From IMG/VR virus record IMGVR_UViG_3300045988_108212, positions 93,286 to 157,285 of that record: a DNA stretch of 64,000 nt; one strand, written 5' to 3'. Position 1 is the stretch's first letter; each line of letters starts with the position of its first letter. This document shows positions 1 through 64,000 of the stretch, one piece after another. A program made the position numbers and the translations under genes. The notes below the pieces were generated by a model that worked only from the letters and a program-made list of their open reading frames with translations, was not told the DNA's origin and did not search any database. This stretch comes from a virus.

Positions 1-226
1 ATCTACCGTTATCGACAATGCTATTAAACCATATTGCACTATAAATAGATCCGCTACCATCAATGTAATGATATCTTTCACCGTATTTTGGTTTCCAAAC
101 TTTAGACCCTGAATTAGTTTTTTCTTTTGGTTTCGCTCTTTCACAACATTTATCAAATAATGCTTTTATTAGATCCTGTTCTGCCTCTGGCAGCACTGAA
201 ATATCAATTGTTTTTGTTGTACTCAT
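1..226 (-). CDS. hypothetical protein, N-terminal part only (gene continues past left edge)
   Basis: ATG at 226-224 abuts the stop (229-227) of the upstream gene. The frame stays open to nt 1 (MSTTKTIDISVLPEAEQDLIKALFDK...). It is missing from the ORF track only because it is truncated. Confidence 0.45.
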   Translation of the reverse strand, partial: MSTTKTIDISVLPEAEQDLIKALFDKCCERAKPKEKTNSGSKVWKPKYGERYHYIDGSGSIYSAIWFNSIVDNGR

Positions 227-619
227 TTATTTCCCCTCACTTTTAAACTCTTCAATCTCTCTCCACGCCAAAACACTTTCGTCGTTATAGTATAAAATGT
301 TACTGTTACGCCTTCTCCATCCATGAGAATCGTGCCATGACCTATGAGTGCATTCACCTTTTATAAAAACCCAAACGTACTTAATATCTTCTGGCAGATC
401 ATCAGGATTCTTTCTTAAGTCATGCCATCTATACTTTTCTTTATATTCTTTTAACTCTTTCAATTCTCCCAGCCACTTCGCAAGTTGCTCATGATTTAAG
501 GCACAGTCAATCAATCCATCAAGTTCTTCATCGTCTGGATTCGCATGACACAACATGGCTTCTGTGTATTTCTTTGTTGCCATATCATTTGCGCATTTGA
601 TAGTTTCTTCTAAATTCAT
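227..619 (-). CDS. hypothetical protein; C-terminal half resembles a DUF551-type phage domain
   Basis: 130-aa ORF packed head-to-tail with its neighbours. The W-rich C-terminus (RWHDLRKNPDDLPED..VWVFIKGE..WRRRN) resembles DUF551 from memory only. Confidence 0.55.
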   Translation of the reverse strand: MNLEETIKCANDMATKKYTEAMLCHANPDDEELDGLIDCALNHEQLAKWLGELKELKEYKEKYRWHDLRKNPDDLPEDIKYVWVFIKGECTHRSWHDSHGWRRRNSNILYYNDESVLAWREIEEFKSEGK

Positions 620-634
620 TTGTTTCTCTCCTCT

Positions 635-922
635 CTAATCAATATCTGCGATACTCTCTACAAAACAGTTATAATAAATATATCTCTTACCTTTGTAGTC
701 AAACTTGACATATCCACCATCATTTGTATCAATATCAATTTTTCCTTTATATTCAGCAATCTTCTTACCGTCTGCCGTGTATACTGTAATGACTCTATTC
801 ATACCACCATTCCAATTGCTTTTCATATCAACAACTCCTCTTTTGAATCCTGCGGTACATCCTGTCATTGATCCTAAGCAAATCGTTGTTCCTAGAACCG
901 TTGCCAAAATTTTCTTTCTCAT
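635..922 (-). CDS. small lipoprotein
   Basis: N-terminus MRKKILATVLGTTICLGSMTGC is a signal peptide plus a lipobox Cys. AAGGAGAG SD lies upstream. Confidence 0.75.
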   Translation of the reverse strand: MRKKILATVLGTTICLGSMTGCTAGFKRGVVDMKSNWNGGMNRVITVYTADGKKIAEYKGKIDIDTNDGGYVKFDYKGKRYIYYNCFVESIADID

Positions 923-1330
923 TTATTTCTCTCCTTCTTCCTTATAGTAATATCCATACAAGCAACAATCTCCAGAATCCCATGTGTCGTAATAACAACC
1001 GTCTGAAATTGCAACTACATGATTCGCAACATTTACCAAGTAATTGCCTTGTTTATGATCTTTTGCAAAACTTTCAACTGTTGGTCGTTTAGATCCTTTT
1101 CGGTTGCTAATACCTTGATAAGCAAACCCATTATCGAATAAATATTCTTCGTAACATTTTCGCTCTGATGGCATACACTGCATATCCCTTGCGTATGGTA
1201 ACAAATCATCAAATGTTGTTAACCATTCTTTATCAAGCACTTTTGTTAATGCTCTGATCACGCAATCTGAATGATTGTCTTTTGTATCTTTATCGTTTGG
1301 TTGATAATATCTGTAAATTTTATTTGACAT
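923..1330 (-). CDS. hypothetical protein, possible papain-fold cysteine peptidase
   Basis: 135 aa. It has an early 'DCVIRAL' Cys and a late 'NHVVAISDG' His in the order expected for a Cys-His peptidase. SD GAAGGAGTGAG. The function is inferred only. Confidence 0.5.
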   Translation of the reverse strand: MSNKIYRYYQPNDKDTKDNHSDCVIRALTKVLDKEWLTTFDDLLPYARDMQCMPSERKCYEEYLFDNGFAYQGISNRKGSKRPTVESFAKDHKQGNYLVNVANHVVAISDGCYYDTWDSGDCCLYGYYYKEEGEK

Positions 1331-1386
1331 TTTCTCACTCCTTCATATTTCATTTTCTTGAAGTTTACCTTTCATTTGTTGAATAT

Positions 1387-1415
1387 AATATACCACTTCT
1401 TGCACATAGTGTCAA
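1387..1415 (-). promoter_or_regulatory. sigma-70-type promoter for the 1330<- operon
   Basis: The minus strand reads TTGCA-TTGACA-ctatGTGCAAgaagtgg-TATATT (17-nt spacer). It shares the GTGCAA element with the promoters at 12.9 and 38.75 kb. Confidence 0.55.
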
Positions 1416-1496
1416 TGCAAAATCTTCAACTTCTTGAATATTTTATTTTACATCCTGTATATAATATGTTACAATATAGATGTGGAGGTATATCAT

Positions 1497-1700
1497 ATGA
1501 TAAGTTATAAACCGCTTTTCGTAACTTTAGCGAAAAAGGGTATGACAAAATCTGATTTACGAACCGCTTTAAATATGGGGTCTGGTACAATTGCCAAGAT
1601 GGCAAAGAATCAGTATATCAGTCTCGAAAACATTGACAAAATTTGCTTATATCTTGATTGCAAAGTTGAAGATGTTATCGAGGTCATACCAAACGATTAA
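1497..1700 (+). CDS. XRE-family helix-turn-helix transcriptional regulator
   Basis: MISYKPLFVTLAKKGMTKSDLRTALNMGSGTIAKMAKNQYISLENIDKICLYLDCKVEDVI is a classic Cro/C1 HTH. GGAGG lies 8 nt before the internal ATG at 1497 (the ORF track starts at 1434). It is divergent from the minus operon. Confidence 0.85.
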   Translation: MISYKPLFVTLAKKGMTKSDLRTALNMGSGTIAKMAKNQYISLENIDKICLYLDCKVEDVIEVIPND

Positions 1701-1702
1701 CC

Positions 1703-1738
1703 AAAAAGACTTTAACCATTTAGGTTGAGGTCTTTTTT
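1703..1738 (+). terminator. rho-independent terminator
   Basis: AAAGACTTTAACC-attta-GGTTGAGGTCTTT stem followed by a T-run, directly after the XRE gene stop. Confidence 0.7.
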
Positions 1739-1740
1739 AG

Positions 1741-1878
1741 TGGAAACAACAGGAATCGAACCTGTGTCGGCAATTTATATGTGATGAAAATTAAATGTAA
1801 ATAAATAAAAATACTTATATGGAGGTAGAAAAATGAATGTTTATGTATTGCCTGCTCTACCAACTGAGCTATGTTTCC
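1741..1878 (-). tRNA. tRNA-like gene with a 74-nt insertion in the anticodon loop (CAU-type loop start); intron-bearing or disrupted
   Basis: The reverse complement reads GGAAACA-TA-GCTC-AGTTGGTA-GAGC-A-GGCAA-[74 nt, >80% AT]-TTGCC-GAC-ACAGG-TTCGATT-CCTGT-TGTTTCC-A. All four stems pair perfectly. Confidence 0.5.
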
Positions 1879-2008
1879 ATGACTGGCACTTTATACAACT
1901 ATATATAGTGGTTCAATAATTGGATAATCACTATATATTGTGTTTTATAGAGTCATAAAATGCCAGTTTTATGTTTGTGAAATTAATTTTTGTAGATGAA
2001 TTTATCTG

Positions 2009-2743
2009 CTATTTACGAGCGTTTTTCATCTGATCTAAGATAGCCTGAGCTTCCTGCTGTCGTTCATCCTGCTCCATACGATAATCTAATGTTTCTGCAC
2101 TAGATTCATACGCAATAGCAACGCCTTTGGCTTGTTCGCTAAGTTTCTTTGCTCCTTCTCGAACCTCTTCCAAACCTTCCTGAGCAACATTTGAACTATT
2201 ATATTGATCTAAATTTTTCTGTAATTCTGCAATCTGCTGATCTGCCTCCATCTGGAGAACTACAGTATCTTTTTCGCCTTTTAACTTAATGAGCTGATCA
2301 TATGCCTGGTTTTTAATTTCTTCCTGTTTATCCTTTGTGGTTTGCAACTCTGGGATTTTCTTTTCGTACACTGATTTCTGTGCCTTTAGCGTGGCTAATT
2401 TTTGAGCATAATACATTGCTTTTTTATCATCATGATTATCAATGTACTGGTTGATCATTGCCTCGGTTTTAGAAATTTCTTCTTTTGTTTCTTTGAGATC
2501 ATCTTCCATTGTTGCCAATCTACCAGCTACCGTTGTGTATGTACCCATTGTTTTCTTATAAAAGTCTTGTTTCTCTTTAATTGCAGTATTATATCTGGCT
2601 CTTGCTCCCTCTGGAGTCATTGCATTTTCTTTGATCTTTTCTGTAACTGTTCCAGATGCCACATTTTTAATCTGCTTTCCGTTTTTAGTAAATTGTAAAT
2701 ATGCGATAATTGCTACAATTACACAAATAATAATAATTGCCAT
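2009..2743 (-). CDS. membrane-anchored coiled-coil protein, PspA/IM30-like
   Basis: N-terminal TM helix (MAIIIICVIVAIIAYL) followed by about 220 aa of heptad-rich, E/K/Q-rich sequence similar in pattern to PspA. It lies immediately downstream of the flotillin gene. Confidence 0.45.
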   Translation of the reverse strand: MAIIIICVIVAIIAYLQFTKNGKQIKNVASGTVTEKIKENAMTPEGARARYNTAIKEKQDFYKKTMGTYTTVAGRLATMEDDLKETKEEISKTEAMINQYIDNHDDKKAMYYAQKLATLKAQKSVYEKKIPELQTTKDKQEEIKNQAYDQLIKLKGEKDTVVLQMEADQQIAELQKNLDQYNSSNVAQEGLEEVREGAKKLSEQAKGVAIAYESSAETLDYRMEQDERQQEAQAILDQMKNARK

Positions 2744-2757
2744 AATAATTTCTCCTA

Positions 2758-4218
2758 TTAGAACTCACGGTAATCTGCTGGCTCTGGTGTTCCAAGACTT
2801 TCATTATCTGTAAACTCTACTTCTTTATCTTCAGAAACAAAATCTTTCAACATCTTTGCAAGATCAACACCTGTAGATCCTTTAACACCATCTGATACCT
2901 GATTCACAACATTCATAATATCTTTTGTTAATTTTGTTGTATTTCCTTCTCCATACATAGTAATGCTTCCTACATTACCTAATGGCGCAGCTGCATTTTT
3001 AACTGCTTCTGGGAACATCTGGCACATCATTTCTACGATAGAAGCTTTACCCATCTGTTTCATAGCTTCAGCTTTCTTCTCAATAGCTTCTGCTTCAGCA
3101 ATACCTTTTGCTTTAATCGCCTCAGCTTCTGCTACACCTTTTGCTCGGATACCTTCAGCTTCCTGTTCCATAGCATATTTTGTAGATTCAGCTTCTTTTT
3201 CTTTAGCATATTTATTTGCTTCTGACTCTTTCTGTCTCTTATATAAATCTGCATCTGCTTTCTGCTGAGAAGCATATCTTTCAGCCTCTGCCTGTTTCTT
3301 GATCTGTGCATCTAATGTCTGCTCTGTTACCTCAACGTCTTTGCGTTTCAATTCAATTTCTTTTTCCTGACGCATAATATTAGCATCCGCAGTTACAACT
3401 TCAATTTCTTTACGTGATTTTTCTTCCTGAATCTTGTATGCTGCATCTGCCTCAGCCTTCTTTGCCTTTGAAATCTTCTCAAGTTCAGATTTTTTAATCT
3501 CCAGATTATTATTCTTTTCTGCAATCGCTGTTTCTGACTCGACTCTTGCATCATTCGCTTCTTTTTCAGCCATTGCTTTTGCTTTTTCAATATCTCTTTC
3601 GCTTTCAGCTCTGGAAATCGCAGCCTTCTTCTGAATTTTAACAACATTATCTACACCAAGATTTTCAATAACATCATTATCATCCATAAAATTCTGCACA
3701 TTAAAACTGATAATATCTAATCCCATTGCAGCAAGGTCTGGTTTTGCATTTTCTGTAACAAGCTGTGCGAATTTCTGACGATCGGAAACCATTTCTTCGA
3801 GACTCATCTTTCCAACGATCTCTCGCATATTACCTTCAAGGACTTCTCTTGCGACCTGTCCAATATCGCCTACTGGCTTATTTAAGAAGTTTTCTGCTGC
3901 AAGTTTTAATCTTTCTGGATTACTGCTAACCTTTACATTGACCGCTGCATCTACATTGATATTGATATAATCTGCTGTAGGCACAGAACTTGATGTCTTA
4001 ACATCAATTGGAATTAACTCAAGATTAAGATGATCTGCTTTTTCAAAGAATGGGATTTTTAACCCTGCCTTACCAATTAATGTCTTAGGTGTCTTTCTAA
4101 GTCCAGAAATAATATAAGCTTTATCTGGACTTGCTTTGACATAACCGCTACCGATAATAGCTCCTACGCCACCTACCGCAATAACCACTGGTACCACTGT
4201 TCCAATTACTTCAATCAT
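2758..4218 (-). CDS. flotillin / SPFH (band-7) domain protein
   Basis: N-terminal TM, then an SPFH core (YVKASPDKAYIISGLRK..IPFFEKADHLNLELIPIDV..). A long A/E/K-rich flotillin repeat region follows (AEAEAIKAKGIAEAEAIEKKAEAM), then a C-terminal FloT/YuaG-like tail. Confidence 0.9.
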   Translation of the reverse strand: MIEVIGTVVPVVIAVGGVGAIIGSGYVKASPDKAYIISGLRKTPKTLIGKAGLKIPFFEKADHLNLELIPIDVKTSSSVPTADYININVDAAVNVKVSSNPERLKLAAENFLNKPVGDIGQVAREVLEGNMREIVGKMSLEEMVSDRQKFAQLVTENAKPDLAAMGLDIISFNVQNFMDDNDVIENLGVDNVVKIQKKAAISRAESERDIEKAKAMAEKEANDARVESETAIAEKNNNLEIKKSELEKISKAKKAEADAAYKIQEEKSRKEIEVVTADANIMRQEKEIELKRKDVEVTEQTLDAQIKKQAEAERYASQQKADADLYKRQKESEANKYAKEKEAESTKYAMEQEAEGIRAKGVAEAEAIKAKGIAEAEAIEKKAEAMKQMGKASIVEMMCQMFPEAVKNAAAPLGNVGSITMYGEGNTTKLTKDIMNVVNQVSDGVKGSTGVDLAKMLKDFVSEDKEVEFTDNESLGTPEPADYREF

Positions 4219-4283
4219 AAATATCTCCTTTGTTATAAAATTTATTTATCACAACACCATATATAAATGTTATAATCTTGTTA

Positions 4284-4616
4284 TTAAATACACCCACCAC
4301 ATGAGTTAGGGCGAAAATCCTCTTCATTGATTGCTTTGAAGATCTGACGCTGAACATCAATGTCTGTTGTAATTTCATCTAACCAATATTTATTAGACTC
4401 AATCCACTCATCTTGTTTCAGTCCGTCATAATATGATTCCCATTCTTCAACCCAGTCCTTAAAATACCATCGCTCATATCTTTTATATGTATTCATAGGT
4501 TCTGTGCGTAAGTCTTCTGGAATCTTATCGGTAACATCTTTACCATCAACATAAAGCTTCCATTCTCCAATACAGAGTGCAAAACCACGACCTGTCCATT
4601 TTGCTTTAACTTCCAT
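4284..4616 (-). CDS. hypothetical W/E-rich protein ending in ...NSCGGCI
   Basis: 110 aa, starting 21 nt downstream of the radical SAM gene stop. The only cysteines near the end form a terminal C-G-G-C motif. Confidence 0.7.
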   Translation of the reverse strand: MEVKAKWTGRGFALCIGEWKLYVDGKDVTDKIPEDLRTEPMNTYKRYERWYFKDWVEEWESYYDGLKQDEWIESNKYWLDEITTDIDVQRQIFKAINEEDFRPNSCGGCI

Positions 4617-4636
4617 GTTTAATCATCCTCTTCAAT

Positions 4637-5599
4637 TTAATTTCCTAATGCAATTAATGAATTTCCACATGTAATTCTGTCTGCGTCTTCTTCTTTCGAT
4701 GGAACAAATACAATTACATCCCAACCGTCTTTTACAAGTGGTTGTTCAAATTTTTCATATACGTCAAAATCTGTTACAATCTCATATCCTTCGTCAACTG
4801 CTTCAACTGTTTCATGGATAGGAGTAATCTTTACAATGCATTTTTCCTTATCGAAATACTTGTTCATCAAATCTACGTCTAAATTACTTTTGGACGTAAC
4901 AGCAAAATTCAATGTGTACTTACGCTTCTTTGGCATTGGCAACCAATCAATAATGCCTCCGATCTCTGTTAAAGATAATGAACATCCTCGAAACATTTCA
5001 TTTCTTTGTTCTTCATTAAGAGTATTGATAGAGAACTGAAGACCAAAGCCATCTTCTCCACCATATTCGAATCCAGTTTTAACCCATTTATGTAAAAATT
5101 CTTTTAAATTATTATTTGCCTTTGGCATCATTGTAGAAATTACTGGATGATATGTGTTGAAATGTATATCACTGTCTGGATCTGCTAACATATGTGCAAT
5201 CTGTTTAGCCGAAGCAATTACATTTTGATTAAATGTAGGCTCTCCCATTCTTGCATAATGTACATTTAATCGTTCTCCATGTCTGATTCCTGATAAAGCA
5301 ATTCCAGAAGTGATCTCCATCATTAACTCTGGCAACGATGCGTTTCCTTTAAATCCAAGTTTAGGGCAATCACAGAAATTGCAATGCATCGGACAACCTT
5401 TCTGCGACGAAACAGTCACAACTAATTTTTCTCTAATATCAACTGGTTTATGTTCAACTTTTTCAATTCGTTTATCATACCCAAGAAAATCTGCCTTAAT
5501 GTTGTTTTCCTTGCCATAATCACCAACGAATAAGTATTCTAATGTTAAATCTGTATCGGAGATAATTTCTCCTGTATGTGTGTCTGTAATCTGTCTCAT
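4637..5599 (-). CDS. radical SAM enzyme, RlmN/Cfr-like
   Basis: VTVSSQKGCPMHCNFCDC (CxxxCxxC), MGEPTFN, LQFSINTLNEEQR, VKITPIHET and C-terminal RITCGNSL parallel the RlmN blocks LCVSSQVGCxxxCxFC / MGMGEPL / ISLHA / INLIPWNP / AACGQL. Confidence 0.8.
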   Translation of the reverse strand: MRQITDTHTGEIISDTDLTLEYLFVGDYGKENNIKADFLGYDKRIEKVEHKPVDIREKLVVTVSSQKGCPMHCNFCDCPKLGFKGNASLPELMMEITSGIALSGIRHGERLNVHYARMGEPTFNQNVIASAKQIAHMLADPDSDIHFNTYHPVISTMMPKANNNLKEFLHKWVKTGFEYGGEDGFGLQFSINTLNEEQRNEMFRGCSLSLTEIGGIIDWLPMPKKRKYTLNFAVTSKSNLDVDLMNKYFDKEKCIVKITPIHETVEAVDEGYEIVTDFDVYEKFEQPLVKDGWDVIVFVPSKEEDADRITCGNSLIALGN

Positions 5600-5629
5600 T
5601 TTCTCTCCTTCCTTTAAATTACTGTTTTA

Positions 5630-6097
5630 TTAATCAAATAATCCATACCCAAAGTGCTGTCTCAGTTCATCATTCCAACTATTAATCGATTCAACTTTTG
5701 GCTCTTGGACAAGCTTATATCGAAAATCTTCAGGCATAGACAGTGCGATAAAATTCATAATAAGTTTTGCACAATCTTTCCTTTCTTCAATATAATACAC
5801 GCCATCTTCTTTATAGAAATCAACCTCTTTAAAACACCCAGAATTATTTAAAATTTCAAATGCTGTTTCGCTCATTTCTGATTCTTGATACTCTGTCCAA
5901 ATCAGTCTCTCACTTCTATAACCAAGACCTAGACCCGTATAATCTTCATTGTAATTAAAAGCTACTCCTAGCTTTTTACAACTATCTTTATACGCTTGTC
6001 GAATTTTATGAATATCATAGTTACAATCAAATAAAAAACTTTCTGATATTTTATGCCCATCTTCCGACCAGTCGCCTAATTCTAATTTATAAATCAT
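5630..6097 (-). CDS. hypothetical protein
   Basis: 155-aa ORF with AAAGGAGAC SD; no family recognised. Confidence 0.7.
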   Translation of the reverse strand: MIYKLELGDWSEDGHKISESFLFDCNYDIHKIRQAYKDSCKKLGVAFNYNEDYTGLGLGYRSERLIWTEYQESEMSETAFEILNNSGCFKEVDFYKEDGVYYIEERKDCAKLIMNFIALSMPEDFRYKLVQEPKVESINSWNDELRQHFGYGLFD

Positions 6098-6154
6098 TCC
6101 AGTCTCCTTTCTTTAAGCACCCACCCGTCAAATTTGACGGGAAGGTGTATTATC

Positions 6155-6544
6155 TTAATCTTCTAACGAATCAATCATTGCACGTAATTCTGCTTCTGAC
6201 ATCTTCTCAATAGCCTCATCCTGTTTCTTGGAAAGAGCATCAATATATTTTCTCTGTGTCAGTTTCTTATTAATACGTTCCTTTTCAGCAAGTCTCTCAT
6301 TACGTTTTGTTGTAAAGATATACTTCACAATACCAATCGCAGCCGTTAATTTTGGATCAACATTTGCATCATCCAACAGACTTTCTTCTGAAGATTTAAC
6401 TTCCTGATCTTTCAGATTTTTATAAACCACGTCTAAATCTTTATCAGATAAATCCCATAAATCTTCTACGGATAATTCTCCCTTTGTTGATGGGAATCTC
6501 AATTTGCTTCTTGTTGCCATTTCGAATAAATTTTCTGTTGTCAT
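6155..6544 (-). CDS. hypothetical protein (acidic, helical)
   Basis: 129-aa ORF with AAGGAGAT SD; no family recognised. Confidence 0.7.
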   Translation of the reverse strand: MTTENLFEMATRSKLRFPSTKGELSVEDLWDLSDKDLDVVYKNLKDQEVKSSEESLLDDANVDPKLTAAIGIVKYIFTTKRNERLAEKERINKKLTQRKYIDALSKKQDEAIEKMSEAELRAMIDSLED

Positions 6545-6562
6545 AATTCAATCTCCTTTATA

Positions 6563-8632
6563 TTAAAATTTAATTTTAAGAACTCTTTCAGTTGCACCCT
6601 TGACTTTGACGATCACATCATCTCGTTTTGTAGAACTGAAACCAATTCCTGATAGCTGATTTGGGTCATCTGCGACATGCATCTTACTTCCTAAAGCCTC
6701 GAATACTCTCTTGTGCTGTACTAATTCCTGCTTCAAAAACTCATTGAAGAATCCATTTGGAGTATCTTCATTCACACATCCGTTTAACATGAACAGATAA
6801 TGTTTATGCCCAATACCTGTCTGTTCGTCCCAATAGTTAGGTGAATAACACATTACTGTTACTGGCACAAACTGATTTGTATTGATTCCCCAGATTTCTC
6901 TTGAAGATGTTGTTGATGGAAGTTTTTCTTTGATTGTGAACACTCCATCTTTTAATGTAACTGTAGCTACTGGCACGTTCTGTCCCTGTCTTAAAGGCTG
7001 ATCATATTCAAATTCGTAAATCTGACCATCAAATTCAATCTCGGCTGTAAATCCAGATGTACCATTGTTATGACAATAATTGTGTACGAAAAAATCATAA
7101 TCTCCATCAACCATTTTAGATTTATCTGCCCATGTGATATTTTCTACAGCAGGTTTTCCTTTTTCTGGATTGATTACATCAACATCAAGTCTGCCTCGTG
7201 TCACGTGATCAACCATATGGCTAAAGAAAATATGCTGACAAGGTGTTTTACAATGTGCATCAAAATCATCCCTATTCCAATCTTTTCCTGCATTCCACTG
7301 AATTGAAAATCTTAAGACTCCATCGACTGCTCCACCTGCGTTCTTAACTCTTTCTTTCATTTCGCTATCTGTCATATTTCCTGTGTATGCCCAACTGAAA
7401 GGATTACTCCACTTCATCATATTCTTAGCATCTTTATTTACAGGTGCGATCAGCGAAACCATATTCTTCTTGTGACGATTTTCAAACAGAACTTCTAATT
7501 CTTTTGCTGTTGGTAGAACATCTGATACAAATTTCTCTGCACTGATCTCTTCTACTTTAGAAAATTTCTTAGGATTTACAGCGACTTCCTTGCTCATCTC
7601 GTCAAAAATATCTAAGCCACCCTGGATACGTGGTGCTGCATCACGATTACAAAACAGAATATTGTTTACTGTAATATCATCAAGTCTTGCAAATCTACGC
7701 TGCAATGAATCCATATATCCTAAATCCGTTACAGTTTTCTTTGCATCCTCAAGCATTTTCTTAGTAAAAATTGCCTTTGGTCGTTTATAATTCGCAGGAG
7801 CTACAACATTTTCATAAGCCTTTACTGCATTGTCTAAGTCCATACCTTCACTGATATTTACAAGTAATGTACCGATACTATGATTTCTAATACGACCAAC
7901 TACATCTCCGATCGTCATGGCTTTTGTCCATGTGTATGTATCTTTTTCTTCATCAGACAAACCATTGTATTCTCGCTGATATTTTCTAAAATCTTTTAAT
8001 ACTTTTGCCCATTCCTGTCCTCTGTAAAGAGTGTTTGAAGCAATCAGTTCTAACACTGTATCAACAGCTTCTTCTGTGATTTCATCAAGTGATCTTTTGA
8101 ACACATTCTTTCGATCTCTAACTTTTGCTTTTACTGTAGGAATATCAGATTTCCTTTCCAGTAATCTCTCTGGAATCGGTGTATACATATGAGTCCATTT
8201 GATAATCTGCTTATCTTCTGTATACTCATTTGTCGTTTTTGTACCAACTGTATTTGTAAAATGTCTCCAAATATCTTTAATTGGCTTTGATTCTACATAT
8301 GTTCGTAAAGCATCAACTACTGGCTGAAATACGGCATCTTCAGTATCAATTTCCCAGATTGTATGAATCTTGCCGTCAACAATTGCCACAGCTCCACCGA
8401 TTGTTTTAATAAAGTTTCGGCAATGACCACAGTCATATTCTCGTCGTTTGCGATACATTTTGTTTGTTCCTTCAGGAAAACTACTCAGATATACTTCCCA
8501 CAGCACATCTTTATCAATATCAGTTTCATACAATGTAGAATTGTTTTTCTCTACATAGTCGAGCATTTTATTTAAACGCTCTGACAATTTGTTTAAAAAA
8601 TTGCTCCAGTTTTCATTCATTGGTGTGCACAT
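6563..8632 (-). CDS. large conserved-looking hypothetical protein (689 aa)
   Basis: Long uninterrupted ORF with GGAGATAAATT SD. It has an N-terminal YDCGHCRNF CxxC motif and a C-terminal block LRFSIQWN..DFDAHC..LDVDVINP..VENITW..FVHNY..AEIEFDG. I cannot name the family. Confidence 0.75.
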   Translation of the reverse strand: MCTPMNENWSNFLNKLSERLNKMLDYVEKNNSTLYETDIDKDVLWEVYLSSFPEGTNKMYRKRREYDCGHCRNFIKTIGGAVAIVDGKIHTIWEIDTEDAVFQPVVDALRTYVESKPIKDIWRHFTNTVGTKTTNEYTEDKQIIKWTHMYTPIPERLLERKSDIPTVKAKVRDRKNVFKRSLDEITEEAVDTVLELIASNTLYRGQEWAKVLKDFRKYQREYNGLSDEEKDTYTWTKAMTIGDVVGRIRNHSIGTLLVNISEGMDLDNAVKAYENVVAPANYKRPKAIFTKKMLEDAKKTVTDLGYMDSLQRRFARLDDITVNNILFCNRDAAPRIQGGLDIFDEMSKEVAVNPKKFSKVEEISAEKFVSDVLPTAKELEVLFENRHKKNMVSLIAPVNKDAKNMMKWSNPFSWAYTGNMTDSEMKERVKNAGGAVDGVLRFSIQWNAGKDWNRDDFDAHCKTPCQHIFFSHMVDHVTRGRLDVDVINPEKGKPAVENITWADKSKMVDGDYDFFVHNYCHNNGTSGFTAEIEFDGQIYEFEYDQPLRQGQNVPVATVTLKDGVFTIKEKLPSTTSSREIWGINTNQFVPVTVMCYSPNYWDEQTGIGHKHYLFMLNGCVNEDTPNGFFNEFLKQELVQHKRVFEALGSKMHVADDPNQLSGIGFSSTKRDDVIVKVKGATERVLKIKF

Positions 8633-8653
8633 AATTTATCTCCTTTTTATGTA

Positions 8654-9958
8654 TTATTTAATTGCTACGAATTTTTCATCCTGTTTGTTGTCATTAATAT
8701 ATATTTCTTTGCCCTTAAGTTCTGGAAAATATTTCTTGGCAAGTTTCTTGAATTCATTAATATTTTTAAGACTTTCGTCATCATATGAATCAAACAACAT
8801 TTCATCTTTGATTTCCCTAAAGAACTTCGCATGAGGTAAACCTTTTCTTTCCTCTTCTCTCTTCTTATCATTCTCAAGAATCTCTTCTAATTTACATAAA
8901 TTCTCTGTCACTTCAATGCAGCTACTTGGATATTTCACATATTTGTTTGTCCAAAAATCAACTGCATCATGAGCACCTGCATTACCAAACAGGTATTTTA
9001 ATACACAAGTCTTGAAACCTTCTTCTCTGTTAAATCTGTCGAATCTGCTTGTATAAGCAACAGTTTCAGTACCACAGTTCCAAACCACCTTAACCATACC
9101 TCTGTAAAATTTAGCCTTAGTTACTGGTTTACCACCTCTTTCGAGTGGCTTACCATTACTATCTAAAACAGGTTCCCTAACTGTCATCTCTTTGTCTACA
9201 TAAATAACTTTTTTGATTTTGTCTTTTAATTTTTCTGTATTCATATCTTTCTCCTCTTCGTTTCCTGTAAGTTCACTCATGATTTCATCCAATTTTTCTG
9301 GCGCAAATGTTAAAGTTGCACTCATTTCACCATTCCAATCAATATGTGTTGGTGCATAAGGACTCAACCCACGGTCGTCATGTATCATCCACGATTTCCC
9401 TGTGGTTGAAAGCTCACCAGCCTCATTCTTTATTGGTTCTGACGTTGCAGTAATTGGTTTTTGTTGATAGTGTGACAGAGCAGACACTCTTCTTTCTGAG
9501 AGTGACGGTAGGGTTAATGTATCAACCTGTATTTTGTCGGCTGAAATCGTACCTGTCTGAATCTCAATATCTTCATTCATTGTTCCACGAATAAGCACAA
9601 CCTGTAGTTCATCTGAAGTTCGAACAACACAATTAATATACCTATATAAATCACCATCAAACCACATCTTATTATTACTATTTATTTTCGTATATATTAA
9701 ATGATGTAACCCTGTAGCTGTTGGATCAATGGCTTTATCATCTTCCCCAAATACACTACATACAGGCAAAAGTTTTTGAAAGCTCGATCCTCTACTTCTG
9801 TTATATTCGACACTTACTACCTTGAAAAGTACATTCTCAACATCGGAAAATACTTGTATATAATCTCCAATGCTCAAACGAATTTCATCATCACTATCAA
9901 GTCTCTTTCTGTGTCTGCCTTTAGTCTGCACCCAAACGCCCGTTTTATTTTCATCCAT
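8654..9958 (-). CDS. hypothetical protein (434 aa)
   Basis: Long ORF with GAGAGGAGAATTAT SD; no family recognised. Confidence 0.75.
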   Translation of the reverse strand: MDENKTGVWVQTKGRHRKRLDSDDEIRLSIGDYIQVFSDVENVLFKVVSVEYNRSRGSSFQKLLPVCSVFGEDDKAIDPTATGLHHLIYTKINSNNKMWFDGDLYRYINCVVRTSDELQVVLIRGTMNEDIEIQTGTISADKIQVDTLTLPSLSERRVSALSHYQQKPITATSEPIKNEAGELSTTGKSWMIHDDRGLSPYAPTHIDWNGEMSATLTFAPEKLDEIMSELTGNEEEKDMNTEKLKDKIKKVIYVDKEMTVREPVLDSNGKPLERGGKPVTKAKFYRGMVKVVWNCGTETVAYTSRFDRFNREEGFKTCVLKYLFGNAGAHDAVDFWTNKYVKYPSSCIEVTENLCKLEEILENDKKREEERKGLPHAKFFREIKDEMLFDSYDDESLKNINEFKKLAKKYFPELKGKEIYINDNKQDEKFVAIK

Positions 9959-10153
9959 ATAATTCTCCTCTCTAATGTATCAATTTGTTACTTTACATTT
10001 TCACGGTATTGATATTCATCGACACTCAATACCTGCGTACCCATCTCTAGTACCAAGACGGTACTGGAATTTATCTCCTTTCTAACATAATATTTACATT
10101 TTAATTTTGCACAAATGCCTGTGCGAGTCATTACATATAATAAGGAAGAAACT

Positions 10154-10804
10154 CTACCCAATTATATTCTGGATAAGCTCATAATACTTTGTCCTGCCGA
10201 CATACGACTTATGTTCTGCATCTTTTAATTCTTTCTTCAAAGTACATATATCTTTCTGATTATCCATGCAATTCTGCATCACTTCTATGTATCGAATACA
10301 ATTCTTGATCTTTCTATGCAATTCTTGTAAGGTTTTAAGATACCCAACAATCACTGCACGTTTCGCAGCATCAATCTTTTTAAACTCAATCGCATGAAGA
10401 ATATCACTTCTGGCAGAATCGGCATATGATAATGCCTGTTCTAATTCAAACTTCTTTTCTCCTAATTGATCTGAGTCATATGCTAGAAGTCCTACTATAG
10501 CTCTTTCCTCAGTCTCTATATTGTCGATCAATGTATTATCACATTCCCAATCCATAAAGCAATTTCCATTACTTTTACGCATTATTTCACTAGATTCCAT
10601 AGGTTTTCCAACTTTACCTAGCTCAATTTCTCTGGCATGAAATCCGTCTTTCATCCACGTATATTTATGCTTCAAACCTAAAATGTGCTTTGCTTGCTTA
10701 GAGGTAAATTGAGTAGCTTCAGACTTACGATTATCACGAACGTATTTATTTCTTGCATGATCTCTTTTCACATAGAACTCTCCATTCGTAATTATGTATT
10801 TCAT
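10154..10804 (-). CDS. hypothetical protein
   Basis: 216-aa ORF with CAGGAGTGATGT SD. Confidence 0.7.
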   Translation of the reverse strand: MKYIITNGEFYVKRDHARNKYVRDNRKSEATQFTSKQAKHILGLKHKYTWMKDGFHAREIELGKVGKPMESSEIMRKSNGNCFMDWECDNTLIDNIETEERAIVGLLAYDSDQLGEKKFELEQALSYADSARSDILHAIEFKKIDAAKRAVIVGYLKTLQELHRKIKNCIRYIEVMQNCMDNQKDICTLKKELKDAEHKSYVGRTKYYELIQNIIG

Positions 10805-10850
10805 ACATCACTCCTGTATTTAATTGTAGTTTTTTGGAAAAATTTTCATG

Positions 10851-10879
10851 TTGACGAACATGTTTAGAATTGTTATAAT
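10851..10879 (+). promoter_or_regulatory. near-consensus sigma-70 promoter on the strand opposite the surrounding genes
   Basis: TTGACG (10851-10856), a 17-nt spacer, then TATAAT (10874-10879). Confidence 0.55.
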
Positions 10880-10885
10880 GATTTT

Positions 10886-10981
10886 AAGGATAATAATATC
10901 CTTATCTATTAAACAATTCTAAATATCAAATTCGATTTTCTATCGTGCTGCCAACACGGTAGATTCAAAAAATCTTTTTTT
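10886..10981 (+). ncRNA. candidate ~95-nt small RNA
   Basis: It starts just after the 10851 promoter. There is an 8-bp hairpin TAAGGATA-ataa-TATCCTTA (10885-10904) and an 8-bp hairpin CTATCGTG-N7-CACGGTAG (10940-10962). A T7 run follows at 10975-10981. No ORF or SD is present. Confidence 0.35.
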
Positions 10982-10997
10982 GTTATCTATGATTTGT

Positions 10998-11363
10998 TTA
11001 GTTGAAATTTTTAGTTTGTGTGAAAGTAGAAGTTTTACCAAAGACTTCTGCTTTCTTTTTTATTGTCTGTATTTTTATTCCAACATTGTATCTCTCTTTG
11101 TATGTAAATTGCAGGCATTTGATTATGTCAAATATGTCGTCCTGCCTAATATGAGAGAACAAATTCTCATCTTGAATAAATTCGATCCAATGATATGAAA
11201 GATCTTTATCTTTGCCATAGATCTTCATCTTTCTATCATCTGCTCGAATCTTATATTCACTCAGAAACCACGATGACATTTCTGATGAGTGTAAATCAAG
11301 TACATCAATATGCATTTGATTTGATTGATTCGCTACCAATGTTTTTAATATTTGATTGTCCAT
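10998..11363 (-). CDS. hypothetical protein
   Basis: 121-aa ORF with AAGGAAGGTATATGT SD. Confidence 0.7.
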   Translation of the reverse strand: MDNQILKTLVANQSNQMHIDVLDLHSSEMSSWFLSEYKIRADDRKMKIYGKDKDLSYHWIEFIQDENLFSHIRQDDIFDIIKCLQFTYKERYNVGIKIQTIKKKAEVFGKTSTFTQTKNFN

Positions 11364-11377
11364 ACATATACCTTCCT

Positions 11378-12394
11378 TTATTCTGTCATAATTTGATGTA
11401 CACGATAATTCTTATAGTCCTCATCTTTATATAAATAACCAATAGTTTTACCAATTACAGTTTGACGATCACTAAATTGTTTCTTTTTTAATCTATATGA
11501 TATATAATAATTATAATAAAATTCAATTGCAATTTCACTAAATTGACGTGCGATTATAGATCGTGCGATTCCTTCTTTTGATTTAATATAATATAAATCT
11601 GCAATTGCCTTGATATCCATTTTAGATTTTAAATATTGTATAAAACCAGAATTAATAACATCAATGGTTGTCAATTTCTCATAAGATAAAGTGTTACCAG
11701 TTAATTCTAATTGAGACTGCACATTATTATATATCCTCTTTTGCTCTGCTTGATATTCTTCTATATTATTACATTTTTTTCGTGGTATTAATACAAAATC
11801 ATCATATATATTCGTATCTCCCATTTTCAATTTATATTCATTCAATGTCTCGATAAAATCTTTGGAGACTGGTTTCCCAAAAATTGTTAAATCATTTTGA
11901 TTAATATCTGAGAATTTTAGATTTCTTAACTCCTTTCCATTTATCCCATTATATAAACTCACAATATGAAATCTAGTATTCAATTTGGTATCGGCTGATG
12001 CATTGCACGACATCAGATTCGAAATAAACGCATTTATTTTATCTGGTGTAACATAATTAACATTAACTCTATTTGAAAAATATATATCAACTGCTAATTG
12101 CAAGTTTATAAATTTATCATTAACAAATGGATTATATTTAATGTAATTTTGTTCATATGCATAAGTATATAGTTTAACGAGCTGGTCATATCTTTTTTTA
12201 ATAGAATTCATACTTTTGGTTTTTTTACCTCTAGTATCTGATAATATAGCCTCTTGGATTGTACCTGGTGCATACGTTAACCCAGATTCATTGTCGTCCG
12301 CAATATCAGAATCTAACAACCAATTCCATGTTGGGCGACGTGATTCTGATACGTGAGAATCTATATAATTTTGTATCAATTCTTTATTATTCAT
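11378..12394 (-). CDS. integrase-like protein lacking recognisable catalytic residues
   Basis: SAM-like N-domain pattern (YAYEQNYIKYNPF) and 'GKELRNLKFSDI' in place of the usual 'GLRxSEL..L.W.DI' box. No HxxR or terminal Y box was seen. The preferred start is the ATG after TGGAGAA (the ORF track begins at 12406). Confidence 0.45.
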   Translation of the reverse strand: MNNKELIQNYIDSHVSESRRPTWNWLLDSDIADDNESGLTYAPGTIQEAILSDTRGKKTKSMNSIKKRYDQLVKLYTYAYEQNYIKYNPFVNDKFINLQLAVDIYFSNRVNVNYVTPDKINAFISNLMSCNASADTKLNTRFHIVSLYNGINGKELRNLKFSDINQNDLTIFGKPVSKDFIETLNEYKLKMGDTNIYDDFVLIPRKKCNNIEEYQAEQKRIYNNVQSQLELTGNTLSYEKLTTIDVINSGFIQYLKSKMDIKAIADLYYIKSKEGIARSIIARQFSEIAIEFYYNYYISYRLKKKQFSDRQTVIGKTIGYLYKDEDYKNYRVHQIMTE

Positions 12395-12408
12395 AATATT
12401 CTCCATTT

Positions 12409-12858
12409 CTAGGATGCCATTGCATTCATGTACGATAACATGCCGTTTTGTATTAAAATGCCATGTCCTATTTTTAACATTAAAGATAGATCAGATATTC
12501 TTCCCCAATACTCTAAAAGATTATTCTTTGGAATTGTTCTTCCTTGCTCTAAATACACCTGTGATACCATTTTTAATCCATTACTGGTATTTGGATAAAT
12601 GGTTACATGTGTCGGTATCCAGTTCCTTAATTTTTTTGTAATTGGATACACGTTAATCTCTGTGCTCGTATTATTACAAATATTATTAGAATATACGATG
12701 ACTGGTCTTTTCCCATGCAAGATATGACTACCTTCAATTTTCGGCAAATCTGCAAAATATATTCCCCAAACTTGAGGATTTTGATATTTACCATATACAT
12801 ATTCTTTTCTTTTTCTGTTATCGTTTCCTTTTCTTTCTTTGTTAGTATATCCGTTCAT
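12409..12858 (-). CDS. MazF/PemK/EndoA-family toxin-like endoribonuclease with basic N-terminal extension
   Basis: IYFADLPKIEGSHILHGKRPVIVYSN..PITKKLRNWIPTHVTI..SQVYLEQGRTIPKNNL parallels B. subtilis EndoA [47 protein letters not shown]. The start is set at the ATG after GAGGGA, because the ORF-track ATG at 12918 lies inside the promoter. Confidence 0.8.
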   Translation of the reverse strand: MNGYTNKERKGNDNRKRKEYVYGKYQNPQVWGIYFADLPKIEGSHILHGKRPVIVYSNNICNNTSTEINVYPITKKLRNWIPTHVTIYPNTSNGLKMVSQVYLEQGRTIPKNNLLEYWGRISDLSLMLKIGHGILIQNGMLSYMNAMAS

Positions 12859-12908
12859 TTTTACGTCCCTCAACTTTCCCCAGTTGTATTTTTTATTTTC
12901 ATGAATTA

Positions 12909-12946
12909 AATATACCATACTTTTTGCACCCTGTCAATAGGTGCAA
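12909..12946 (-). promoter_or_regulatory. promoter with its -35 box embedded in a 7-bp inverted repeat (operator-like); twin of 38739-38776
   Basis: The minus strand reads TTGCACC-ta-TTGACA-g-GGTGCAA-aaagtatgg-TATATT (17-nt spacer). Confidence 0.6.
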
Positions 12947-13018
12947 GAAAGAAAGTTAATTTTTGTTGTGAACAAAGAATCTCTACATTTCTTATTATAA
13001 TGCTACCATAGAACAAAA

Positions 13019-13339
13019 TCAAGATATTTTTCGAACAGATGTTCTCTTTTTGTTCGAACACTTTACTTTGTGCTTACTTGGAAGGGGGAAATACTGTCTA
13101 ACTTTATGAGGCTTATCCAGTTTCCATTTCTTTTCTTCAAAATCATAGTCACAAAAATCAAGCACTTCGTCCACACATCCATCATTATATTTGTAATCCA
13201 CAATAACAGGATATGTTTTATACCTCATGTAACGTGATGCATTATCTGGTTTTAATGGTGGAATCTCTGCTGAAATCCACATAAGATTCTGGTTTGCTTT
13301 CTTTTCTTCCTTATTTTGTCTAATCGTATTTATCTTCAT
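13019..13339 (-). CDS. hypothetical protein
   Basis: 106-aa ORF with TAGGAGAATTTTGT SD. Confidence 0.65.
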   Translation of the reverse strand: MKINTIRQNKEEKKANQNLMWISAEIPPLKPDNASRYMRYKTYPVIVDYKYNDGCVDEVLDFCDYDFEEKKWKLDKPHKVRQYFPLPSKHKVKCSNKKRTSVRKIS

Positions 13340-13350
13340 ACAAAATTCTC

Positions 13351-14097
13351 CTATAAAATCCTAATAATTTGTTCGTAAATTGCAATCGCATTATCTCCTG
13401 GAAAGTTCTGGTTCACATGCATATGTCCAAAGAACCACTTTTTATATTCAACAGATTCTTTAATCTCTTGCAAATAATCCGTCAATATATCTGTTTTATA
13501 CACTCCTAATCCTTGGTCCATTTGACATAATACAGATGCATATGGACTATGTGTAATTATATAATCCACTTGCGATCCATTCTGCTTCAGATTCATCATA
13601 CCTTCTGTCATTTCCTCCTCTGAAGGCAATTCTTCTTTCCACCAGCTCACATGATTAATCCTAAACATTTTGTCATAATCTCTGTACCATTCATTAATTC
13701 TTGGATCGTCTGGCTCTAAAATTCCATCTTGCACATCATGGGAACTGGCACCGCCAAATGTAAAGAATTTCTTTACTTGAATTTCAAACACCTGTCCACG
13801 CATAAGATGAAATACAGAGTCTTTGATCTTGTGAATCTTTCCGCCACACCATTTCTCTACAGGATATTGATATAAGCGGTCGTAATTTTCATGATTCCCA
13901 CATACAAACAATGTAGTAAATGGCTTGTTATCTAACCATTCCAGATTATATCGTTCTTCTTTTGTGTCATGCCACAGTCCAAAATCTCCGCAGATAATCA
14001 CATAATCATCTTTGGTTAACTCAACTCCCTCTGGGAAAGAACGACTGTTTAATCGAGTCATCCAATCCCCATGTGTATCTCCTGTTACAAATATCAT
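13351..14097 (-). CDS. calcineurin-like metallophosphoesterase
   Basis: Motifs GDTHGD, GDFG, GNHE and HSP/GHMH occur in canonical order. The start overlaps the upstream gene's stop (ATGA). Confidence 0.85.
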   Translation of the reverse strand: MIFVTGDTHGDWMTRLNSRSFPEGVELTKDDYVIICGDFGLWHDTKEERYNLEWLDNKPFTTLFVCGNHENYDRLYQYPVEKWCGGKIHKIKDSVFHLMRGQVFEIQVKKFFTFGGASSHDVQDGILEPDDPRINEWYRDYDKMFRINHVSWWKEELPSEEEMTEGMMNLKQNGSQVDYIITHSPYASVLCQMDQGLGVYKTDILTDYLQEIKESVEYKKWFFGHMHVNQNFPGDNAIAIYEQIIRIL

Positions 14098-15044
14098 ACA
14101 ATTACTCCTTCCAATAACTCTTCTAATGCCTGCATATTATCTTCATGTACTCTATCATCTTGATCTGCATCATCTTTGCCAGTCTTATAAGCAAACTTGA
14201 TAATCTCCATAACTCTATCATAACTCACATTAACAACATTTTCCTTCAATCCGTTAAAAGCCCCACTGATAATTTCCTTGTATGTCTGCGCAATATCATC
14301 AAACAATACATGAGTTTCTTCCTCTGTGATTGTTGCATACAGAAATGTCATTGCAGGGCTACTATGATTCAATAATCTCATAAGTGTATACAATACGTTC
14401 TGATCATCTTTATGATCGACAAGTGTCCAATACACAAAGTTCTTTCGTAATGTATGCGTACCAATATTGTCCTCAATTCCAACTGCTTTAGCACCTTTTT
14501 TAACAAAATCCAAAGCATTTGCTTCAGTCATGTGTCCTGATCCAGACTTACATGTTCCAAAAACATAATCATCCATTGGCACTTCGCCATCAATCTTGAC
14601 ATCATATTTAGTTCCTGCAACAGCTTCAAAGAAAATATCCACTGCTTCAGTTACCAAATCGTTAAAGTATACAGTTCTGAATTTCTTTGTTTTCTTTTCC
14701 TGCTTACGAGTCTTATCGTCTAATAAATCGCCCCATTTGAGTCTGACGATATCAGAGATACGATATGCTGTATTGTTTCCAACTGCAACCAAAAGATTGT
14801 TTCTGGCAGCTACATATCGTTTGTACTCTGTGTACGATTTATCAATCTGGTCTCTAAAATATGCATTAAAGGCTGCAAATTGTTTTCTGTCCTTGATCGG
14901 ATACACTAAAGATGATACGCCTTTCTGTTTGTTAGATCGAGTCCATTTAGGACTTCCATCCTTACGTCTTTTAATCTTTGTTTCAGATTCTTCTGCGTTA
15001 TTATTGTTTACTGTTTCAATAACTTCAAACTGTGTTGCTGCCAT
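14094..15044 (-). CDS. tyrosine recombinase / integrase
   Basis: AYRISDIVRLKWGDL (Arg box), GTHTLRKNF (HxxR) and LLNHSSPAMTFLYA (His/Tyr box). SD is GAGAGGAGAG. Confidence 0.85.
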   Translation of the reverse strand: MAATQFEVIETVNNNNAEESETKIKRRKDGSPKWTRSNKQKGVSSLVYPIKDRKQFAAFNAYFRDQIDKSYTEYKRYVAARNNLLVAVGNNTAYRISDIVRLKWGDLLDDKTRKQEKKTKKFRTVYFNDLVTEAVDIFFEAVAGTKYDVKIDGEVPMDDYVFGTCKSGSGHMTEANALDFVKKGAKAVGIEDNIGTHTLRKNFVYWTLVDHKDDQNVLYTLMRLLNHSSPAMTFLYATITEEETHVLFDDIAQTYKEIISGAFNGLKENVVNVSYDRVMEIIKFAYKTGKDDADQDDRVHEDNMQALEELLEGVIV

Positions 15045-15146
15045 GATAATCTCTCCTCTCTAATTATTACACTGTTCACGTACTTCTGGTCTAATTTCTA
15101 CTTCGATTAATTCCATAATTCTTACTCCTATTCTCTAAATTTAGGC

Positions 15147-15173
15147 AAAATAAAAAGAAGCCCCTAAGCTTCT
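15147..15173 (-). terminator. rho-independent terminator
   Basis: The minus strand reads AGAAGC-ttaggg-GCTTCT followed by TTTTATTTT, downstream of the 15198 gene. Confidence 0.65.
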
Positions 15174-15197
15174 CAATCTCATTCTGTTATTCAATTT

Positions 15198-15662
15198 CTA
15201 CAATGGTCTAATAATATCAGGATTCATGATCAGAATACTATCACAATCCCAACCGTAAAGCTCATAATATAACTCATAATCACCTTTGGATAAATTAAGC
15301 TTAATTGCATCAACTCCATCTTCGACCATCTTCTCAAAATCTGGCACAACGCCCATTGTATCAAATAAATATTCTGGGAGATATCCCGATAGATCTTGCG
15401 TTGGAACCTGCTTTAAATCGGCTTTCGCTGTCCATTCAACAATATTTGCCGAATCATCCAATGTAAATTTAAAGTTTTTGTCTAGTTTATCAATTCTAAA
15501 ATCATTATCAATACACCATTTCTCCCACGGCTGATCCGCCTTTATATCCGATGCCCATAAACCTCCAAATGGTTTGTTAATCATGTTTCTGTTCACAATT
15601 GACATAAACAACTCTTTCTCAAACTTATCACTTCCGTAGTGAATATAAATATTTTCTGACAT
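15198..15662 (-). CDS. hypothetical protein
   Basis: 154-aa ORF with AAAGGATGG SD. Confidence 0.7.
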   Translation of the reverse strand: MSENIYIHYGSDKFEKELFMSIVNRNMINKPFGGLWASDIKADQPWEKWCIDNDFRIDKLDKNFKFTLDDSANIVEWTAKADLKQVPTQDLSGYLPEYLFDTMGVVPDFEKMVEDGVDAIKLNLSKGDYELYYELYGWDCDSILIMNPDIIRPL

Positions 15663-15683
15663 TTTTCCATCCTTTCGTCAAAC

Positions 15684-16406
15684 TTATCCTGTCATCTGCT
15701 TCTCAAACAACTGTCTTTCCAACGCACCAAAATCATAATCACGATCACATTCCAAGTGTGCAAGGTTCGTTACCTTTGGCTTTTGTTTAGCGTTCTTCTT
15801 AGCCTGATTTCGTTCCCAGTTTCGTACTGCTGCCTTCCAGTCTTGCATCTTGCTATTGCCCATCATCCAATCTTTGGCTGTGTAATAATCCACAAACTCT
15901 TCTGGATCAATCCCATTGTTTCTTTGTTGACAATATCTGGAGACTTGCTCGCAATCAGGCGGTGTGAATCGCTTTATATTATTATTATTATATTTATTAT
16001 TATTCTTTACTTTCTTTTTATGTGTCGCTTCTGCGTCGTTTTGGTGTCGTTTCTGTGTAGCTTGTTCGTCTACAAAACCTTGATAAACACTGTAATTTAC
16101 TATGGTTATGACCGTCTTTTTAGTGTCGCTTTTTACATGTATGATACTGTCGTTTTCCAGTGTCTTTAAAAATTTGATAACCTTTGAATTACTCCACCCC
16201 CATCGATCACACAATCTTCTGATCGAAGTAACCATCGATCCTCGCTCGACTATTTCTAAGTTTCCATCAACATACTTAGGTTGATTATTATAACCTGCGA
16301 GAATAAGTAAGTCAATCATTGCTTGTCCTCTGGCAAATGGTTTGTCTTCCCATAGCCAATGATCTGTAATTTTCCGATGGAGTTTGATCCATCCTGTGTT
16401 ACTCAT
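15684..16406 (-). CDS. phage replisome organizer / DnaD-like replication protein
   Basis: N-terminus WIKLHRKITDHWLWEDKPFARGQAMIDLLILA. The C-terminus FVDYYTAKDWMMGNSKMQDWKAAVRNWERN matches the conserved phage C-terminal DnaD-type domain. Confidence 0.75.
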   Translation of the reverse strand: MSNTGWIKLHRKITDHWLWEDKPFARGQAMIDLLILAGYNNQPKYVDGNLEIVERGSMVTSIRRLCDRWGWSNSKVIKFLKTLENDSIIHVKSDTKKTVITIVNYSVYQGFVDEQATQKRHQNDAEATHKKKVKNNNKYNNNNIKRFTPPDCEQVSRYCQQRNNGIDPEEFVDYYTAKDWMMGNSKMQDWKAAVRNWERNQAKKNAKQKPKVTNLAHLECDRDYDFGALERQLFEKQMTG

Positions 16407-16446
16407 GGCATCACTCCCCTCTATATATGGAGATAAAATTCTCCTT

Positions 16447-16692
16447 TCACTGTTTTAAATGCTCACCTGTTAATTCATCAATTGCATAATGTGTCATAAA
16501 TTCATCATAGCTCATTATACGTTTACCACAGTCACAGCATGTCATACATTTATTATATGTGCAGCATTCAGTAATTTCTTCATCTTGAAAATGTCCATCA
16601 AAACTATATATATCGGTTCCATTAGCTTTAAACCTAACAGCCATTCCACGATCACTTCCGCAGTGCGGACATTTTGTTATTTGTTTTCTCAT
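16447..16692 (-). CDS. zinc-ribbon protein
   Basis: CPHCGS ... CCDCGK cysteine pairs; overlaps the upstream stop. Confidence 0.65.
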   Translation of the reverse strand: MRKQITKCPHCGSDRGMAVRFKANGTDIYSFDGHFQDEEITECCTYNKCMTCCDCGKRIMSYDEFMTHYAIDELTGEHLKQ

Positions 16693-17063
16693 TTAGCACC
16701 TCCTTCTGATTCTATCTCTTCAATTTCATTTTGTTTAATCCAACGATCAGAAATTTCAGCCAACATATTAATATACAAAACAGGAAAATTTCCATTATAA
16801 ATCTCTTTACGTTCTTTGTAAAACCTCAACAACTTATCATCGCTCCAATTTTTGTATTGATTCTTTGCGAAATTTTCTTTCTTCATATTTTCATGCTCTC
16901 GAATCCATCGTTGACCGATTTCATCCAGAACTATATATTGCTCAGAAAAAGTTCTATCGCTTCTTATTCCATGTGATTTTGCTTGAAGATTTAACTTTCC
17001 CTGCTCTAACAGTTCTTCGTCTGTATATTCAGACATGCACTTGTGGTCATTTAAATCCACCAT
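16689..17063 (-). CDS. hypothetical protein
   Basis: 124-aa ORF with GGGAGGCGG SD. Confidence 0.7.
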   Translation of the reverse strand: MVDLNDHKCMSEYTDEELLEQGKLNLQAKSHGIRSDRTFSEQYIVLDEIGQRWIREHENMKKENFAKNQYKNWSDDKLLRFYKERKEIYNGNFPVLYINMLAEISDRWIKQNEIEEIESEGGAK

Positions 17064-17091
17064 CTATACCGCCTCCCATCAAATTTTCGTT

Positions 17092-17820
17092 TTATTCTTC
17101 ATCAAGTTCCATATGATTTACATCAACAGGATTCTCTAATTTTAAAATATCTTCTTTCTGTTCTACAAGAGCCTGTTGAGCTATTGCATTAATTTTATTC
17201 TGTGCAAAAGCCTCGATTTCTCCTTTAGCTTCTGTAATTGTTTTGTCTATCTGATTTTGGAATTGATCAAAGATAAATTTTGAACTAGATTCCATACCTT
17301 GAGTCACGTTGGCAAGTCTTCTCAGAATCATTTCTCGATCACCTTTTCCAATAGATTTCTTCGTAGTAAAAAGCTCCTTGACTTCATCATAAAATTCTTT
17401 TGCATCGCTCATACGCTCGTTCATACACTCTTTAAATTCATTTGTTATCTGCTGTCTTTTATTGATAAAATCCGCTTCGTTAATACGTCCTTTACCACGT
17501 AAATATTTAATAGTACATGGAGTACCTGTTCCAACATTCATAGAAGTAATTAATTCCGCAAATTGTGATTGCGACATTTCTACTTCCAGAATCTCATCTT
17601 CTCCAACATACCAATCATCATTGAGTCCCCTTGTAACCACACCTTCCCTTAATACCATATGGATTGTATCGTTATGCTGAATGCTACTGCCAAATAAATT
17701 GCTATGCCCGCCATGAGTACGATTGAATGATAACATTCCAAATGATGGGTGTTTATATGATGTTCCAAGAGCATCTTCTGATATTATATAATCTCCTTCT
17801 TTCCTAGCATTTTCTCTCAT
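17092..17820 (-). CDS. hypothetical protein
   Basis: 242-aa ORF with a conserved-looking N-half (SFGMLSFNRTHGG..LFGSSI..EVEMSQSQFAELITSMN); family not recalled. Confidence 0.7.
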   Translation of the reverse strand: MRENARKEGDYIISEDALGTSYKHPSFGMLSFNRTHGGHSNLFGSSIQHNDTIHMVLREGVVTRGLNDDWYVGEDEILEVEMSQSQFAELITSMNVGTGTPCTIKYLRGKGRINEADFINKRQQITNEFKECMNERMSDAKEFYDEVKELFTTKKSIGKGDREMILRRLANVTQGMESSSKFIFDQFQNQIDKTITEAKGEIEAFAQNKINAIAQQALVEQKEDILKLENPVDVNHMELDEE

Positions 17821-17844
17821 TTATCCAATTTCCTTTCCATTTGC

Positions 17845-18228
17845 TTATTTATTTGCCCAGTTAACTTGAATATCATATTCATCACATAATTCTCTGAATA
17901 TTTCCGTTGTTACTAAGAATTTTCCTTGACAAAAATTGTTAGCTACAAGTCCTAAGTTACTTTTGTATCCATCGACGAAAATATCCGATAGAGAACCATC
18001 ATAATCTATAATACAATCTTCTTCAACCATTTGTAGAAACTCTTTTCCACTGAATAGATCATAAATATTATAGGTACAATGCATATCTTTTATCATATCA
18101 TCTGTTAAAACACCATGATATAACCTTCTTAAATCTTCAAGCTGCCATACCCTATGCATCATTCCATCTTTACCATAAGCAAAATCTATATCTCCTTTTG
18201 ATATAAATTTCTTTTCTTTATCTTCCAC
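17845..18228 (-). CDS. hypothetical protein
   Basis: 127-aa ORF. Confidence 0.65.
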   Translation of the reverse strand: MEDKEKKFISKGDIDFAYGKDGMMHRVWQLEDLRRLYHGVLTDDMIKDMHCTYNIYDLFSGKEFLQMVEEDCIIDYDGSLSDIFVDGYKSNLGLVANNFCQGKFLVTTEIFRELCDEYDIQVNWANK

Positions 18229-18312
18229 CTACTCTCATCCCTTTCTATATTTTTAAAGCATACCATTACAAAAAATGATATGCTTTAACTTGTTCTATCT
18301 TATTAAGTTGCT

Positions 18313-19098
18313 CTAAAATTCATCCCATTCTTCGTCAATTACTAACCCAAATGCAGGATGATATTCTGCATCACAAACTACATGATCTTTATACATTCTA
18401 TATCCTTTTTCAAGAACATATTTTACAGGGAACGGACATTCAAACATATCCAAATCTCCATCTTTAATTGCTTCGTCTAACTTACATTCTGGAATTGCAA
18501 GGATAGAATGTCCAGAATCAGCAAAATAATAATTGAATTCTTTTAATTCCTCTGGAAGTCCTTTATAATTATCTTTCTTTGCTCCGTGAAGATCTTCTAC
18601 ACTTCTACGAATTGTATTTGTTTCTACTTTTTCTTCTGTCGGCTGATCATCTTTGTCATCAAAAACTGACCATGCCAATGTTCTGCAAAAATCCCCTGAC
18701 CAGTTTGAGATTATGGTACAAAATGGCGTTGGAATATCTACAATGAATGGCAGTTCTGGGTGATATTCACCCAAGGATTTTCCAAACAAATCTTTGTACG
18801 CACACTCTATTGATCTCATTGCAAGGGATAATCCGCTTCTATCTTTGCATCCTACTGTTGTCAGCAATACAATATTTTTGCCTTCAGCTTCTAATATAAC
18901 TTCTGCACAATAGAAAGCTCCATCCGCAGTAATATGCAATTTAGTTTCATCCATAAACGGTACTGTGTAATTAGATGATACATTCCTATCAAATTCAATA
19001 AGCTCTCTCATTCTAGTTCTTATTTCACTACTGATTTCCTCTGAATAAGATTTTCTCATATGCCCTGTCAACAGAGTATAATGATTAATATATTCCAT
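18313..19098 (-). CDS. hypothetical protein
   Basis: 261-aa ORF whose start abuts the upstream gene's stop. Confidence 0.7.
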   Translation of the reverse strand: MEYINHYTLLTGHMRKSYSEEISSEIRTRMRELIEFDRNVSSNYTVPFMDETKLHITADGAFYCAEVILEAEGKNIVLLTTVGCKDRSGLSLAMRSIECAYKDLFGKSLGEYHPELPFIVDIPTPFCTIISNWSGDFCRTLAWSVFDDKDDQPTEEKVETNTIRRSVEDLHGAKKDNYKGLPEELKEFNYYFADSGHSILAIPECKLDEAIKDGDLDMFECPFPVKYVLEKGYRMYKDHVVCDAEYHPAFGLVIDEEWDEF

Positions 19099-20087
19099 TA
19101 CTTGTCCACCTTAACCCTTCTCATTTCTCTGACTTCTTTTTTATACTGTTCGATAGCATCAAGTGCATTTTCAGTATAACAAAAATCATACTTTTTCGCA
19201 AAGTTATTTACAGACCTGTAATTGGCTATAGGTACTTCCACACACCCTTTATCCCGACTATACCGATTATTCATAATTTTCCTTGTAGCATTGTAAATTT
19301 CATTACTCCTTGCGCTCCAACGCAATGTTAGAACTTTATCTTCTGAATCGTAATTAATCCAACGAGTGTTTTCTTTTTTATAATTTCCACTGATTGCCAT
19401 TTCTGTAATTTCACTATCATGAATACAAATTGCAAACCCATTCTGCAATAAGCCATGTCCAATTTCTGCTACTCTATCAGCATAATTTCCGCTTTTCTCG
19501 GTCAGACAACGACACCAACAACAATCATCTTCATTCCATCTATAATCTTTTGATTTAACCAAATTGATGAAGTCCTGATCTTTCAGATAAAACAGGCATA
19601 TTTTATCAAGTTTTTTAACAATTTCCACAACACCTTCATGTTCTAATCTTTCTGGTGCCACAGCATCAATACTAATGATTCTTTCTCGACGTTCTTTCTC
19701 CCTCTTAGTTCGTTTATATTTTCGCAGAAAATCTTGTTTACTAATAAATCGGTCTAAGTCTAACCAAAAAGAAGCTGTCGTTTCATTCTCAATAATAGAT
19801 TGTGCCGTTCTGTCGTTTTCAAACTCATTGTAAAAACCCAATCGAATGGTATTACCCCATGCTACTTGTTTTTCCGTTCCTGTTAGGTTTGGAAATCCGT
19901 ATTCTTCTGATAGTTCTTTAGACTTTTTGTTTTCTTCTGCAATTTTTCTTTCTTTTTCTTCTTTTGCACATTTCGGACATAAATGAGAAAAAGCATAGTC
20001 AGCTTTTCTCTGTCTTTCACTCATTTTTCCAATCACATTTACTACGCCATCATGCCCACAAGCGTAAGTACCTTCATATTTAGCCAT
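19098..20087 (-). CDS. hypothetical protein with N-terminal zinc ribbon
   Basis: YACGHDG..HLCPKCAKEE. The preferred start is MAKYEG after AAAGGGG (the ORF track begins at 20111). Confidence 0.7.
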   Translation of the reverse strand: MAKYEGTYACGHDGVVNVIGKMSERQRKADYAFSHLCPKCAKEEKERKIAEENKKSKELSEEYGFPNLTGTEKQVAWGNTIRLGFYNEFENDRTAQSIIENETTASFWLDLDRFISKQDFLRKYKRTKREKERRERIISIDAVAPERLEHEGVVEIVKKLDKICLFYLKDQDFINLVKSKDYRWNEDDCCWCRCLTEKSGNYADRVAEIGHGLLQNGFAICIHDSEITEMAISGNYKKENTRWINYDSEDKVLTLRWSARSNEIYNATRKIMNNRYSRDKGCVEVPIANYRSVNNFAKKYDFCYTENALDAIEQYKKEVREMRRVKVDK

Positions 20088-20115
20088 ACTTACCCCTTTC
20101 CTTTCTATCAAAGTT

Positions 20116-20619
20116 TCATTTTATCTTATGATCGTCACATTCCCATACCGCTTCATAGCAGACATCTAACACATCTCTTACGATTTGTTTCCTTTGACTT
20201 AACTTTGCTTCTGTTTTTTCAATATCCTCTTTATCACGCAATAAATACATATATTTTTGATACGGCATATTTGTATCTGCTAGTTTTTCTTCTATGGCGA
20301 TCCTTTCATCAATTACTTTTCTTAGTTTATTACCTAATTCCTTATTCTTATCTTTAAGCGCTTTGATAATTGCATATCCATACATTCTTTGATATTTAGA
20401 CTCAAATTTTCCATCTTTGAATTCATAACGATCCTCAACCTTGCAGGCATCTAAAATCTTATCTCCGTTTTCTCTGCACTCATTTAACAATTCTAATAAA
20501 CTCTGTTCGTTATCAAATGAAGCATAACAAATTTCACCTTCCTTTGTTTCATATATGCAGATATAAGGTTCTGCTGGTTCATAAGCACATGATGCACCAT
20601 CTCTTCTTGTCATCCCCAT
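20116..20619 (-). CDS. hypothetical protein
   Basis: 167-aa ORF. Confidence 0.65.
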   Translation of the reverse strand: MGMTRRDGASCAYEPAEPYICIYETKEGEICYASFDNEQSLLELLNECRENGDKILDACKVEDRYEFKDGKFESKYQRMYGYAIIKALKDKNKELGNKLRKVIDERIAIEEKLADTNMPYQKYMYLLRDKEDIEKTEAKLSQRKQIVRDVLDVCYEAVWECDDHKIK

Positions 20620-20644
20620 TTTATACCATTCCTTTCTAACATAA

Positions 20645-21016
20645 TTATTCTTTACAAGCTACAATGCAAGTTGGATAATTGTAATTATACATTTTTTTAA
20701 ACAAAGATTCCAGCCTTCTGTACACTCCATCTTTTATCATATCTTTTTCCGTTTCTACATTAGAATAAATAACAATATAATCAATGAGTTCATATTTAAG
20801 CTGCTTCATTTTCTGAATATATTGTGTAATGTCCTTTTCCATCAGATCGAAACTGTCTACTTCTGTAAAAAAATAATTTTCTGGAATCCAGTTCATATTC
20901 GCAAAAAGATCTTTTTCTTTATATAATACAATCAAACAATTTTCTGGTGGGCATTGCTTTAATAATCGTGTTAACAATTTGGACTTTCCAATACCCTTTA
21001 ATGTTAATATTTCCAT
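20645..21016 (-). CDS. hypothetical protein
   Basis: ORF with AAGAAGGA SD. The LKGIGKSKL stretch is only a degenerate P-loop and is not called. Confidence 0.6.
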   Translation of the reverse strand: MEILTLKGIGKSKLLTRLLKQCPPENCLIVLYKEKDLFANMNWIPENYFFTEVDSFDLMEKDITQYIQKMKQLKYELIDYIVIYSNVETEKDMIKDGVYRRLESLFKKMYNYNYPTCIVACKE

Positions 21017-21057
21017 TTCTATCATTCCTTCTTATCAAATATTTGTTTCATTACTAT

Positions 21058-21270
21058 TTACTGACATGTGTTTATTAATGCCGTTACTGTGGATTGACAC
21101 AGATTTTTAAAGCATTTTGAACACAAAAAGACTGGATACGTCTCTACATAGTTTCCATCTTTATATTGAAACACAATCTTTTTCATATTCTTATCTTTAT
21201 CCGAAAATTTTCTACACTCAATACAAGCTCCAAATTCATCTGGCAAATCTGCCACATTATATATTTTCAT
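21058..21270 (-). CDS. small Cys-rich (zinc-finger-like) protein
   Basis: CIECRKF ... CSKCFKNLC. Confidence 0.6.
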   Translation of the reverse strand: MKIYNVADLPDEFGACIECRKFSDKDKNMKKIVFQYKDGNYVETYPVFLCSKCFKNLCQSTVTALINTCQ

Positions 21271-21287
21271 AATTATATCACACCTTC

Positions 21288-22382
21288 CTACTCTTCTGAA
21301 ATAATTTCCACCGCTGCTTCGTAAAATCTGTTGTACAAAGTTGTATTTGTTTTAATAAGCTGAGATTTAGACAATCCATGAGCATATTCATCCCAGTTGA
21401 CACCATTCTCTGTCATCTTAGTGTAGATTTTCCGATACACAGACGTTCCACCTTTAGACCTATTTCCAATATGATTAGCATAATTGGTAATCTTGATCTT
21501 CATTTCTTCCCAATCAGGCTGTGCATTTTCTTTGCGGAACTGTCGCAGAAGTTTTTCCAATGAATTGACTAACAGATCAGGATACTTGTCATAGCAAAGA
21601 TCAATCGTTGGTACATTGCCTCTTTCGCTAATATTATACTTCTCTTTGTATTCTTTCCGATCCTGTTCCCACACAATTCCATATGTGTTAGTGAGATACC
21701 TGTATACTTCTTTAAGAATATCTCTCGTAGTAGTTCCTAATTCATCAGATTCTTTTAGAATATCATTAATGATAGAATATACGTTGGATTTCCATTCGTT
21801 AAGTTTGTATTCTGCAATAACACTTTCAGTATCTACTACTGGAATATCTTTCGTAGGTTTACCGATCTGCTTATATAGTTCTTTTCGTTCGGTTTTCATC
21901 TCTTTTACAATGTCCGCCAACTGATTAAAACCTTTGATAGTAACATTGTATAGGCGTTCATTGTTTCTTTCCATCTGCCTCATAAGTTCTGTCTGTTCTG
22001 TAAGAAATTGCTCCACTGTTGTTACGGGAGTTCCTGTTCTTAAATTTCCATGACGATAAGCTCCAATCACATCCCATACCCAATCCATAAAGGCATCAGC
22101 CTTGGGTTGTCTACGTCTTCTACAAATTTCATAAATGCCACGTTCATTATAGATATAACTAGAATAAGATTTTCCATCAGTTGTTTCCAATTTGGTAACA
22201 ACTGAATCTCTATCTAGTCTTTCTTTATTAGCATCGTGAATTTTTGCAATGGCGACTCTAGGATCTTTATATTCTAATGCAAACCCAATCTGTTGTCTGC
22301 TCATCCACAACTGATCCTCAGCACTATAAAAATCACACGCTATATCGTTAAAATTTTCCGTTTTTACTAACTGTAGGTTCAT
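21288..22382 (-). CDS. Bro-N domain / antirepressor-like protein
   Basis: The N-terminus FNDIACDFYSAEDQLWMSRQQIGFALEYKDPRVAIAKIHDANKERL..ERGIYEICRRRRQPKADAFMDWVWDVI fits the Bro-N pattern. Confidence 0.7.
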   Translation of the reverse strand: MNLQLVKTENFNDIACDFYSAEDQLWMSRQQIGFALEYKDPRVAIAKIHDANKERLDRDSVVTKLETTDGKSYSSYIYNERGIYEICRRRRQPKADAFMDWVWDVIGAYRHGNLRTGTPVTTVEQFLTEQTELMRQMERNNERLYNVTIKGFNQLADIVKEMKTERKELYKQIGKPTKDIPVVDTESVIAEYKLNEWKSNVYSIINDILKESDELGTTTRDILKEVYRYLTNTYGIVWEQDRKEYKEKYNISERGNVPTIDLCYDKYPDLLVNSLEKLLRQFRKENAQPDWEEMKIKITNYANHIGNRSKGGTSVYRKIYTKMTENGVNWDEYAHGLSKSQLIKTNTTLYNRFYEAAVEIISEE

Positions 22383-22454
22383 TCTTCATCTTCCTTTCTA
22401 AACTGTCTTATTTTTCTCTACACTCATTATTTTTGTATAACTGTATTCCGTAAA

Positions 22455-22532
22455 CTAATAGAAATAAAATCAACATTTAATTCCAACTATTAGTGTGCCA
22501 ATCCTAATAGAAACCTATTCTATTCCTATTAG
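22455..22532. promoter_or_regulatory. cluster of four CTAATAG/CTATTAG heptamers (operator-like) upstream of the Bro-N gene
   Basis: CTAATAG at 22455 and 22504; its reverse complement CTATTAG at 22487 and 22526. Confidence 0.4.
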
Positions 22533-22601
22533 TTCTCTATATAATCAACACCTTACCTATTAACAATTCTATGCTTAGTTAATCATTAATTTGTGTATAA
22601 T

Positions 22602-22636
22602 AAATTTGACAAAGAACCGACCTGCCAAATCGGTTC
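22602..22636 (-). terminator. terminator hairpin (second of tandem pair)
   Basis: The minus strand reads GAACCGA-N9-TCGGTTC followed by TTTGTCAAATTT. Confidence 0.5.
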
Positions 22637-22653
22637 CTGCCAAATATTTCCGT

Positions 22654-22683
22654 AAAATAAAAAGAACCTTCCGTTCGGTTCTT
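22654..22683 (-). terminator. rho-independent terminator
   Basis: The minus strand reads AAGAACC-N8-GGTTCTT followed by TTTATTTT, downstream of the 22705 gene. Confidence 0.7.
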
Positions 22684-22704
22684 TGCCAAAATTATTATAT
22701 GGAA

Positions 22705-22941
22705 TTATTTAATAAATGCCGTTCCTATTTTTATAATAAACCAAGTCCATAAAATAATAGTAGTTGGTTTATCAATAACTCCTATTGTATCATCTAGTAA
22801 GTCAGTATATTTCTTTAAGTTTGTATTGTAATATTCATCAATTAATTTCAGAGCTGCATTAACAATAAAAACAATAGTCTCTAATGTAATCATTACTCCT
22901 ACAAATACATCTGAATACCGAATAATCTGTTCTAATTCCAT
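22705..22941 (-). CDS. small membrane protein (2 TM)
   Basis: Hydrophobic segments VFVGVMITLETIVFIVNAAL and TIILWTWFIIKIGTAFI. Confidence 0.6.
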   Translation of the reverse strand: MELEQIIRYSDVFVGVMITLETIVFIVNAALKLIDEYYNTNLKKYTDLLDDTIGVIDKPTTIILWTWFIIKIGTAFIK

Positions 22942-24284
22942 ACTTCATCATCCTCATCTTCATTATCATATAAATTTTCCACAGGTGCCGTCTGTTGGAA
23001 CATATCTGTTGGAGATAGGTTTCTAGCCTCGCACATTGCACAAAAGACTTTCAATACCTTATCCCATTCATGTTCTTGAATCCACTGAAGAAATGGTTTC
23101 TTTCCACGTTTCTTAACATCAATCTGATATTTATACTGTAAGTTCTTATAAAGCTCATTCCACATAACAGAGAATTGCGTTCCTGTTACCGCAGCCAACT
23201 TCCTAATCCCAGCGTTCATCTTATTGCGATCATCCCATGTTAAAATTTCCGCTGCTAATAACTTGTTATCATTCTGCAACTTCTGATTCTCTTCTTTAAG
23301 TTCTTTATTTTGTGTTCGCAGATCGGTTACCATAGCAAGCTTGACATCCTCAGAAAATGACGGGAAGTAGTGTTCAATGAACTGTGACTCTTTCCCAAAG
23401 TCAACTGCACCGCCTGTCTTACGGATGTTTTTAAGATATTCTTTAATCTGTTTCTTCATCTGCTTTGCAATCGGCTTACGTGATTGCATACACACTTCAT
23501 AGAGTCCATCTTCTGTGAGAAACCAAAATGGAACTTTAGTTTTTCCATCAGTGTCTAATTGACCTAAATTCTGAGTGCCAAGATTGTTGGCAGTCAAAAT
23601 TTTAGTCTTAAATTTTTCATCTGAATCAACAGATTGTAACATCATGTCTGTCTTATATTTTCCATTATCTCTCTTACTGTAATCAATCCATTCTGCAACA
23701 TCTCTCGCAAGGAATAACGGATCTTCAATACTTCTATACAGATCAATTCGTCTGCCTAAAATTTCCGTTGTGTCAACAAGCTGCACACCTGCCTCTACCT
23801 GTTCTTGTTCTCTCTGTTCTTCTATCGTGATATAATCGTTGATAAAAACATAATATCTTACGCTCTCAGCAAGGTTTGAAGTTTCCATCAGTAAAGATAA
23901 TCTGATTAAGCATTTAAGAGTGAACACCTTAGCACCCTTATAACCGAATGAGATATTTAATCCGTTCGGATACGTTACCATGATTCTTCCCTTCTGTTTT
24001 TCCGTTGTTGCATCCTGACCATCAATAATCTCCTGCACTGTCTTAACTTCCATCCCATCTTCCAAAAATTCTTTACGATACTTCGTACACAATCGTTTGA
24101 CTTCCTCAACATCTCCATCAAAAAATCGTGCTACCTGTTCCGTAGTGATATAATCTCGTCCAGGGAGCCACGGAATCGGCTTGATCGTAACTTGTTTTAA
24201 AAGTTCTGTGTTCTGCACCAGTTCATCTCTCTTTGCCTTATCCAAAATTGGATCGCAAGGGATTTCCATTTCGTTTAGATTCAT
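22932..24284 (-). CDS. antirepressor-like protein (Bro-N/KilA-type middle domain)
   Basis: DPLFLARDVAEWIDYSKRDNGKYKTDMML..WFLTEDGLYEVCMQSRKPIAKQMKKQI. The preferred start is MNLNEM after AAAGGTGGAATTAATT. Confidence 0.6.
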   Translation of the reverse strand: MNLNEMEIPCDPILDKAKRDELVQNTELLKQVTIKPIPWLPGRDYITTEQVARFFDGDVEEVKRLCTKYRKEFLEDGMEVKTVQEIIDGQDATTEKQKGRIMVTYPNGLNISFGYKGAKVFTLKCLIRLSLLMETSNLAESVRYYVFINDYITIEEQREQEQVEAGVQLVDTTEILGRRIDLYRSIEDPLFLARDVAEWIDYSKRDNGKYKTDMMLQSVDSDEKFKTKILTANNLGTQNLGQLDTDGKTKVPFWFLTEDGLYEVCMQSRKPIAKQMKKQIKEYLKNIRKTGGAVDFGKESQFIEHYFPSFSEDVKLAMVTDLRTQNKELKEENQKLQNDNKLLAAEILTWDDRNKMNAGIRKLAAVTGTQFSVMWNELYKNLQYKYQIDVKKRGKKPFLQWIQEHEWDKVLKVFCAMCEARNLSPTDMFQQTAPVENLYDNEDEDDEVWN

Positions 24285-24380
24285 AATTAATTCCACCTTT
24301 CTTATGTAAAAATTTGTATAAAAAAAGACACTCTGGAATTTTCCATAAGTATCCTAGTTACCTATATTAATTTGTATTCA

Positions 24381-24908
24381 CTATAATTCTAGTTCATCAA
24401 TTTCTGGCGTATCGGAATGATCCATTTCCCTTAGTTCTTCAATGCTAGTTCCTAATGACATAATAGCCAATTTGAATTGTTCGGGATCAACATATCCCGC
24501 AGGTCTATGCCAAAAATTTTTAGCGAAGTCTGGATTATCTTCTTTTTCCCATTCATAAGCTCTGTGAAATGCTTCATCATATAGTAGTCTAGCTCGTGTT
24601 GGCAGCTTCATCGGATCATATCCTCTACTTTGCTGTCTATAATCTTCTATTATGTTATCCCAGCTAAGATCATCAGGAATCTTTTCTATTATGTATACTT
24701 CTTGTAAAGCTTCTTCAGGTACATCAGGATAATAAACTAAAGCATATCTTTCGTTTCCATCCTTAATGTATTTGTATACTTCATGTTCTAGGTCTGGAAG
24801 TGCCGTATATTCTAATCCGCTTTCTTTTAGTTCCTTTACCCAATTTCTTATAGAAGATGCTTGTCTCCACACATCTTTTCCATAATGCTTGAATTTATTC
24901 ATATTCAT
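24381..24908 (-). CDS. hypothetical protein
   Basis: ORF with GGAAGGAG SD before the internal ATG. Confidence 0.65.
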   Translation of the reverse strand: MNMNKFKHYGKDVWRQASSIRNWVKELKESGLEYTALPDLEHEVYKYIKDGNERYALVYYPDVPEEALQEVYIIEKIPDDLSWDNIIEDYRQQSRGYDPMKLPTRARLLYDEAFHRAYEWEKEDNPDFAKNFWHRPAGYVDPEQFKLAIMSLGTSIEELREMDHSDTPEIDELEL

Positions 24909-24954
24909 AACTCCTTCCATATATAATCTGCTTTATCAAATAATATTTTCCATT

Positions 24955-25125
24955 CTATCTTCCGTTCCAAAGATCGGAAAAAAACTTATAAATCCCATAC
25001 AGAATAGCAACAAATGCTATAACCATTAAAATTCCATAGCCACCACCTAAGATAGCTCCTAACATATATTCCAAACTATCCTCTGGAACGATAAATATAA
25101 TTATTAATAATAAAACCAACGGCAT
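24955..25125 (-). CDS. small membrane protein (56 aa; below ORF-track cutoff)
   Basis: AAAGGAGAATAAATT-ATG. The product MPLVLLLIIIFIVPEDSLEYMLGAILGGGYGILMVIAFVAILYGIYKFFSDLWNGR has two hydrophobic helices. Confidence 0.55.
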   Translation of the reverse strand: MPLVLLLIIIFIVPEDSLEYMLGAILGGGYGILMVIAFVAILYGIYKFFSDLWNGR

Positions 25126-25233
25126 AATTTATTCTCCTTTGCTTTGTTCTTGAAGTTTCTCTGATCATCTGGTATCTCAACCAATATGTATATATTATCA
25201 TTTTCTTCAACCATCGTAAACAGTCCGTAGAAA

Positions 25234-25428
25234 TTACACTTCACTTTCCTCTACCTCACTTGCGAATAACTTGTACTCATAGTCGTAACCACCGCCATCA
25301 CAAGGTATATCAATATCTCCTGTATTAATCTTTTCCGCTACAATATTTCTTGCTTCGTCCTCTGTTTCTGCTTTGATTTCAACTGATCTCTTATATGTTT
25401 CTACAACATCTATTATATATTTTTTCAT
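25234..25428 (-). CDS. hypothetical protein
   Basis: GGAAGGATGGAAATTTAC-ATG; no family. Confidence 0.6.
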   Translation of the reverse strand: MKKYIIDVVETYKRSVEIKAETEDEARNIVAEKINTGDIDIPCDGGGYDYEYKLFASEVEESEV

Positions 25429-25445
25429 GTAAATTTCCATCCTTC

Positions 25446-25787
25446 CTATTGTTTTTCTAGTGCTTCAATAAAAGTCTTATACATAAGAATATCTTGCTTA
25501 AGACAGTTCTCAAAGACCACTTTGCCTTTTTGATTAAGAAATAAATCAGAAGAAAGATTTTGTAATCGTATTTCATAATTTTTCTTTCGTCTATTTAATT
25601 TTTCCAACAATTCTTCTCGTGTTCCACATTGTCGGATGTCGGGACCTAAGCTACTATTTAATTCCATATCATTTCCATACCAATAGAAATTTCTTTTTGA
25701 GTCTGGGCTGCATACCAATTTACATACTACACCAAGACCATCTGGTTTGGTCGTTGTTCCATAATTTGATTCTACTAAAACTCTCAT
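25446..25787 (-). CDS. hypothetical protein
   Basis: GGAAGGATGGAAATAATC-ATG; no family. Confidence 0.65.
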   Translation of the reverse strand: MRVLVESNYGTTTKPDGLGVVCKLVCSPDSKRNFYWYGNDMELNSSLGPDIRQCGTREELLEKLNRRKKNYEIRLQNLSSDLFLNQKGKVVFENCLKQDILMYKTFIEALEKQ

Positions 25788-25822
25788 GATTATTTCCATC
25801 CTTCCTACGATAAAATTGACAT

Positions 25823-26104
25823 TTAATTTTCATCATCTATAACTTCCATACAAACTTCTCGTGCTTTATCCCAAACATTGAGCATAATAGTTGCATCATG
25901 TACTGCTGTTGTTAATTCTTTTACCTCTTCTTTCAGTCTTTTATACTGTTTGAGTGAGATTTCTTGCGTATAGCTTTCTGCCTGAACCAACTTCATATGA
26001 ACAATTGCTAATGTTTTCGTCAGGCTAGATAAAGTTTGAGAAGCATCTTCATACTCTTGACATATTGCCACCATCATTTCTGTATCATATTTTTTATCAT
26101 TCAT
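25823..26104 (-). CDS. hypothetical protein
   Basis: GGAGATGGAAATT-ATG; helical. Confidence 0.6.
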   Translation of the reverse strand: MNDKKYDTEMMVAICQEYEDASQTLSSLTKTLAIVHMKLVQAESYTQEISLKQYKRLKEEVKELTTAVHDATIMLNVWDKAREVCMEVIDDEN

Positions 26105-26116
26105 AATTTCCATCTC

Positions 26117-26350
26117 CTATCTGCAAATAGATCCATCTGCATTGACAAGCTTATTTTCCATTTCTGCGTTGTTGTCTGCAATATTGTGTAACACATAATA
26201 CAGCAGATCATCTTTTTTAGACAATTTTCCAACGCTTTCGGTTAACATTTCCATATCTTCTTTATAATCATCTACAAACGTGTCATAGTCCATTCCTAAA
26301 GACATATTAAATAAGATGTTTGCGATTCTTTTTGCTTCTTTGTTTTCCAT
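26117..26350 (-). CDS. hypothetical protein
   Basis: GGAGAGTGATTAGTT-ATG. Confidence 0.6.
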   Translation of the reverse strand: MENKEAKRIANILFNMSLGMDYDTFVDDYKEDMEMLTESVGKLSKKDDLLYYVLHNIADNNAEMENKLVNADGSICR

Positions 26351-26364
26351 AACTAATCACTCTC

Positions 26365-27009
26365 CTATTCTTTAATCTCGTTTGCAATGTCGTTTCTTGT
26401 TCCTCTGATAGAGCATCCTTCTGTATCATGTCGCATCAGGATCTCGTAAATCTGTTCCTCCTCTTCCTCTGTTAGAGAAAATCCTCCCCAATATCCATAA
26501 TCATTCTCTCCGTGACACATAACGATTCCGATAATTTCCTGTTTTGTTTCTGCATTCATAATTCTTCCATCCTGTTCTTCTACGTCAATCCATTCTGGTT
26601 CTCCATCAATGTAACATCCGCAATCTTCTGCCCCAAACTCTAATTCAGTAGGGTTAAAAGTGATATTATCCATCATGTATGTTTTAATTTCATTTTTTGT
26701 AAGATCTACATTGTATTTTTCTGCAACCGCTGTGTAAAAATCATCAAGTATATACGCATCAGGGTTTTCCATGATACCGCTAATACTAAATTCTTCTGCA
26801 TAATATTTTCCGTTGATTTCTACGATGTCACGCCATGTGAATTTGTGTTCCTTAAATTCATTAATAATGTCACTTGCAATCATTCCAATAATCGGCTGTT
26901 TTCCGCATTGCTGTCGTTCTAGCTCGCAGTTAACTAATTCCAATACATCAATATCCAGTCCGTTCTCTGTTTTTACGATTGCACTATAATAATCTCTATA
27001 TTTGTTCAT
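26365..27009 (-). CDS. hypothetical protein, paralog of 27424-27867 with extra C-terminal domain
   Basis: MNKYRDYYSAIVKTENGLDIDV..FKEHKFTWRDIVEINGKYYAEEFSISGIM..DCGCYIDGEPEWID aligns with the 27424 product. GAGGTGGAAATT-ATG. Confidence 0.7.
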   Translation of the reverse strand: MNKYRDYYSAIVKTENGLDIDVLELVNCELERQQCGKQPIIGMIASDIINEFKEHKFTWRDIVEINGKYYAEEFSISGIMENPDAYILDDFYTAVAEKYNVDLTKNEIKTYMMDNITFNPTELEFGAEDCGCYIDGEPEWIDVEEQDGRIMNAETKQEIIGIVMCHGENDYGYWGGFSLTEEEEEQIYEILMRHDTEGCSIRGTRNDIANEIKE

Positions 27010-27048
27010 AATTTCCACCTCATATCTTTCTTCCAAATCTGCATTTTA

Positions 27049-27336
27049 TTATCCGACTAATTCTAAGTATCCAGCCTTCACAAGATCCTCTTTTTGTGAT
27101 AATGGCTGCGGTACATACTGCATACCCTTTTCTCGATCGTAGTCGTAATACCATACACTGTATTCTTCAATCGGTTCCAATATATGGATCGCAAGACTAA
27201 CTTCCATTACGTTTACCGCCTGAACGCAAGCGTTCTTCATATCTTCTAAACTACATAATGTGCTGTATTGTGGTTTTAATTTTTCCACAAAATCTTCAAA
27301 GTCTAATCTTTCATACTCTTCTCTGCTAACTTTCAT
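27049..27336 (-). CDS. hypothetical protein
   Basis: 95-aa ORF between the two paralogs. Confidence 0.6.
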   Translation of the reverse strand: MKVSREEYERLDFEDFVEKLKPQYSTLCSLEDMKNACVQAVNVMEVSLAIHILEPIEEYSVWYYDYDREKGMQYVPQPLSQKEDLVKAGYLELVG

Positions 27337-27362
27337 TCGTTCTTACCTCGTTTCTTTCCATT

Positions 27363-27394
27363 AAAAAAAGGAAGATACATTTCTGCATCTTCCT
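27363..27394 (-). terminator. rho-independent terminator
   Basis: The minus strand reads AGGAAGAT-N10-ATCTTCCT followed by TTTTTTT. Confidence 0.8.
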
Positions 27395-27423
27395 AGATTA
27401 CTTTGTTCTTATTTAATTTTCCG

Positions 27424-27867
27424 CTAGTCTATACACCATTCAGGCGTTCCGTCAATATAGCAACCACAATCTCCGGCAAGAATAATTTCCGTTGGATTTA
27501 ATGGTATATTATCCATTGTATATGTCTTAATATCCTTCGGACTAACATCATACTTCTTTGCTACAGCTTCTAAAAAATCATCAATCTGATATGTATTTTT
27601 ATCATCCATCAAACCACTAATCATGAACTCTTCTTCATATAATTTTCCATTGACTTGTACGATATCTTTCCATGTAAAATGATGTTTCTTGAATTCATTT
27701 AAAGTGTCTTTGGCAAACGATTTTCCAAAGCATCCATCTTTGCAATCGCAACTACTACAATCTATATAAGAATGATGATTGCAAGTATTATTACATTTGT
27801 TTACGTCAATATCTAATCCGTGATCTGTTTTTGTAATTGCATGGTAATAATCTTTATATCTAAGCAT
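27424..27867 (-). CDS. hypothetical protein, paralog of 26365-27009
   Basis: MLRYKDYYHAITKTDHGLDIDV..FKKHHFTWKDIVQVNGKLYEEEFMISGLM..DCGCYIDGTPEWCID. GGATGGTGGAAAAT-ATG. Confidence 0.7.
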   Translation of the reverse strand: MLRYKDYYHAITKTDHGLDIDVNKCNNTCNHHSYIDCSSCDCKDGCFGKSFAKDTLNEFKKHHFTWKDIVQVNGKLYEEEFMISGLMDDKNTYQIDDFLEAVAKKYDVSPKDIKTYTMDNIPLNPTEIILAGDCGCYIDGTPEWCID

Positions 27868-27881
27868 ATTTTCCACCATCC

Positions 27882-28220
27882 TTATTCACATTCTTTCTTT
27901 CCGATAAGCTGAATAATGCAACCAAAATCTCCAGCACGATATACTCTAATTTTGTCTGCCTTATAATCTGCCATCAATCCTACATCGTCATAGATTTTGA
28001 GCCATGCCCTGAATCCTGATGATGTTTCAAATTCCATCTCTAAGGTATAGTGATCTCCGATCTTTGCGTTCTCATCCACAATATAAGCATTATATCTTCC
28101 ATCACAACCAAAATTTAAGATATTCGCCTTCAATCCGTCTTTTGTTGTGCCTACAAAAATTAAAGCCGCAATATCACTATCCCCAATAAATTCTCTATCG
28201 TATTCTTTATATGATTTCAT
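27882..28220 (-). CDS. hypothetical protein
   Basis: GGAAGGTGGAAATT-ATG. Confidence 0.65.
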   Translation of the reverse strand: MKSYKEYDREFIGDSDIAALIFVGTTKDGLKANILNFGCDGRYNAYIVDENAKIGDHYTLEMEFETSSGFRAWLKIYDDVGLMADYKADKIRVYRAGDFGCIIQLIGKKECE

Positions 28221-28233
28221 AATTTCCACCTTC

Positions 28234-28713
28234 CTATTCTTCATAATTTTCTAAATCCCAATGTTCTTTTAAAAGCTGGATCACAAACTCAGGATATCCC
28301 ATAAAGTAATACCATTCATAAGATTCTTCTATCTGATCTAGTTCTTCTCTAGTAAGATCTTCACAATATTCTTCATTATATCCGTTTTCGTCTGCCCACG
28401 TTTCAAAATCCATTGCCGTTTTCTGAAAATCTTTAACCTTATCACTAATCCGTTGCAAGTCGTTCTCTTCAATCGTGATTAAAGGTTTTCCATAATCATC
28501 GTAAAGATCTTCCCACAAATCATTATTCCATTGGATCTTTGGTTCGTGCTGGATATAAATGTTTGTTAATCCGTTTACATTCAATCCCGTTGTAGCTACT
28601 AATTTTCCAGTTTCTTTTTCTACGCCATAAAACATTCCCGGTTTTACACAAAATCCACCGTAAGAGGCGTGTCTAAAATGTTCAGGCAAGATCAGTTCTT
28701 TGAACTCGTACAT
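28234..28713 (-). CDS. hypothetical protein
   Basis: AAGAAGGAAATT-ATG (MYEFKEL...). The longer ORF-track version (to 28845) would run through a promoter and a tRNA-like fragment. Confidence 0.6.
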   Translation of the reverse strand: MYEFKELILPEHFRHASYGGFCVKPGMFYGVEKETGKLVATTGLNVNGLTNIYIQHEPKIQWNNDLWEDLYDDYGKPLITIEENDLQRISDKVKDFQKTAMDFETWADENGYNEEYCEDLTREELDQIEESYEWYYFMGYPEFVIQLLKEHWDLENYEE

Positions 28714-28764
28714 AATTTCCTTCTTTCTGCCTATCAGGACTTTAAATATTAATAGTTTTCCTTT

Positions 28765-28793
28765 ATTATACACGATAATTTCCATCGTGAAAA
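28765..28793 (-). promoter_or_regulatory. candidate promoter
   Basis: The minus strand reads TTTTCA-17 nt-TATAAT, placed between the repeat region and the 28713 start. Confidence 0.4.
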
Positions 28794-28853
28794 GTGACGG
28801 GATAGGAATCGAACCCACCGATAAAAGCACTCTTTTATCTACCATACGCCACC

Positions 28854-28950
28854 GTTTTTCCGTTCCAATACGTCACTACCATCAACCAGTAGTACAGTCT
28901 TTCCGTTCATATAAAGTAACTATTAGCTTCAATAGTCGAGTCTTTCCGTT
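28854..28950. repeat. three direct repeats with 43-nt period (AGTCTTTCCGTT x2 exact, GTTTTTCCGTT x1)
   Basis: The copies begin at 28854, 28896 and 28939, in an intergenic region upstream of the candidate promoter. Confidence 0.7.
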
Positions 28951-28988
28951 ATGGTGTATACTCATATCATCATGAGTAGTAAAAGCCT

Positions 28989-29237
28989 TTAATTGGCTAT
29001 GTAACTAAATAATTCTGACGGATCTTCTTTTAAAATTTCCGTCATGCCGTTAATTGCTTCTTCTTGCGTTCTGTATTTCCGAAAAATTCCGAACGTGTTC
29101 TTGAATAATAAGAAGTATTTGTAACCATGTAAGCTATCATCAATTCCAGCGTTCGGAGGATTTTCCGTAAAGTATAACGTGTGATACTTGCGTTCTACGT
29201 GACACGCTAATGATTCCATAGTTGTTCTGCGACTCAT
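28989..29237 (-). CDS. hypothetical protein
   Basis: GTAGGTGGAAAGA-ATG. Confidence 0.6.
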   Translation of the reverse strand: MSRRTTMESLACHVERKYHTLYFTENPPNAGIDDSLHGYKYFLLFKNTFGIFRKYRTQEEAINGMTEILKEDPSELFSYIAN

Positions 29238-29253
29238 TCTTTCCACCTACTTT

Positions 29254-29442
29254 CTAATCTTCTTTATATTTAAAATAAACGTCTACATTGTTCTTATCAT
29301 CGTGGCTCCAACTAGATCCAACGTATTTTCCACTCATACCACAATCTTCTAAATCGTACTCACAACATAAGTCATTGTATTCATCGGGCGTATTACAAAA
29401 AATTTCTGTTCTACCATCTGTATAAGTGTTTCTTACGATCAT
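29254..29442 (-). CDS. hypothetical protein
   Basis: GTAGGTGGAAATT-ATG. Confidence 0.6.
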   Translation of the reverse strand: MIVRNTYTDGRTEIFCNTPDEYNDLCCEYDLEDCGMSGKYVGSSWSHDDKNNVDVYFKYKED

Positions 29443-29451
29443 AATTTCCAC

Positions 29452-29910
29452 CTACTTTCTTGTATTTAACATTTTCTTTCTAAAATCTTTTATTTGTTCC
29501 ATCGTTAACCATTTAGGTTTTTGTTCGTCTGTAAATGAATTCCATATTTTTTCCATCTCATCGCAATGTTTTTCAATGCTTTCTTTATATAAGTATTTCT
29601 TACAACCGTTTCCATTTCTTAAGAAGTATTCGCAATCTGCTTTTAATCTACTTAGAAACTGATAATCACGTTCTCTAAGATTCCTTGAAAATGGTTTATC
29701 GCATTTGATTTCTTGCATTACTGACTGATTTGGTTCACCACAAATATCTCCAAGTTCATCCATGTAAGCACCAGTGTATAAGTCAAGTCCATTTTTCCCA
29801 TCGTTTATGTCAAAATATAGCTTTTCGTTTTCATCTTTATAGCATGGATATTCCATAAATCCACCACCAAAACCGACGAATTTTACTGTTAATGTATTTG
29901 TATTTTCCAT
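29452..29910 (-). CDS. hypothetical protein (C-terminal half resembles domains seen in conjugative-element leading regions)
   Basis: GGCGGTGGAAAC-ATG. The RERDYQFLSRLKADCEYFLRNGNGCKKYLY..KPKWLTMEQI pattern is recalled from plasmid/ICE polyvalent proteins; no family name is asserted. Confidence 0.6.
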   Translation of the reverse strand: MENTNTLTVKFVGFGGGFMEYPCYKDENEKLYFDINDGKNGLDLYTGAYMDELGDICGEPNQSVMQEIKCDKPFSRNLRERDYQFLSRLKADCEYFLRNGNGCKKYLYKESIEKHCDEMEKIWNSFTDEQKPKWLTMEQIKDFRKKMLNTRK

Positions 29911-29925
29911 GTTTCCACCGCCCTT

Positions 29926-30198
29926 CTATAATCTTTCCATCAGTTCTACGGCTAAGATATACGCTACATACTTCCATACGTTCACATATCCGTTTAGATC
30001 TTCCAGCTTGCATTGTAATACCGTATGGATCATTCCATCGCAGAAGCCCTTGCTTTTAAGTTCTGCGATAAGATCTTTCTTTGCGATCGGTGGCAAGGCT
30101 GCGACTCTGATTTTTCCAATGTCAAAAGTGTTACGTTCTTCCTTTTCCACTGTCTGAATCACTACCATGTTTGTTCTTGTCATCTTTAAAATTTCCAT
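29926..30198 (-). CDS. hypothetical protein
   Basis: GGAGAATAATT-ATG. Confidence 0.6.
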   Translation of the reverse strand: MEILKMTRTNMVVIQTVEKEERNTFDIGKIRVAALPPIAKKDLIAELKSKGFCDGMIHTVLQCKLEDLNGYVNVWKYVAYILAVELMERL

Positions 30199-30208
30199 AA
30201 TTATTCTC

Positions 30209-30445
30209 CTATTCTTCCTCATCTTCTATACATTCGCCACAATCTATTGCTTCATCTTTACAAGCATACAATATACCGCCAAATCCACAGTTACACTCCC
30301 AATCCTCAAACAATTCCTGGATAGAATCTCCATCGTTCATAAAATATCTGTCCATAGATTCCATTAAATCTTTTAATGAAAAACCGTGATCAATCATCCA
30401 TTGTAACTGATACTGTTCATAAGTTTGTTTCTTTGAAATTTCCAT
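30209..30445 (-). CDS. hypothetical acidic Cys-containing protein
   Basis: GGAAGGTACACAAA-ATG. Confidence 0.6.
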   Translation of the reverse strand: MEISKKQTYEQYQLQWMIDHGFSLKDLMESMDRYFMNDGDSIQELFEDWECNCGFGGILYACKDEAIDCGECIEDEEE

Positions 30446-30462
30446 TTTGTGTACCTTCCTTT

Positions 30463-30768
30463 TTATAAATCATTTCTTAATGTTGTTAAATTCCATTCAA
30501 TAAATGACGAATCATCGTTTACTTGTTCAATACGTGCAAAACTTCCATCATCGGATATATCGACAAATAATCCATAATCACTATAATCCTTTTCAGAAAC
30601 ACTCATATCAATTTCCAATTCTCTACATTCTATGTTCAATTCATCCTGATATTGTTTTCTAATAAATGCAACCGCTTCTTCTTCTGTACTAAAAACATAA
30701 AGCGGTGAATCACAATCAAAACTGTAATAAACAGATACAAAGTATAAATCTTTTAAGTTCTTTTCCAT
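30463..30768 (-). CDS. hypothetical protein
   Basis: CAGGAGGAACGATAGA-ATG. Confidence 0.6.
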   Translation of the reverse strand: MEKNLKDLYFVSVYYSFDCDSPLYVFSTEEEAVAFIRKQYQDELNIECRELEIDMSVSEKDYSDYGLFVDISDDGSFARIEQVNDDSSFIEWNLTTLRNDL

Positions 30769-30785
30769 TCTATCGTTCCTCCTGG

Positions 30786-31001
30786 TTATTTCCACCAATT
30801 TTTATATACTTCTATAATGTCATCAGAATTATTTTCAAAATCTTTTCCATGCTTATAGATTGATATATCAGTTGCTTTAATCTCATCACTATGTAACCAC
30901 TTCATAGTTTCTCTAAGTTGTTCATACCCGTAAACTTCATAGCTATCCCTATACCCATTCTTATCTTCATAATAGATAAGATACGTTGCACGATGATTCA
31001 T
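30786..31001 (-). CDS. hypothetical protein
   Basis: GGAGGATGGAAGATT-ATG. Confidence 0.6.
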   Translation of the reverse strand: MNHRATYLIYYEDKNGYRDSYEVYGYEQLRETMKWLHSDEIKATDISIYKHGKDFENNSDDIIEVYKNWWK

Positions 31002-31015
31002 AATCTTCCATCCTC

Positions 31016-31249
31016 CTATGCCGTAATCAGTTCATAATCTTCCAGTAGCTCCATCAGGTTTGCTTTTTTCCATCTATGCAACACTCGATCACCCGTTTCA
31101 TTTCTAATCGGTTTGGCAAGCTGATTCCCATTGTGATCTTTCTTCCATTGCATAAATTGTTTAACTGAATTGTGATAATGTCCATCGTTGTGGACTTCTA
31201 TGTATTTGTTCTCATTCCTTTTGTTTCTGTATATAGTAATCGTTGTCAT
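31016..31249 (-). CDS. hypothetical protein
   Basis: GGAGTGTAAAACT-ATG. Confidence 0.6.
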   Translation of the reverse strand: MTTITIYRNKRNENKYIEVHNDGHYHNSVKQFMQWKKDHNGNQLAKPIRNETGDRVLHRWKKANLMELLEDYELITA

Positions 31250-31253
31250 AGTT

Positions 31254-31538
31254 TTACACTCCTTCCTTAACTTCCATTGCCATCCAATCAGCTTTCTTGA
31301 TCTTTTCCATACCGTGGAACACTAAGAAGCCGTTTACATGGTTCATAGTTGTTGGGCTGTAATCGTTCCACAATCGGATAAGTTTTCCGTTGACTAACTT
31401 ACAGACAATAGTTTCATATGATTTAAGCTCGTAACCATTGTCGATAACTCTTTCTTTTGCTTTACCGTAAAAACTCTTTCTTCCAGTAAGACAAGGAATA
31501 TCATAAAATCCAGTGTACATTGTATTTTCTTTTCTCAT
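31254..31538 (-). CDS. hypothetical protein
   Basis: GAAGGTTAGAACT-ATG; the start was chosen to avoid overlap with the upstream gene. Confidence 0.55.
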   Translation of the reverse strand: MRKENTMYTGFYDIPCLTGRKSFYGKAKERVIDNGYELKSYETIVCKLVNGKLIRLWNDYSPTTMNHVNGFLVFHGMEKIKKADWMAMEVKEGV

Positions 31539-31554
31539 AGTTCTAACCTTCTTT

Positions 31555-32163
31555 CTATCTGATTTTTCCATTATCTGCGATCGCTTCTACGTCATCACAG
31601 TAACTATTACAAGGATTCCATACACAATAGCTTGTTACGTGCTTTCCTTTTCTTACACGTTTGTTATACGCAAGGTAGTAACCTTTTCCATACGTTCCAT
31701 GTTTACCTCCGGCAGAAACACTTTTAATAATTTCCACATAAATCGTATGCTTTACAGCACGTTCACGAATCATTTTATCGGTTAATTTTCCAGTGCTGAT
31801 ATACTTTACTCTATAGGCTTTTAAGTCGTACTCGTGGCGTATATAATCGTTTACAAGCTGGATGTTTTTATTCTTTGCATTGATCTTTACAATAGAATCA
31901 TCGAGCTTGTTTTTTGTTCTATGAGTGTTAAATTTTACAATGACAACGGTAGTCCCTGGATAGGCATATGATTCCTTGCGAACTTTCCAGCAATAACCAT
32001 CTGCCGTATCAATTGTACCGTCACTGTTATAAATGCCGTTTATCGTTCTGTACGTGCTTCTTTTTGTCTTTGCGTGTACAGTATTTCCAAAGATTAAAAA
32101 AGCCGTAAACATGAGTGCTACAGCTAATAGGATCTTGATTGTTTTGTTCTGTTTTGTTCTCAT
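31555..32163 (-). CDS. secreted or membrane-anchored protein
   Basis: MRTKQNKTIKILLAVALMFTAFLIFGNTVHA is a signal peptide/anchor. GAAGGTAAACACACA-ATG. Confidence 0.65.
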   Translation of the reverse strand: MRTKQNKTIKILLAVALMFTAFLIFGNTVHAKTKRSTYRTINGIYNSDGTIDTADGYCWKVRKESYAYPGTTVVIVKFNTHRTKNKLDDSIVKINAKNKNIQLVNDYIRHEYDLKAYRVKYISTGKLTDKMIRERAVKHTIYVEIIKSVSAGGKHGTYGKGYYLAYNKRVRKGKHVTSYCVWNPCNSYCDDVEAIADNGKIR

Positions 32164-32182
32164 TGTGTGTTTACCTTCTTTC

Positions 32183-32578
32183 TTAATATTCAAAATTCGG
32201 AAATAGTTCGTATAAATCTTCTTCATCTATGTATTTTCCATTAATTGTGATACTAACGGCATAGGATACAAAATATTTTCCATTATCATCTTCTAAACCA
32301 TCATCATCTTCTTGTTTCCAAAAAGAAAAGCAACTACCACAAATACAAATATCTTTTGCTTCTAAATTGTTAATAAAATGCTGATTGATTTCATTAAGAA
32401 CGAATTGTTCAAAATTGAAATTTTCCGCTTTTGCTAATGTGGATTTTCCCGTTAACCAGTCTGCATCTTTTCCACGTAAAGGATCAATAAGTTCTCCATG
32501 TTCATTCTCTTGAAATATGTCGGCAGAAATCCCATGCAATTTAATTGTGTCAAGTTCTCTATATTTTTCAAAATTCAT
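32183..32578 (-). CDS. hypothetical protein
   Basis: GAAGGTAAATGATT-ATG. Confidence 0.6.
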   Translation of the reverse strand: MNFEKYRELDTIKLHGISADIFQENEHGELIDPLRGKDADWLTGKSTLAKAENFNFEQFVLNEINQHFINNLEAKDICICGSCFSFWKQEDDDGLEDDNGKYFVSYAVSITINGKYIDEEDLYELFPNFEY

Positions 32579-32596
32579 AATCATTTACCTTCTTTC

Positions 32597-32788
32597 TTAT
32601 TCTGTATCTGTATCATCATCAAAAAATCCAACGCAAGCAAGCATATAGACAGCGGTAATCATTACCAACAACGCTTCTAATATAAAGGCTTGCGGGATCT
32701 TTATAAACGCAATAATAGCCATTGCAATTCCTACAATCGCAACGGCTATATCTATCGGTTGTGGTTTATGTAATTGTATTTTTTCCAT
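32597..32788 (-). CDS. small membrane protein (2 TM)
   Basis: IAVAIVGIAMAIIAFI and ALLVMITAVYMLACVGFF. Confidence 0.6.
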   Translation of the reverse strand: MEKIQLHKPQPIDIAVAIVGIAMAIIAFIKIPQAFILEALLVMITAVYMLACVGFFDDDTDTE

Positions 32789-32803
32789 TGTTCTTTCCTC
32801 CTC

Positions 32804-33055
32804 CTACTCGTCAACTCTTTCTATCATAAAATTACCACCGTGATATAAGTTCAGTCCGTGATTTCCACCAGTGATATACATATCATCAGTGATCCCATCA
32901 CGTTCTATATCTTCATCTGAAACAAATACGCCCATATTTCCATTAGATTCTAGTTGATCGATCGCAAGATCTAAGATTGCACCATAATTCGTTGTAGGTT
33001 CGTCAACTGTTACAAGTTCGCTGAAATAACCAAAAATCACTTTATATTTTGTCAT
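32804..33055 (-). CDS. hypothetical protein
   Basis: 83-aa ORF with GAAGGAAGGATATT SD. Confidence 0.6.
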   Translation of the reverse strand: MTKYKVIFGYFSELVTVDEPTTNYGAILDLAIDQLESNGNMGVFVSDEDIERDGITDDMYITGGNHGLNLYHGGNFMIERVDE

Positions 33056-33103
33056 AATATCCTTCCTTCTGCCCTTTACGGGACTTTATTTCTTTATAAG
33101 TTC

Positions 33104-33137
33104 AATAAAATAGACAAGTCGTGTTTTGACTTGTCTA
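33104..33137 (-). terminator. rho-independent terminator
   Basis: The minus strand reads TAGACAAGT-N8-ACTTGTCTA followed by TTTTATT. Confidence 0.75.
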
Positions 33138-33148
33138 TAATATTCAAT

Positions 33149-33511
33149 CTATAAATACGCCACAAACTCTGAAAAATCAACCGTATCATATAAGTTCTTG
33201 ATTTTCTCATGATATACATTGTCAAGTTCTTCTTGAGTATCTACCCACGGCATACCATTAAAAACCTTCTCAGCTTCTTGTAAGATATACTGTTTTGCTA
33301 ATGGCTGTAAATCACAAACAACCGTTTCTGCTTCTTTATGTGGGCAAAACGGTTCAATAAGATCCTTTCTTATGTTATCTTGAATATAACTTTCCAAACT
33401 TGAACCGTTCTTTTTATCATCTGATTTATTAAAAAATTCTAACAGTTGTCCAACCGTTAGAATTTTAATCTCATTGTCATCATATTCATCAGCATATAAA
33501 TATTGTTCCAT
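33149..33511 (-). CDS. hypothetical protein
   Basis: 120-aa ORF with AAAGGAGTG SD. Confidence 0.65.
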   Translation of the reverse strand: MEQYLYADEYDDNEIKILTVGQLLEFFNKSDDKKNGSSLESYIQDNIRKDLIEPFCPHKEAETVVCDLQPLAKQYILQEAEKVFNGMPWVDTQEELDNVYHEKIKNLYDTVDFSEFVAYL

Positions 33512-33535
33512 AATTCAAACACTCCTTTTATTTCT

Positions 33536-34048
33536 CTAATATGGCTTAACAATAGTTCCATAGATTGCATGGAACAAAGTATTTTCATACTTTTCATTTT
33601 CACAACCACTTAATTTTTTTAGCTGATTTCTCATATTTTCATATACTTCCTGGAATTCTGTATATGCTTTTTTAGATACTTCTAACTGTTTTTCTAATGA
33701 AACAAGATTGTCTTTTAAATCGTCAATCCTATTATTGATCTTTTCTTTAATCTGATTTACGTCATAAAGAATAGGTATATATTGCCTATTCTCGTATTTT
33801 GTTTCGTGGCAAAAAATAGAGTCGTGTTCATAACCGCTGGACTCAGACCATCCACAGATTGATAATTCTGCACTATTATCTTTTGCCGTATATGTAGCTC
33901 CGTCAAAATTCTTTGACATATTTTTGAATGGTGCACCATCTTTTTTGGTTGGATATGTAACTTTCTCCCATTTTTCAATTAAGCACTTTGTTCTTTCGAT
34001 CTGTCTTTTGATTTCTGTCTGAATTCCATCTAAATCATAATAGTTCAT
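33536..34048 (-). CDS. hypothetical protein
   Basis: 170-aa ORF with AAGGAGGTATATT SD. Confidence 0.65.
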   Translation of the reverse strand: MNYYDLDGIQTEIKRQIERTKCLIEKWEKVTYPTKKDGAPFKNMSKNFDGATYTAKDNSAELSICGWSESSGYEHDSIFCHETKYENRQYIPILYDVNQIKEKINNRIDDLKDNLVSLEKQLEVSKKAYTEFQEVYENMRNQLKKLSGCENEKYENTLFHAIYGTIVKPY

Positions 34049-34059
34049 AATATACCTCC

Positions 34060-34608
34060 TTAATTTACAATTGAAATGTAGCCGTTGAATGCTGTAGAAT
34101 TAACATACCAACCACGAATATTCATTTCACGACTGAATTTTTCATAATCAAAATAATTTGATACACTTGTTGGAATATTTTCAAGTAGTCCAGTATTATC
34201 AACATACTGATAAGCAACGTCTTTCATGCTGTCGCAATCTGAATAGATGATATAGTTACCATCTTCTACAATGTCAAAGGCTTCATCTAAAGTTGATGTT
34301 TCTGAACTAATTTCATTAAATACCGTTCTTTCTTCATCTGAAAGTTCTGAATACCGTTCTCCAATTTCCTGGAGTCTTGAAAGTGGTGTGTATTCTCCTA
34401 AGTCCGTTGTATCAAACTCTGCATCATAATCAGCGATAAAGTATTCTTCATATTCTGCACCAATGCCGATTTCTTTCAAGATGTTTTTGATTTCGTCTTC
34501 ATCAGCAAGTGGGAAATTTACAGCTTTATCAATGATTTCTCCTTCATTGTATTTCCCTAAGTTTGTAACCCATGCTGTAAAACCGTCTTTATTTGTGTTC
34601 GTGTTCAT
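34060..34608 (-). CDS. ardA: ArdA anti-restriction protein (DNA mimic)
   Basis: WVTNLGKYNEGEIIDKAVNFP..EYEEYFIADYD..IIYSDCDSMKDVAYQYVDNTGLLENIPTSVSNYFDYEKFSREMN matches the Tn916 Orf18/ArdA blocks (LGKYNEGEL, EYEEY.I.DYE, I.HSDCDDMYDVA.YY.E.TG). Confidence 0.9.
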   Translation of the reverse strand: MNTNTNKDGFTAWVTNLGKYNEGEIIDKAVNFPLADEDEIKNILKEIGIGAEYEEYFIADYDAEFDTTDLGEYTPLSRLQEIGERYSELSDEERTVFNEISSETSTLDEAFDIVEDGNYIIYSDCDSMKDVAYQYVDNTGLLENIPTSVSNYFDYEKFSREMNIRGWYVNSTAFNGYISIVN

Positions 34609-34713
34609 GATAATACCTTCTTTCTTTAGTTACCCGACTTATAAAAGCGGGATTTTGTTTATAAGTACAATTAAAGACACAACTCTTGTTGTGTCTTGTA
34701 TTCTACTTATAAA

Positions 34714-34968
34714 TTATGCATTGTACATTGCGTATTCTTCACCCAACATACAACAAATATCAGATTGTCTTTTACAATCACCTATTAAAACCCATGTGAC
34801 TTTTCTTGCCATTTCCCTAGAATCAAGATTATATTTAGTAAAAATATAATCAATTTTTTCATCTACTGAATAATATTTAAAAAATAATGGTAATTGTGTT
34901 TGTTTTAAAGAAGCAATTGCTTCTTTAATTTTATTATTTTTATTTTCATCTTTATATAATGTAATCAT
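34714..34968 (-). CDS. hypothetical protein (first gene of the leftward early operon)
   Basis: AAAGGAGTAAAG-ATG (MITLYKDENK...). The ORF-track start at 35034 lacks an SD. Confidence 0.55.
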   Translation of the reverse strand: MITLYKDENKNNKIKEAIASLKQTQLPLFFKYYSVDEKIDYIFTKYNLDSREMARKVTWVLIGDCKRQSDICCMLGEEYAMYNA

Positions 34969-35124
34969 CTTTACTCCTTTACTCTTTTGAGATTTTAATT
35001 CAGTTATAAGTTCATGAATGGATACAAATAACAATATCGTAGACAGAGGTCAACTAAATGTGCATACTACGCAAGGCGTTAATTTGTACCCCATCATCGA
35101 CCTATAAAAGAATTATGAAATCTT

Positions 35125-35144
35125 AACCAGCTTTATAACTGGTT
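35125..35144. repeat. hairpin motif AACCAG-N8-CTGGTT (copy 1 of 2)
   Basis: TTAACCAGCTTTATAACTGGT here. A near-identical TAACCAGCATCTTAACTGGT lies at 35603-35622. The two copies bracket the structured leader region. Confidence 0.6.
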
Positions 35145-35252
35145 GATTCATTGTTAATCTTTAGGTTTTGATGTTTTATTCAAAAAAGATTTTTCAGAGT
35201 GTTTATAAAACACCCTTAAGTTATACCGTTCAATGTAATGTATAGTGTTCTG

Positions 35253-35364
35253 CGTTGCTGGTGTCTCCCGACATTAGCCATACATACTAACTAATGGGTT
35301 ATTAGCTAAATAACCTTAATGTCACTTATTGCATCGGGCGACACTCTACCCTATCATCTTTTTT
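35253..35364 (+). ncRNA. candidate structured small RNA 1 (antisense to early-operon leader)
   Basis: A 10/11-bp closing stem GTGTCTCCCGA (35261-71) / TCGGGCGACAC (35334-44) encloses the nested hairpins GGTTATT-agcta-AATAACC and CATTAG..CTAATG. A T6 run lies at 35359-64, and TATAGT is upstream at 35241. Confidence 0.35.
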
Positions 35365-35494
35365 ACATGGGTTATGGCGTTACCATGAGTTTTTATAGAA
35401 GTATTCTTTTCTTCTTTTATTCGGTTGTGTTTAACCGTTTTAAATAGGGATTTAAAAAGTCTGAATTGACTTTTTAGAAAAGATATGGTATCCT

Positions 35495-35589
35495 AGAATT
35501 GTCTAGGTTCAGGGATACCGAAATCCCAAAGATGATATGGGCAGAAAGCCTTTTTTGATTAAGGCTGAACGCCTTTATCATCTTTTTTT
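35495..35589 (+). ncRNA. candidate structured small RNA 2 with strong intrinsic terminator
   Basis: TTGACT-17-TATCCT at 35466-35494. GGTATCC/GGATACC (35487/35513) competes with GGGAT-accgaa-ATCCC. The terminator stem is GATGATA (35531) ... TATCATC (35576) plus T7. Confidence 0.4.
35531..35589 (+). terminator. rho-independent terminator (plus strand) inside a minus-strand leader
   Basis: GATGATA...TATCATC with inner hairpin AGCCTT-N8-AAGGCT, followed by TTTTTTT. Confidence 0.65.
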
Positions 35590-35602
35590 ATTTAATTTTT
35601 GT

Positions 35603-35622
35603 AACCAGCATCTTAACTGGTA
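35603..35622. repeat. hairpin motif AACCAG-N8-CTGGT (copy 2 of 2)
   Basis: See 35125-35144. Confidence 0.6.
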
Positions 35623-35696
35623 TCAAGTTAAGTGAGATTTTAAACTCTGCGGATCAATCAAGATCGTTTGTTTTGCTTCTCTTTTAACTTGTCTTT

Positions 35697-35726
35697 ATTA
35701 TATCATGTATTTACTTGATTTGTCAA
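35697..35726 (-). promoter_or_regulatory. consensus sigma-70 promoter for the leftward early arm
   Basis: The minus strand reads TTGACA-18 nt-TATAAT. No minus-strand gene lies between it and 34968, implying a leader of about 720 nt. Confidence 0.65.
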
Positions 35727-35798
35727 GTATTTATTTAATATTTTTTAAAAATATTTGTTTACTATTTAATATAATAAATAAAGGAAGGTAAAACATAC

Positions 35799-36035
35799 AT
35801 GATATATATAGATAATACTCAATTGATCGCAAGTATAAAAGAATTACAATTAAGAAAGAATTATACGCAAAAACAACTTGCAACGGCTATTGGTATCTCA
35901 CCAGCTAATTTATCTAATATCCTAAAAAACAAAAAGTCATTGACGTTTGAAGATGTCAATAAAATTTGTAATGGTTTAGGCTACAAATTGGACTATCGTT
36001 TTATAGATACAGATAATACTAGCAAAGATCAATAA
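35799..36035 (+). CDS. XRE-family helix-turn-helix transcriptional regulator
   Basis: LRKNYTQKQLATAIGISPANLSNILKNKKSLTFEDVNKICNGLGYKL. AAAGGAAGG SD. Confidence 0.85.
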   Translation: MIYIDNTQLIASIKELQLRKNYTQKQLATAIGISPANLSNILKNKKSLTFEDVNKICNGLGYKLDYRFIDTDNTSKDQ

Positions 36036-36622
36036 TAACGTGTACTCTGCCCCTATGCACTCATAAAGCCTTATACAATCGTTTAAATGCTTTAGAATGT
36101 AACTATGCAAAGATCATTTGTATTATATAGAAGAAACACGTATAAAACAGTATTATAAACGCAATATATAAGTATATCTATTATAGCATAATGTATGACA
36201 CTTGCGTATGCCGTAGGTGTACTCTTATATAGTATTATGTATATGTAGTATATTTATTAATTGTGTCTTTAGGGTGCATGGTATATAGTTGTATATTATA
36301 CTATTATATGTTATTATATAGTTATCATAGTTTGGATCTAGTTTTGCGTGGTAGTATGAGATATACTATCATGTTATATTTGTATATGTATTTGTTTATG
36401 TATGATAGTTTGATCTTGTATGATTGCTATATATTAATTTGTTTAGTTTATATTTTAATTTGTGTAGTTATCGCAAGTGCTGGAAGTCTGCCAAACATCG
36501 AACACTTGTTTGGTTAGTAGTGTAGCATGGTTTTATGGTGTTGTCAAGTGGTATAGATTATAGGTATATGTAGGTGGTTGGTATAGAGTGAAGTTATAGG
36601 CGGGTTGGTGGCGTGGATAGAC

Positions 36623-36668
36623 TATCCAACACATTATGTAAAAGTGTTGGATAATAGACAAGTGTTGG
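36623..36668. repeat. iteron-like CCAACAC/GTGTTGG set including a 10-bp inverted repeat
   Basis: TATCCAACAC (36623-32) / GTGTTGGATA (36644-53) form an inverted repeat. A third AAGTGTTGG copy lies at 36660-68. Confidence 0.7.
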
Positions 36669-36686
36669 TTAACAGTCGTTTGCTAG

Positions 36687-36704
36687 TAGTCCGATATCGG
36701 ACTA
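36687..36704. repeat. perfect 18-bp palindrome TAGTCCGATATCGGACTA
   Basis: Read directly from the sequence. The flanks GTCGTT (36675) / AACGAC (36706) extend it imperfectly. Confidence 0.9.
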
Positions 36705-36998
36705 TAACGACACGTACAGAATATTGTACAGTTTGTACACTATATTAAATAACCATATAACGTAGCATCCTATACTATATGGAAATAGTTGGAAATTATT
36801 TGCACTCTGCCTCCTGATCTTCCTACAAATTATTTACAGTTATTTATAAAATTCATTTGATAAAATTATAGTATTTCAAATAGATTTATCCAGTATTTAC
36901 CATAGTTTTTATATATTTATAACTATACTATGTAGGGGGTATATTTACATATTTCACAATATAGTTTTTATACTTTTTGCCTTGATGTCTTCAACACG

Positions 36999-37148
36999 CC
37001 AAATATCTCCCTTTCATTTTTTAATCTATTATTTTCCAATTTTTTAATCACTTTCTTCCAATTTCTTCCTTTTTTCTTAAATCCATCAAAATCCCCACTA
37101 TTCTTGCACTTTCACTACTTTTCTCCTATCTCATTAAAAAAACATTAC
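36999..37148 (+). other. G-free polypyrimidine/A tract (107 nt with no G, then one G, then 42 nt with no G)
   Basis: Hand count: there is no g between 36999 and 37105 or between 37107 and 37148. Confidence 0.9.
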
Positions 37149-37862
37149 GTCGTAAGTGACGTCGTTCAACTTCCCTATTTAAGCCACTTTTGACAATTAC
37201 ACCTTACCCAAAATGACCAGATTTTTTACTTTTTCGCACCTAACACACCACTTAATCCCTCATAAATACTGACTTCAGACGACCTCACTCAAATTTTATT
37301 GCCATTTTGACCAAAATCAGATCTTTTACACACCTCTTTTTTGCAAGTTTCCATTTTCAAAACACTACCACAAACTTCTCTTCTCTCCTTTATTTTTACA
37401 TTACATCTTAAAAACCCAAAAATTCATTTTTGTACCCATGCCTGACGACCTCACTTTTTGATTGTCAAAACAGGGTGTCACCAATTTCGTACCTATCTTG
37501 CATCAAAACCCTTATAAATACTGAATAAAACGACAATTACTCTTCTACTCCTCTTCTCTCTTATCCCAAGCAAACATGCAAAATTATTGCGCAGTTTAGG
37601 AGAGGCAGGATAAGCGTTAGCGTTCCTTCTCGACATTGCTACCGCAGGTAATACCACTTACACTCTTCCATTTCTCAAAAGATCATGTTATACTGCCATT
37701 GAGGGCTTAGGCAACCCTTAGCATCTACGCCAAAACAGACATAAAAAATGATATTAAGGTATTCAAGTTGGTACCCCAGATAATGTATCTGCAAATGCAT
37801 TATCAGAATTTATGTTCAGGGAAATTTCTCTGGGCATATTTTTTACACCTTACAATCTATCA

Positions 37863-37891
37863 TTGCAATAAAGTATCTTATATGATATAAT
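37863..37891 (+). promoter_or_regulatory. near-consensus sigma-70 promoter inside the gene desert
   Basis: TTGCAA (37863-68), a 17-nt spacer, then TATAAT (37886-91). It points toward the three ~55-nt repeats. Confidence 0.5.
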
Positions 37892-38104
37892 CGTGTATAT
37901 GGCATTGAACAAGACATTCAATGTATTCCATGTATCAATAAAAACAATCCCTCGCAAGGCAAAACATTTTAATAAGATGGAATCCCTTGAACTATCAACC
38001 AGATTTGTGACAGATAGTGAACACAAGCAATCTATCAATCAGACACTCAGCCTTGCAAGCAGGGATTATTTTTATGCAAAAAATTATCTTTCATACAGTC
38101 CTAT

Positions 38105-38625
38105 AAAAAATCGCACTCTACAGATCATAAATCCATTTTACCTATCTACTCTAACAACTCTCCACGACATACCACAAAATCCATATTTGACGGATATACT
38201 CTTCTAAACATTGAGAATCACATATAATCAACACCAACCATTATGCAGCAGATTCCCTAGTCAGACATTTGCCACAACCCATCTTAGATCCACGGTAAAA
38301 ATATCTCTTCATTATACCATTAAAAAATGTACTCTGAGAGAGCAAATTTCAATTCTACTATCTTACCCTAACAAGTTATCGCCAGAACATATAAAATGGA
38401 AATTAGCATCCGATTTCTCGCCTAAACATTGCAAAAGTACCCTAAGTAATTTCACACATAACCTGGCTCTCGCACTAATATCACATAAGGGGTACACTTT
38501 ACATTGAAAAGATCATTGTCGGCACTAGTATATATTGTACATGAAAAAGTACAATGATATTTCCTATGAAAAAAATGCACCTGAGAGATCATAAATCAAT
38601 TTTACACCTCTCCCCTACCAACAAT
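38105..38625 (+). repeat. three degenerate ~55-nt direct repeats, period ~217 and ~247 nt
   Basis: The copies lie at 38105-38158, 38322-38375 and 38569-38625. The shared core is AAAAAATGCAC(T)CTGAGAGATCATAAATCAATTTTAC...CTAAC(A)A, about 70% pairwise by eye. Confidence 0.7.
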
Positions 38626-38738
38626 ACCAATTTACCTATAGAATTGAAATTCACCACAAAAAGCTCTTCTAAATGTACAGAATCCAGTATAAAGAAAATT
38701 ACATTCTACCCAGATAAAAATATAACTAACTTCCCTCA

Positions 38739-38776
38739 TTGCACCCGTTGACAAGGTGCAAAAAGTATGTTAAAAT
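38739..38776 (+). promoter_or_regulatory. promoter with its -35 box embedded in a 7-bp inverted repeat; twin of 12909-12946
   Basis: TTGCACC-cg-TTGACA-a-GGTGCAA-aaagtatgt-TAAAAT (17-nt spacer). The ATG of the 38783 ORF sits 7 nt after the -10 box. Confidence 0.65.
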
Positions 38777-38782
38777 ACCAAT

Positions 38783-39175
38783 ATGCTTAAAAAGAAAACA
38801 AAGAAAGAAAGGATATATATTGTGAAGAATATGAGTAATTTAAAAAGTAATTGCAATGAAGAGACAAAACTCTCTTTCAATTTGCCACCAAATATTACAC
38901 CAGATATGATATGCCAGATAATCAATTCTGGTAATCTGTGCAAAGATTCTTTTAAAGAATATATGTTGGCAGATACCAGAAAAGAAATTGCAATGAAGAT
39001 TCATAGTTATTGGAAAGATAATTCTGAGATATTATATCCAAGATCTTCAAGATTATATATGTGGTTGTACTACAATGAGATAACCAGAAAAAGATTACGG
39101 ACATTGCAGGAAGAAAATATAAAACAATTATCATATATGATCTACATGATGAAAAACAAAGAAAGGAGAAATTAA
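38783..39175 (+). CDS. hypothetical basic protein (start uncertain: leaderless ATG 38783, or GTG 38822 / ATG 38831)
   Basis: 130-aa ORF, the first plus-strand gene after the desert. It has no SD before 38783; AAAGGA lies before the GTG. Confidence 0.55.
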   Translation: MLKKKTKKERIYIVKNMSNLKSNCNEETKLSFNLPPNITPDMICQIINSGNLCKDSFKEYMLADTRKEIAMKIHSYWKDNSEILYPRSSRLYMWLYYNEITRKRLRTLQEENIKQLSYMIYMMKNKERRN

Positions 39176-39178
39176 AAG

Positions 39179-39265
39179 ATGATCAATACAATTGTCAAGA
39201 CAGATGAAAGATCAAAAGAGAAAAGAGATGAGCGTCAGCGAACACGGAATTTTTTCGTTGAGTAA
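39179..39265 (+). CDS. possible 28-aa basic micro-ORF
   Basis: AAAGGAGAAATTAAAAG-ATG; product MINTIVKTDERSKEKRDERQRTRNFFVE. It overlaps an AGCGTCAGCGA repeat. Confidence 0.25.
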   Translation: MINTIVKTDERSKEKRDERQRTRNFFVE

Positions 39266-39499
39266 GCGTCAGCGACCGAAACAAAAAATAGGTAGGGAAT
39301 ATTTATATTCCCGTGTTTTGTATAGGTAATATGTCCTATATAGATAACACGTCTCTTATAGTTAATATTGTCGGTTAAGCGATTAAAAATTATTTGTCTA
39401 GCTATTTAGACGTGTCTATCAAATCAACACCTGTTGTACTTATGCTGAGATTTTGTCTACACACAAGTTAATAACCAAGATAGCAAAGGAGAATTATTT

Positions 39500-40363
39500 A
39501 TGAAACAAATTAAACCCGAAGGAAAACGACAGAACTTTCATGTTATTCCACATTTTCTAATCTACAATCCAGAGTTTGGAGAAAAAAGAATATTATTTCA
39601 AATGGCGTTAGCAAACAATATGATGTTAAAATGGAATCCAGAAAAACCACCGATTCTTTATAATACAAATTTACTCGTGCGCCAAATGAGCTTTTCACAG
39701 AATTACAACTCATCAGGCATCAATGAACAAGTTAAAAAATTTATGAAATTAATTGAAGACAAAGGCTATGTTAAAAAAGTTGCATCACCAATCAAGCAGC
39801 TTACATTATATAATGTTCCGAATGAAAACACTGAAGAAAATTTATTCCTACAAAAGAAACATTACGGTATAATTTATAACTTCGAGTTCTTATACTTGCT
39901 CCGATTACATAAGACGAATTCAATGCCATATAATACCAGAATATGGAATGTATTACTCGTGTTAGCATATCTAAGATACAATATTATCATGCGAGTTTCA
40001 GAAGATTTTAATTCGAAAAAAAATAGAAAGAAAAGACCAGAAACATATGTGAAAACATATGATGATATCGGAAAGGAACTTGGATTACATCGAACTACTA
40101 TTGAAAAATGTGTTAAGGTTCTTGATGAGGCAGGGATTATCTATCATGAGCAATTATTCAAAACTCTTCCTGGCACTGATAGAGTTGTATATAGTCGAAT
40201 TGCTTTTACAAATAAATATAAATATGACGGAACTCAAGAATATCGCTTGGATTCCAATTACGATTATAAAAAAGAAATCGAAGAAATTAAATTACAGTTA
40301 AAACCTTACGGAGAATTTGGGAAAGCAACTAATGCTTCTTCTGATTTAGAAAACCTTGATTAA
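39500..40363 (+). CDS. hypothetical protein with C-terminal winged-helix-like segment
   Basis: AAAGGAGAATTATTT-ATG. YDDIGKELGLHRTTIEKCVKVLDEAGIIY looks like a wHTH. Confidence 0.65.
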   Translation: MKQIKPEGKRQNFHVIPHFLIYNPEFGEKRILFQMALANNMMLKWNPEKPPILYNTNLLVRQMSFSQNYNSSGINEQVKKFMKLIEDKGYVKKVASPIKQLTLYNVPNENTEENLFLQKKHYGIIYNFEFLYLLRLHKTNSMPYNTRIWNVLLVLAYLRYNIIMRVSEDFNSKKNRKKRPETYVKTYDDIGKELGLHRTTIEKCVKVLDEAGIIYHEQLFKTLPGTDRVVYSRIAFTNKYKYDGTQEYRLDSNYDYKKEIEEIKLQLKPYGEFGKATNASSDLENLD

Positions 40364-40458
40364 TCGCTTTGTTGGCAGCATTGTGAGTAATCAAGTAAAC
40401 ACAAATTAAAAATTAACTAAACAATAATATACATAACGAAAGGATCTAACAAATTTTC

Positions 40459-40896
40459 ATGACAAAACAATTAAATACAGAACTCAAAGACTTATTGGCT
40501 ACTTCTGATCGTATCTCATTTGAGAACATTACACAAGAACAGTTCGCAGTCAAACTTGCAGCACAGAGACTACGCACTACTCCTTCTTCAAAGAAAAGAT
40601 TAAAAAGAAATGATGGTATTCGAGCAAGAGATAGTACAACAGATTCTGTAGTCTATAAGCCAACGCATGACCAGTATTATCGTATTTTCATCAACGATAT
40701 TTTAAGCAATATTCGATCAGGTGGCACTGATTATTGTTTTAAATGGTATCAAGTAAAAGAATTGCTGCGGTTTCACAAGCACACGTTGATATGCAAAATG
40801 GTCAAAGAAAGCACGAGTGCCCGTGGCATTTATTTCAAGGTATCTCTTCCCAACGATTGGCGAAAGATTGAGAAGAATATTATACCAGAACAGTAA
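40459..40896 (+). CDS. hypothetical protein
   Basis: 145-aa ORF with GAAAGGATC SD. Confidence 0.65.
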   Translation: MTKQLNTELKDLLATSDRISFENITQEQFAVKLAAQRLRTTPSSKKRLKRNDGIRARDSTTDSVVYKPTHDQYYRIFINDILSNIRSGGTDYCFKWYQVKELLRFHKHTLICKMVKESTSARGIYFKVSLPNDWRKIEKNIIPEQ

Positions 40897-40973
40897 GCAT
40901 GAATTACTGAAATACATAATAAACACAAATTAATAATTAAACTAAACAAATACATAAATAAGGAGACTTTTCA

Positions 40974-41402
40974 ATGAAATCCAGAAAATTTAATAAAGAA
41001 AAATACACAGAACAGAAGGCAATGAAGAAAAAGAATCGTCCACAGCGCAGTTATACAAGCCTTGGGACAACCATTGAGATTCCGATCAATCACAGAAAGC
41101 ATAAAATTTTAGCTACTGCCCGACATAATGATGAAAACGGCAAAGAGGATGAAACATTTACAGTGACACTTTCAATTGCCAAAGAGACAGGAGATTTCCC
41201 AATCTGGCATCAGTTTGAAGATGATTTACAAATCACGGCAAAGAGATATTCTCTTAGAACTGCTCTGATGGCTAAGGTAGTTGAGCTTGAAACAGCTGGC
41301 GATCTTGATATACATATTGAATCTGCTGATACTATCTACAAGCTTCTTGAATGTGCAGGCGATTACCTAAGCGGTAAATCAAATACAGTGGAGGTGCAGT
41401 AG
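40974..41402 (+). CDS. hypothetical protein
   Basis: 142-aa ORF with AAGGAGAC SD. Confidence 0.65.
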   Translation: MKSRKFNKEKYTEQKAMKKKNRPQRSYTSLGTTIEIPINHRKHKILATARHNDENGKEDETFTVTLSIAKETGDFPIWHQFEDDLQITAKRYSLRTALMAKVVELETAGDLDIHIESADTIYKLLECAGDYLSGKSNTVEVQ

Positions 41403-41403
41403 A

Positions 41404-41613
41404 ATGATAGTTTTATTTACGATTCTGATTGGTGGTGCCGTACTGTTTTGCGCAGGAATGTGTCGTTCTGCTGCTACCAGAGAAATGATTACGGAAGATA
41501 TTTATTGCCAGATCAAAGCAGAAAGTTTACATAAAAACGCTTTCAGGAAACCAAGAACTGAAATGGAACAGATGACAGACATGATTTTTAAAGAAAGCGA
41601 GGATGATGAGTAG
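41404..41613 (+). CDS. small membrane protein
   Basis: MIVLFTILIGGAVLFCAGMC TM helix; coupled to the upstream stop. Confidence 0.6.
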   Translation: MIVLFTILIGGAVLFCAGMCRSAATREMITEDIYCQIKAESLHKNAFRKPRTEMEQMTDMIFKESEDDE

Positions 41614-41614
41614 A

Positions 41615-44431
41615 ATGGCATTAGATAAACAAATTCATGTACATTCTGTGGATACAGGGCATTTTTACACAGAAAAAGAAAAGGCTTTACATAAGCAAAA
41701 TATGTACATTCGACAGGAACGTGCAGCAATACATAATCAATTAAAGGATTTAGAAAAACAAGCAAAAAGGCAAGGGTTTTCTGATCAGCAGATTAAAAAT
41801 ATCGAAGCAATTCATATGCGTAGACAAGATATTATTGACACCATATATGATAAAAACTTTAAAGAGCTAAGACAGTCTGATGATATACTTGATCAGATCC
41901 AATATTGGTCAACGCTTAAAAGTTATAAAACTTTCCCTGCGAAAGATGTCAAAGAAAAACTACTGCTAAGGCTCAAGCGGGCGGTTGATACAAATGTAAA
42001 TCTTGCAAAGCATGAGCATGAAGATCGAGTAAAAATTCGATGTTTTTATGAAAAAGATTTGAATGATACAAATACTGTATCTCTGTTTGAGTCATTCTTA
42101 AGCAGGACAATTCAAGCAGAAACCGATATGTTATGCGAAGATTTAGTTATTGTCCAAGTATATTACTTCGATATTTTCAAAGATCTTTGTTTTCATGGTA
42201 TGAACTACTGCGATAAAGATGGCGTAATTACAAAATATAGATACTTCACCTCTTCTGCTGGTCAGATTCGTACAAAAAAAGCTGTATTCATCAAGGAAGA
42301 AACATGGCAGAAATATGAGAAAACATTAATGTGTGGACTCACAATCGACAAAATTAATGATGAAAAACATCAAGGGAACAATGTTAACAAACACTTAGCC
42401 TACCTTGCATTGACTAATTCAGCGACTGATTTATGGGCAGATTTTGACATTGACAAATCAATCGTTGTAGATGATATGGAGACTATGGTTTCAGGACTTT
42501 TTGATTCTATTGATGATAAGACGTATGAAATTAAGAGGGTTTCTTCTTCTGTTCCAATTCCTCACATGGACGGATGCGGAATCGCAGACCCAAGTGTATT
42601 AAATGCAAATGCAATGGTGCGTATCCCTTGGATCAAAGGACTTCTTGGGAAATTTGCATTTATTGAGCTGATCAAAGAAAAAGGTTGGTCGCCAATTATT
42701 ACAGATATTTACGGCAAAGAACATAATGTTATTGAAGAAGATATTAAAATCATTTTCACAAAAAGTCAGTTTAAGATGTGGAAATATTATGATTCATGGG
42801 AAGAATATAAACAATATTATCACGAATTTGGATGTACCGCAGGTTTGTGTAATGTTGAGGAAGAATACATAAAAAATGCTTCTATAAATTATCAGATGTT
42901 GCAGACGCTCACTGATATTACAGATACAGAAATTGAAACATTGAGTAAAAGATCAGTTAAAAAAATCTCTACACTTTGTGATTCTGTACAACATATGCAG
43001 AGAACTTTGGGAATCAATCCATATAATACTCACATGACACCTTTTCAGGAAGCTGTAAAAATCTATCCAAATTTATTAAATGATACATATGCGAAAGACA
43101 CTATCAGAGAAATTAAGAATAGTATGCTGAAGAAATATCGCAGTGGAAAACTAGATGTTTATGGAAAATATACTTTCTTAATTCCAGATTTATATGCAGT
43201 TTGTGAATACTACTTTGGGCATATTGAAAATCCTAAAGGATTGCTTGATGATCATGAAGTGTACTGCAAGATGTTTCCTAAAAATGATAAGCTTGATTGT
43301 CTGAGAAGCCCTCATTTATATAAGGAACATGCAGTAAGATTTAACATTGCTTACGATGCATACGGAGAAAGAAAAGCCGAAATTTCAAAATGGTTTACTA
43401 CAAATGCGTTGTATACGAGCGTGCATGATTTAATCTCACGAATTTTACAATTTGACAATGATGGAGACAAGGCATTGGTGGTCGCAGATAAAAATTTCGT
43501 TGATATTGCAGAAAGAAATATGAATAATGTTGTACCTTTGTATTATGAAATGAAAAAAGCAAAATCTGTTTTGATTACTCCAGAAAATATTTATAATGGA
43601 TTGATTCATGCGTTTACTGGAGGTAATATCGGACCTTATAGCAATAACATTACAAAGATTTGGAACAGTGATATTTTTGTTAATGGGTCTGAGGAAGATA
43701 AACAAGAAGCCATCGACACCGTAAAACTTTTGTGTATGGAAAATAATTTCGTTATTGATTATGCAAAAACTTTATACAAGCCTGTTCGTCCTGAAAAGGT
43801 TGCTAAACAAATTGCAAAATTTACACAGAAGAAACTTCCTCACTTTTTTGTGTATGCAAAAGACAAGATGGAATCTCAGGTAGAAGAACGAAATCAGAGT
43901 TTTGTTAATAAGTTGTATGACATTGTTCCGAATGTGCAGATTAATACACGGAAACTTAAGATTGATGAAATTGAATACGATAAAATGATGTTCGATGTTA
44001 ATACAAAAGTTGATAAAAATGTCATAGAAATCTATGATCGACTGAATAAACAGTACAGATATAAATTCAATATTGTTGATGAACGTGTGGCAAACGATTC
44101 ATTTGTAAAGCAGACGATTTTAAAAGAATTTGAAAAGACTGGATACTCTGCAATTGAAATCACAGACATGTTGGTTAAACATCTGTACTCTAAAAACAAA
44201 CGATACAAACAATTGTTGTGGTTTGTGTATGGAGAATACATTGTTGAAAATTTAAAACATCATGTTGTAATCAAACCAACAAAAAAAGTACAATGCGTTG
44301 ATTGTGGAGAACTATTTGAAGTGTACGTTCGTAATGCCAAAAAGGTACGATGTGATTCTTGTCAGAAAGTTTTTAGAAAACAATTTCAGAAGGAATTAAT
44401 GAAGAAAAGACGTCAAAATACAGAATGTTAG
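41615..44431 (+). CDS. YonO/QDE-1-like single-subunit (two-barrel) RNA polymerase candidate with C-terminal zinc ribbon
   Basis: About 940 aa. CLRSPHLYKEH (43301-) is followed ~47 aa later by QFDNDGDKALVVAD (DNDGD = 43454-43468). This matches the R-x-P..H ... DxDGD spacing of YonO and the eukaryotic-type RdRP family. The C-terminus carries CVDCG..CDSCQ. Confidence 0.55.
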   Translation: MALDKQIHVHSVDTGHFYTEKEKALHKQNMYIRQERAAIHNQLKDLEKQAKRQGFSDQQIKNIEAIHMRRQDIIDTIYDKNFKELRQSDDILDQIQYWSTLKSYKTFPAKDVKEKLLLRLKRAVDTNVNLAKHEHEDRVKIRCFYEKDLNDTNTVSLFESFLSRTIQAETDMLCEDLVIVQVYYFDIFKDLCFHGMNYCDKDGVITKYRYFTSSAGQIRTKKAVFIKEETWQKYEKTLMCGLTIDKINDEKHQGNNVNKHLAYLALTNSATDLWADFDIDKSIVVDDMETMVSGLFDSIDDKTYEIKRVSSSVPIPHMDGCGIADPSVLNANAMVRIPWIKGLLGKFAFIELIKEKGWSPIITDIYGKEHNVIEEDIKIIFTKSQFKMWKYYDSWEEYKQYYHEFGCTAGLCNVEEEYIKNASINYQMLQTLTDITDTEIETLSKRSVKKISTLCDSVQHMQRTLGINPYNTHMTPFQEAVKIYPNLLNDTYAKDTIREIKNSMLKKYRSGKLDVYGKYTFLIPDLYAVCEYYFGHIENPKGLLDDHEVYCKMFPKNDKLDCLRSPHLYKEHAVRFNIAYDAYGERKAEISKWFTTNALYTSVHDLISRILQFDNDGDKALVVADKNFVDIAERNMNNVVPLYYEMKKAKSVLITPENIYNGLIHAFTGGNIGPYSNNITKIWNSDIFVNGSEEDKQEAIDTVKLLCMENNFVIDYAKTLYKPVRPEKVAKQIAKFTQKKLPHFFVYAKDKMESQVEERNQSFVNKLYDIVPNVQINTRKLKIDEIEYDKMMFDVNTKVDKNVIEIYDRLNKQYRYKFNIVDERVANDSFVKQTILKEFEKTGYSAIEITDMLVKHLYSKNKRYKQLLWFVYGEYIVENLKHHVVIKPTKKVQCVDCGELFEVYVRNAKKVRCDSCQKVFRKQFQKELMKKRRQNTEC

Positions 44432-44452
44432 CTTTTGATATTAGGTTAAAAA

Positions 44453-44513
44453 CAACCGTTTTTTTCGGCTAAATATTTTTAAAAAAATGACAAACATCCG
44501 AAAAAAACGGTTG
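44453..44513. repeat. perfect 16-bp inverted repeat CAACCGTTTTTTTCGG / CCGAAAAAAACGGTTG with 29-nt loop
   Basis: The arms lie at 44453-44468 and 44498-44513, just downstream of the RNAP-like gene. Confidence 0.85.
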
Positions 44514-44588
44514 GTGAAATGTGTGTATATGGAGAAGCATATATTATTCTTCATATGCACATCAATTTTTAAAATTTTAAGAAAGTAG

Positions 44589-44891
44589 ATGATGATAATA
44601 ACTAAACTTGATTTTTATAAAATGATTGCAAAAAGGGAAAATATTTCTCAGGAAATAATTAAAAAGATTTTTCGTTCTGCCGAAGATATTTTGTTCGATG
44701 AATTATCTTCCGTAAATGACTGTGAAATTAAAAAAATTCATATTATGGACGGACTAAGCGTAGAGTCTAAAATTGTGAATAAAAAAGAACGGAATCTGCC
44801 AAATGGAATTAAAGTCCAAAGTGAACCAACAGTTAAAATCACTCCGAAAATAACTCGCTGGTATAAAGATAAGATTAATCAGAACAGATAA
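44589..44891 (+). CDS. divergent HU/IHF-like DNA-binding protein
   Basis: An N-terminal helical part (KLDFYKMIAKRENISQEIIKKIFRSAEDILFDEL) is followed by a beta-arm-like stretch KERNLPNGIKVQSEPTVKITPKITRWYKDKI. Confidence 0.5.
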   Translation: MMIITKLDFYKMIAKRENISQEIIKKIFRSAEDILFDELSSVNDCEIKKIHIMDGLSVESKIVNKKERNLPNGIKVQSEPTVKITPKITRWYKDKINQNR

Positions 44892-45081
44892 ACTCTCAAA
44901 GTACCAATTTGCACTTTGTGTAAATGCTCACGCTGTTTGCAGCTAAAGAAATTTCACACCGTGAGTTCCGAGGTCTATGTCATCAAAAACAAAAAATCAG
45001 AGATGGTATCCGAGACTTGCAACTGTTCTATTAATATAGTAGACCTCCAGAGGAAACTGAAAAGCAACCAAAGGAGAAATC

Positions 45082-45471
45082 ATGAAAAAGAAAATTTCAA
45101 TTATTACATTAGTTATGGCAATGCTACTAGCGGTTGGAGGATTCACTACTTCTACTGCTGTCTCTGCGAAAAATAAGAAAGTCAAATGTTTGGGAACATA
45201 TAAGATTACTGCATACTGCGGTTGTCGGTCGTGTTCTGGCGGTTGGGGAAACCGAACTGCTTCAGGTCGCAGAGCAAAACAAGGCAGAACCATATCAGTT
45301 GATAGGAGAAAAATTAAATTAGGTACTAAAGTTAGAATCAACGGACACTGGTATATCGCTCAGGACGTTGGTGGCGGAGTAAGAGGAAAACATATTGATA
45401 TGTACTTCTCTTCTCACTCACAGGTCAAGAGATTCGGCAAAAAGTATCGTAAAGTATATGTGATAAAGTAA
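45082..45471 (+). CDS. secreted 3D-domain (MltA/RlpA-like barrel) cell-wall protein
   Basis: Signal peptide MKKKISIITLVMAMLLAVGGFTTSTAVSA. YKITAYCGCRSCSGGWGNRTASGRRAKQGRTISVD..IAQDVGGGVRGKHIDMYF carries the three-Asp pattern. Confidence 0.8.
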   Translation: MKKKISIITLVMAMLLAVGGFTTSTAVSAKNKKVKCLGTYKITAYCGCRSCSGGWGNRTASGRRAKQGRTISVDRRKIKLGTKVRINGHWYIAQDVGGGVRGKHIDMYFSSHSQVKRFGKKYRKVYVIK

Positions 45472-45818
45472 CAAAAAGCTAATTTTATCACACGTAAGAA
45501 ATATCGCCTATAGGGCATCAATGAAGATATTTTGGTGAGTATGGGACGCCATACAAAACACAGAGGTATAAAGCTCGTATGTTTGGAGCTTGCGTATAGA
45601 CATTTACCATAGAATTTACAGGAGTAATATAACTCTGATTTCAAATGTGTTGGACGCCTTTTAGTGCATACGCAAATTATTTGTCGGTAACTCATGTACA
45701 CATCAAGTAGTGTACACCGACTAATGGATATTTTCTCGGATAAATACCGAGCCTCCATTTATTATTCTGGCAGGTGGCGAAATGTCATCTGTACATTATA
45801 TTAAAGGAGAAAATAATT

Positions 45819-46523
45819 ATGAATACAACAGCAATTACAACATTCAATAACGAAGAATTTGGTAATGTGAGAACTCTTACAATTGATGGAGATCTTTGGT
45901 TTGTTGGCAAGGATATTACAGAATGTCTTGGATATTCTAAGGCACGAAATGCTATTTCTTCCCATGTTGATAACGAAGATAAAAAGGACGCCCCAATTCA
46001 GGGCACCCTTGGCGGAGCACAGACGATGAAGGTTGTTAACGAATCTGGCGTTTACTCTCTTATTTTTGGAAGTAAACTGGAATCCGCTAAAAAGTTCAAG
46101 AAATGGGTTACATCTGAAGTTTTACCGTCTCTTCGCAAGACTGGTACATATACAATAGTGGCGACTCAACCGAATACAACTTCTTCTATTATTGTTCAGC
46201 CAACAAGTGATATAGAGTTGCCAAAAGCAACAAATACTTGGTATCTAAAAAATAGAAAGCGTCTAAAAGAATTGTGTAATCTTATGAATATTGAGCGTAG
46301 AACTTTATATCATCTGATTCTGACAGAGATTGGAAATACGATTGACATTGAGCAATCAAAATCAATTTACACAAGAGATCACGGATTCCCACCAGAATTC
46401 ATCATGGATGTTGTTGGTTATTTCACTAAAATGCAAGAAATTGCTGATGAATATCTTGACAGATTATTAGAAAAATATGAGTCTTTGAATTCAGATAATG
46501 ATGAAGAAGATGAAAGTGTATAG
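45819..46523 (+). CDS. Bro-N domain antirepressor-like protein
   Basis: AAAGGAGAAAATAATT-ATG. FNNEEFGNVRTLTIDGDLWFVGKDITECLGYSKARNAISSHVD..ESGVYSLIFGSKLESAKKFKKWVTSEVLPSLRKTG is canonical Bro-N. Confidence 0.85.
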   Translation: MNTTAITTFNNEEFGNVRTLTIDGDLWFVGKDITECLGYSKARNAISSHVDNEDKKDAPIQGTLGGAQTMKVVNESGVYSLIFGSKLESAKKFKKWVTSEVLPSLRKTGTYTIVATQPNTTSSIIVQPTSDIELPKATNTWYLKNRKRLKELCNLMNIERRTLYHLILTEIGNTIDIEQSKSIYTRDHGFPPEFIMDVVGYFTKMQEIADEYLDRLLEKYESLNSDNDEEDESV

Positions 46524-46887
46524 TAATTTACCATATTATAAAACATTGCACCTTGCGTGCCCAACAAGAAATGAAGTGATCCGACTAAGATCGGTGGATT
46601 TAGGCTATTAGCTGATAAAAGAAAACACAAATCGTTGAAAGAGTGGTGCCGAAGTACAAGGTGGATCTCGTGTAGAAACTTGCGATACTCTAATCCAAGG
46701 TGTTTTGATCGCACAAAGAATGTGTGTCTTTTTATAGAGTGGTCTACAAAAATTACACAATTAAGTGTATGGCATATTCTGGAAATGTTATATTTCGCTT
46801 ATTGTATGGATAAGTATGCCAAAAGTGAGGAGGAATCACTCACTAAAATTTGTGTTAGTTTTGTTGAAATTAATACAGATACAGAAT

Positions 46888-46979
46888 GTACGGGTGGCAG
46901 AGCTGGTTTAATGCGCAGGATTGCTAATCCTGTATACGTACGAATATGCGTATCCTGGGGTCGTAGCCCAGTCCGTACG
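46888..46979 (+). tRNA. tRNA-Ser(GCU), type II
   Basis: Acceptor GTACGGG/TCCGTAC, a 3-bp D stem, and anticodon arm CAGGA-TTGCTAA-TCCTG. A 7-bp variable arm ATACGTA..TATGCGTAT is present. The T arm is CTGGG-GTCGTAG-CCCAG, with an atypical T loop. Confidence 0.7.
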
Positions 46980-46985
46980 CTAAAT

Positions 46986-47060
46986 CGCACCATCGTCTAA
47001 ATGGTTTTAGGACACATCCCTTTCACGGATGCAATACGAGTTCGACTCTCGTTGGTGTGA
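46986..47060 (+). tRNA. tRNA-Glu(UUC)
   Basis: Acceptor CGCACCA/TGGTGTG, D stem GTCT/GGAC, anticodon arm CATCC-CTTTCAC-GGATG and T arm ACGAG-TTCGACT-CTCGT. Confidence 0.75.
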
Positions 47061-47100
47061 TGTTTGTCCTACAATGTTCTTCGGACTTGTGGGCTAATAT

Positions 47101-47184
47101 CCCTGTTTATACTGCTAAGGAGACAGGCAAAACTGTAAATTTTGCGGCTTCGGTCACGAGTGGGTTCGATTCCCTCAACAGGGA
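47101..47184 (+). tRNA. tRNA-Tyr(GUA), type II
   Basis: Acceptor CCCTGTT/AACAGGG and anticodon arm CAAAA-CTGTAAA-TTTTG. The variable arm is GGC-TTCG-GTC and the T loop is TTCGATT. The D region is one nt longer than canonical. Confidence 0.6.
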
Positions 47185-47225
47185 TGATTAGGTTAGTAAC
47201 TATACGATAGATTAACCAAAAAATA

Positions 47226-47307
47226 TGCGAACACCCTGATGGTTGGTGGATATTGGAATGTATACCTCTTCTGATATTCTGATGGAGTTCATCACTTCAG
47301 TTCGCCC
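47226..47307 (+). pseudogene. degenerate tRNA-like element with 16-nt 'anticodon' loop
   Basis: A 6-bp acceptor GCGAAC/GTTCGC, a T-like arm TGGAG-TTCATCA-CTTCA and the stem GGAAT/ATTCT around GUAUACCUCUUCUGAU. The D arm is poor. Confidence 0.25.
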
Positions 47308-47398
47308 TAGAAAAGCAATACTTACACACTGTTGCTTTTTAGAAATATGTATTGTCTCGCCAGTGTGTACGTATGAGAGGCAAATACATATTCGTTAT

Positions 47399-47472
47399 TG
47401 ACATGTAGCTCAATTGGACAGAGCACAACGCTACGGACGTTGGTGTTGCAGGTTCGATTCCTGTCGTGTCAG
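47399..47472 (+). tRNA. tRNA-Arg(ACG)
   Basis: Acceptor TGACATG/CGTGTCA, D arm GCTC-AATTGGACA-GAGC, anticodon arm CAACG-CTACGGA-CGTTG and T arm GCAGG-TTCGATT-CCTGT. Confidence 0.85.
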
Positions 47473-47475
47473 TTT

Positions 47476-47559
47476 TCCTATATACCTCAGTTGGCAGAGG
47501 GTCATCACAGCAAGGATAACATTAGATGAAAGTCGCTGGTTCGAATCCAGCTGTAGGAA
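47476..47559 (+). tRNA. tRNA-like gene with canonical body but an 18-nt anticodon loop (identity undetermined)
   Basis: TCCTATA-TA-CCTC-AGTTGGCA-GAGG-G-TCATC-[ACAGCAAGGATAACATTA]-GATGA-AAGTC-GCTGG-TTCGAAT-CCAGC-TGTAGGA-A. Confidence 0.6.
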
Positions 47560-47565
47560 TTATAT

Positions 47566-47638
47566 TCTCGTATAGCTCAACTGGTAGAGCGGATGGCTGT
47601 TAACCATCATGTCGGAGGTTCAAATCCTTCTACGAGAG
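47566..47638 (+). tRNA. tRNA-Asn(GUU)
   Basis: Acceptor TCTCGTA/TACGAGA, D arm GCTC-AACTGGTA-GAGC, anticodon arm GATGG-CTGTTAA-CCATC and T arm GGAGG-TTCAAAT-CCTTC. Confidence 0.9.
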
Positions 47639-48228
47639 TTTGTATTTTAAACATAAGCAACTCGGTTATAAAACTCAATGCCATGAGTCCGAGAGATATT
47701 CTAGGCACATATGTCGAATTGGAGAGATACATTGTACGGATACGTTCTTTGTGTCTCTTTTTATGTCGGAGTGATCTGATATGGACAAGAGAGAAACTCT
47801 CAAGCAAATGGATATTGTGCAGCATTTTGGTCTGGTTAACGCACAGAACTTTTCGCTACAATAATAGACGCTCCTGTGGAGAATAATCCACTTCAATGCG
47901 TACTCTGGCAGGTACGTAAAAGGTGGAAAAGCCAAATAATGTAGTTTGATGTGAATCTGTTCAAAAGACAGTGTATAAGAAAAGTCGCTGGTATGTCGCT
48001 CAAGTCAGTTAAGGGTAAGTTCAAATTTATAAAAACATTCTAAAACTTAATTCTGAACGGTGGGTTGACATTGCATGTATTGATCATGTCATAGAACTGG
48101 TTTTTTAGACTTAGGTAAGAAGTTAGAGGTCGCTCCTCGAAGCTCAGACTTATCTACTATGTTGCAGAATAAACTGTTCCACAAATGACTGTAAGGTGAA
48201 GACCTGCTTTAAAATTAAAATACATTTA
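47639..48228 (+). ncRNA. candidate large structured non-coding RNA embedded in the tRNA array
   Basis: This 590-nt tRNA-to-tRNA gap has no credible ORF. GC is about 40-43% in sampled lines versus about 30% in flanking genes. It has many nested helices, such as CTCGG..CCGAG (47661/47689), AGAGATAC..GTGTCTCT (47723/47751), GTGGA-gaataa-TCCAC and GCGTAC-N8-GTACG (47875-47920). Confidence 0.4.
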
Positions 48229-48300
48229 AGGGGTATCGCCAAGTGGTAAGGCACAGCACTTTGACTGCTGTATTCACTGGTTCAAATCCAGTTATCCCTG
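48229..48300 (+). tRNA. tRNA-Gln(UUG)
   Basis: Acceptor AGGGGTA/TATCCCT, anticodon arm CAGCA-CTTTGAC-TGCTG and T arm ACTGG-TTCAAAT-CCAGT. Confidence 0.85.
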
Positions 48301-48301
48301 T

Positions 48302-48376
48302 CGCAGAATGGAGAAGTTTGGTTATCTCGTCAGGTTCATGCCCTGAAGATCGGTGGTTCAAATCCACCTTCTGCTA
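48302..48376 (+). tRNA. tRNA-Met or Ile2 (CAU)
   Basis: D stem GAGA/TCTC, anticodon arm TCAGG-TTCATGC-CCTGA and T arm GGTGG-TTCAAAT-CCACC. The acceptor is GCAGAA/TTCTGC with a C1xU72 mismatch. Confidence 0.75.
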
Positions 48377-48408
48377 TTTTTCTAGGTTTCATTTTATTTT
48401 TCATATAG

Positions 48409-48440
48409 TATCCTTTATTGGTAGGGACATTTATGTCCTT
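48409..48440 (+). other. 13-bp hairpin between tRNAs (possible processing signal)
   Basis: TATTGGTAGGGAC-ATTTAT-GTCCTTACCAATA, with no T-run. Confidence 0.6.
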
Positions 48441-48447
48441 ACCAATA

Positions 48448-48523
48448 TTGCACAGTGGAAAAGTTGGTAAATTCGCTCGTTCCATTTGGTTCTGGAGACG
48501 TAGGTTCAAATCCTACCTGTGCA
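48448..48523 (+). tRNA. tRNA-like gene with irregular anticodon arm (best fold gives 8-nt loop UUUGGUUC; UGG?)
   Basis: Perfect acceptor TGCACAG/CTGTGCA and T arm GTAGG-TTCAAAT-CCTAC, with a normal 76-nt length. The only 5-bp anticodon stem (TTCCA/TGGAG) encloses 8 nt and leaves an abnormal junction. Confidence 0.5.
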
Positions 48524-48622
48524 ATCAAAGAGCTGTTTGATTGGCAGTTCTTTTTCAACAAAGATTTTTTCTCATTGTTAGCATATAGTGGATGGATATT
48601 AATTCATCTACTACTCCTTTCT

Positions 48623-48692
48623 GGCTTGGTAGTTCATTGGTAGAACGCAATACTTTTAATATTGTGAAGCGGTTCAAATCCGTTCCAAGCCC
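48623..48692 (+). tRNA. tRNA-Lys(UUU)
   Basis: Acceptor GGCTTGG/CCAAGCC, D arm GTTC-ATTGGTA-GAAC, anticodon arm CAATA-CTTTTAA-TATTG and T arm AGCGG-TTCAAAT-CCGTT. The variable loop is short. Confidence 0.8.
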
Positions 48693-48769
48693 TTTTCTAT
48701 CCAGTATATATGTACGACGACTGCTATATGCAGCGTCAAGCATCACGCATCACTGGAAATATTTTAAGA

Positions 48770-48940
48770 ATGGAGGGATCTTCTATAATTAAGATCACCA
48801 AAAATGAAGCTTTCTATCTTCGCTCAAAAGGATTCAAGGACAAATCTGATATTCATCAGACGTATTCTGGACATCCTACTTACTATGCAAGTGAGAAAAG
48901 AAGAGTAATGAAAGCTCTAAAGAACTATAGAGAAAGATAG
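48770..48940 (+). CDS. hypothetical small basic protein
   Basis: MEGSSIIKITKNEAFYLRSKGF... The upstream part of the ORF-track frame overlaps tRNA-Lys flanks. Confidence 0.5.
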   Translation: MEGSSIIKITKNEAFYLRSKGFKDKSDIHQTYSGHPTYYASEKRRVMKALKNYRER

Positions 48941-48949
48941 GTGTTCTCT

Positions 48950-50380
48950 ATGAAGAAAAAACAAAAGAATATCAGAGTATCATTTGTGGACGAACCTGCT
49001 GCTATGGATGTTACTGGTTCTATGGTTTATGTAAAAACAGATACTCACAACATTTTGATTGATGCTGGCTTACATCAGTCAAATAGTAAATACGATGATT
49101 TTCTTGTAAATAAGAGAAGATTCAAAGAATTTAAGCCAAAAGACATTGATTATATCTTTATTTCCCATCTCCATGCGGATCACGTATTTTTAAGCCCAAG
49201 ACTATATAAAGAGGGATGTTCTGCAAAAATGATTGTTGCACAAGACAATTATCGAATTATGCATCGAATGGCTGAAGATTCTGCTTATATTATTGAAAGA
49301 GATATAGAATTAATTAACAATCAACATGGGAAGAATTATGACCCATTGTATACTATTGAAGATGTAGAACGTACAATGAATTATGTTTCTGAATATCCTG
49401 TGATGGAAAAGATTGTTATTGATGATAATTTATCATTTATGCTTATTCCAAACGGACATTTGCTTGGTAGTGTGCAAATTTTATTGTATCTCAAACAGAA
49501 CAATGTTGAAAAGACTTTGTTGTTTACAGGAGATATTGGAAATTCTAAAGTACATAATTATTACGTTAATAAGTTTACTCCTGTTAATCATGCAGATTTA
49601 GTCATTGGAGAATCAACTTATGGAGATCGCCCAGATTTAAAAACTGGACAAAAAGAAAGAAATAATGATATCGAAAAGTTATTTTCTATTATCGCACAAC
49701 AGGTATGCGAAATGCATGGACAGGTAATTATACCAACTTTCGCAAATCACAGACTCCAATTTCTTACAACAATGATTTATCAGGTCATGAAAGATTATGA
49801 TTTTCCTTATAAAGTATACATTGATACACCGTTAGGGATTGATATTTTTAATGAATATCGCAAAATCTTATCGGGAGATGAACTAGAATTGTTTGATAAG
49901 GTCTTAAATTGGGATAACTTAGTGTTTGTGCGTGATGCAGAATCCAGTAAAGCACTGGTACATAGTAATGAACCATGTGTAATATTATCTACATCTGGGA
50001 TGTGTAATAATGGTAGAATTAGACACCATTTGAAAAAAGCAGTTTCAAATCCTAACGCTACTGTTCTATTTGTAGGATTCAGTACGCCAGGAAGTTTAGC
50101 TGCATTACTTAAAGACAAAAATGTTAAATCTATCTCTATAGATAATAAACAATATACTTGTAGATGTGCAAGTTTCTCACTCAAATCTCTTAGTGGACAT
50201 GCTCCATTCTGCCAACTTCTCGATTACTACTCTTCTATTAACACAAATCGAATTGTATTACATCATGGATCAGAAAAAGCAAAGTTAACATTAAAAGAGA
50301 AATTAACTTCTGAACTTGAAAAGAAATGCAAAAGTACACGAGTTATTATTGCAAATTCAAGTTTGAAAATTTCATTATAG
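48950..50380 (+). CDS. MBL-fold beta-CASP ribonuclease (RNase J / CPSF73-like)
   Basis: ILIDAG, HLHADH, NGHLLGS and TGDIG are MBL motifs 1-4. ESTYG, LSGHA and LHHGSE are beta-CASP motifs A-C. Confidence 0.8.
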   Translation: MKKKQKNIRVSFVDEPAAMDVTGSMVYVKTDTHNILIDAGLHQSNSKYDDFLVNKRRFKEFKPKDIDYIFISHLHADHVFLSPRLYKEGCSAKMIVAQDNYRIMHRMAEDSAYIIERDIELINNQHGKNYDPLYTIEDVERTMNYVSEYPVMEKIVIDDNLSFMLIPNGHLLGSVQILLYLKQNNVEKTLLFTGDIGNSKVHNYYVNKFTPVNHADLVIGESTYGDRPDLKTGQKERNNDIEKLFSIIAQQVCEMHGQVIIPTFANHRLQFLTTMIYQVMKDYDFPYKVYIDTPLGIDIFNEYRKILSGDELELFDKVLNWDNLVFVRDAESSKALVHSNEPCVILSTSGMCNNGRIRHHLKKAVSNPNATVLFVGFSTPGSLAALLKDKNVKSISIDNKQYTCRCASFSLKSLSGHAPFCQLLDYYSSINTNRIVLHHGSEKAKLTLKEKLTSELEKKCKSTRVIIANSSLKISL

Positions 50381-50389
50381 AAAGGACTG

Positions 50390-50992
50390 TTGAATATAGA
50401 ATTCGAACTTCCAATTAAAGATTTACTAAAACAATTTGGCGGTGGACTGCCAGATGTAGTAGATTATCAGTATTATGTAAATTTACAGCAGCGCAGAATT
50501 ATTGTAAATGAAGCCATTTGCGATACCATCCTTGAAAGTGCTGTTCTCCCACTTATTGAGATGGATAATGATGGTTCTGGAGAACCTATTACAATTATTC
50601 TTGATTCACTTGGTGGCGATGTATATAGAGGATTTAATCTTGTTGATGTTATTGAAAAGATTAAAACTCCACTTACGATTCACATTATGAGTATGGCAGC
50701 CAGTATGGGACTACATATTGCTATGGCAGGGCATAATAATCCAAATGCAAAAACCGTATGTCATCCATTTAGTGTAGGTTTACTTCATAGTGGATCAGAA
50801 TCTGTTAGCGGAACAGCTCATGCTGTAAGAGATTTATTTAATTTTTCACAGAAATACGAAGAGAAAATTAAACAGTATGTACTTTCACATTCTAATATTA
50901 ATGAAGAAATGTACGAAAAAGTATATCGTCAGGAATTGTGGCTTGATGCAGGTGAAATGCTTCGCCTTGGAATTGTAGACGAAATCATTTAA
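50390..50992 (+). CDS. ClpP-family (S14) serine protease
   Basis: ILDSLGGDVYRGFNLVDVI..IMSMAASMGLHIAMAG..LLHSGS..ELWLDAGEMLRLGIVDEI parallels ClpP I.SPGG..G..IyD / G.AASMG / HQP / D. The TTG start is uncertain. Confidence 0.8.
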   Translation: MNIEFELPIKDLLKQFGGGLPDVVDYQYYVNLQQRRIIVNEAICDTILESAVLPLIEMDNDGSGEPITIILDSLGGDVYRGFNLVDVIEKIKTPLTIHIMSMAASMGLHIAMAGHNNPNAKTVCHPFSVGLLHSGSESVSGTAHAVRDLFNFSQKYEEKIKQYVLSHSNINEEMYEKVYRQELWLDAGEMLRLGIVDEII

Positions 50993-51112
50993 TTTTTATT
51001 TATAAAAATGCTTAAACTCCCTCTATTTACACTATACCACATTTTTAATCAAGTGTGTAGAGGTATTTCACAAATAATTAAAAAATTCACATTAGTTTAA
51101 AGGAGGATAAAT

Positions 51113-51325
51113 ATGGCTAAAGCTTTATCTTATAAAAAATCTACTACTGTCACAGTTAAGGCGGCAGGTTATGTAGACATCGAAAAAGGAGTTATTGAAA
51201 CAGAAGAAGGAAATGTATCTTTCAAAGATTTATTAAAAGACTTTGATGGAAAATATGGTGAATTTCAGATGAAAGAAAAGACGGATGAAGATCTGGAATT
51301 AAACGTACCTTCTGATGAAGAATAG
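51113..51325 (+). CDS. hypothetical acidic protein
   Basis: AAAGGAGGATAAAT-ATG; 70 aa. Confidence 0.7.
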   Translation: MAKALSYKKSTTVTVKAAGYVDIEKGVIETEEGNVSFKDLLKDFDGKYGEFQMKEKTDEDLELNVPSDEE

Positions 51326-51341
51326 ATTGGAGTGAAGATTT

Positions 51342-52562
51342 ATCAGTATTAATTTTGAACAAGAATTAGCAAAAATCGGATTAACTCCAGAAACATATGA
51401 GGCTGTCTGTGCAGATATTGATTCAAAACTTGACGGTGTAGTTGATATCGACTGGCAGGAAATTAAAGAAAAATATCATGTACAATGTGCAAGCGATACA
51501 ATTCGCAAGTCCTCTTCTACTCCATTTGGTGGTAGATTCAGAGATGCTTATTTTCGCAGCAAGCAAAAATCTGGTAACGATGAAAAATCTGAAGATCAGT
51601 TATTATATGAAAAAATTCGTAAGGAACGACAGAAATTACAGACAGTTAATTTAGAGAGAAATCGTATTTCTCGCCAAGAAAGTCGTTTTGAGCTGTTCAA
51701 TGAATATGTGGCTGAAGCAATTCAGATGCTACCAAACCCAGACTTCAAACCTCTGAGAGTTGAAGATAAATCTAAAGGATATGTGCTTTCTATTGCAGAT
51801 ATTCATTATAATGCAGTATTTAAGAGTGTTAACAACGAATACTCTCCAGAAATTTGCATTGAAAGATTTCAAAAATTATTATCCAAGACCATTGTGCTGA
51901 TACATAGGCTTGGCATTTCTAAACTCAAAGTCGTCACATTAGGTGATGACATTCAGGGTATCTTACGTCTTACTGACGTTAAGCTCAACGACTCTGCCGT
52001 TGTTAAGGCAGTTGTTGATATCTCAAAAATCATTTCACATTTCTTAAATGAATTATCTAAATATGTTGAAATTGAATATTATTGCGTAGGTCGAAGCAAC
52101 CACAGCCAAACACGACCTATAGGAACAAGAGCTTCTGAATTATGTGCGGAAGACTTTGAATATATTATTGGAAATTATATCAATGAATGTTTGGCAAACA
52201 ATGATCGTGTTGAAGTACATCTTGATCTGGAATCTGATTGTATTCACGTTCCTGTCGCTGGCTTTAATATTGTTGCAATGCATGGGCATACCTTAAGAGG
52301 AATTGATAGCGCCATTCAAAATATGGAGTCTATCTATAACGAAGATATTGATTTCTTGTTAGTTGGTCATTACCATGGAATGCTTGAAAAATCTCTCAGC
52401 GAAGGTATTACATGCGATAAGGAAATTTTAGTGTGCCCAAGTTTTGTAGGTAGCGATCCTTATGCAGACAGTATTTTTAAAGGGTCAAAGAGTGCTTGCA
52501 AACTATTTGAGTTCACAGAACATGATGGGCATACAGCATCGTTCAAGATGCAATTAAATTAA
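51342..52562 (+). CDS. metallophosphoesterase with ~120-aa N-terminal extension; non-canonical start (ATC 51342 / ATT 51348?)
   Basis: Motifs SIADIHYN, LGDDIQG, GRSNHS, AMHGH and VGHYH are present. The frame is open from 51336 with a protein-like sequence, but the first ATG/GTG/TTG in frame is the GTG at 51708. GGAG lies at 51329. Confidence 0.6.
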   Translation: MSINFEQELAKIGLTPETYEAVCADIDSKLDGVVDIDWQEIKEKYHVQCASDTIRKSSSTPFGGRFRDAYFRSKQKSGNDEKSEDQLLYEKIRKERQKLQTVNLERNRISRQESRFELFNEYVAEAIQMLPNPDFKPLRVEDKSKGYVLSIADIHYNAVFKSVNNEYSPEICIERFQKLLSKTIVLIHRLGISKLKVVTLGDDIQGILRLTDVKLNDSAVVKAVVDISKIISHFLNELSKYVEIEYYCVGRSNHSQTRPIGTRASELCAEDFEYIIGNYINECLANNDRVEVHLDLESDCIHVPVAGFNIVAMHGHTLRGIDSAIQNMESIYNEDIDFLLVGHYHGMLEKSLSEGITCDKEILVCPSFVGSDPYADSIFKGSKSACKLFEFTEHDGHTASFKMQLN

Positions 52563-52789
52563 CATTTCGGCAGTCTTTTTTAGGATCAATCTCTCAAAAC
52601 AGGTCGGACAGACTGCCTATTATGAGCAGAGGATATTACTTCTTCTGCTCCATTTCTATAAATGATTTACGGGTACTCAAAAGTGGGTAGCCGTAGAAAT
52701 ATAAGAAATTATTAACAATTTACGATTTCTCTAAACTGAGAAATCGTGATAAAAACTATAAAATTACAAAGAATAAAGGAGAAATTATT

Positions 52790-53068
52790 ATGTTAAAAGG
52801 AACAGAATTAGTAGAAATTATTGCAGAAGCAAACGGAATTACTAAGAAAGAAGCAAAAATCGAATTAGACCGTGTTATTGAAGGAATTGCAACAGCAATC
52901 GAAAAAGGTGGAGTTCGTGTTTCTGGATTAGGAACATTTGAAGTTGTTGAACGTGCAGCAAGAACATGTAGAAACCCACAGACAGGTGAAATGATGGAAG
53001 TACCTGCTAAGAAAGCTCCAAAATTTAAAGCGGCTAAATCTTTAAAAGATGCTGTAGCGGCACAGTAA
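52790..53068 (+). CDS. HU-family DNA-binding protein
   Basis: MLKGTELVEIIAEANGITKKEAKIELDRVIEGIATAIEKGGVRVSGLGTFEVVERAARTCRNPQTGEMMEVPAKKAPKFKAAKSLKDAV is canonical HU/TF1. Confidence 0.9.
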   Translation: MLKGTELVEIIAEANGITKKEAKIELDRVIEGIATAIEKGGVRVSGLGTFEVVERAARTCRNPQTGEMMEVPAKKAPKFKAAKSLKDAVAAQ

Positions 53069-53080
53069 GGAAGTGAGTTC

Positions 53081-53650
53081 TTGTATAAAGAAAAATATAA
53101 CAAATATGAAGATCTACAAATCACTGATTTCGAAGACGAAATCGATCTTTTATTTACAGTCGACGATCAGTTGGAAGACGGTGATATGTGCGTAGATATT
53201 GTGGCGGATGATATGACTATCCGCCATTTATTATCACTGGCAATGACGGAGTTAGATTTTGCTCCAAGAAAAATTAGCATGGAAAAAGATCATGCATTAT
53301 ATTGCTTAGAAATGTTTGATGATGGAAGTCTAAGAGTATTTTTATATGATCAGTTTCATAATGACTCTTTACAAGGAACTTCTATTTATCTATATCAGAA
53401 TGATATTACACAGAATGTTGTTGAATTTATGTTAAATTTCTATGATGATTCAAATATTATTCTGTATGGATATAATGATGAAGATGATGATTTTACTACT
53501 GGTGATGTCAGTGATTTAGATTCAAAACAAATTAAAACAGATTCAGTTATTGATACGCTTGTCGGGTTAGGTGTATTGATAGAATTGCTGGACTTATCAA
53601 ATGACGATGGTAGCCACAGTGCTACTCTCTATTACTTAACAAGGTGGTGA
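53081..53650 (+). CDS. hypothetical very acidic protein
   Basis: 189-aa ORF with a TTG start after GGAAGTGAG. Confidence 0.55.
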   Translation: MYKEKYNKYEDLQITDFEDEIDLLFTVDDQLEDGDMCVDIVADDMTIRHLLSLAMTELDFAPRKISMEKDHALYCLEMFDDGSLRVFLYDQFHNDSLQGTSIYLYQNDITQNVVEFMLNFYDDSNIILYGYNDEDDDFTTGDVSDLDSKQIKTDSVIDTLVGLGVLIELLDLSNDDGSHSATLYYLTRW

Positions 53651-54540
53651 GAACAATAGGTAAATGTGAAAAGAAAAAATGTTTAGCTTGCGATAAAGAT
53701 ATTTCTGTACGACAGTTTTATTCAAGTAATTCACCGTTACACGCAGACCACCTAGTACCTTGGTGTAAAAAATGTATATTCAAAAACGTATTAGATTCTG
53801 ATGGCAGATTAGATAAAAACAAATGCAAATCTGTTTTACGCCAAATCGATAAACCATTTCATATCAAATATATCAATGCTGCAAGAGATGAATTATCAAG
53901 AAAAAATCAATCTTTAAATGGGGACGTTGATGATTACGGACAAAAAATTTTTCAGTTGTATATGAAAAATATTCAAAGTTTGCCACAGTTAAGAAAAGAA
54001 ACATATGCTGATAGCGATACAGAAGATCGGACATACGCTGAAAAATTAGCAGAATCTAATACAAAATCAATTCAAAAAAAGAAAGAGAAACAAACTTCTA
54101 ATACTTCTCAAAAAACCTTTTCTAAAATCTATAGCCAGAAATGGCGTGGGGAATACACGCAGGAAGATATAGATTATCTTGACAATTATTATCTTGGACT
54201 TGAAAGAGATTATAAAATCGTTACAGAAAATCATAGAGATTACGCAAAGAAAATTGCAAAAGCGTCGCTTCAGATGGACAAGACTTTTGATGATATGATG
54301 AACAACGTCGCAGGGGCAGACGCTAAGTATAAGGCTGCCAGAGAGGCATTTGACACACTGTCAAAGTCTGCCAAATTCAGCGAAAGTACCAGAAGTGTAA
54401 ATGATGTTGGTGCAAGTAGCTTCTCAAAAGTTTGTGCTATGGTAGAAAGTCATAACTGGATTCCTGAATATCATCCGATGGAAAAAGATACTGTCGATGA
54501 ATTAATTGACTATTTGAGTACAATTACAAAATCACTGTAA
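53644..54540 (+). CDS. putative terminase small subunit (N-terminal zinc ribbon)
   Basis: The call rests on position immediately upstream of the large terminase. CLACDK..WCKKC motif; no family match is asserted. Confidence 0.4.
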   Translation: MVRTIGKCEKKKCLACDKDISVRQFYSSNSPLHADHLVPWCKKCIFKNVLDSDGRLDKNKCKSVLRQIDKPFHIKYINAARDELSRKNQSLNGDVDDYGQKIFQLYMKNIQSLPQLRKETYADSDTEDRTYAEKLAESNTKSIQKKKEKQTSNTSQKTFSKIYSQKWRGEYTQEDIDYLDNYYLGLERDYKIVTENHRDYAKKIAKASLQMDKTFDDMMNNVAGADAKYKAAREAFDTLSKSAKFSESTRSVNDVGASSFSKVCAMVESHNWIPEYHPMEKDTVDELIDYLSTITKSL

Positions 54541-54552
54541 GAGGTAAATATC

Positions 54553-56298
54553 ATGGATATTTTAGATATAGACTTCGATGAAGTGAACAAACGTATGGCT
54601 CAAAGAGCCAGTGAATTGGGAGTTCAAGATATAGATCCTTCAGAAGATACCATAGATTACGAAGCATGGACAAAATTCTTTTCTTATTATCGGTATTACA
54701 TCGATGATTTTGCAACAGATATTTTAGGGATTGAACTCTTTCCTTTTCAAAGAGTTATATTGAGAGCAATGGCAAGAGGGCAAATGTCAGTATTGATTGC
54801 ATGTCGTGGACTCGGTAAGTCATGGATCGTAGCCGTCTTCTATATTTGCATCTCGATATTATATCCAAATGTCAAATGTGGAATTGCTTCAGGAAGTAAC
54901 CAACAGGCTAGAAACGTAATTATTCAGAAAATTAAGGGTGAGTTAATCAAGAATGGAACTATCGCAAAAGAGATAGTTATGCCAATTCATACTTCTCCTG
55001 ATGATTGTTATGTTGAATTTAATGGTGGCGGTGAAATTCGTGCCATTACTGTTGCACAAGATCGTGGTGGAGAATCTGCTCGTTCCTGGCGTTTTAATTA
55101 TTTATTGATTGATGAAGCTCGTCTGGTTAAAGATGATATCATTGAAACAATTTTGATTCCTATGACAAAAACCAAACGTCAAAATGCTTTAAAATGGCAC
55201 AAAAATGAAAAGGGTAAAGTTATTTTTATCTCTTCTGCTTATCTGAAAACAAGCGGATTATACAAGAGATTTAAATATCATTTTGAGCAAATGTGCTCTG
55301 GGAACAAGAGGTATGTTGCAATTTGTTTCCCTTATCAAGTTGGTGTACAAGCTGGTCTTTTTGATATGGAAGACATTGAGCAAGAGTTATCTAAACCTTC
55401 TATGACAAAAGACAAATTCGCTTATGAATATGAGGGAATTTTCGTTGGTTCCAGCGGAGAAAGTTATTACCCATATGAACTTACAATGCCTTGTAGAAAA
55501 CTTGAATATGGCGAATCAGATCAACCTCGAAAATCTCAATCTATCTATGTCATCACCCATGACGTAGCTGTATCTAATGAAAAGAATTCGGATAACGCAT
55601 GTACTCATGTTATCAAACTGAAAATGAGACCAAATGGTACTTATACAAAATCTGTCGTGTATACAAAAGTCATGAATGGTATACCTTTGAATAAACAAAG
55701 AGATTTCTTAAGAGAACTCATTCATATACATTTCCCTAACACAAAGAAACTGGTTATAGATGATAACGGAGTTGGTGCAGGTTTACCAACAATGTTTTAT
55801 GAAAGTTGGGAATATACAGATCCTAAAACGAAAAACACAGTAGAATATCCGCCATTGATAAAAGACGATGATGAAGATGGATTTCTACTTGATAACGCAG
55901 TTCCATTAATTCGTGGTGTTCATGCGTCAAATGAATTTCATAAAACATTCTATCCTTACATGAAATCATGCTTCGAGGATAGATCTCTTGAATTACTATC
56001 AACCTCTGAAGAAGTTGACTCTCTGTATAAGAACGGAGAGATTACTGCGGAACAATACGCACAGCATGTAGAGCATGACATCTTGCAGAGTGAATTAAGC
56101 AATATTAAGATGGATTATTCTGAACATGGAAATGTTCAATATGTTCGTATTGTCAAGGGGCAAAAGAGAGATAGAGCTACTTCTCTTTGTTATGGATTAT
56201 CTGTTATTTATGAATGGGAAGAAGAAAATAGATACACATTATTTAACAATAATAAAAGTCATGGTTATGACTTACTTAATGAATATACATATGTTTAA
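54553..56298 (+). CDS. terL: terminase large subunit
   Basis: Walker A IACRGLGKSW, Walker B LLIDEARLV and a C-terminal nuclease-like half. The gene order terS-terL-portal is consistent. Confidence 0.9.
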   Translation: MDILDIDFDEVNKRMAQRASELGVQDIDPSEDTIDYEAWTKFFSYYRYYIDDFATDILGIELFPFQRVILRAMARGQMSVLIACRGLGKSWIVAVFYICISILYPNVKCGIASGSNQQARNVIIQKIKGELIKNGTIAKEIVMPIHTSPDDCYVEFNGGGEIRAITVAQDRGGESARSWRFNYLLIDEARLVKDDIIETILIPMTKTKRQNALKWHKNEKGKVIFISSAYLKTSGLYKRFKYHFEQMCSGNKRYVAICFPYQVGVQAGLFDMEDIEQELSKPSMTKDKFAYEYEGIFVGSSGESYYPYELTMPCRKLEYGESDQPRKSQSIYVITHDVAVSNEKNSDNACTHVIKLKMRPNGTYTKSVVYTKVMNGIPLNKQRDFLRELIHIHFPNTKKLVIDDNGVGAGLPTMFYESWEYTDPKTKNTVEYPPLIKDDDEDGFLLDNAVPLIRGVHASNEFHKTFYPYMKSCFEDRSLELLSTSEEVDSLYKNGEITAEQYAQHVEHDILQSELSNIKMDYSEHGNVQYVRIVKGQKRDRATSLCYGLSVIYEWEEENRYTLFNNNKSHGYDLLNEYTYV

Positions 56299-56321
56299 AA
56301 ATTACAGGAAGGAGGTGCTAT

Positions 56322-57914
56322 GTGGCAACAAAAAATAAAACAGATGCACAAACACAATCATATGTTACAGAATTTATTCAGGCATATAATAGTCAAAGTG
56401 CAGCTGGACAATCATTCTTCTTGTCTCCTCAATTGCTGAATAGTACATTGAAGAATGTCAATATGAAAGGCGCAATTTTTCCAAGAGAAAAGATTGAAAG
56501 AATGGTTTTAGCACCTCATCAATTCGAACAAGAATTGCGACAGCTTTCATATTCATATTACAATTCGATTTCTATATACAGACATCTCATAGACTTTACG
56601 TCTTCTATATTAGATTTTGATTGGGAACCAATTCCTTACACATTGGACGGAAAACCAATCACGGCATCTGATTATCATTCAAAAAGATTTCAAAAAGATT
56701 ATAAAGTTGTAACTAATTTTTTTAATCGCTTTAATGTTAAAAGAGAATTTAATAAAGTTATGTTCAATATTTCTAATTATGATACATACTATACATCACT
56801 TCGTGAATTCGATGATCATGCATATTTACAGGAACTGCCTGCTGAATATTGTATGATTGACGCAGATTCATATCTTGGATACCTCTTTTCTTTTAACTTA
56901 TCTTATTTTGTTCAAAGCGGTGTCGATATTGATGGATATGCCCCATGCTTTAAAGCTATGTTTAATAATGCTTTACAATCATCTGAAAATACTTATGGGT
57001 CAAATTTAGCGAAACATAATGGACGATGGGTATATTATCAGCAAATGCATCCTGATGATGCTTGGGTATTTAAATACAATAACAATTTTGCAGGATCAGT
57101 TCCACCAGTATTAGACATGTTTTTAGATTATTCCAAATTAAGTAAGTTCAAAGATCTTGAGGAAGCCAAAAAAGAACTTGAGGCGTATAAGGTCATCTTT
57201 GCTTCTGTCCCACGCCTACAAAATGGAAAAATGGGAAACAAAGTGGATGATTTTGCGATCAGCGCTGAAGAACTCGGTAAGTTTATTGCAACTGTAAAAG
57301 AAAGTCTTGGTTCTAATCTTGGATCAAAATCTGCCGTAGATTTTAAAGCTGCACCATTGGAGAATTTTAAAATGTTCGACTTCTCCCCTTCTGCTTCAGA
57401 GAAAAACTTATTAGAAACAGAGATGAATAACATGGTTCGTGAATCTGGTATGGCAGATGCAATTCTACAAGGCGGTAACAACGTATCGTCTATCAATTTA
57501 TATAAACAGACAATCTCTGCAAAAATGGAAAAATTATATCCTCAATTTGCATCATTCTGTGAATATCATATCAATAAAAACACAGATAAATATAAATTCA
57601 AAATTAAATTTGTTGGAACAATGTTTGACCGTGAAGATCGTAGAAAGGCAGCTAATGAAGATATGGAAAGAGGAATTATCACCCCTGCTATATTCTCTTC
57701 AAGAGGTATTCAAATTACCGATGCAGCTAATACGATGAATTTTATGCATGGACTTGGATTTCCTCAAAGCTTTACGCCTATTCAAACAGCATCTACGATG
57801 TCAAGCGAAGATAAGAAATCTTCTGGTCGAACAAAATTATCAGATGATCAAATCACCGATTCTGGAGAACAGACAAGAAATATCGGTGCAAATGAAGATA
57901 AAAAGGAGGCGTAA
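56322..57914 (+). CDS. portal protein
   Basis: 530 aa, directly after terL. GTG start after GGAGGTG. Called from size and position. Confidence 0.7.
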   Translation: MATKNKTDAQTQSYVTEFIQAYNSQSAAGQSFFLSPQLLNSTLKNVNMKGAIFPREKIERMVLAPHQFEQELRQLSYSYYNSISIYRHLIDFTSSILDFDWEPIPYTLDGKPITASDYHSKRFQKDYKVVTNFFNRFNVKREFNKVMFNISNYDTYYTSLREFDDHAYLQELPAEYCMIDADSYLGYLFSFNLSYFVQSGVDIDGYAPCFKAMFNNALQSSENTYGSNLAKHNGRWVYYQQMHPDDAWVFKYNNNFAGSVPPVLDMFLDYSKLSKFKDLEEAKKELEAYKVIFASVPRLQNGKMGNKVDDFAISAEELGKFIATVKESLGSNLGSKSAVDFKAAPLENFKMFDFSPSASEKNLLETEMNNMVRESGMADAILQGGNNVSSINLYKQTISAKMEKLYPQFASFCEYHINKNTDKYKFKIKFVGTMFDREDRRKAANEDMERGIITPAIFSSRGIQITDAANTMNFMHGLGFPQSFTPIQTASTMSSEDKKSSGRTKLSDDQITDSGEQTRNIGANEDKKEA

Positions 57915-57915
57915 C

Positions 57916-58110
57916 ATGTTCATTCGTAATCCTTTATCAATAAAACAGAAAACAATTAAAGTTAAAGATAATGATGTTTATGAATTTTTATCAAGGCATG
58001 GTATTACACCTCTTGGAAAAGATGAAACTACCTGGTTCTATTCTGATAATGATCGTACTGCATCATTATTAAAACAATATAGAAAAGGTGGTGATATAGA
58101 AAATGAGTGA
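57916..58110 (+). CDS. hypothetical small protein
   Basis: AAAAGGAGGCGTAAC-ATG (MFIRNPLSIK...). The ORF-track frame starts inside the portal gene. Confidence 0.6.
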   Translation: MFIRNPLSIKQKTIKVKDNDVYEFLSRHGITPLGKDETTWFYSDNDRTASLLKQYRKGGDIENE

Positions 58111-59491
58111 TAAAAAACTTTTAAAGTTCGCAGTTGAAATGAAAGAAGACCCCGTAAAGGTAGAGAAATCTCAGTTCACAAAATTGCATTTACGCATTTA
58201 TAGTGCCGACAAAATTAATGATCATAATTTCATCATGAGTATGGATGTGTTGAAAAAATATGCTGATACAATTGCTGGTAAGCCTCTTTTGGCTTATTAC
58301 AACAAGAACGGTGATTATGGTAAAGGTGATTTTGGGGGACATGAACACAGTCCACTAGCACAGGAAATCGCAGTTGGGTTTATTCCTTTTAATCCAGAAA
58401 TTTCTTATGAAATAGAAAATGCTACTACATATTTATGTGTCGATGGATACATTTGGAATACATATTACGAGCATATTGTCGATGTGTTCTATAAAGATGG
58501 TGGCATTAAAGGTGTTTCGGTTGAGATGTATGTTTTAGATTCTAAATTGCAAAAGAATAATGTTGAGGAAATATTACAATATTCTTTTACTGGAGTAACA
58601 TTAATTGGCAAAACAGATGCTTATAATACAAAAATTAAGCCTGCTGTTGATGGGTGTCAAGCAAAAATTATACAATTCGCTGCTATTACATTAGATGATG
58701 TGATGCAGCCAGAATTTAATAAAGCAAAACAACTATTTGAAAAACAATTAGTTAAAAATGCAATTGAGGAGCCAGAATCTGATGGTTCTATTTTATTGCA
58801 AAAAAATAAATCAGAGAAGGAGGAAGAAATGGCAGAAACTTCAAAAGATCTCGAAAAAGAAATCAAAGATACAGAAGAAAAAGAAATTATTGAAAATTCT
58901 ACAGAAGTTGTTGAAAGCAATATTGTTATTGAGAATTCCACAGAGGAAGTTCCTGAGACTGTTGAAAATGCAGAAAGCAATGGTCAAGCAGTTGAAGAAA
59001 ATAGTAATGAAGTTGTTGAAAACTCTGACGATGTGGACAAGAACAGTGATCCAGATATTCAGGAAAATGACACAGAAGAAACTGAAAGCTCTTGTGATTA
59101 CGATGAATTAAGCCAGAAATGTGCTGAATTTGCAACCGCTTTAAAAGAAAAAGAATCTGAAAATGAAGCATTGAGAATTGAAAACGCTTCTCTTCGTGAA
59201 TTCAAACATAACAAAGAGATGGAAGATGTTACAAAAACAGTAAATCTTGTTCTTAACAGCGTATCTAGCACATTATCCGCAAAGCAATTAACTGAGTGGA
59301 AAGAAAAAGGATTACAGTGCAACGCTTCTACTGTTGATGGGTATGTAAATAGCTTAAAAGCATTTGCTTATGATATCCAGCAAGAAAAAGGCGTACAAGA
59401 AAAAGAATTATTAAGAAACTCAATCCCTACTCAGGCAGTTGAAACAGAGCCTGAGTCTGAAGACATTTGGGAAAGAATGAAAAACTATTAA
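58103..59491 (+). CDS. scaffolding-like protein (acidic repeat centre, coiled-coil C-terminus)
   Basis: It lies between the portal and capsid genes, with an E/N/V-rich repeat (ENSTEVVESNIVIENSTEEVPETVENAESN..) and a coiled coil. Confidence 0.5.
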   Translation: MSDKKLLKFAVEMKEDPVKVEKSQFTKLHLRIYSADKINDHNFIMSMDVLKKYADTIAGKPLLAYYNKNGDYGKGDFGGHEHSPLAQEIAVGFIPFNPEISYEIENATTYLCVDGYIWNTYYEHIVDVFYKDGGIKGVSVEMYVLDSKLQKNNVEEILQYSFTGVTLIGKTDAYNTKIKPAVDGCQAKIIQFAAITLDDVMQPEFNKAKQLFEKQLVKNAIEEPESDGSILLQKNKSEKEEEMAETSKDLEKEIKDTEEKEIIENSTEVVESNIVIENSTEEVPETVENAESNGQAVEENSNEVVENSDDVDKNSDPDIQENDTEETESSCDYDELSQKCAEFATALKEKESENEALRIENASLREFKHNKEMEDVTKTVNLVLNSVSSTLSAKQLTEWKEKGLQCNASTVDGYVNSLKAFAYDIQQEKGVQEKELLRNSIPTQAVETEPESEDIWERMKNY

Positions 59492-59510
59492 ACCTAAAAG
59501 GAGGACAAAA

Positions 59511-60029
59511 ATGGCAACTAATATTCTTATTTTAAGATCAGCTGCATCTGGGGACAACGATGTAAAAACTGGTGTGACTACAACTGAAGTTGAAAATGGA
59601 TATGCTGTTGCACTTGGCGAAGTTTCAACAGATAGAGAAACACGTAACGCATTCAAGGTAGCAGCTCCTACAGAAGGAAAAGATTTAATCGGATTAGTAT
59701 ACAACGCTGACGTACCATCTCTGACAGACGGAATGGGAAACGTATTTAAAGGAATTACATCTGATCCTAGAACAATTAAATTTGAGGCAGGGACGCCTTT
59801 CAATATTTATATGCCTTCAATCGGAGACGAAATCGCAATGACAGAAATCTCTGGAGAAGCAACTGGCGCTAAATATGTTATTTACAAAGCTGGCGACAGC
59901 AAGCCTACATATTCAACAGATGGTACTGATGGATTATTAACATTCAAGATCACAGGAAAGAAATACGTTTCTGTTGGTGCTGAAAGAGTCCCAACTGTAG
60001 AACTGATTGCAGTACCAAACGTAGCTTAA
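59511..60029 (+). CDS. head-associated protein (decoration or auxiliary capsid protein?)
   Basis: AAAGGAGGACAAAA-ATG. It lies immediately upstream of the capsid gene and has a beta-rich composition. Confidence 0.45.
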   Translation: MATNILILRSAASGDNDVKTGVTTTEVENGYAVALGEVSTDRETRNAFKVAAPTEGKDLIGLVYNADVPSLTDGMGNVFKGITSDPRTIKFEAGTPFNIYMPSIGDEIAMTEISGEATGAKYVIYKAGDSKPTYSTDGTDGLLTFKITGKKYVSVGAERVPTVELIAVPNVA

Positions 60030-60052
60030 TAATAAAAGGAGGGATTTAAGAA

Positions 60053-61132
60053 ATGGCTTATAGAAAAATTGAATTTGCCACATCTGCTGGCAGAGATCTG
60101 ATTCCAGCATTCAAAGAATATGTGAATCATTATAGAAAAGAAAACTTTGCAACATCTAAAATCTTTAGCAGAAATACATCACTGGCTGACAAGAGAAAAT
60201 TAGTAGATAAAGTTGCTCATGCTGAAATTGCAAAATTCGCTAATGTGGATGAGTCCTTAGTTGGATCTACACAGTTAGTAACACATCCTGTATATAACTG
60301 GGCTTTCTTCGCAGTTGTAAACAAACTGGTTGATGCAGTTATTCCTGATGTTGTAGCAGAAGATTTTGCAGCTGTCGCAAATGTAACAACTGTTGGTAGA
60401 GGAAACTCTGCAACATTCAAATTAAAATCTAACGATTTATTTGAAGTATCCGTGAATGGAAACAGCCGTAGACATGTAAATGCTCAGAAACAGTTCACAG
60501 GTGAGAAAACTTTAACCCCTGTTAACCATACAATCACAACACAGGTTGATCTGTATAGAGTTATGATTGGAGAAGACTCTTTAGCTGAATATGCTATGAA
60601 AGTAATCTTATCTATCGAAGCTGAAATTTCTGTAGACATTGCTTACACAATGCAGAAATCTTTTGATACAAGAACAGCTAATTTCAAAGCAACAGGATTC
60701 TCTGGTGCAACATTCCAGAAATTAGCCGCAAGAGTATCTGCTGCTAACGGTGGCGCTCGTGCAATCGCTTTTGGTACATCTATTGGATTAGGTGAAATCT
60801 TACCAGAAGATCAGTATTTAAAGATGGGTCTCGGTGAAACATATAATACAATCGGATACTTACCAGTATTCAAAGGTATTCCATTAATGGCAATTAATCA
60901 GACTATCGATTACACATCTGCCGATTATGATTTTGCAATTGATGACAAATACATCTATGTTGTATCTCCTGGACTCCAGAAATTGGTACAGGTTGTATTT
61001 GACGATGAAGGATTATATATTTCTGATAGCGAATTTGCTAATGGAAATTTAACACAGAATGCTTCATTACATAAAGGATGGGCTACAGGACTGATCACAA
61101 ATGCAAAACATGGAGTTGTTAAATTAAGTTAA
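60053..61132 (+). CDS. major capsid protein
   Basis: 359 aa with AAAGGAGGG SD. Position after scaffold, followed by a strong terminator, fits a highly expressed gene. The family was not verified. Confidence 0.6.
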   Translation: MAYRKIEFATSAGRDLIPAFKEYVNHYRKENFATSKIFSRNTSLADKRKLVDKVAHAEIAKFANVDESLVGSTQLVTHPVYNWAFFAVVNKLVDAVIPDVVAEDFAAVANVTTVGRGNSATFKLKSNDLFEVSVNGNSRRHVNAQKQFTGEKTLTPVNHTITTQVDLYRVMIGEDSLAEYAMKVILSIEAEISVDIAYTMQKSFDTRTANFKATGFSGATFQKLAARVSAANGGARAIAFGTSIGLGEILPEDQYLKMGLGETYNTIGYLPVFKGIPLMAINQTIDYTSADYDFAIDDKYIYVVSPGLQKLVQVVFDDEGLYISDSEFANGNLTQNASLHKGWATGLITNAKHGVVKLS

Positions 61133-61147
61133 TATAACAAAATGGTT

Positions 61148-61175
61148 GAGAGGGTCAAAACAGATCCTCTCTTTT
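61148..61175 (+). terminator. rho-independent terminator
   Basis: GAGAGG-N12-CCTCTC followed by TTTT. Confidence 0.75.
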
Positions 61176-61195
61176 GAATAAAGGAGCGATTAAAA

Positions 61196-61930
61196 ATGGC
61201 AGAGACTAAATCTACCAAAACAACAGCTAAAACATCTACGACTAGAAAATCAACTTCTAATTGTACCAAAGATGATTTGGTTAAAATGAATCAAGACTTG
61301 CAGGAATCAAACGCAAAGTTACAGAAACAGATACAAGAAATGATGGAAAATATGAAAATTTTAATGGCTGAAAAAACTGAGATTGAAAAGAAAAACGAAG
61401 AAATGCAAGAATCTCTTGATTCTGTTTCTGAATCAGAATATACAGACATCAATCCATTAAAGCCAATTAAAATTGTTTCGTTAACTGATGGTACAGTTGT
61501 ACTCAAAACACAGCCAAGCGGTGGCAAAGAATTTACAATCGACAAGTTTGGAAGTGCTATTACTGTTACATATCAGGACTTACAGAATATTATTATCAAC
61601 GACCGATCATTTATTGAGGACGGTGCAGTTTTCATTTGTGATAAAGATGTTGTTAATAATAACTATTTAGATGAATATTACAATAACTTCTTAACATTAG
61701 ATACAATCAAAAATATTTTATCATTTGATATTGATCATGTTACAGACATGGTGGCTAATACTACAGAATCTATTCAGGAATCTATTATCTCTTTACTTGT
61801 TAAAAAAATTAATAACAATGAATATGTAGATATGAATAAAGTAAGTGCTATCGGTCGTGTTTGTAAGAAACAATGTGATATTTTAAGATTAGCAATGGAT
61901 ATGAGAAGTGTTAATGAATCTGCGAAGTAA
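61196..61930 (+). CDS. hypothetical structural-module protein
   Basis: AAAGGAGCG SD with an N-terminal coiled coil. Confidence 0.65.
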   Translation: MAETKSTKTTAKTSTTRKSTSNCTKDDLVKMNQDLQESNAKLQKQIQEMMENMKILMAEKTEIEKKNEEMQESLDSVSESEYTDINPLKPIKIVSLTDGTVVLKTQPSGGKEFTIDKFGSAITVTYQDLQNIIINDRSFIEDGAVFICDKDVVNNNYLDEYYNNFLTLDTIKNILSFDIDHVTDMVANTTESIQESIISLLVKKINNNEYVDMNKVSAIGRVCKKQCDILRLAMDMRSVNESAK

Positions 61931-61944
61931 TTCGGAGGTGTAAT

Positions 61945-62421
61945 ATGGACAAAACACCTTATACAGATATTATTGAGTTGGTTTTGGCACTGATGAAGTC
62001 ATATGAATTAGATTCAATTTATGATGACGCAATACAAAACTCAGAAGATAAGGACGATTCTTCTGGTGATAAAGCAATGATTTTATTTTTCTTACCTTAT
62101 TTCAAATATGCGTCTGGAGAACTGCAAATTGCAGGGTCATCAATTGACACAACAAGAGATGATGAAAAGATGTCTTTCTCTACTCTTCTAACAGATGGAG
62201 AACAGTTAATGTTTGCAAAATATATTCTGATAGGGTATTTACAGAAAGAGACATTTGACATTCTACAAATGAAGCTTCATTTACAAGACGGGGACTTCAA
62301 GACATTCGCAGAAAAAAATAATCTGGAAGCCAAACTCAATGCATTAAATACGTTGAAAGACGAAATTAGTTGGAACGTCACAAGAAGCGGATATCACGCT
62401 AATGAAAAAGTCTGGGGGTAA
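61945..62421 (+). CDS. hypothetical head-completion/connector-region protein
   Basis: CGGAGGTG SD. The function is suggested by position only. Confidence 0.55.
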   Translation: MDKTPYTDIIELVLALMKSYELDSIYDDAIQNSEDKDDSSGDKAMILFFLPYFKYASGELQIAGSSIDTTRDDEKMSFSTLLTDGEQLMFAKYILIGYLQKETFDILQMKLHLQDGDFKTFAEKNNLEAKLNALNTLKDEISWNVTRSGYHANEKVWG

Positions 62422-62423
62422 TT

Positions 62424-62729
62424 ATGGAATATATAAAAACCCTTTCAGTACAAAAAATTGATGAATACATAGATGTTCTAACAAGCAAAATTTATTCAGT
62501 TCTGCCATTGTACGAAGAACATTGTAGTAATATTGAGCTGAATAAAAAGATTGGAAATCTTATAGCTTTAACAAATGGATTTCTAATTATGTTAAACAAA
62601 GATAGCAAAATTTCTATTGAAATTCTTTCATATCTTTATCATTTACAAACCGTTTCTACGCACAAAGAAGTTCGGTCTTGTGTTCTAACCTCTTGTGCTC
62701 TTTTGCAAAAAATGAAGGATGGTGATTGA
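62424..62729 (+). CDS. hypothetical protein
   Basis: 101-aa ORF coupled to its neighbours. Confidence 0.6.
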   Translation: MEYIKTLSVQKIDEYIDVLTSKIYSVLPLYEEHCSNIELNKKIGNLIALTNGFLIMLNKDSKISIEILSYLYHLQTVSTHKEVRSCVLTSCALLQKMKDGD

Positions 62730-62730
62730 T

Positions 62731-63813
62731 ATGCCATTGGCTTCATACAAATTATCAAGAAAATTTCAAAAGTCTAATCCAAGAGAAGAGATGAAACGTA
62801 CAAAACGATTACAGGTAGAGTCGTTATATCATCTAGCAGTAGATAGGGAAGATAACGCTTTACTAAACGGTGAACCATTTGTGAAATCTCCTCGTGTGTT
62901 CGATGTAAGAACAACTGATGAGTCACATACGAAACTTACAATCGAAACTATTGAAAATGATGATCGTTTTGAAATCGGAGATTATGTTACGTTATCCGAT
63001 GGAATTTATTTGTGCATACACTCTTTTATTTTTCATGACCTATATTGTCGTGGAATATTTCAGAAATGTAATATGAATATATATTGGCTCAATGAAGGTG
63101 GTAAATTATGTTCTCAGTGGTGTATTGATTTAAATACAACACAGTACAACAGTGGAGAACAATCTGGACAATATATGAGAGTTGGATCAACTCAACATAT
63201 GCTCAAAATGCAGTGTAACGAAGAAACAGTCAAACTCGATTCTCCAAAAAGAATTTTCTTAGATAAAAATATGGATAACCCAACATGCTATAAAGTTAGC
63301 CAAAATGATAATACTCCATATAATTATGGATCAAAAGGATTGTGTTATATCACATTAGCACAGGCTGGTAAAAATACAGAAGCCGATAAGTGCATCACAT
63401 TAGATAATGGTACAAAAGCATGGGTTGCTGATTATTTTGAACCAGATACAAAACCTGAAGAAAAACCTATTGATCCAACACCTACGGAACCAGATGTCCC
63501 AGACACTCCTGTTGTTGAGCAGACTTGTACTGCTACTATTAAATATCGTTACAAGAAAGTTTATATAGGTAAAAAATCTACATTTACTGCTTCTTTTAAA
63601 GATAACGATGGTAATACAGTAGACACGAAACCTCAATGGAATATTGAATGTGATTTCAAAGACTCTATTAATATAGAAGAAACTGGTTCAAATTTGATTA
63701 TTTTGATCTCTGATGCTAGGTTAATTGGACGAACTTTTACTTTGAAATTATCTGCAAAAGATAATACTTCTTCTACCGCTTCTACCGAAGTATCTGTAGA
63801 GAGTTTGATTTAG
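62731..63813 (+). CDS. structural protein with C-terminal Ig-like (Big_2-type) domain
   Basis: A P/T/E linker (KPEEKPIDPTPTEPDVPDTP) is followed by TATIKYRYKKVYIGKKSTFTASFKDNDGNTVD..LIILISDARLIGRTFTLKLSAKD. Confidence 0.6.
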   Translation: MPLASYKLSRKFQKSNPREEMKRTKRLQVESLYHLAVDREDNALLNGEPFVKSPRVFDVRTTDESHTKLTIETIENDDRFEIGDYVTLSDGIYLCIHSFIFHDLYCRGIFQKCNMNIYWLNEGGKLCSQWCIDLNTTQYNSGEQSGQYMRVGSTQHMLKMQCNEETVKLDSPKRIFLDKNMDNPTCYKVSQNDNTPYNYGSKGLCYITLAQAGKNTEADKCITLDNGTKAWVADYFEPDTKPEEKPIDPTPTEPDVPDTPVVEQTCTATIKYRYKKVYIGKKSTFTASFKDNDGNTVDTKPQWNIECDFKDSINIEETGSNLIILISDARLIGRTFTLKLSAKDNTSSTASTEVSVESLI

Positions 63814-63823
63814 GAGGGATGGA

Positions 63824-64000
63824 ATGAGGAAAACTGATGAGATGATGGATAATCCTCTTGTTCTATCTGGTCTTATCAAAGACGTTGTAGGCAATATTTT
63901 TCTGACAAATGAAGATTTAACAGATTTAGTAATGCCTGTCTTAGACAATGACGATTATTCATATGAAGATAATTGGTTTGGATGTCGAATCAAAAAAAAC
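63824..64000 (+). CDS. hypothetical protein, N-terminal part (runs off right edge)
   Basis: AGGAGGGATGGA-ATG; the frame is open to the end of the window. Confidence 0.5.
   Translation, partial: MRKTDEMMDNPLVLSGLIKDVVGNIFLTNEDLTDLVMPVLDNDDYSYEDNWFGCRIKKN

Follow-up and report, generated by a model that had tools for sequence, protein, structure and literature searches.

The question raised by this locus is what occupies the roughly 590 nt that separate two consecutive tRNA genes in the middle of a phage tRNA array. The window, by which we mean the whole stretch of 64,000 nucleotides that was analyzed (positions 93,286 to 157,285 of the IMG/VR record IMGVR_UViG_3300045988_108212), contains a tRNA array at 46888..48692 on the plus strand, which was delimited using ARAGORN and the Rfam tRNA model. 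The array comprises the ten tRNAs Ser, Glu, Tyr, Arg, Leu, Asn, Gln, Met, Trp, and Lys, all on the plus strand and presumed to constitute one co-transcription unit, and it is interrupted between Asn and Gln. The upstream neighbor of the interval is tRNA-Asn(gtt) (47566..47638, +; Rfam tRNA, 69.9 bits), whose discriminator G47638 is followed by UUUG, the CCA end not being encoded, and the downstream neighbor is tRNA-Gln(ttg) (48229..48300, +; identified by ARAGORN; Rfam, 64.3 bits). The end of tRNA-Asn was placed at 47638 by Rfam and at 47639 by ARAGORN, which leaves a gap of 589-590 nt before the start of tRNA-Gln at 48229; the coordinates 47639-48228 proposed in the first-pass annotation of this DNA were thus exact.

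Other figures of that annotation had to be revised. The rest of the array had been described as having spacers of 1-40 nt, while the actual spacers were 4, 38, 212, 1, 4, 589 (the interval itself), 0, 70, and 96 nt. The GC enrichment of the interval was real, but the figure of 40-43% was not reproduced, as the measured GC content was 36.9%, compared with 33.8% for the whole window and 31.5-35.6% for the neighboring genes. The open reading frames overlapping the gap encode 97 aa (+, 47593-47886), 86 aa (-), and 72 aa (-). The 97-aa frame begins within tRNA-Asn and none of the three matched a PHROG family at E ≤ 0.01, in agreement with the earlier view that the interval holds no plausible ORF and that the hits partly translate tRNA sequence. 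The 212-nt stretch of the array without a tRNA (47186-47397) contained a long hairpin at ~47343-47393 and folded weakly beyond chance (z = -2.1), and a search for a second RNA in it returned no matching Rfam family. A promoter and terminator scan of the locus yielded nothing convincing, with promoter-like sites being rarer than in shuffled sequences.

When the window was scanned against Rfam 15, the ROOL model RF03087 matched positions 47637-48225 on the plus strand with 308.8 bits, compared with a gathering score of 99.1 (E = 4e-70). The match covered model positions 1-574 of 574 with no truncation, and the 589 matched nucleotides are close to the family mean of 581 nt (PMC5737381). ROOL RNAs were described by Weinberg et al. 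(2017; PMC5737381) and Cousin et al. (2017). The conserved ROOL motifs AAUAGACGC, GAAUAAUCC, UCUGAA, GGUAAGAAG, GGUCGCUCC, and GCUCAGACUUAUC were all found in the window. Most of the viral ROOLs that were sampled scored higher than the window ROOL (mostly 360-405 bits). Accordingly, it is close to certain that the 590-nt inter-tRNA interval at 47639..48228 (+) is a ROOL RNA gene, as the first-pass annotation had suggested from size and context, and the locus is an ordinary, complete representative of an already described RNA family.

The other large RNAs that had been named as candidates were not recovered. GOLLD (RF02032), HEARO, and OLE did not reach the gathering score anywhere in the window, and a permissive Rfam scan of 47500-48400 produced no match to them at E ≤ 1. 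In this segment, the gathering score was reached by ROOL and tRNA only, the remaining matches at E ≤ 1 were weak hits to YrlA and Plastid-ycf2, both overlying tRNAs, and no other large-RNA family appeared at this threshold. GOLLD is similar to ROOL in that it is a large, ornate phage or prophage RNA which resides in tRNA arrays and assembles into cages made of RNA only (PMC12286853), but its sequence and fold are unrelated. Moreover, the GOLLD linker can contain tRNAs, whereas the tRNAs at the window ROOL lie outside the closing helix P1, on its flanks. One of the viral loci, L081, carried both RNAs on the minus strand of the same tRNA array, with ROOL at 972-1561 (327.7 bits) and GOLLD at 1950-2417 (173 bits), ~390 nt apart.

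The interval is more stably folded than expected from its composition. Its minimum free energy was -154.6 kcal/mol, compared with -135.4 ± 6.3 kcal/mol for 100 dinucleotide shuffles (z = -3.06), and none of the 100 shuffles folded as stably. The consensus structure of RF03087 was then projected onto the window, where both residues were present for 155 of the 159 consensus pairs. Standard base pairs were formed by 124 of the 155 projected pairs. The other 31 were mainly located where model positions 171-190 pair with 515-537 and where 461-470 pair with 499-507, and at least one block of four non-standard pairs was a register error, since CAUG can pair with CAUG. The closing helix P1 consists of ten contiguous Watson-Crick pairs between its 5′ strand UGUAUUUUAA (47641..47650, +) and its 3′ strand UUAAAAUACA (48215..48224, +), and it appeared in the minimum free energy fold as well as in the covariance-model alignment.

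Six helices had been drawn by eye in the first-pass annotation, five of which coincided with ROOL consensus helices. These were CTCGG/CCGAG (47661-65 with 47689-93), the helix at 47723/47751 (47723-38 with 47743-58, including the inner GTACG/CGT), GCGTAC-N8-GTACG (47897-903 with 47912-18), the GAGG/CCTC hairpin (48126-29 with 48135-38), and the pairing of TCCAC with GGTGGA, which had been offered as an alternative and is the consensus one (TCCAC(T) 47887-92 with (A)GGTGGA 47922-27). The sixth, a local GTGGA-gaataa-TCCAC hairpin, is absent from the consensus. The core at 47863..47889 (+), which runs from AAUAGACGC through CUCC-UGU-GGAG (47871-47881) to GAAUAAUCC, was invariant in 35 of 35 aligned ROOLs, although 34 of these were IMG/VR sequences that had been fetched by the same core motif. 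The family also has a variable, unstructured linker, which corresponds here to an AU-rich stretch at 48004..48059 (+) that has a GC content of 26.8% and no consensus pairs. Its counterpart in the solved ROOL cages is disordered and situated within the cavity (PMC12286853).

Relatives of this RNA were collected from IMG/VR using the core AATAGACGC-N8-16-GAATAATCC, which was found at no fewer than 117 loci. Among the matches listed, nhmmer distinguished at least 6 ROOLs identical to that of the window, at least 10 that were ~93% identical, and at least one that was 88% identical, and the remaining loci were distant. The listed loci were dereplicated at 97% identity, and the resulting 35 representatives, one of which is the window's own sequence, were scanned with the model. 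All 35 (34 others and the window sequence) contained full-length ROOL matches with scores of 230-405 bits.

The 35 sequences were aligned using MAFFT, and the structure of the window ROOL was projected onto the alignment. A standard pair was formed in 66.2% of the cells, compared with 56.2% in shuffles, and 111 pairs were changed on both sides, compared with 85.2 in shuffles. The covariation score was 0.312, while it was 0.140 in shuffles and at most 0.178 when the structure was slid along the alignment. The observed values were attained by none of 500 shuffles. Nine helices were 82-100% paired with many compensatory changes, and the weaker helices coincided with visibly shifted parts of the alignment, which is based on sequence only and therefore under-counts several helices. 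A total of 69 columns were invariant across the 35 ROOLs. Relative to the ~93% group, the window ROOL differed mainly within the linker at 48016-48058, where most substitutions clustered together with a 23-nt insertion that the group carries after 48035, and the 88% relative L032 exhibited six fully compensatory pair changes. Covariation in viral relatives thus lends strong support to the predicted multi-junction structure of this ROOL. Together with the model match, this positive result makes the fallback of a new tRNA-associated large RNA, which had been kept in reserve, unnecessary.

Neither megablast nor blastn of the ROOL and its flanks matched the ROOL in GenBank phages, where the only hits of this query were to an anti-repressor gene of Streptococcus prophages with 76-79% identity. 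The exact ROOL 37-mer was found in none of the GTDB genomes, and the 27-mer core retrieved no more than two ROOLs, both distant, one from a Clostridia MAG and the other from a MAG labeled Rickettsiales.

The window has the phage and tRNA context in which ROOLs occur, with the ten-tRNA array, a Bro-N/anti-repressor gene (45774-46523), a large terminase gene (54553-56298), and a portal gene (56322-57914). A 129-aa 3D-domain protein (PF06725; 45082-45471, +) is encoded upstream of the array, and it was kept in the clade of the window and in the 93% ROOL group with 77-99% amino acid identity. Directly after the array follows a gene for a 479-aa beta-CASP nuclease (48941-50380, +), a metallo-beta-lactamase/beta-CASP/RMMBL protein of the RNase J/CPSF73 type, and then genes for a ClpP-like protease (50390-50992) and an exonuclease (51708-52562). 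A functional link between the beta-CASP nuclease and ROOL was considered and rejected as a general feature, as the gene was restricted to the closest clade, with neither the 93% group nor any of the distant ROOL loci carrying it. At 1741-1878 (-), a tRNA-like gene (Rfam tRNA, 46.4 bits) had 81 nt in place of the 15-position anticodon arm. ARAGORN in intron mode interpreted it as a 72-nt tRNA with a 67-nt AT-rich intron and a doubtful anticodon call, so that this gene may be an interrupted or intron-carrying tRNA.

Related IMG/VR contigs were 100-165 kb in length, and the portal protein was 27-29% identical to portals of ~100-kb Enterocloster phages. Because there was no GTDB 37-mer match, the 27-mer matches were mixed, and the portal identity was only 27-29%, the host is given as no more than probably a member of the Bacillota. 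Taken as a whole, the explanation that this is a ROOL gene located within the tRNA array of a large tailed phage, probably infecting Bacillota, is very likely to be correct. Other small RNAs were observed near ROOL in related contigs, including a skipping-rope RNA 30 nt upstream of ROOL, RAGATH-21, type II hammerhead ribozymes, and a phage tmRNA; the sites were L108 3596-3677, L050 7836-7912, L035 3622-3698, L003 2234-2634, L116 3872-3941, and L008 3098-3399.

The block 46524-48377 (~1.85 kb), which includes the upstream spacer, six tRNAs, the 212-nt gap, ROOL, and tRNA-Gln/Met, was 100% identical in 6-8 related IMG/VR contigs among the matches listed, while the flanking protein genes were 84-97% identical. 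Since the identity extends to non-genic spacers, it is to be attributed to a cassette that these contigs share and not to selection acting on ROOL itself, and the block has the appearance of an RNA-gene cassette that was exchanged recently. The conservation accordingly loses weight as proof of selection on ROOL, given that the intergenic DNA is equally 100% identical. In more distant phages, the ROOL was 93-94% identical and the neighboring 3D-domain gene 71-75% identical.

ROOL RNAs self-assemble without protein into a hollow cage ~28 nm across, which is an octamer in env-120 and E. faecalis ROOL and a hexamer in L. salivarius ROOL (PMC12286853, PMC12990946, PMC12515178). The cryo-EM structure of env-120 ROOL is a D4 octamer (PMC12286853), and for the E. 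faecalis ROOL, monomers and tetramers are described alongside the octamer (PMC12990946; Ling et al. as summarized in PMC12515178). The residues that bridge the subunits in env-120 were taken from the tables of the structure supplement. Because the env-120 sequence text in the supplement has 650 instead of 659 nt, with ~9 nt lost, they were mapped onto the window by motif and not by residue number. The long-range loop pairings B4 and B1, once predicted as pseudoknots, are now known as kissing contacts between subunits.

In the window, B4 would join the loop UGGC (47906..47909, +) with the junction GCCA (47931..47934, +) through the pairs U47906-A47934, G47907-C47933, G47908-C47932, and C47909-G47931. 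Seven distinct complementary B4 motif pairs were found among the relatives, including UGAGA:UCUCA, UGGCA:UGCCA, UUAGCA:UGCUAA, UGGA:UCCA, and UUGAC:GUCAA, and B4 loops had a mean score of 4.9 with their own partner, compared with 3.65 with partners from sequences carrying a different motif. The 5′ partner of B1 is the L2 hairpin loop AUGCCA (47678..47683, +), a motif match to the env-120 loop A38-C41, and its 3′ partner is the post-linker GGUGG (48059..48063, +). These can pair in two registers, UGCC with GGUG or CCAU with GUGG, so that 3-4 pairs form between the L2 loop and the post-linker GGUG(G). The corresponding pairs in relatives were UGCCAU:AUGGUG, CGUCAU:AUGACG, UUAGUCA:UGACUGG, and UUUUCA:UGAAAG. 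The nearest relative, L047, has a B1 of 6 bp (UGCCAU with AUGGUG), and owing to a U-to-C change at 48058, B1 is one pair weaker in the window than in this relative. B4 and B1 covary across the relatives, a signal that by its nature does not distinguish pairing within a molecule from pairing between molecules.

The third contact, B6, corresponds to G565:C566′ in the env-120 structure supplement. In the window, its counterpart is the L18 hairpin GAGG-UCGCU-CCUC (48126..48138, +), in which the GC step at 48132-48133 would be the self-pairing contact between half-shells; its UCGC loop hardly varies across the alignment, and UCGCU agrees with the family consensus. The window and env-120 ROOLs have in common the family helices and the invariant AAUAGACGC...GAAUAAUCC core, as well as the B4, B1, and B6 complementarities, the variable linker, and the phage and tRNA-array context that characterize the family. 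They are, however, only ~43% identical in a rough alignment, and the B4 motif is UGGC:GCCA in the window and GGUA:UACC in env-120. Compared with the family and env-120, the window ROOL has extra nucleotides at 47709-47722 and a longer hairpin at 47723-47758. Conversely, its apical stem is limited to 4 bp and a 3-nt loop, while that of env-120 is longer and GAAA-capped. Given this short apical hairpin, CUCC-UGU-GGAG, the B3 "daisy-chain" contact of env-120 is probably absent here.

The same form of apical hairpin, CUCC-NGU-GGAG, with a 4-bp stem and a 3-nt loop, was found in the ROOL of E. faecalis LR962503.1, which was retrieved by BLAST and may not be the sequence whose structure was solved. 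This ROOL lies on an unannotated entry labeled as an E. faecalis plasmid (L120 704-1282, LR962503.1 16291-16869), and is a full-length match of 579 nt with 268.9 bits. The E. faecalis and L. salivarius ROOLs reside on a chromosome or megaplasmid, unlike the window ROOL, which belongs to a large phage, and the hosts differ as well. According to published work, the apical stem varies among ROOLs and affects the number of subunits, but whether a given ROOL is a hexamer or an octamer was not deducible from the apical stem sequence. The window ROOL retains the sequence requirements of the cage contacts B1, B4, and B6, and judging from these motifs it is likely to assemble into a cage. The RNA would fold into a flat ROOL monomer and self-assemble without protein into a hollow cage of ~28 nm, in which B1 and B4 would join the subunits within a half-shell and B6 would join the half-shells. 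The cage would most likely be an octamer, with the AU-rich linker inside.

The ends of the RNA are closely tied to its flanking tRNAs. P1 starts 2 nt past tRNA-Asn (G47638) and ends 4 nt ahead of tRNA-Gln. Across 36 dereplicated loci from the matches listed, the start of the ROOL match coincided with or overlapped the 3′ end of a tRNA on the same strand in 28, so that the closing helix lies within a few nucleotides of a tRNA in about three quarters of the phage loci, and a downstream tRNA was located within 10 nt of ROOL in 14. The median start of P1 over these loci was 1 nt after the upstream tRNA, and its end lay 2-9 nt before the next tRNA in 16 of the 36. Two of the 36 had no same-strand upstream tRNA in the flank that was examined, and L108, L008, and L081 were more than 200 nt away from a tRNA.

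From this geometry, at the window as well as across the 36 loci, we infer co-transcription followed by release through RNase Z and RNase P. RNase Z cuts CCA-less tRNA precursors after the discriminator in Bacillota. The array would be transcribed as a single precursor including ROOL, in which an RNase Z cut after the tRNA-Asn discriminator G47638 would generate the 5′ end of ROOL and an RNase P cut just ahead of 48229, where tRNA-Gln begins, its 3′ end. The released RNA would be 590 nt long, with its ends joined by P1. That ROOL is freed from the tRNA transcript by tRNA-processing enzymes is fairly probable on these grounds, if slightly less so than its assembly into a cage. A comparable logic, tRNA punctuation, operates in mitochondrial polycistronic transcripts and bacterial rRNA-tRNA operons, where RNase P and RNase Z set the ends of non-tRNA products. 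The window ROOL is likewise bounded directly by tRNAs, at distances of 2 nt and 4 nt, and the upstream tRNA abuts in the 28 loci mentioned above. This is a likeness of mechanism and not of family membership, and the literature consulted, to March 2026, reports no cleavage of a ROOL. As Ling et al. are reported in PMC12515178, a tRNA precursor fused to the 3′ end of ROOL still allows the octamer to form, with the tRNA displayed outside, an account which fits processing that precedes assembly as well as processing that follows it.

Several other explanations of the locus were weighed against a functional, released ROOL. The 97-, 86-, and 72-aa frames could be taken to encode a small protein, but the longest starts in tRNA-Asn, none has a PHROG match, variation among the relatives tracks base-pairing rather than codons, and the covariance-model match accounts for the whole interval, which leaves this reading a negligible probability. 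The same holds for a different large RNA, whether GOLLD, HEARO, OLE, a group I or II intron, or a new tRNA-linked RNA: GOLLD does occur in the same genomic context, and L081 carries it together with ROOL, yet on 47500-48400 gathering scores were reached by ROOL and tRNA alone. A decaying, non-functional relic carried along with the tRNA cassette would fit a score below that of most viral ROOLs, the 31 non-standard pairs among 155, the weakened B1, and an identity that reaches neighboring spacers and hence does not prove selection on ROOL. However, the whole model is covered without truncation, the invariant motifs are all present, B4 and B6 are intact, and the E. faecalis ROOL scores lower still at 268.9 bits. 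In addition, the ROOL remains 93-94% identical where the 3D-domain gene is only 71-75% identical, with the changes located in the linker, and L032 differs by six compensatory double changes. We consequently regard a relic as very unlikely.

Somewhat less improbable, though still unlikely, is that ROOL acts in cis without being released, remaining attached to the flanking tRNAs and controlling their maturation or storage. Its P1 lies only 1-4 nt from the tRNAs, and so bulky a fold at this distance could hinder or time their processing. The assembly of ROOL bearing a 3′ tRNA precursor, as relayed in PMC12515178, is consistent with this reading, as is the "inhibited storage" idea put forward for tRNAs embedded in GOLLD (PMC12990946). 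Against it, some ROOLs have no adjacent tRNA (the two of 36 without one upstream on the same strand, and the three loci more than 200 nt away), the L. salivarius ROOL is reported to accumulate to about the level of 16S rRNA (PMC12286853), and the tRNAs are placed outside P1 and not within the ROOL fold. A ROOL released from the tRNA transcript is the reading carried forward here.

No function had been demonstrated for any ROOL in the literature consulted, to March 2026 (PMC12990946), and the authors of the env-120 structure proposed tRNAs, ribosomal particles, or other molecules as the contents of the cage (PMC12286853). At this locus the cage would act during infection. In the role that we favor, itself doubtful, the cage would hold or shield translation-related RNA (such as tRNAs or tRNA precursors) or ribosomal particles and would be tied to the tRNA supply of the phage, because the tRNA-punctuated layout would couple the production of ROOL to that of the phage tRNAs. 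More speculative again is the stronger form, in which ROOL is tRNA-punctuated as a rule, host RNase Z and RNase P make its subunits in fixed proportion to the phage tRNAs, and the cage acts on the phage tRNA supply.

Alone, the locus matters little, since ROOL already has a curated Rfam entry and several solved structures, and the locus would be annotated by a routine Rfam scan. Its value lies in being a complete, clean example in a large phage outside the GenBank phage records that were searched, with ends that are apparently set by tRNAs. The reach and exactness of the tRNA abutment are mildly new, as is having natural variants at hand, and the identical, 93%, and 88% ROOL copies in related viral contigs form a series that can be used for tests. 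The tRNA-abutting layout offers a concrete route for the manufacture of ROOL, and it could help in choosing native ends when the RNA is studied structurally and functionally. If the tRNA-punctuated reading were true, the cage would hold, shield, or present tRNAs or their precursors, for example, against host tRNA-cleaving defenses, and ROOL would not be an unrelated passenger of tRNA islands.
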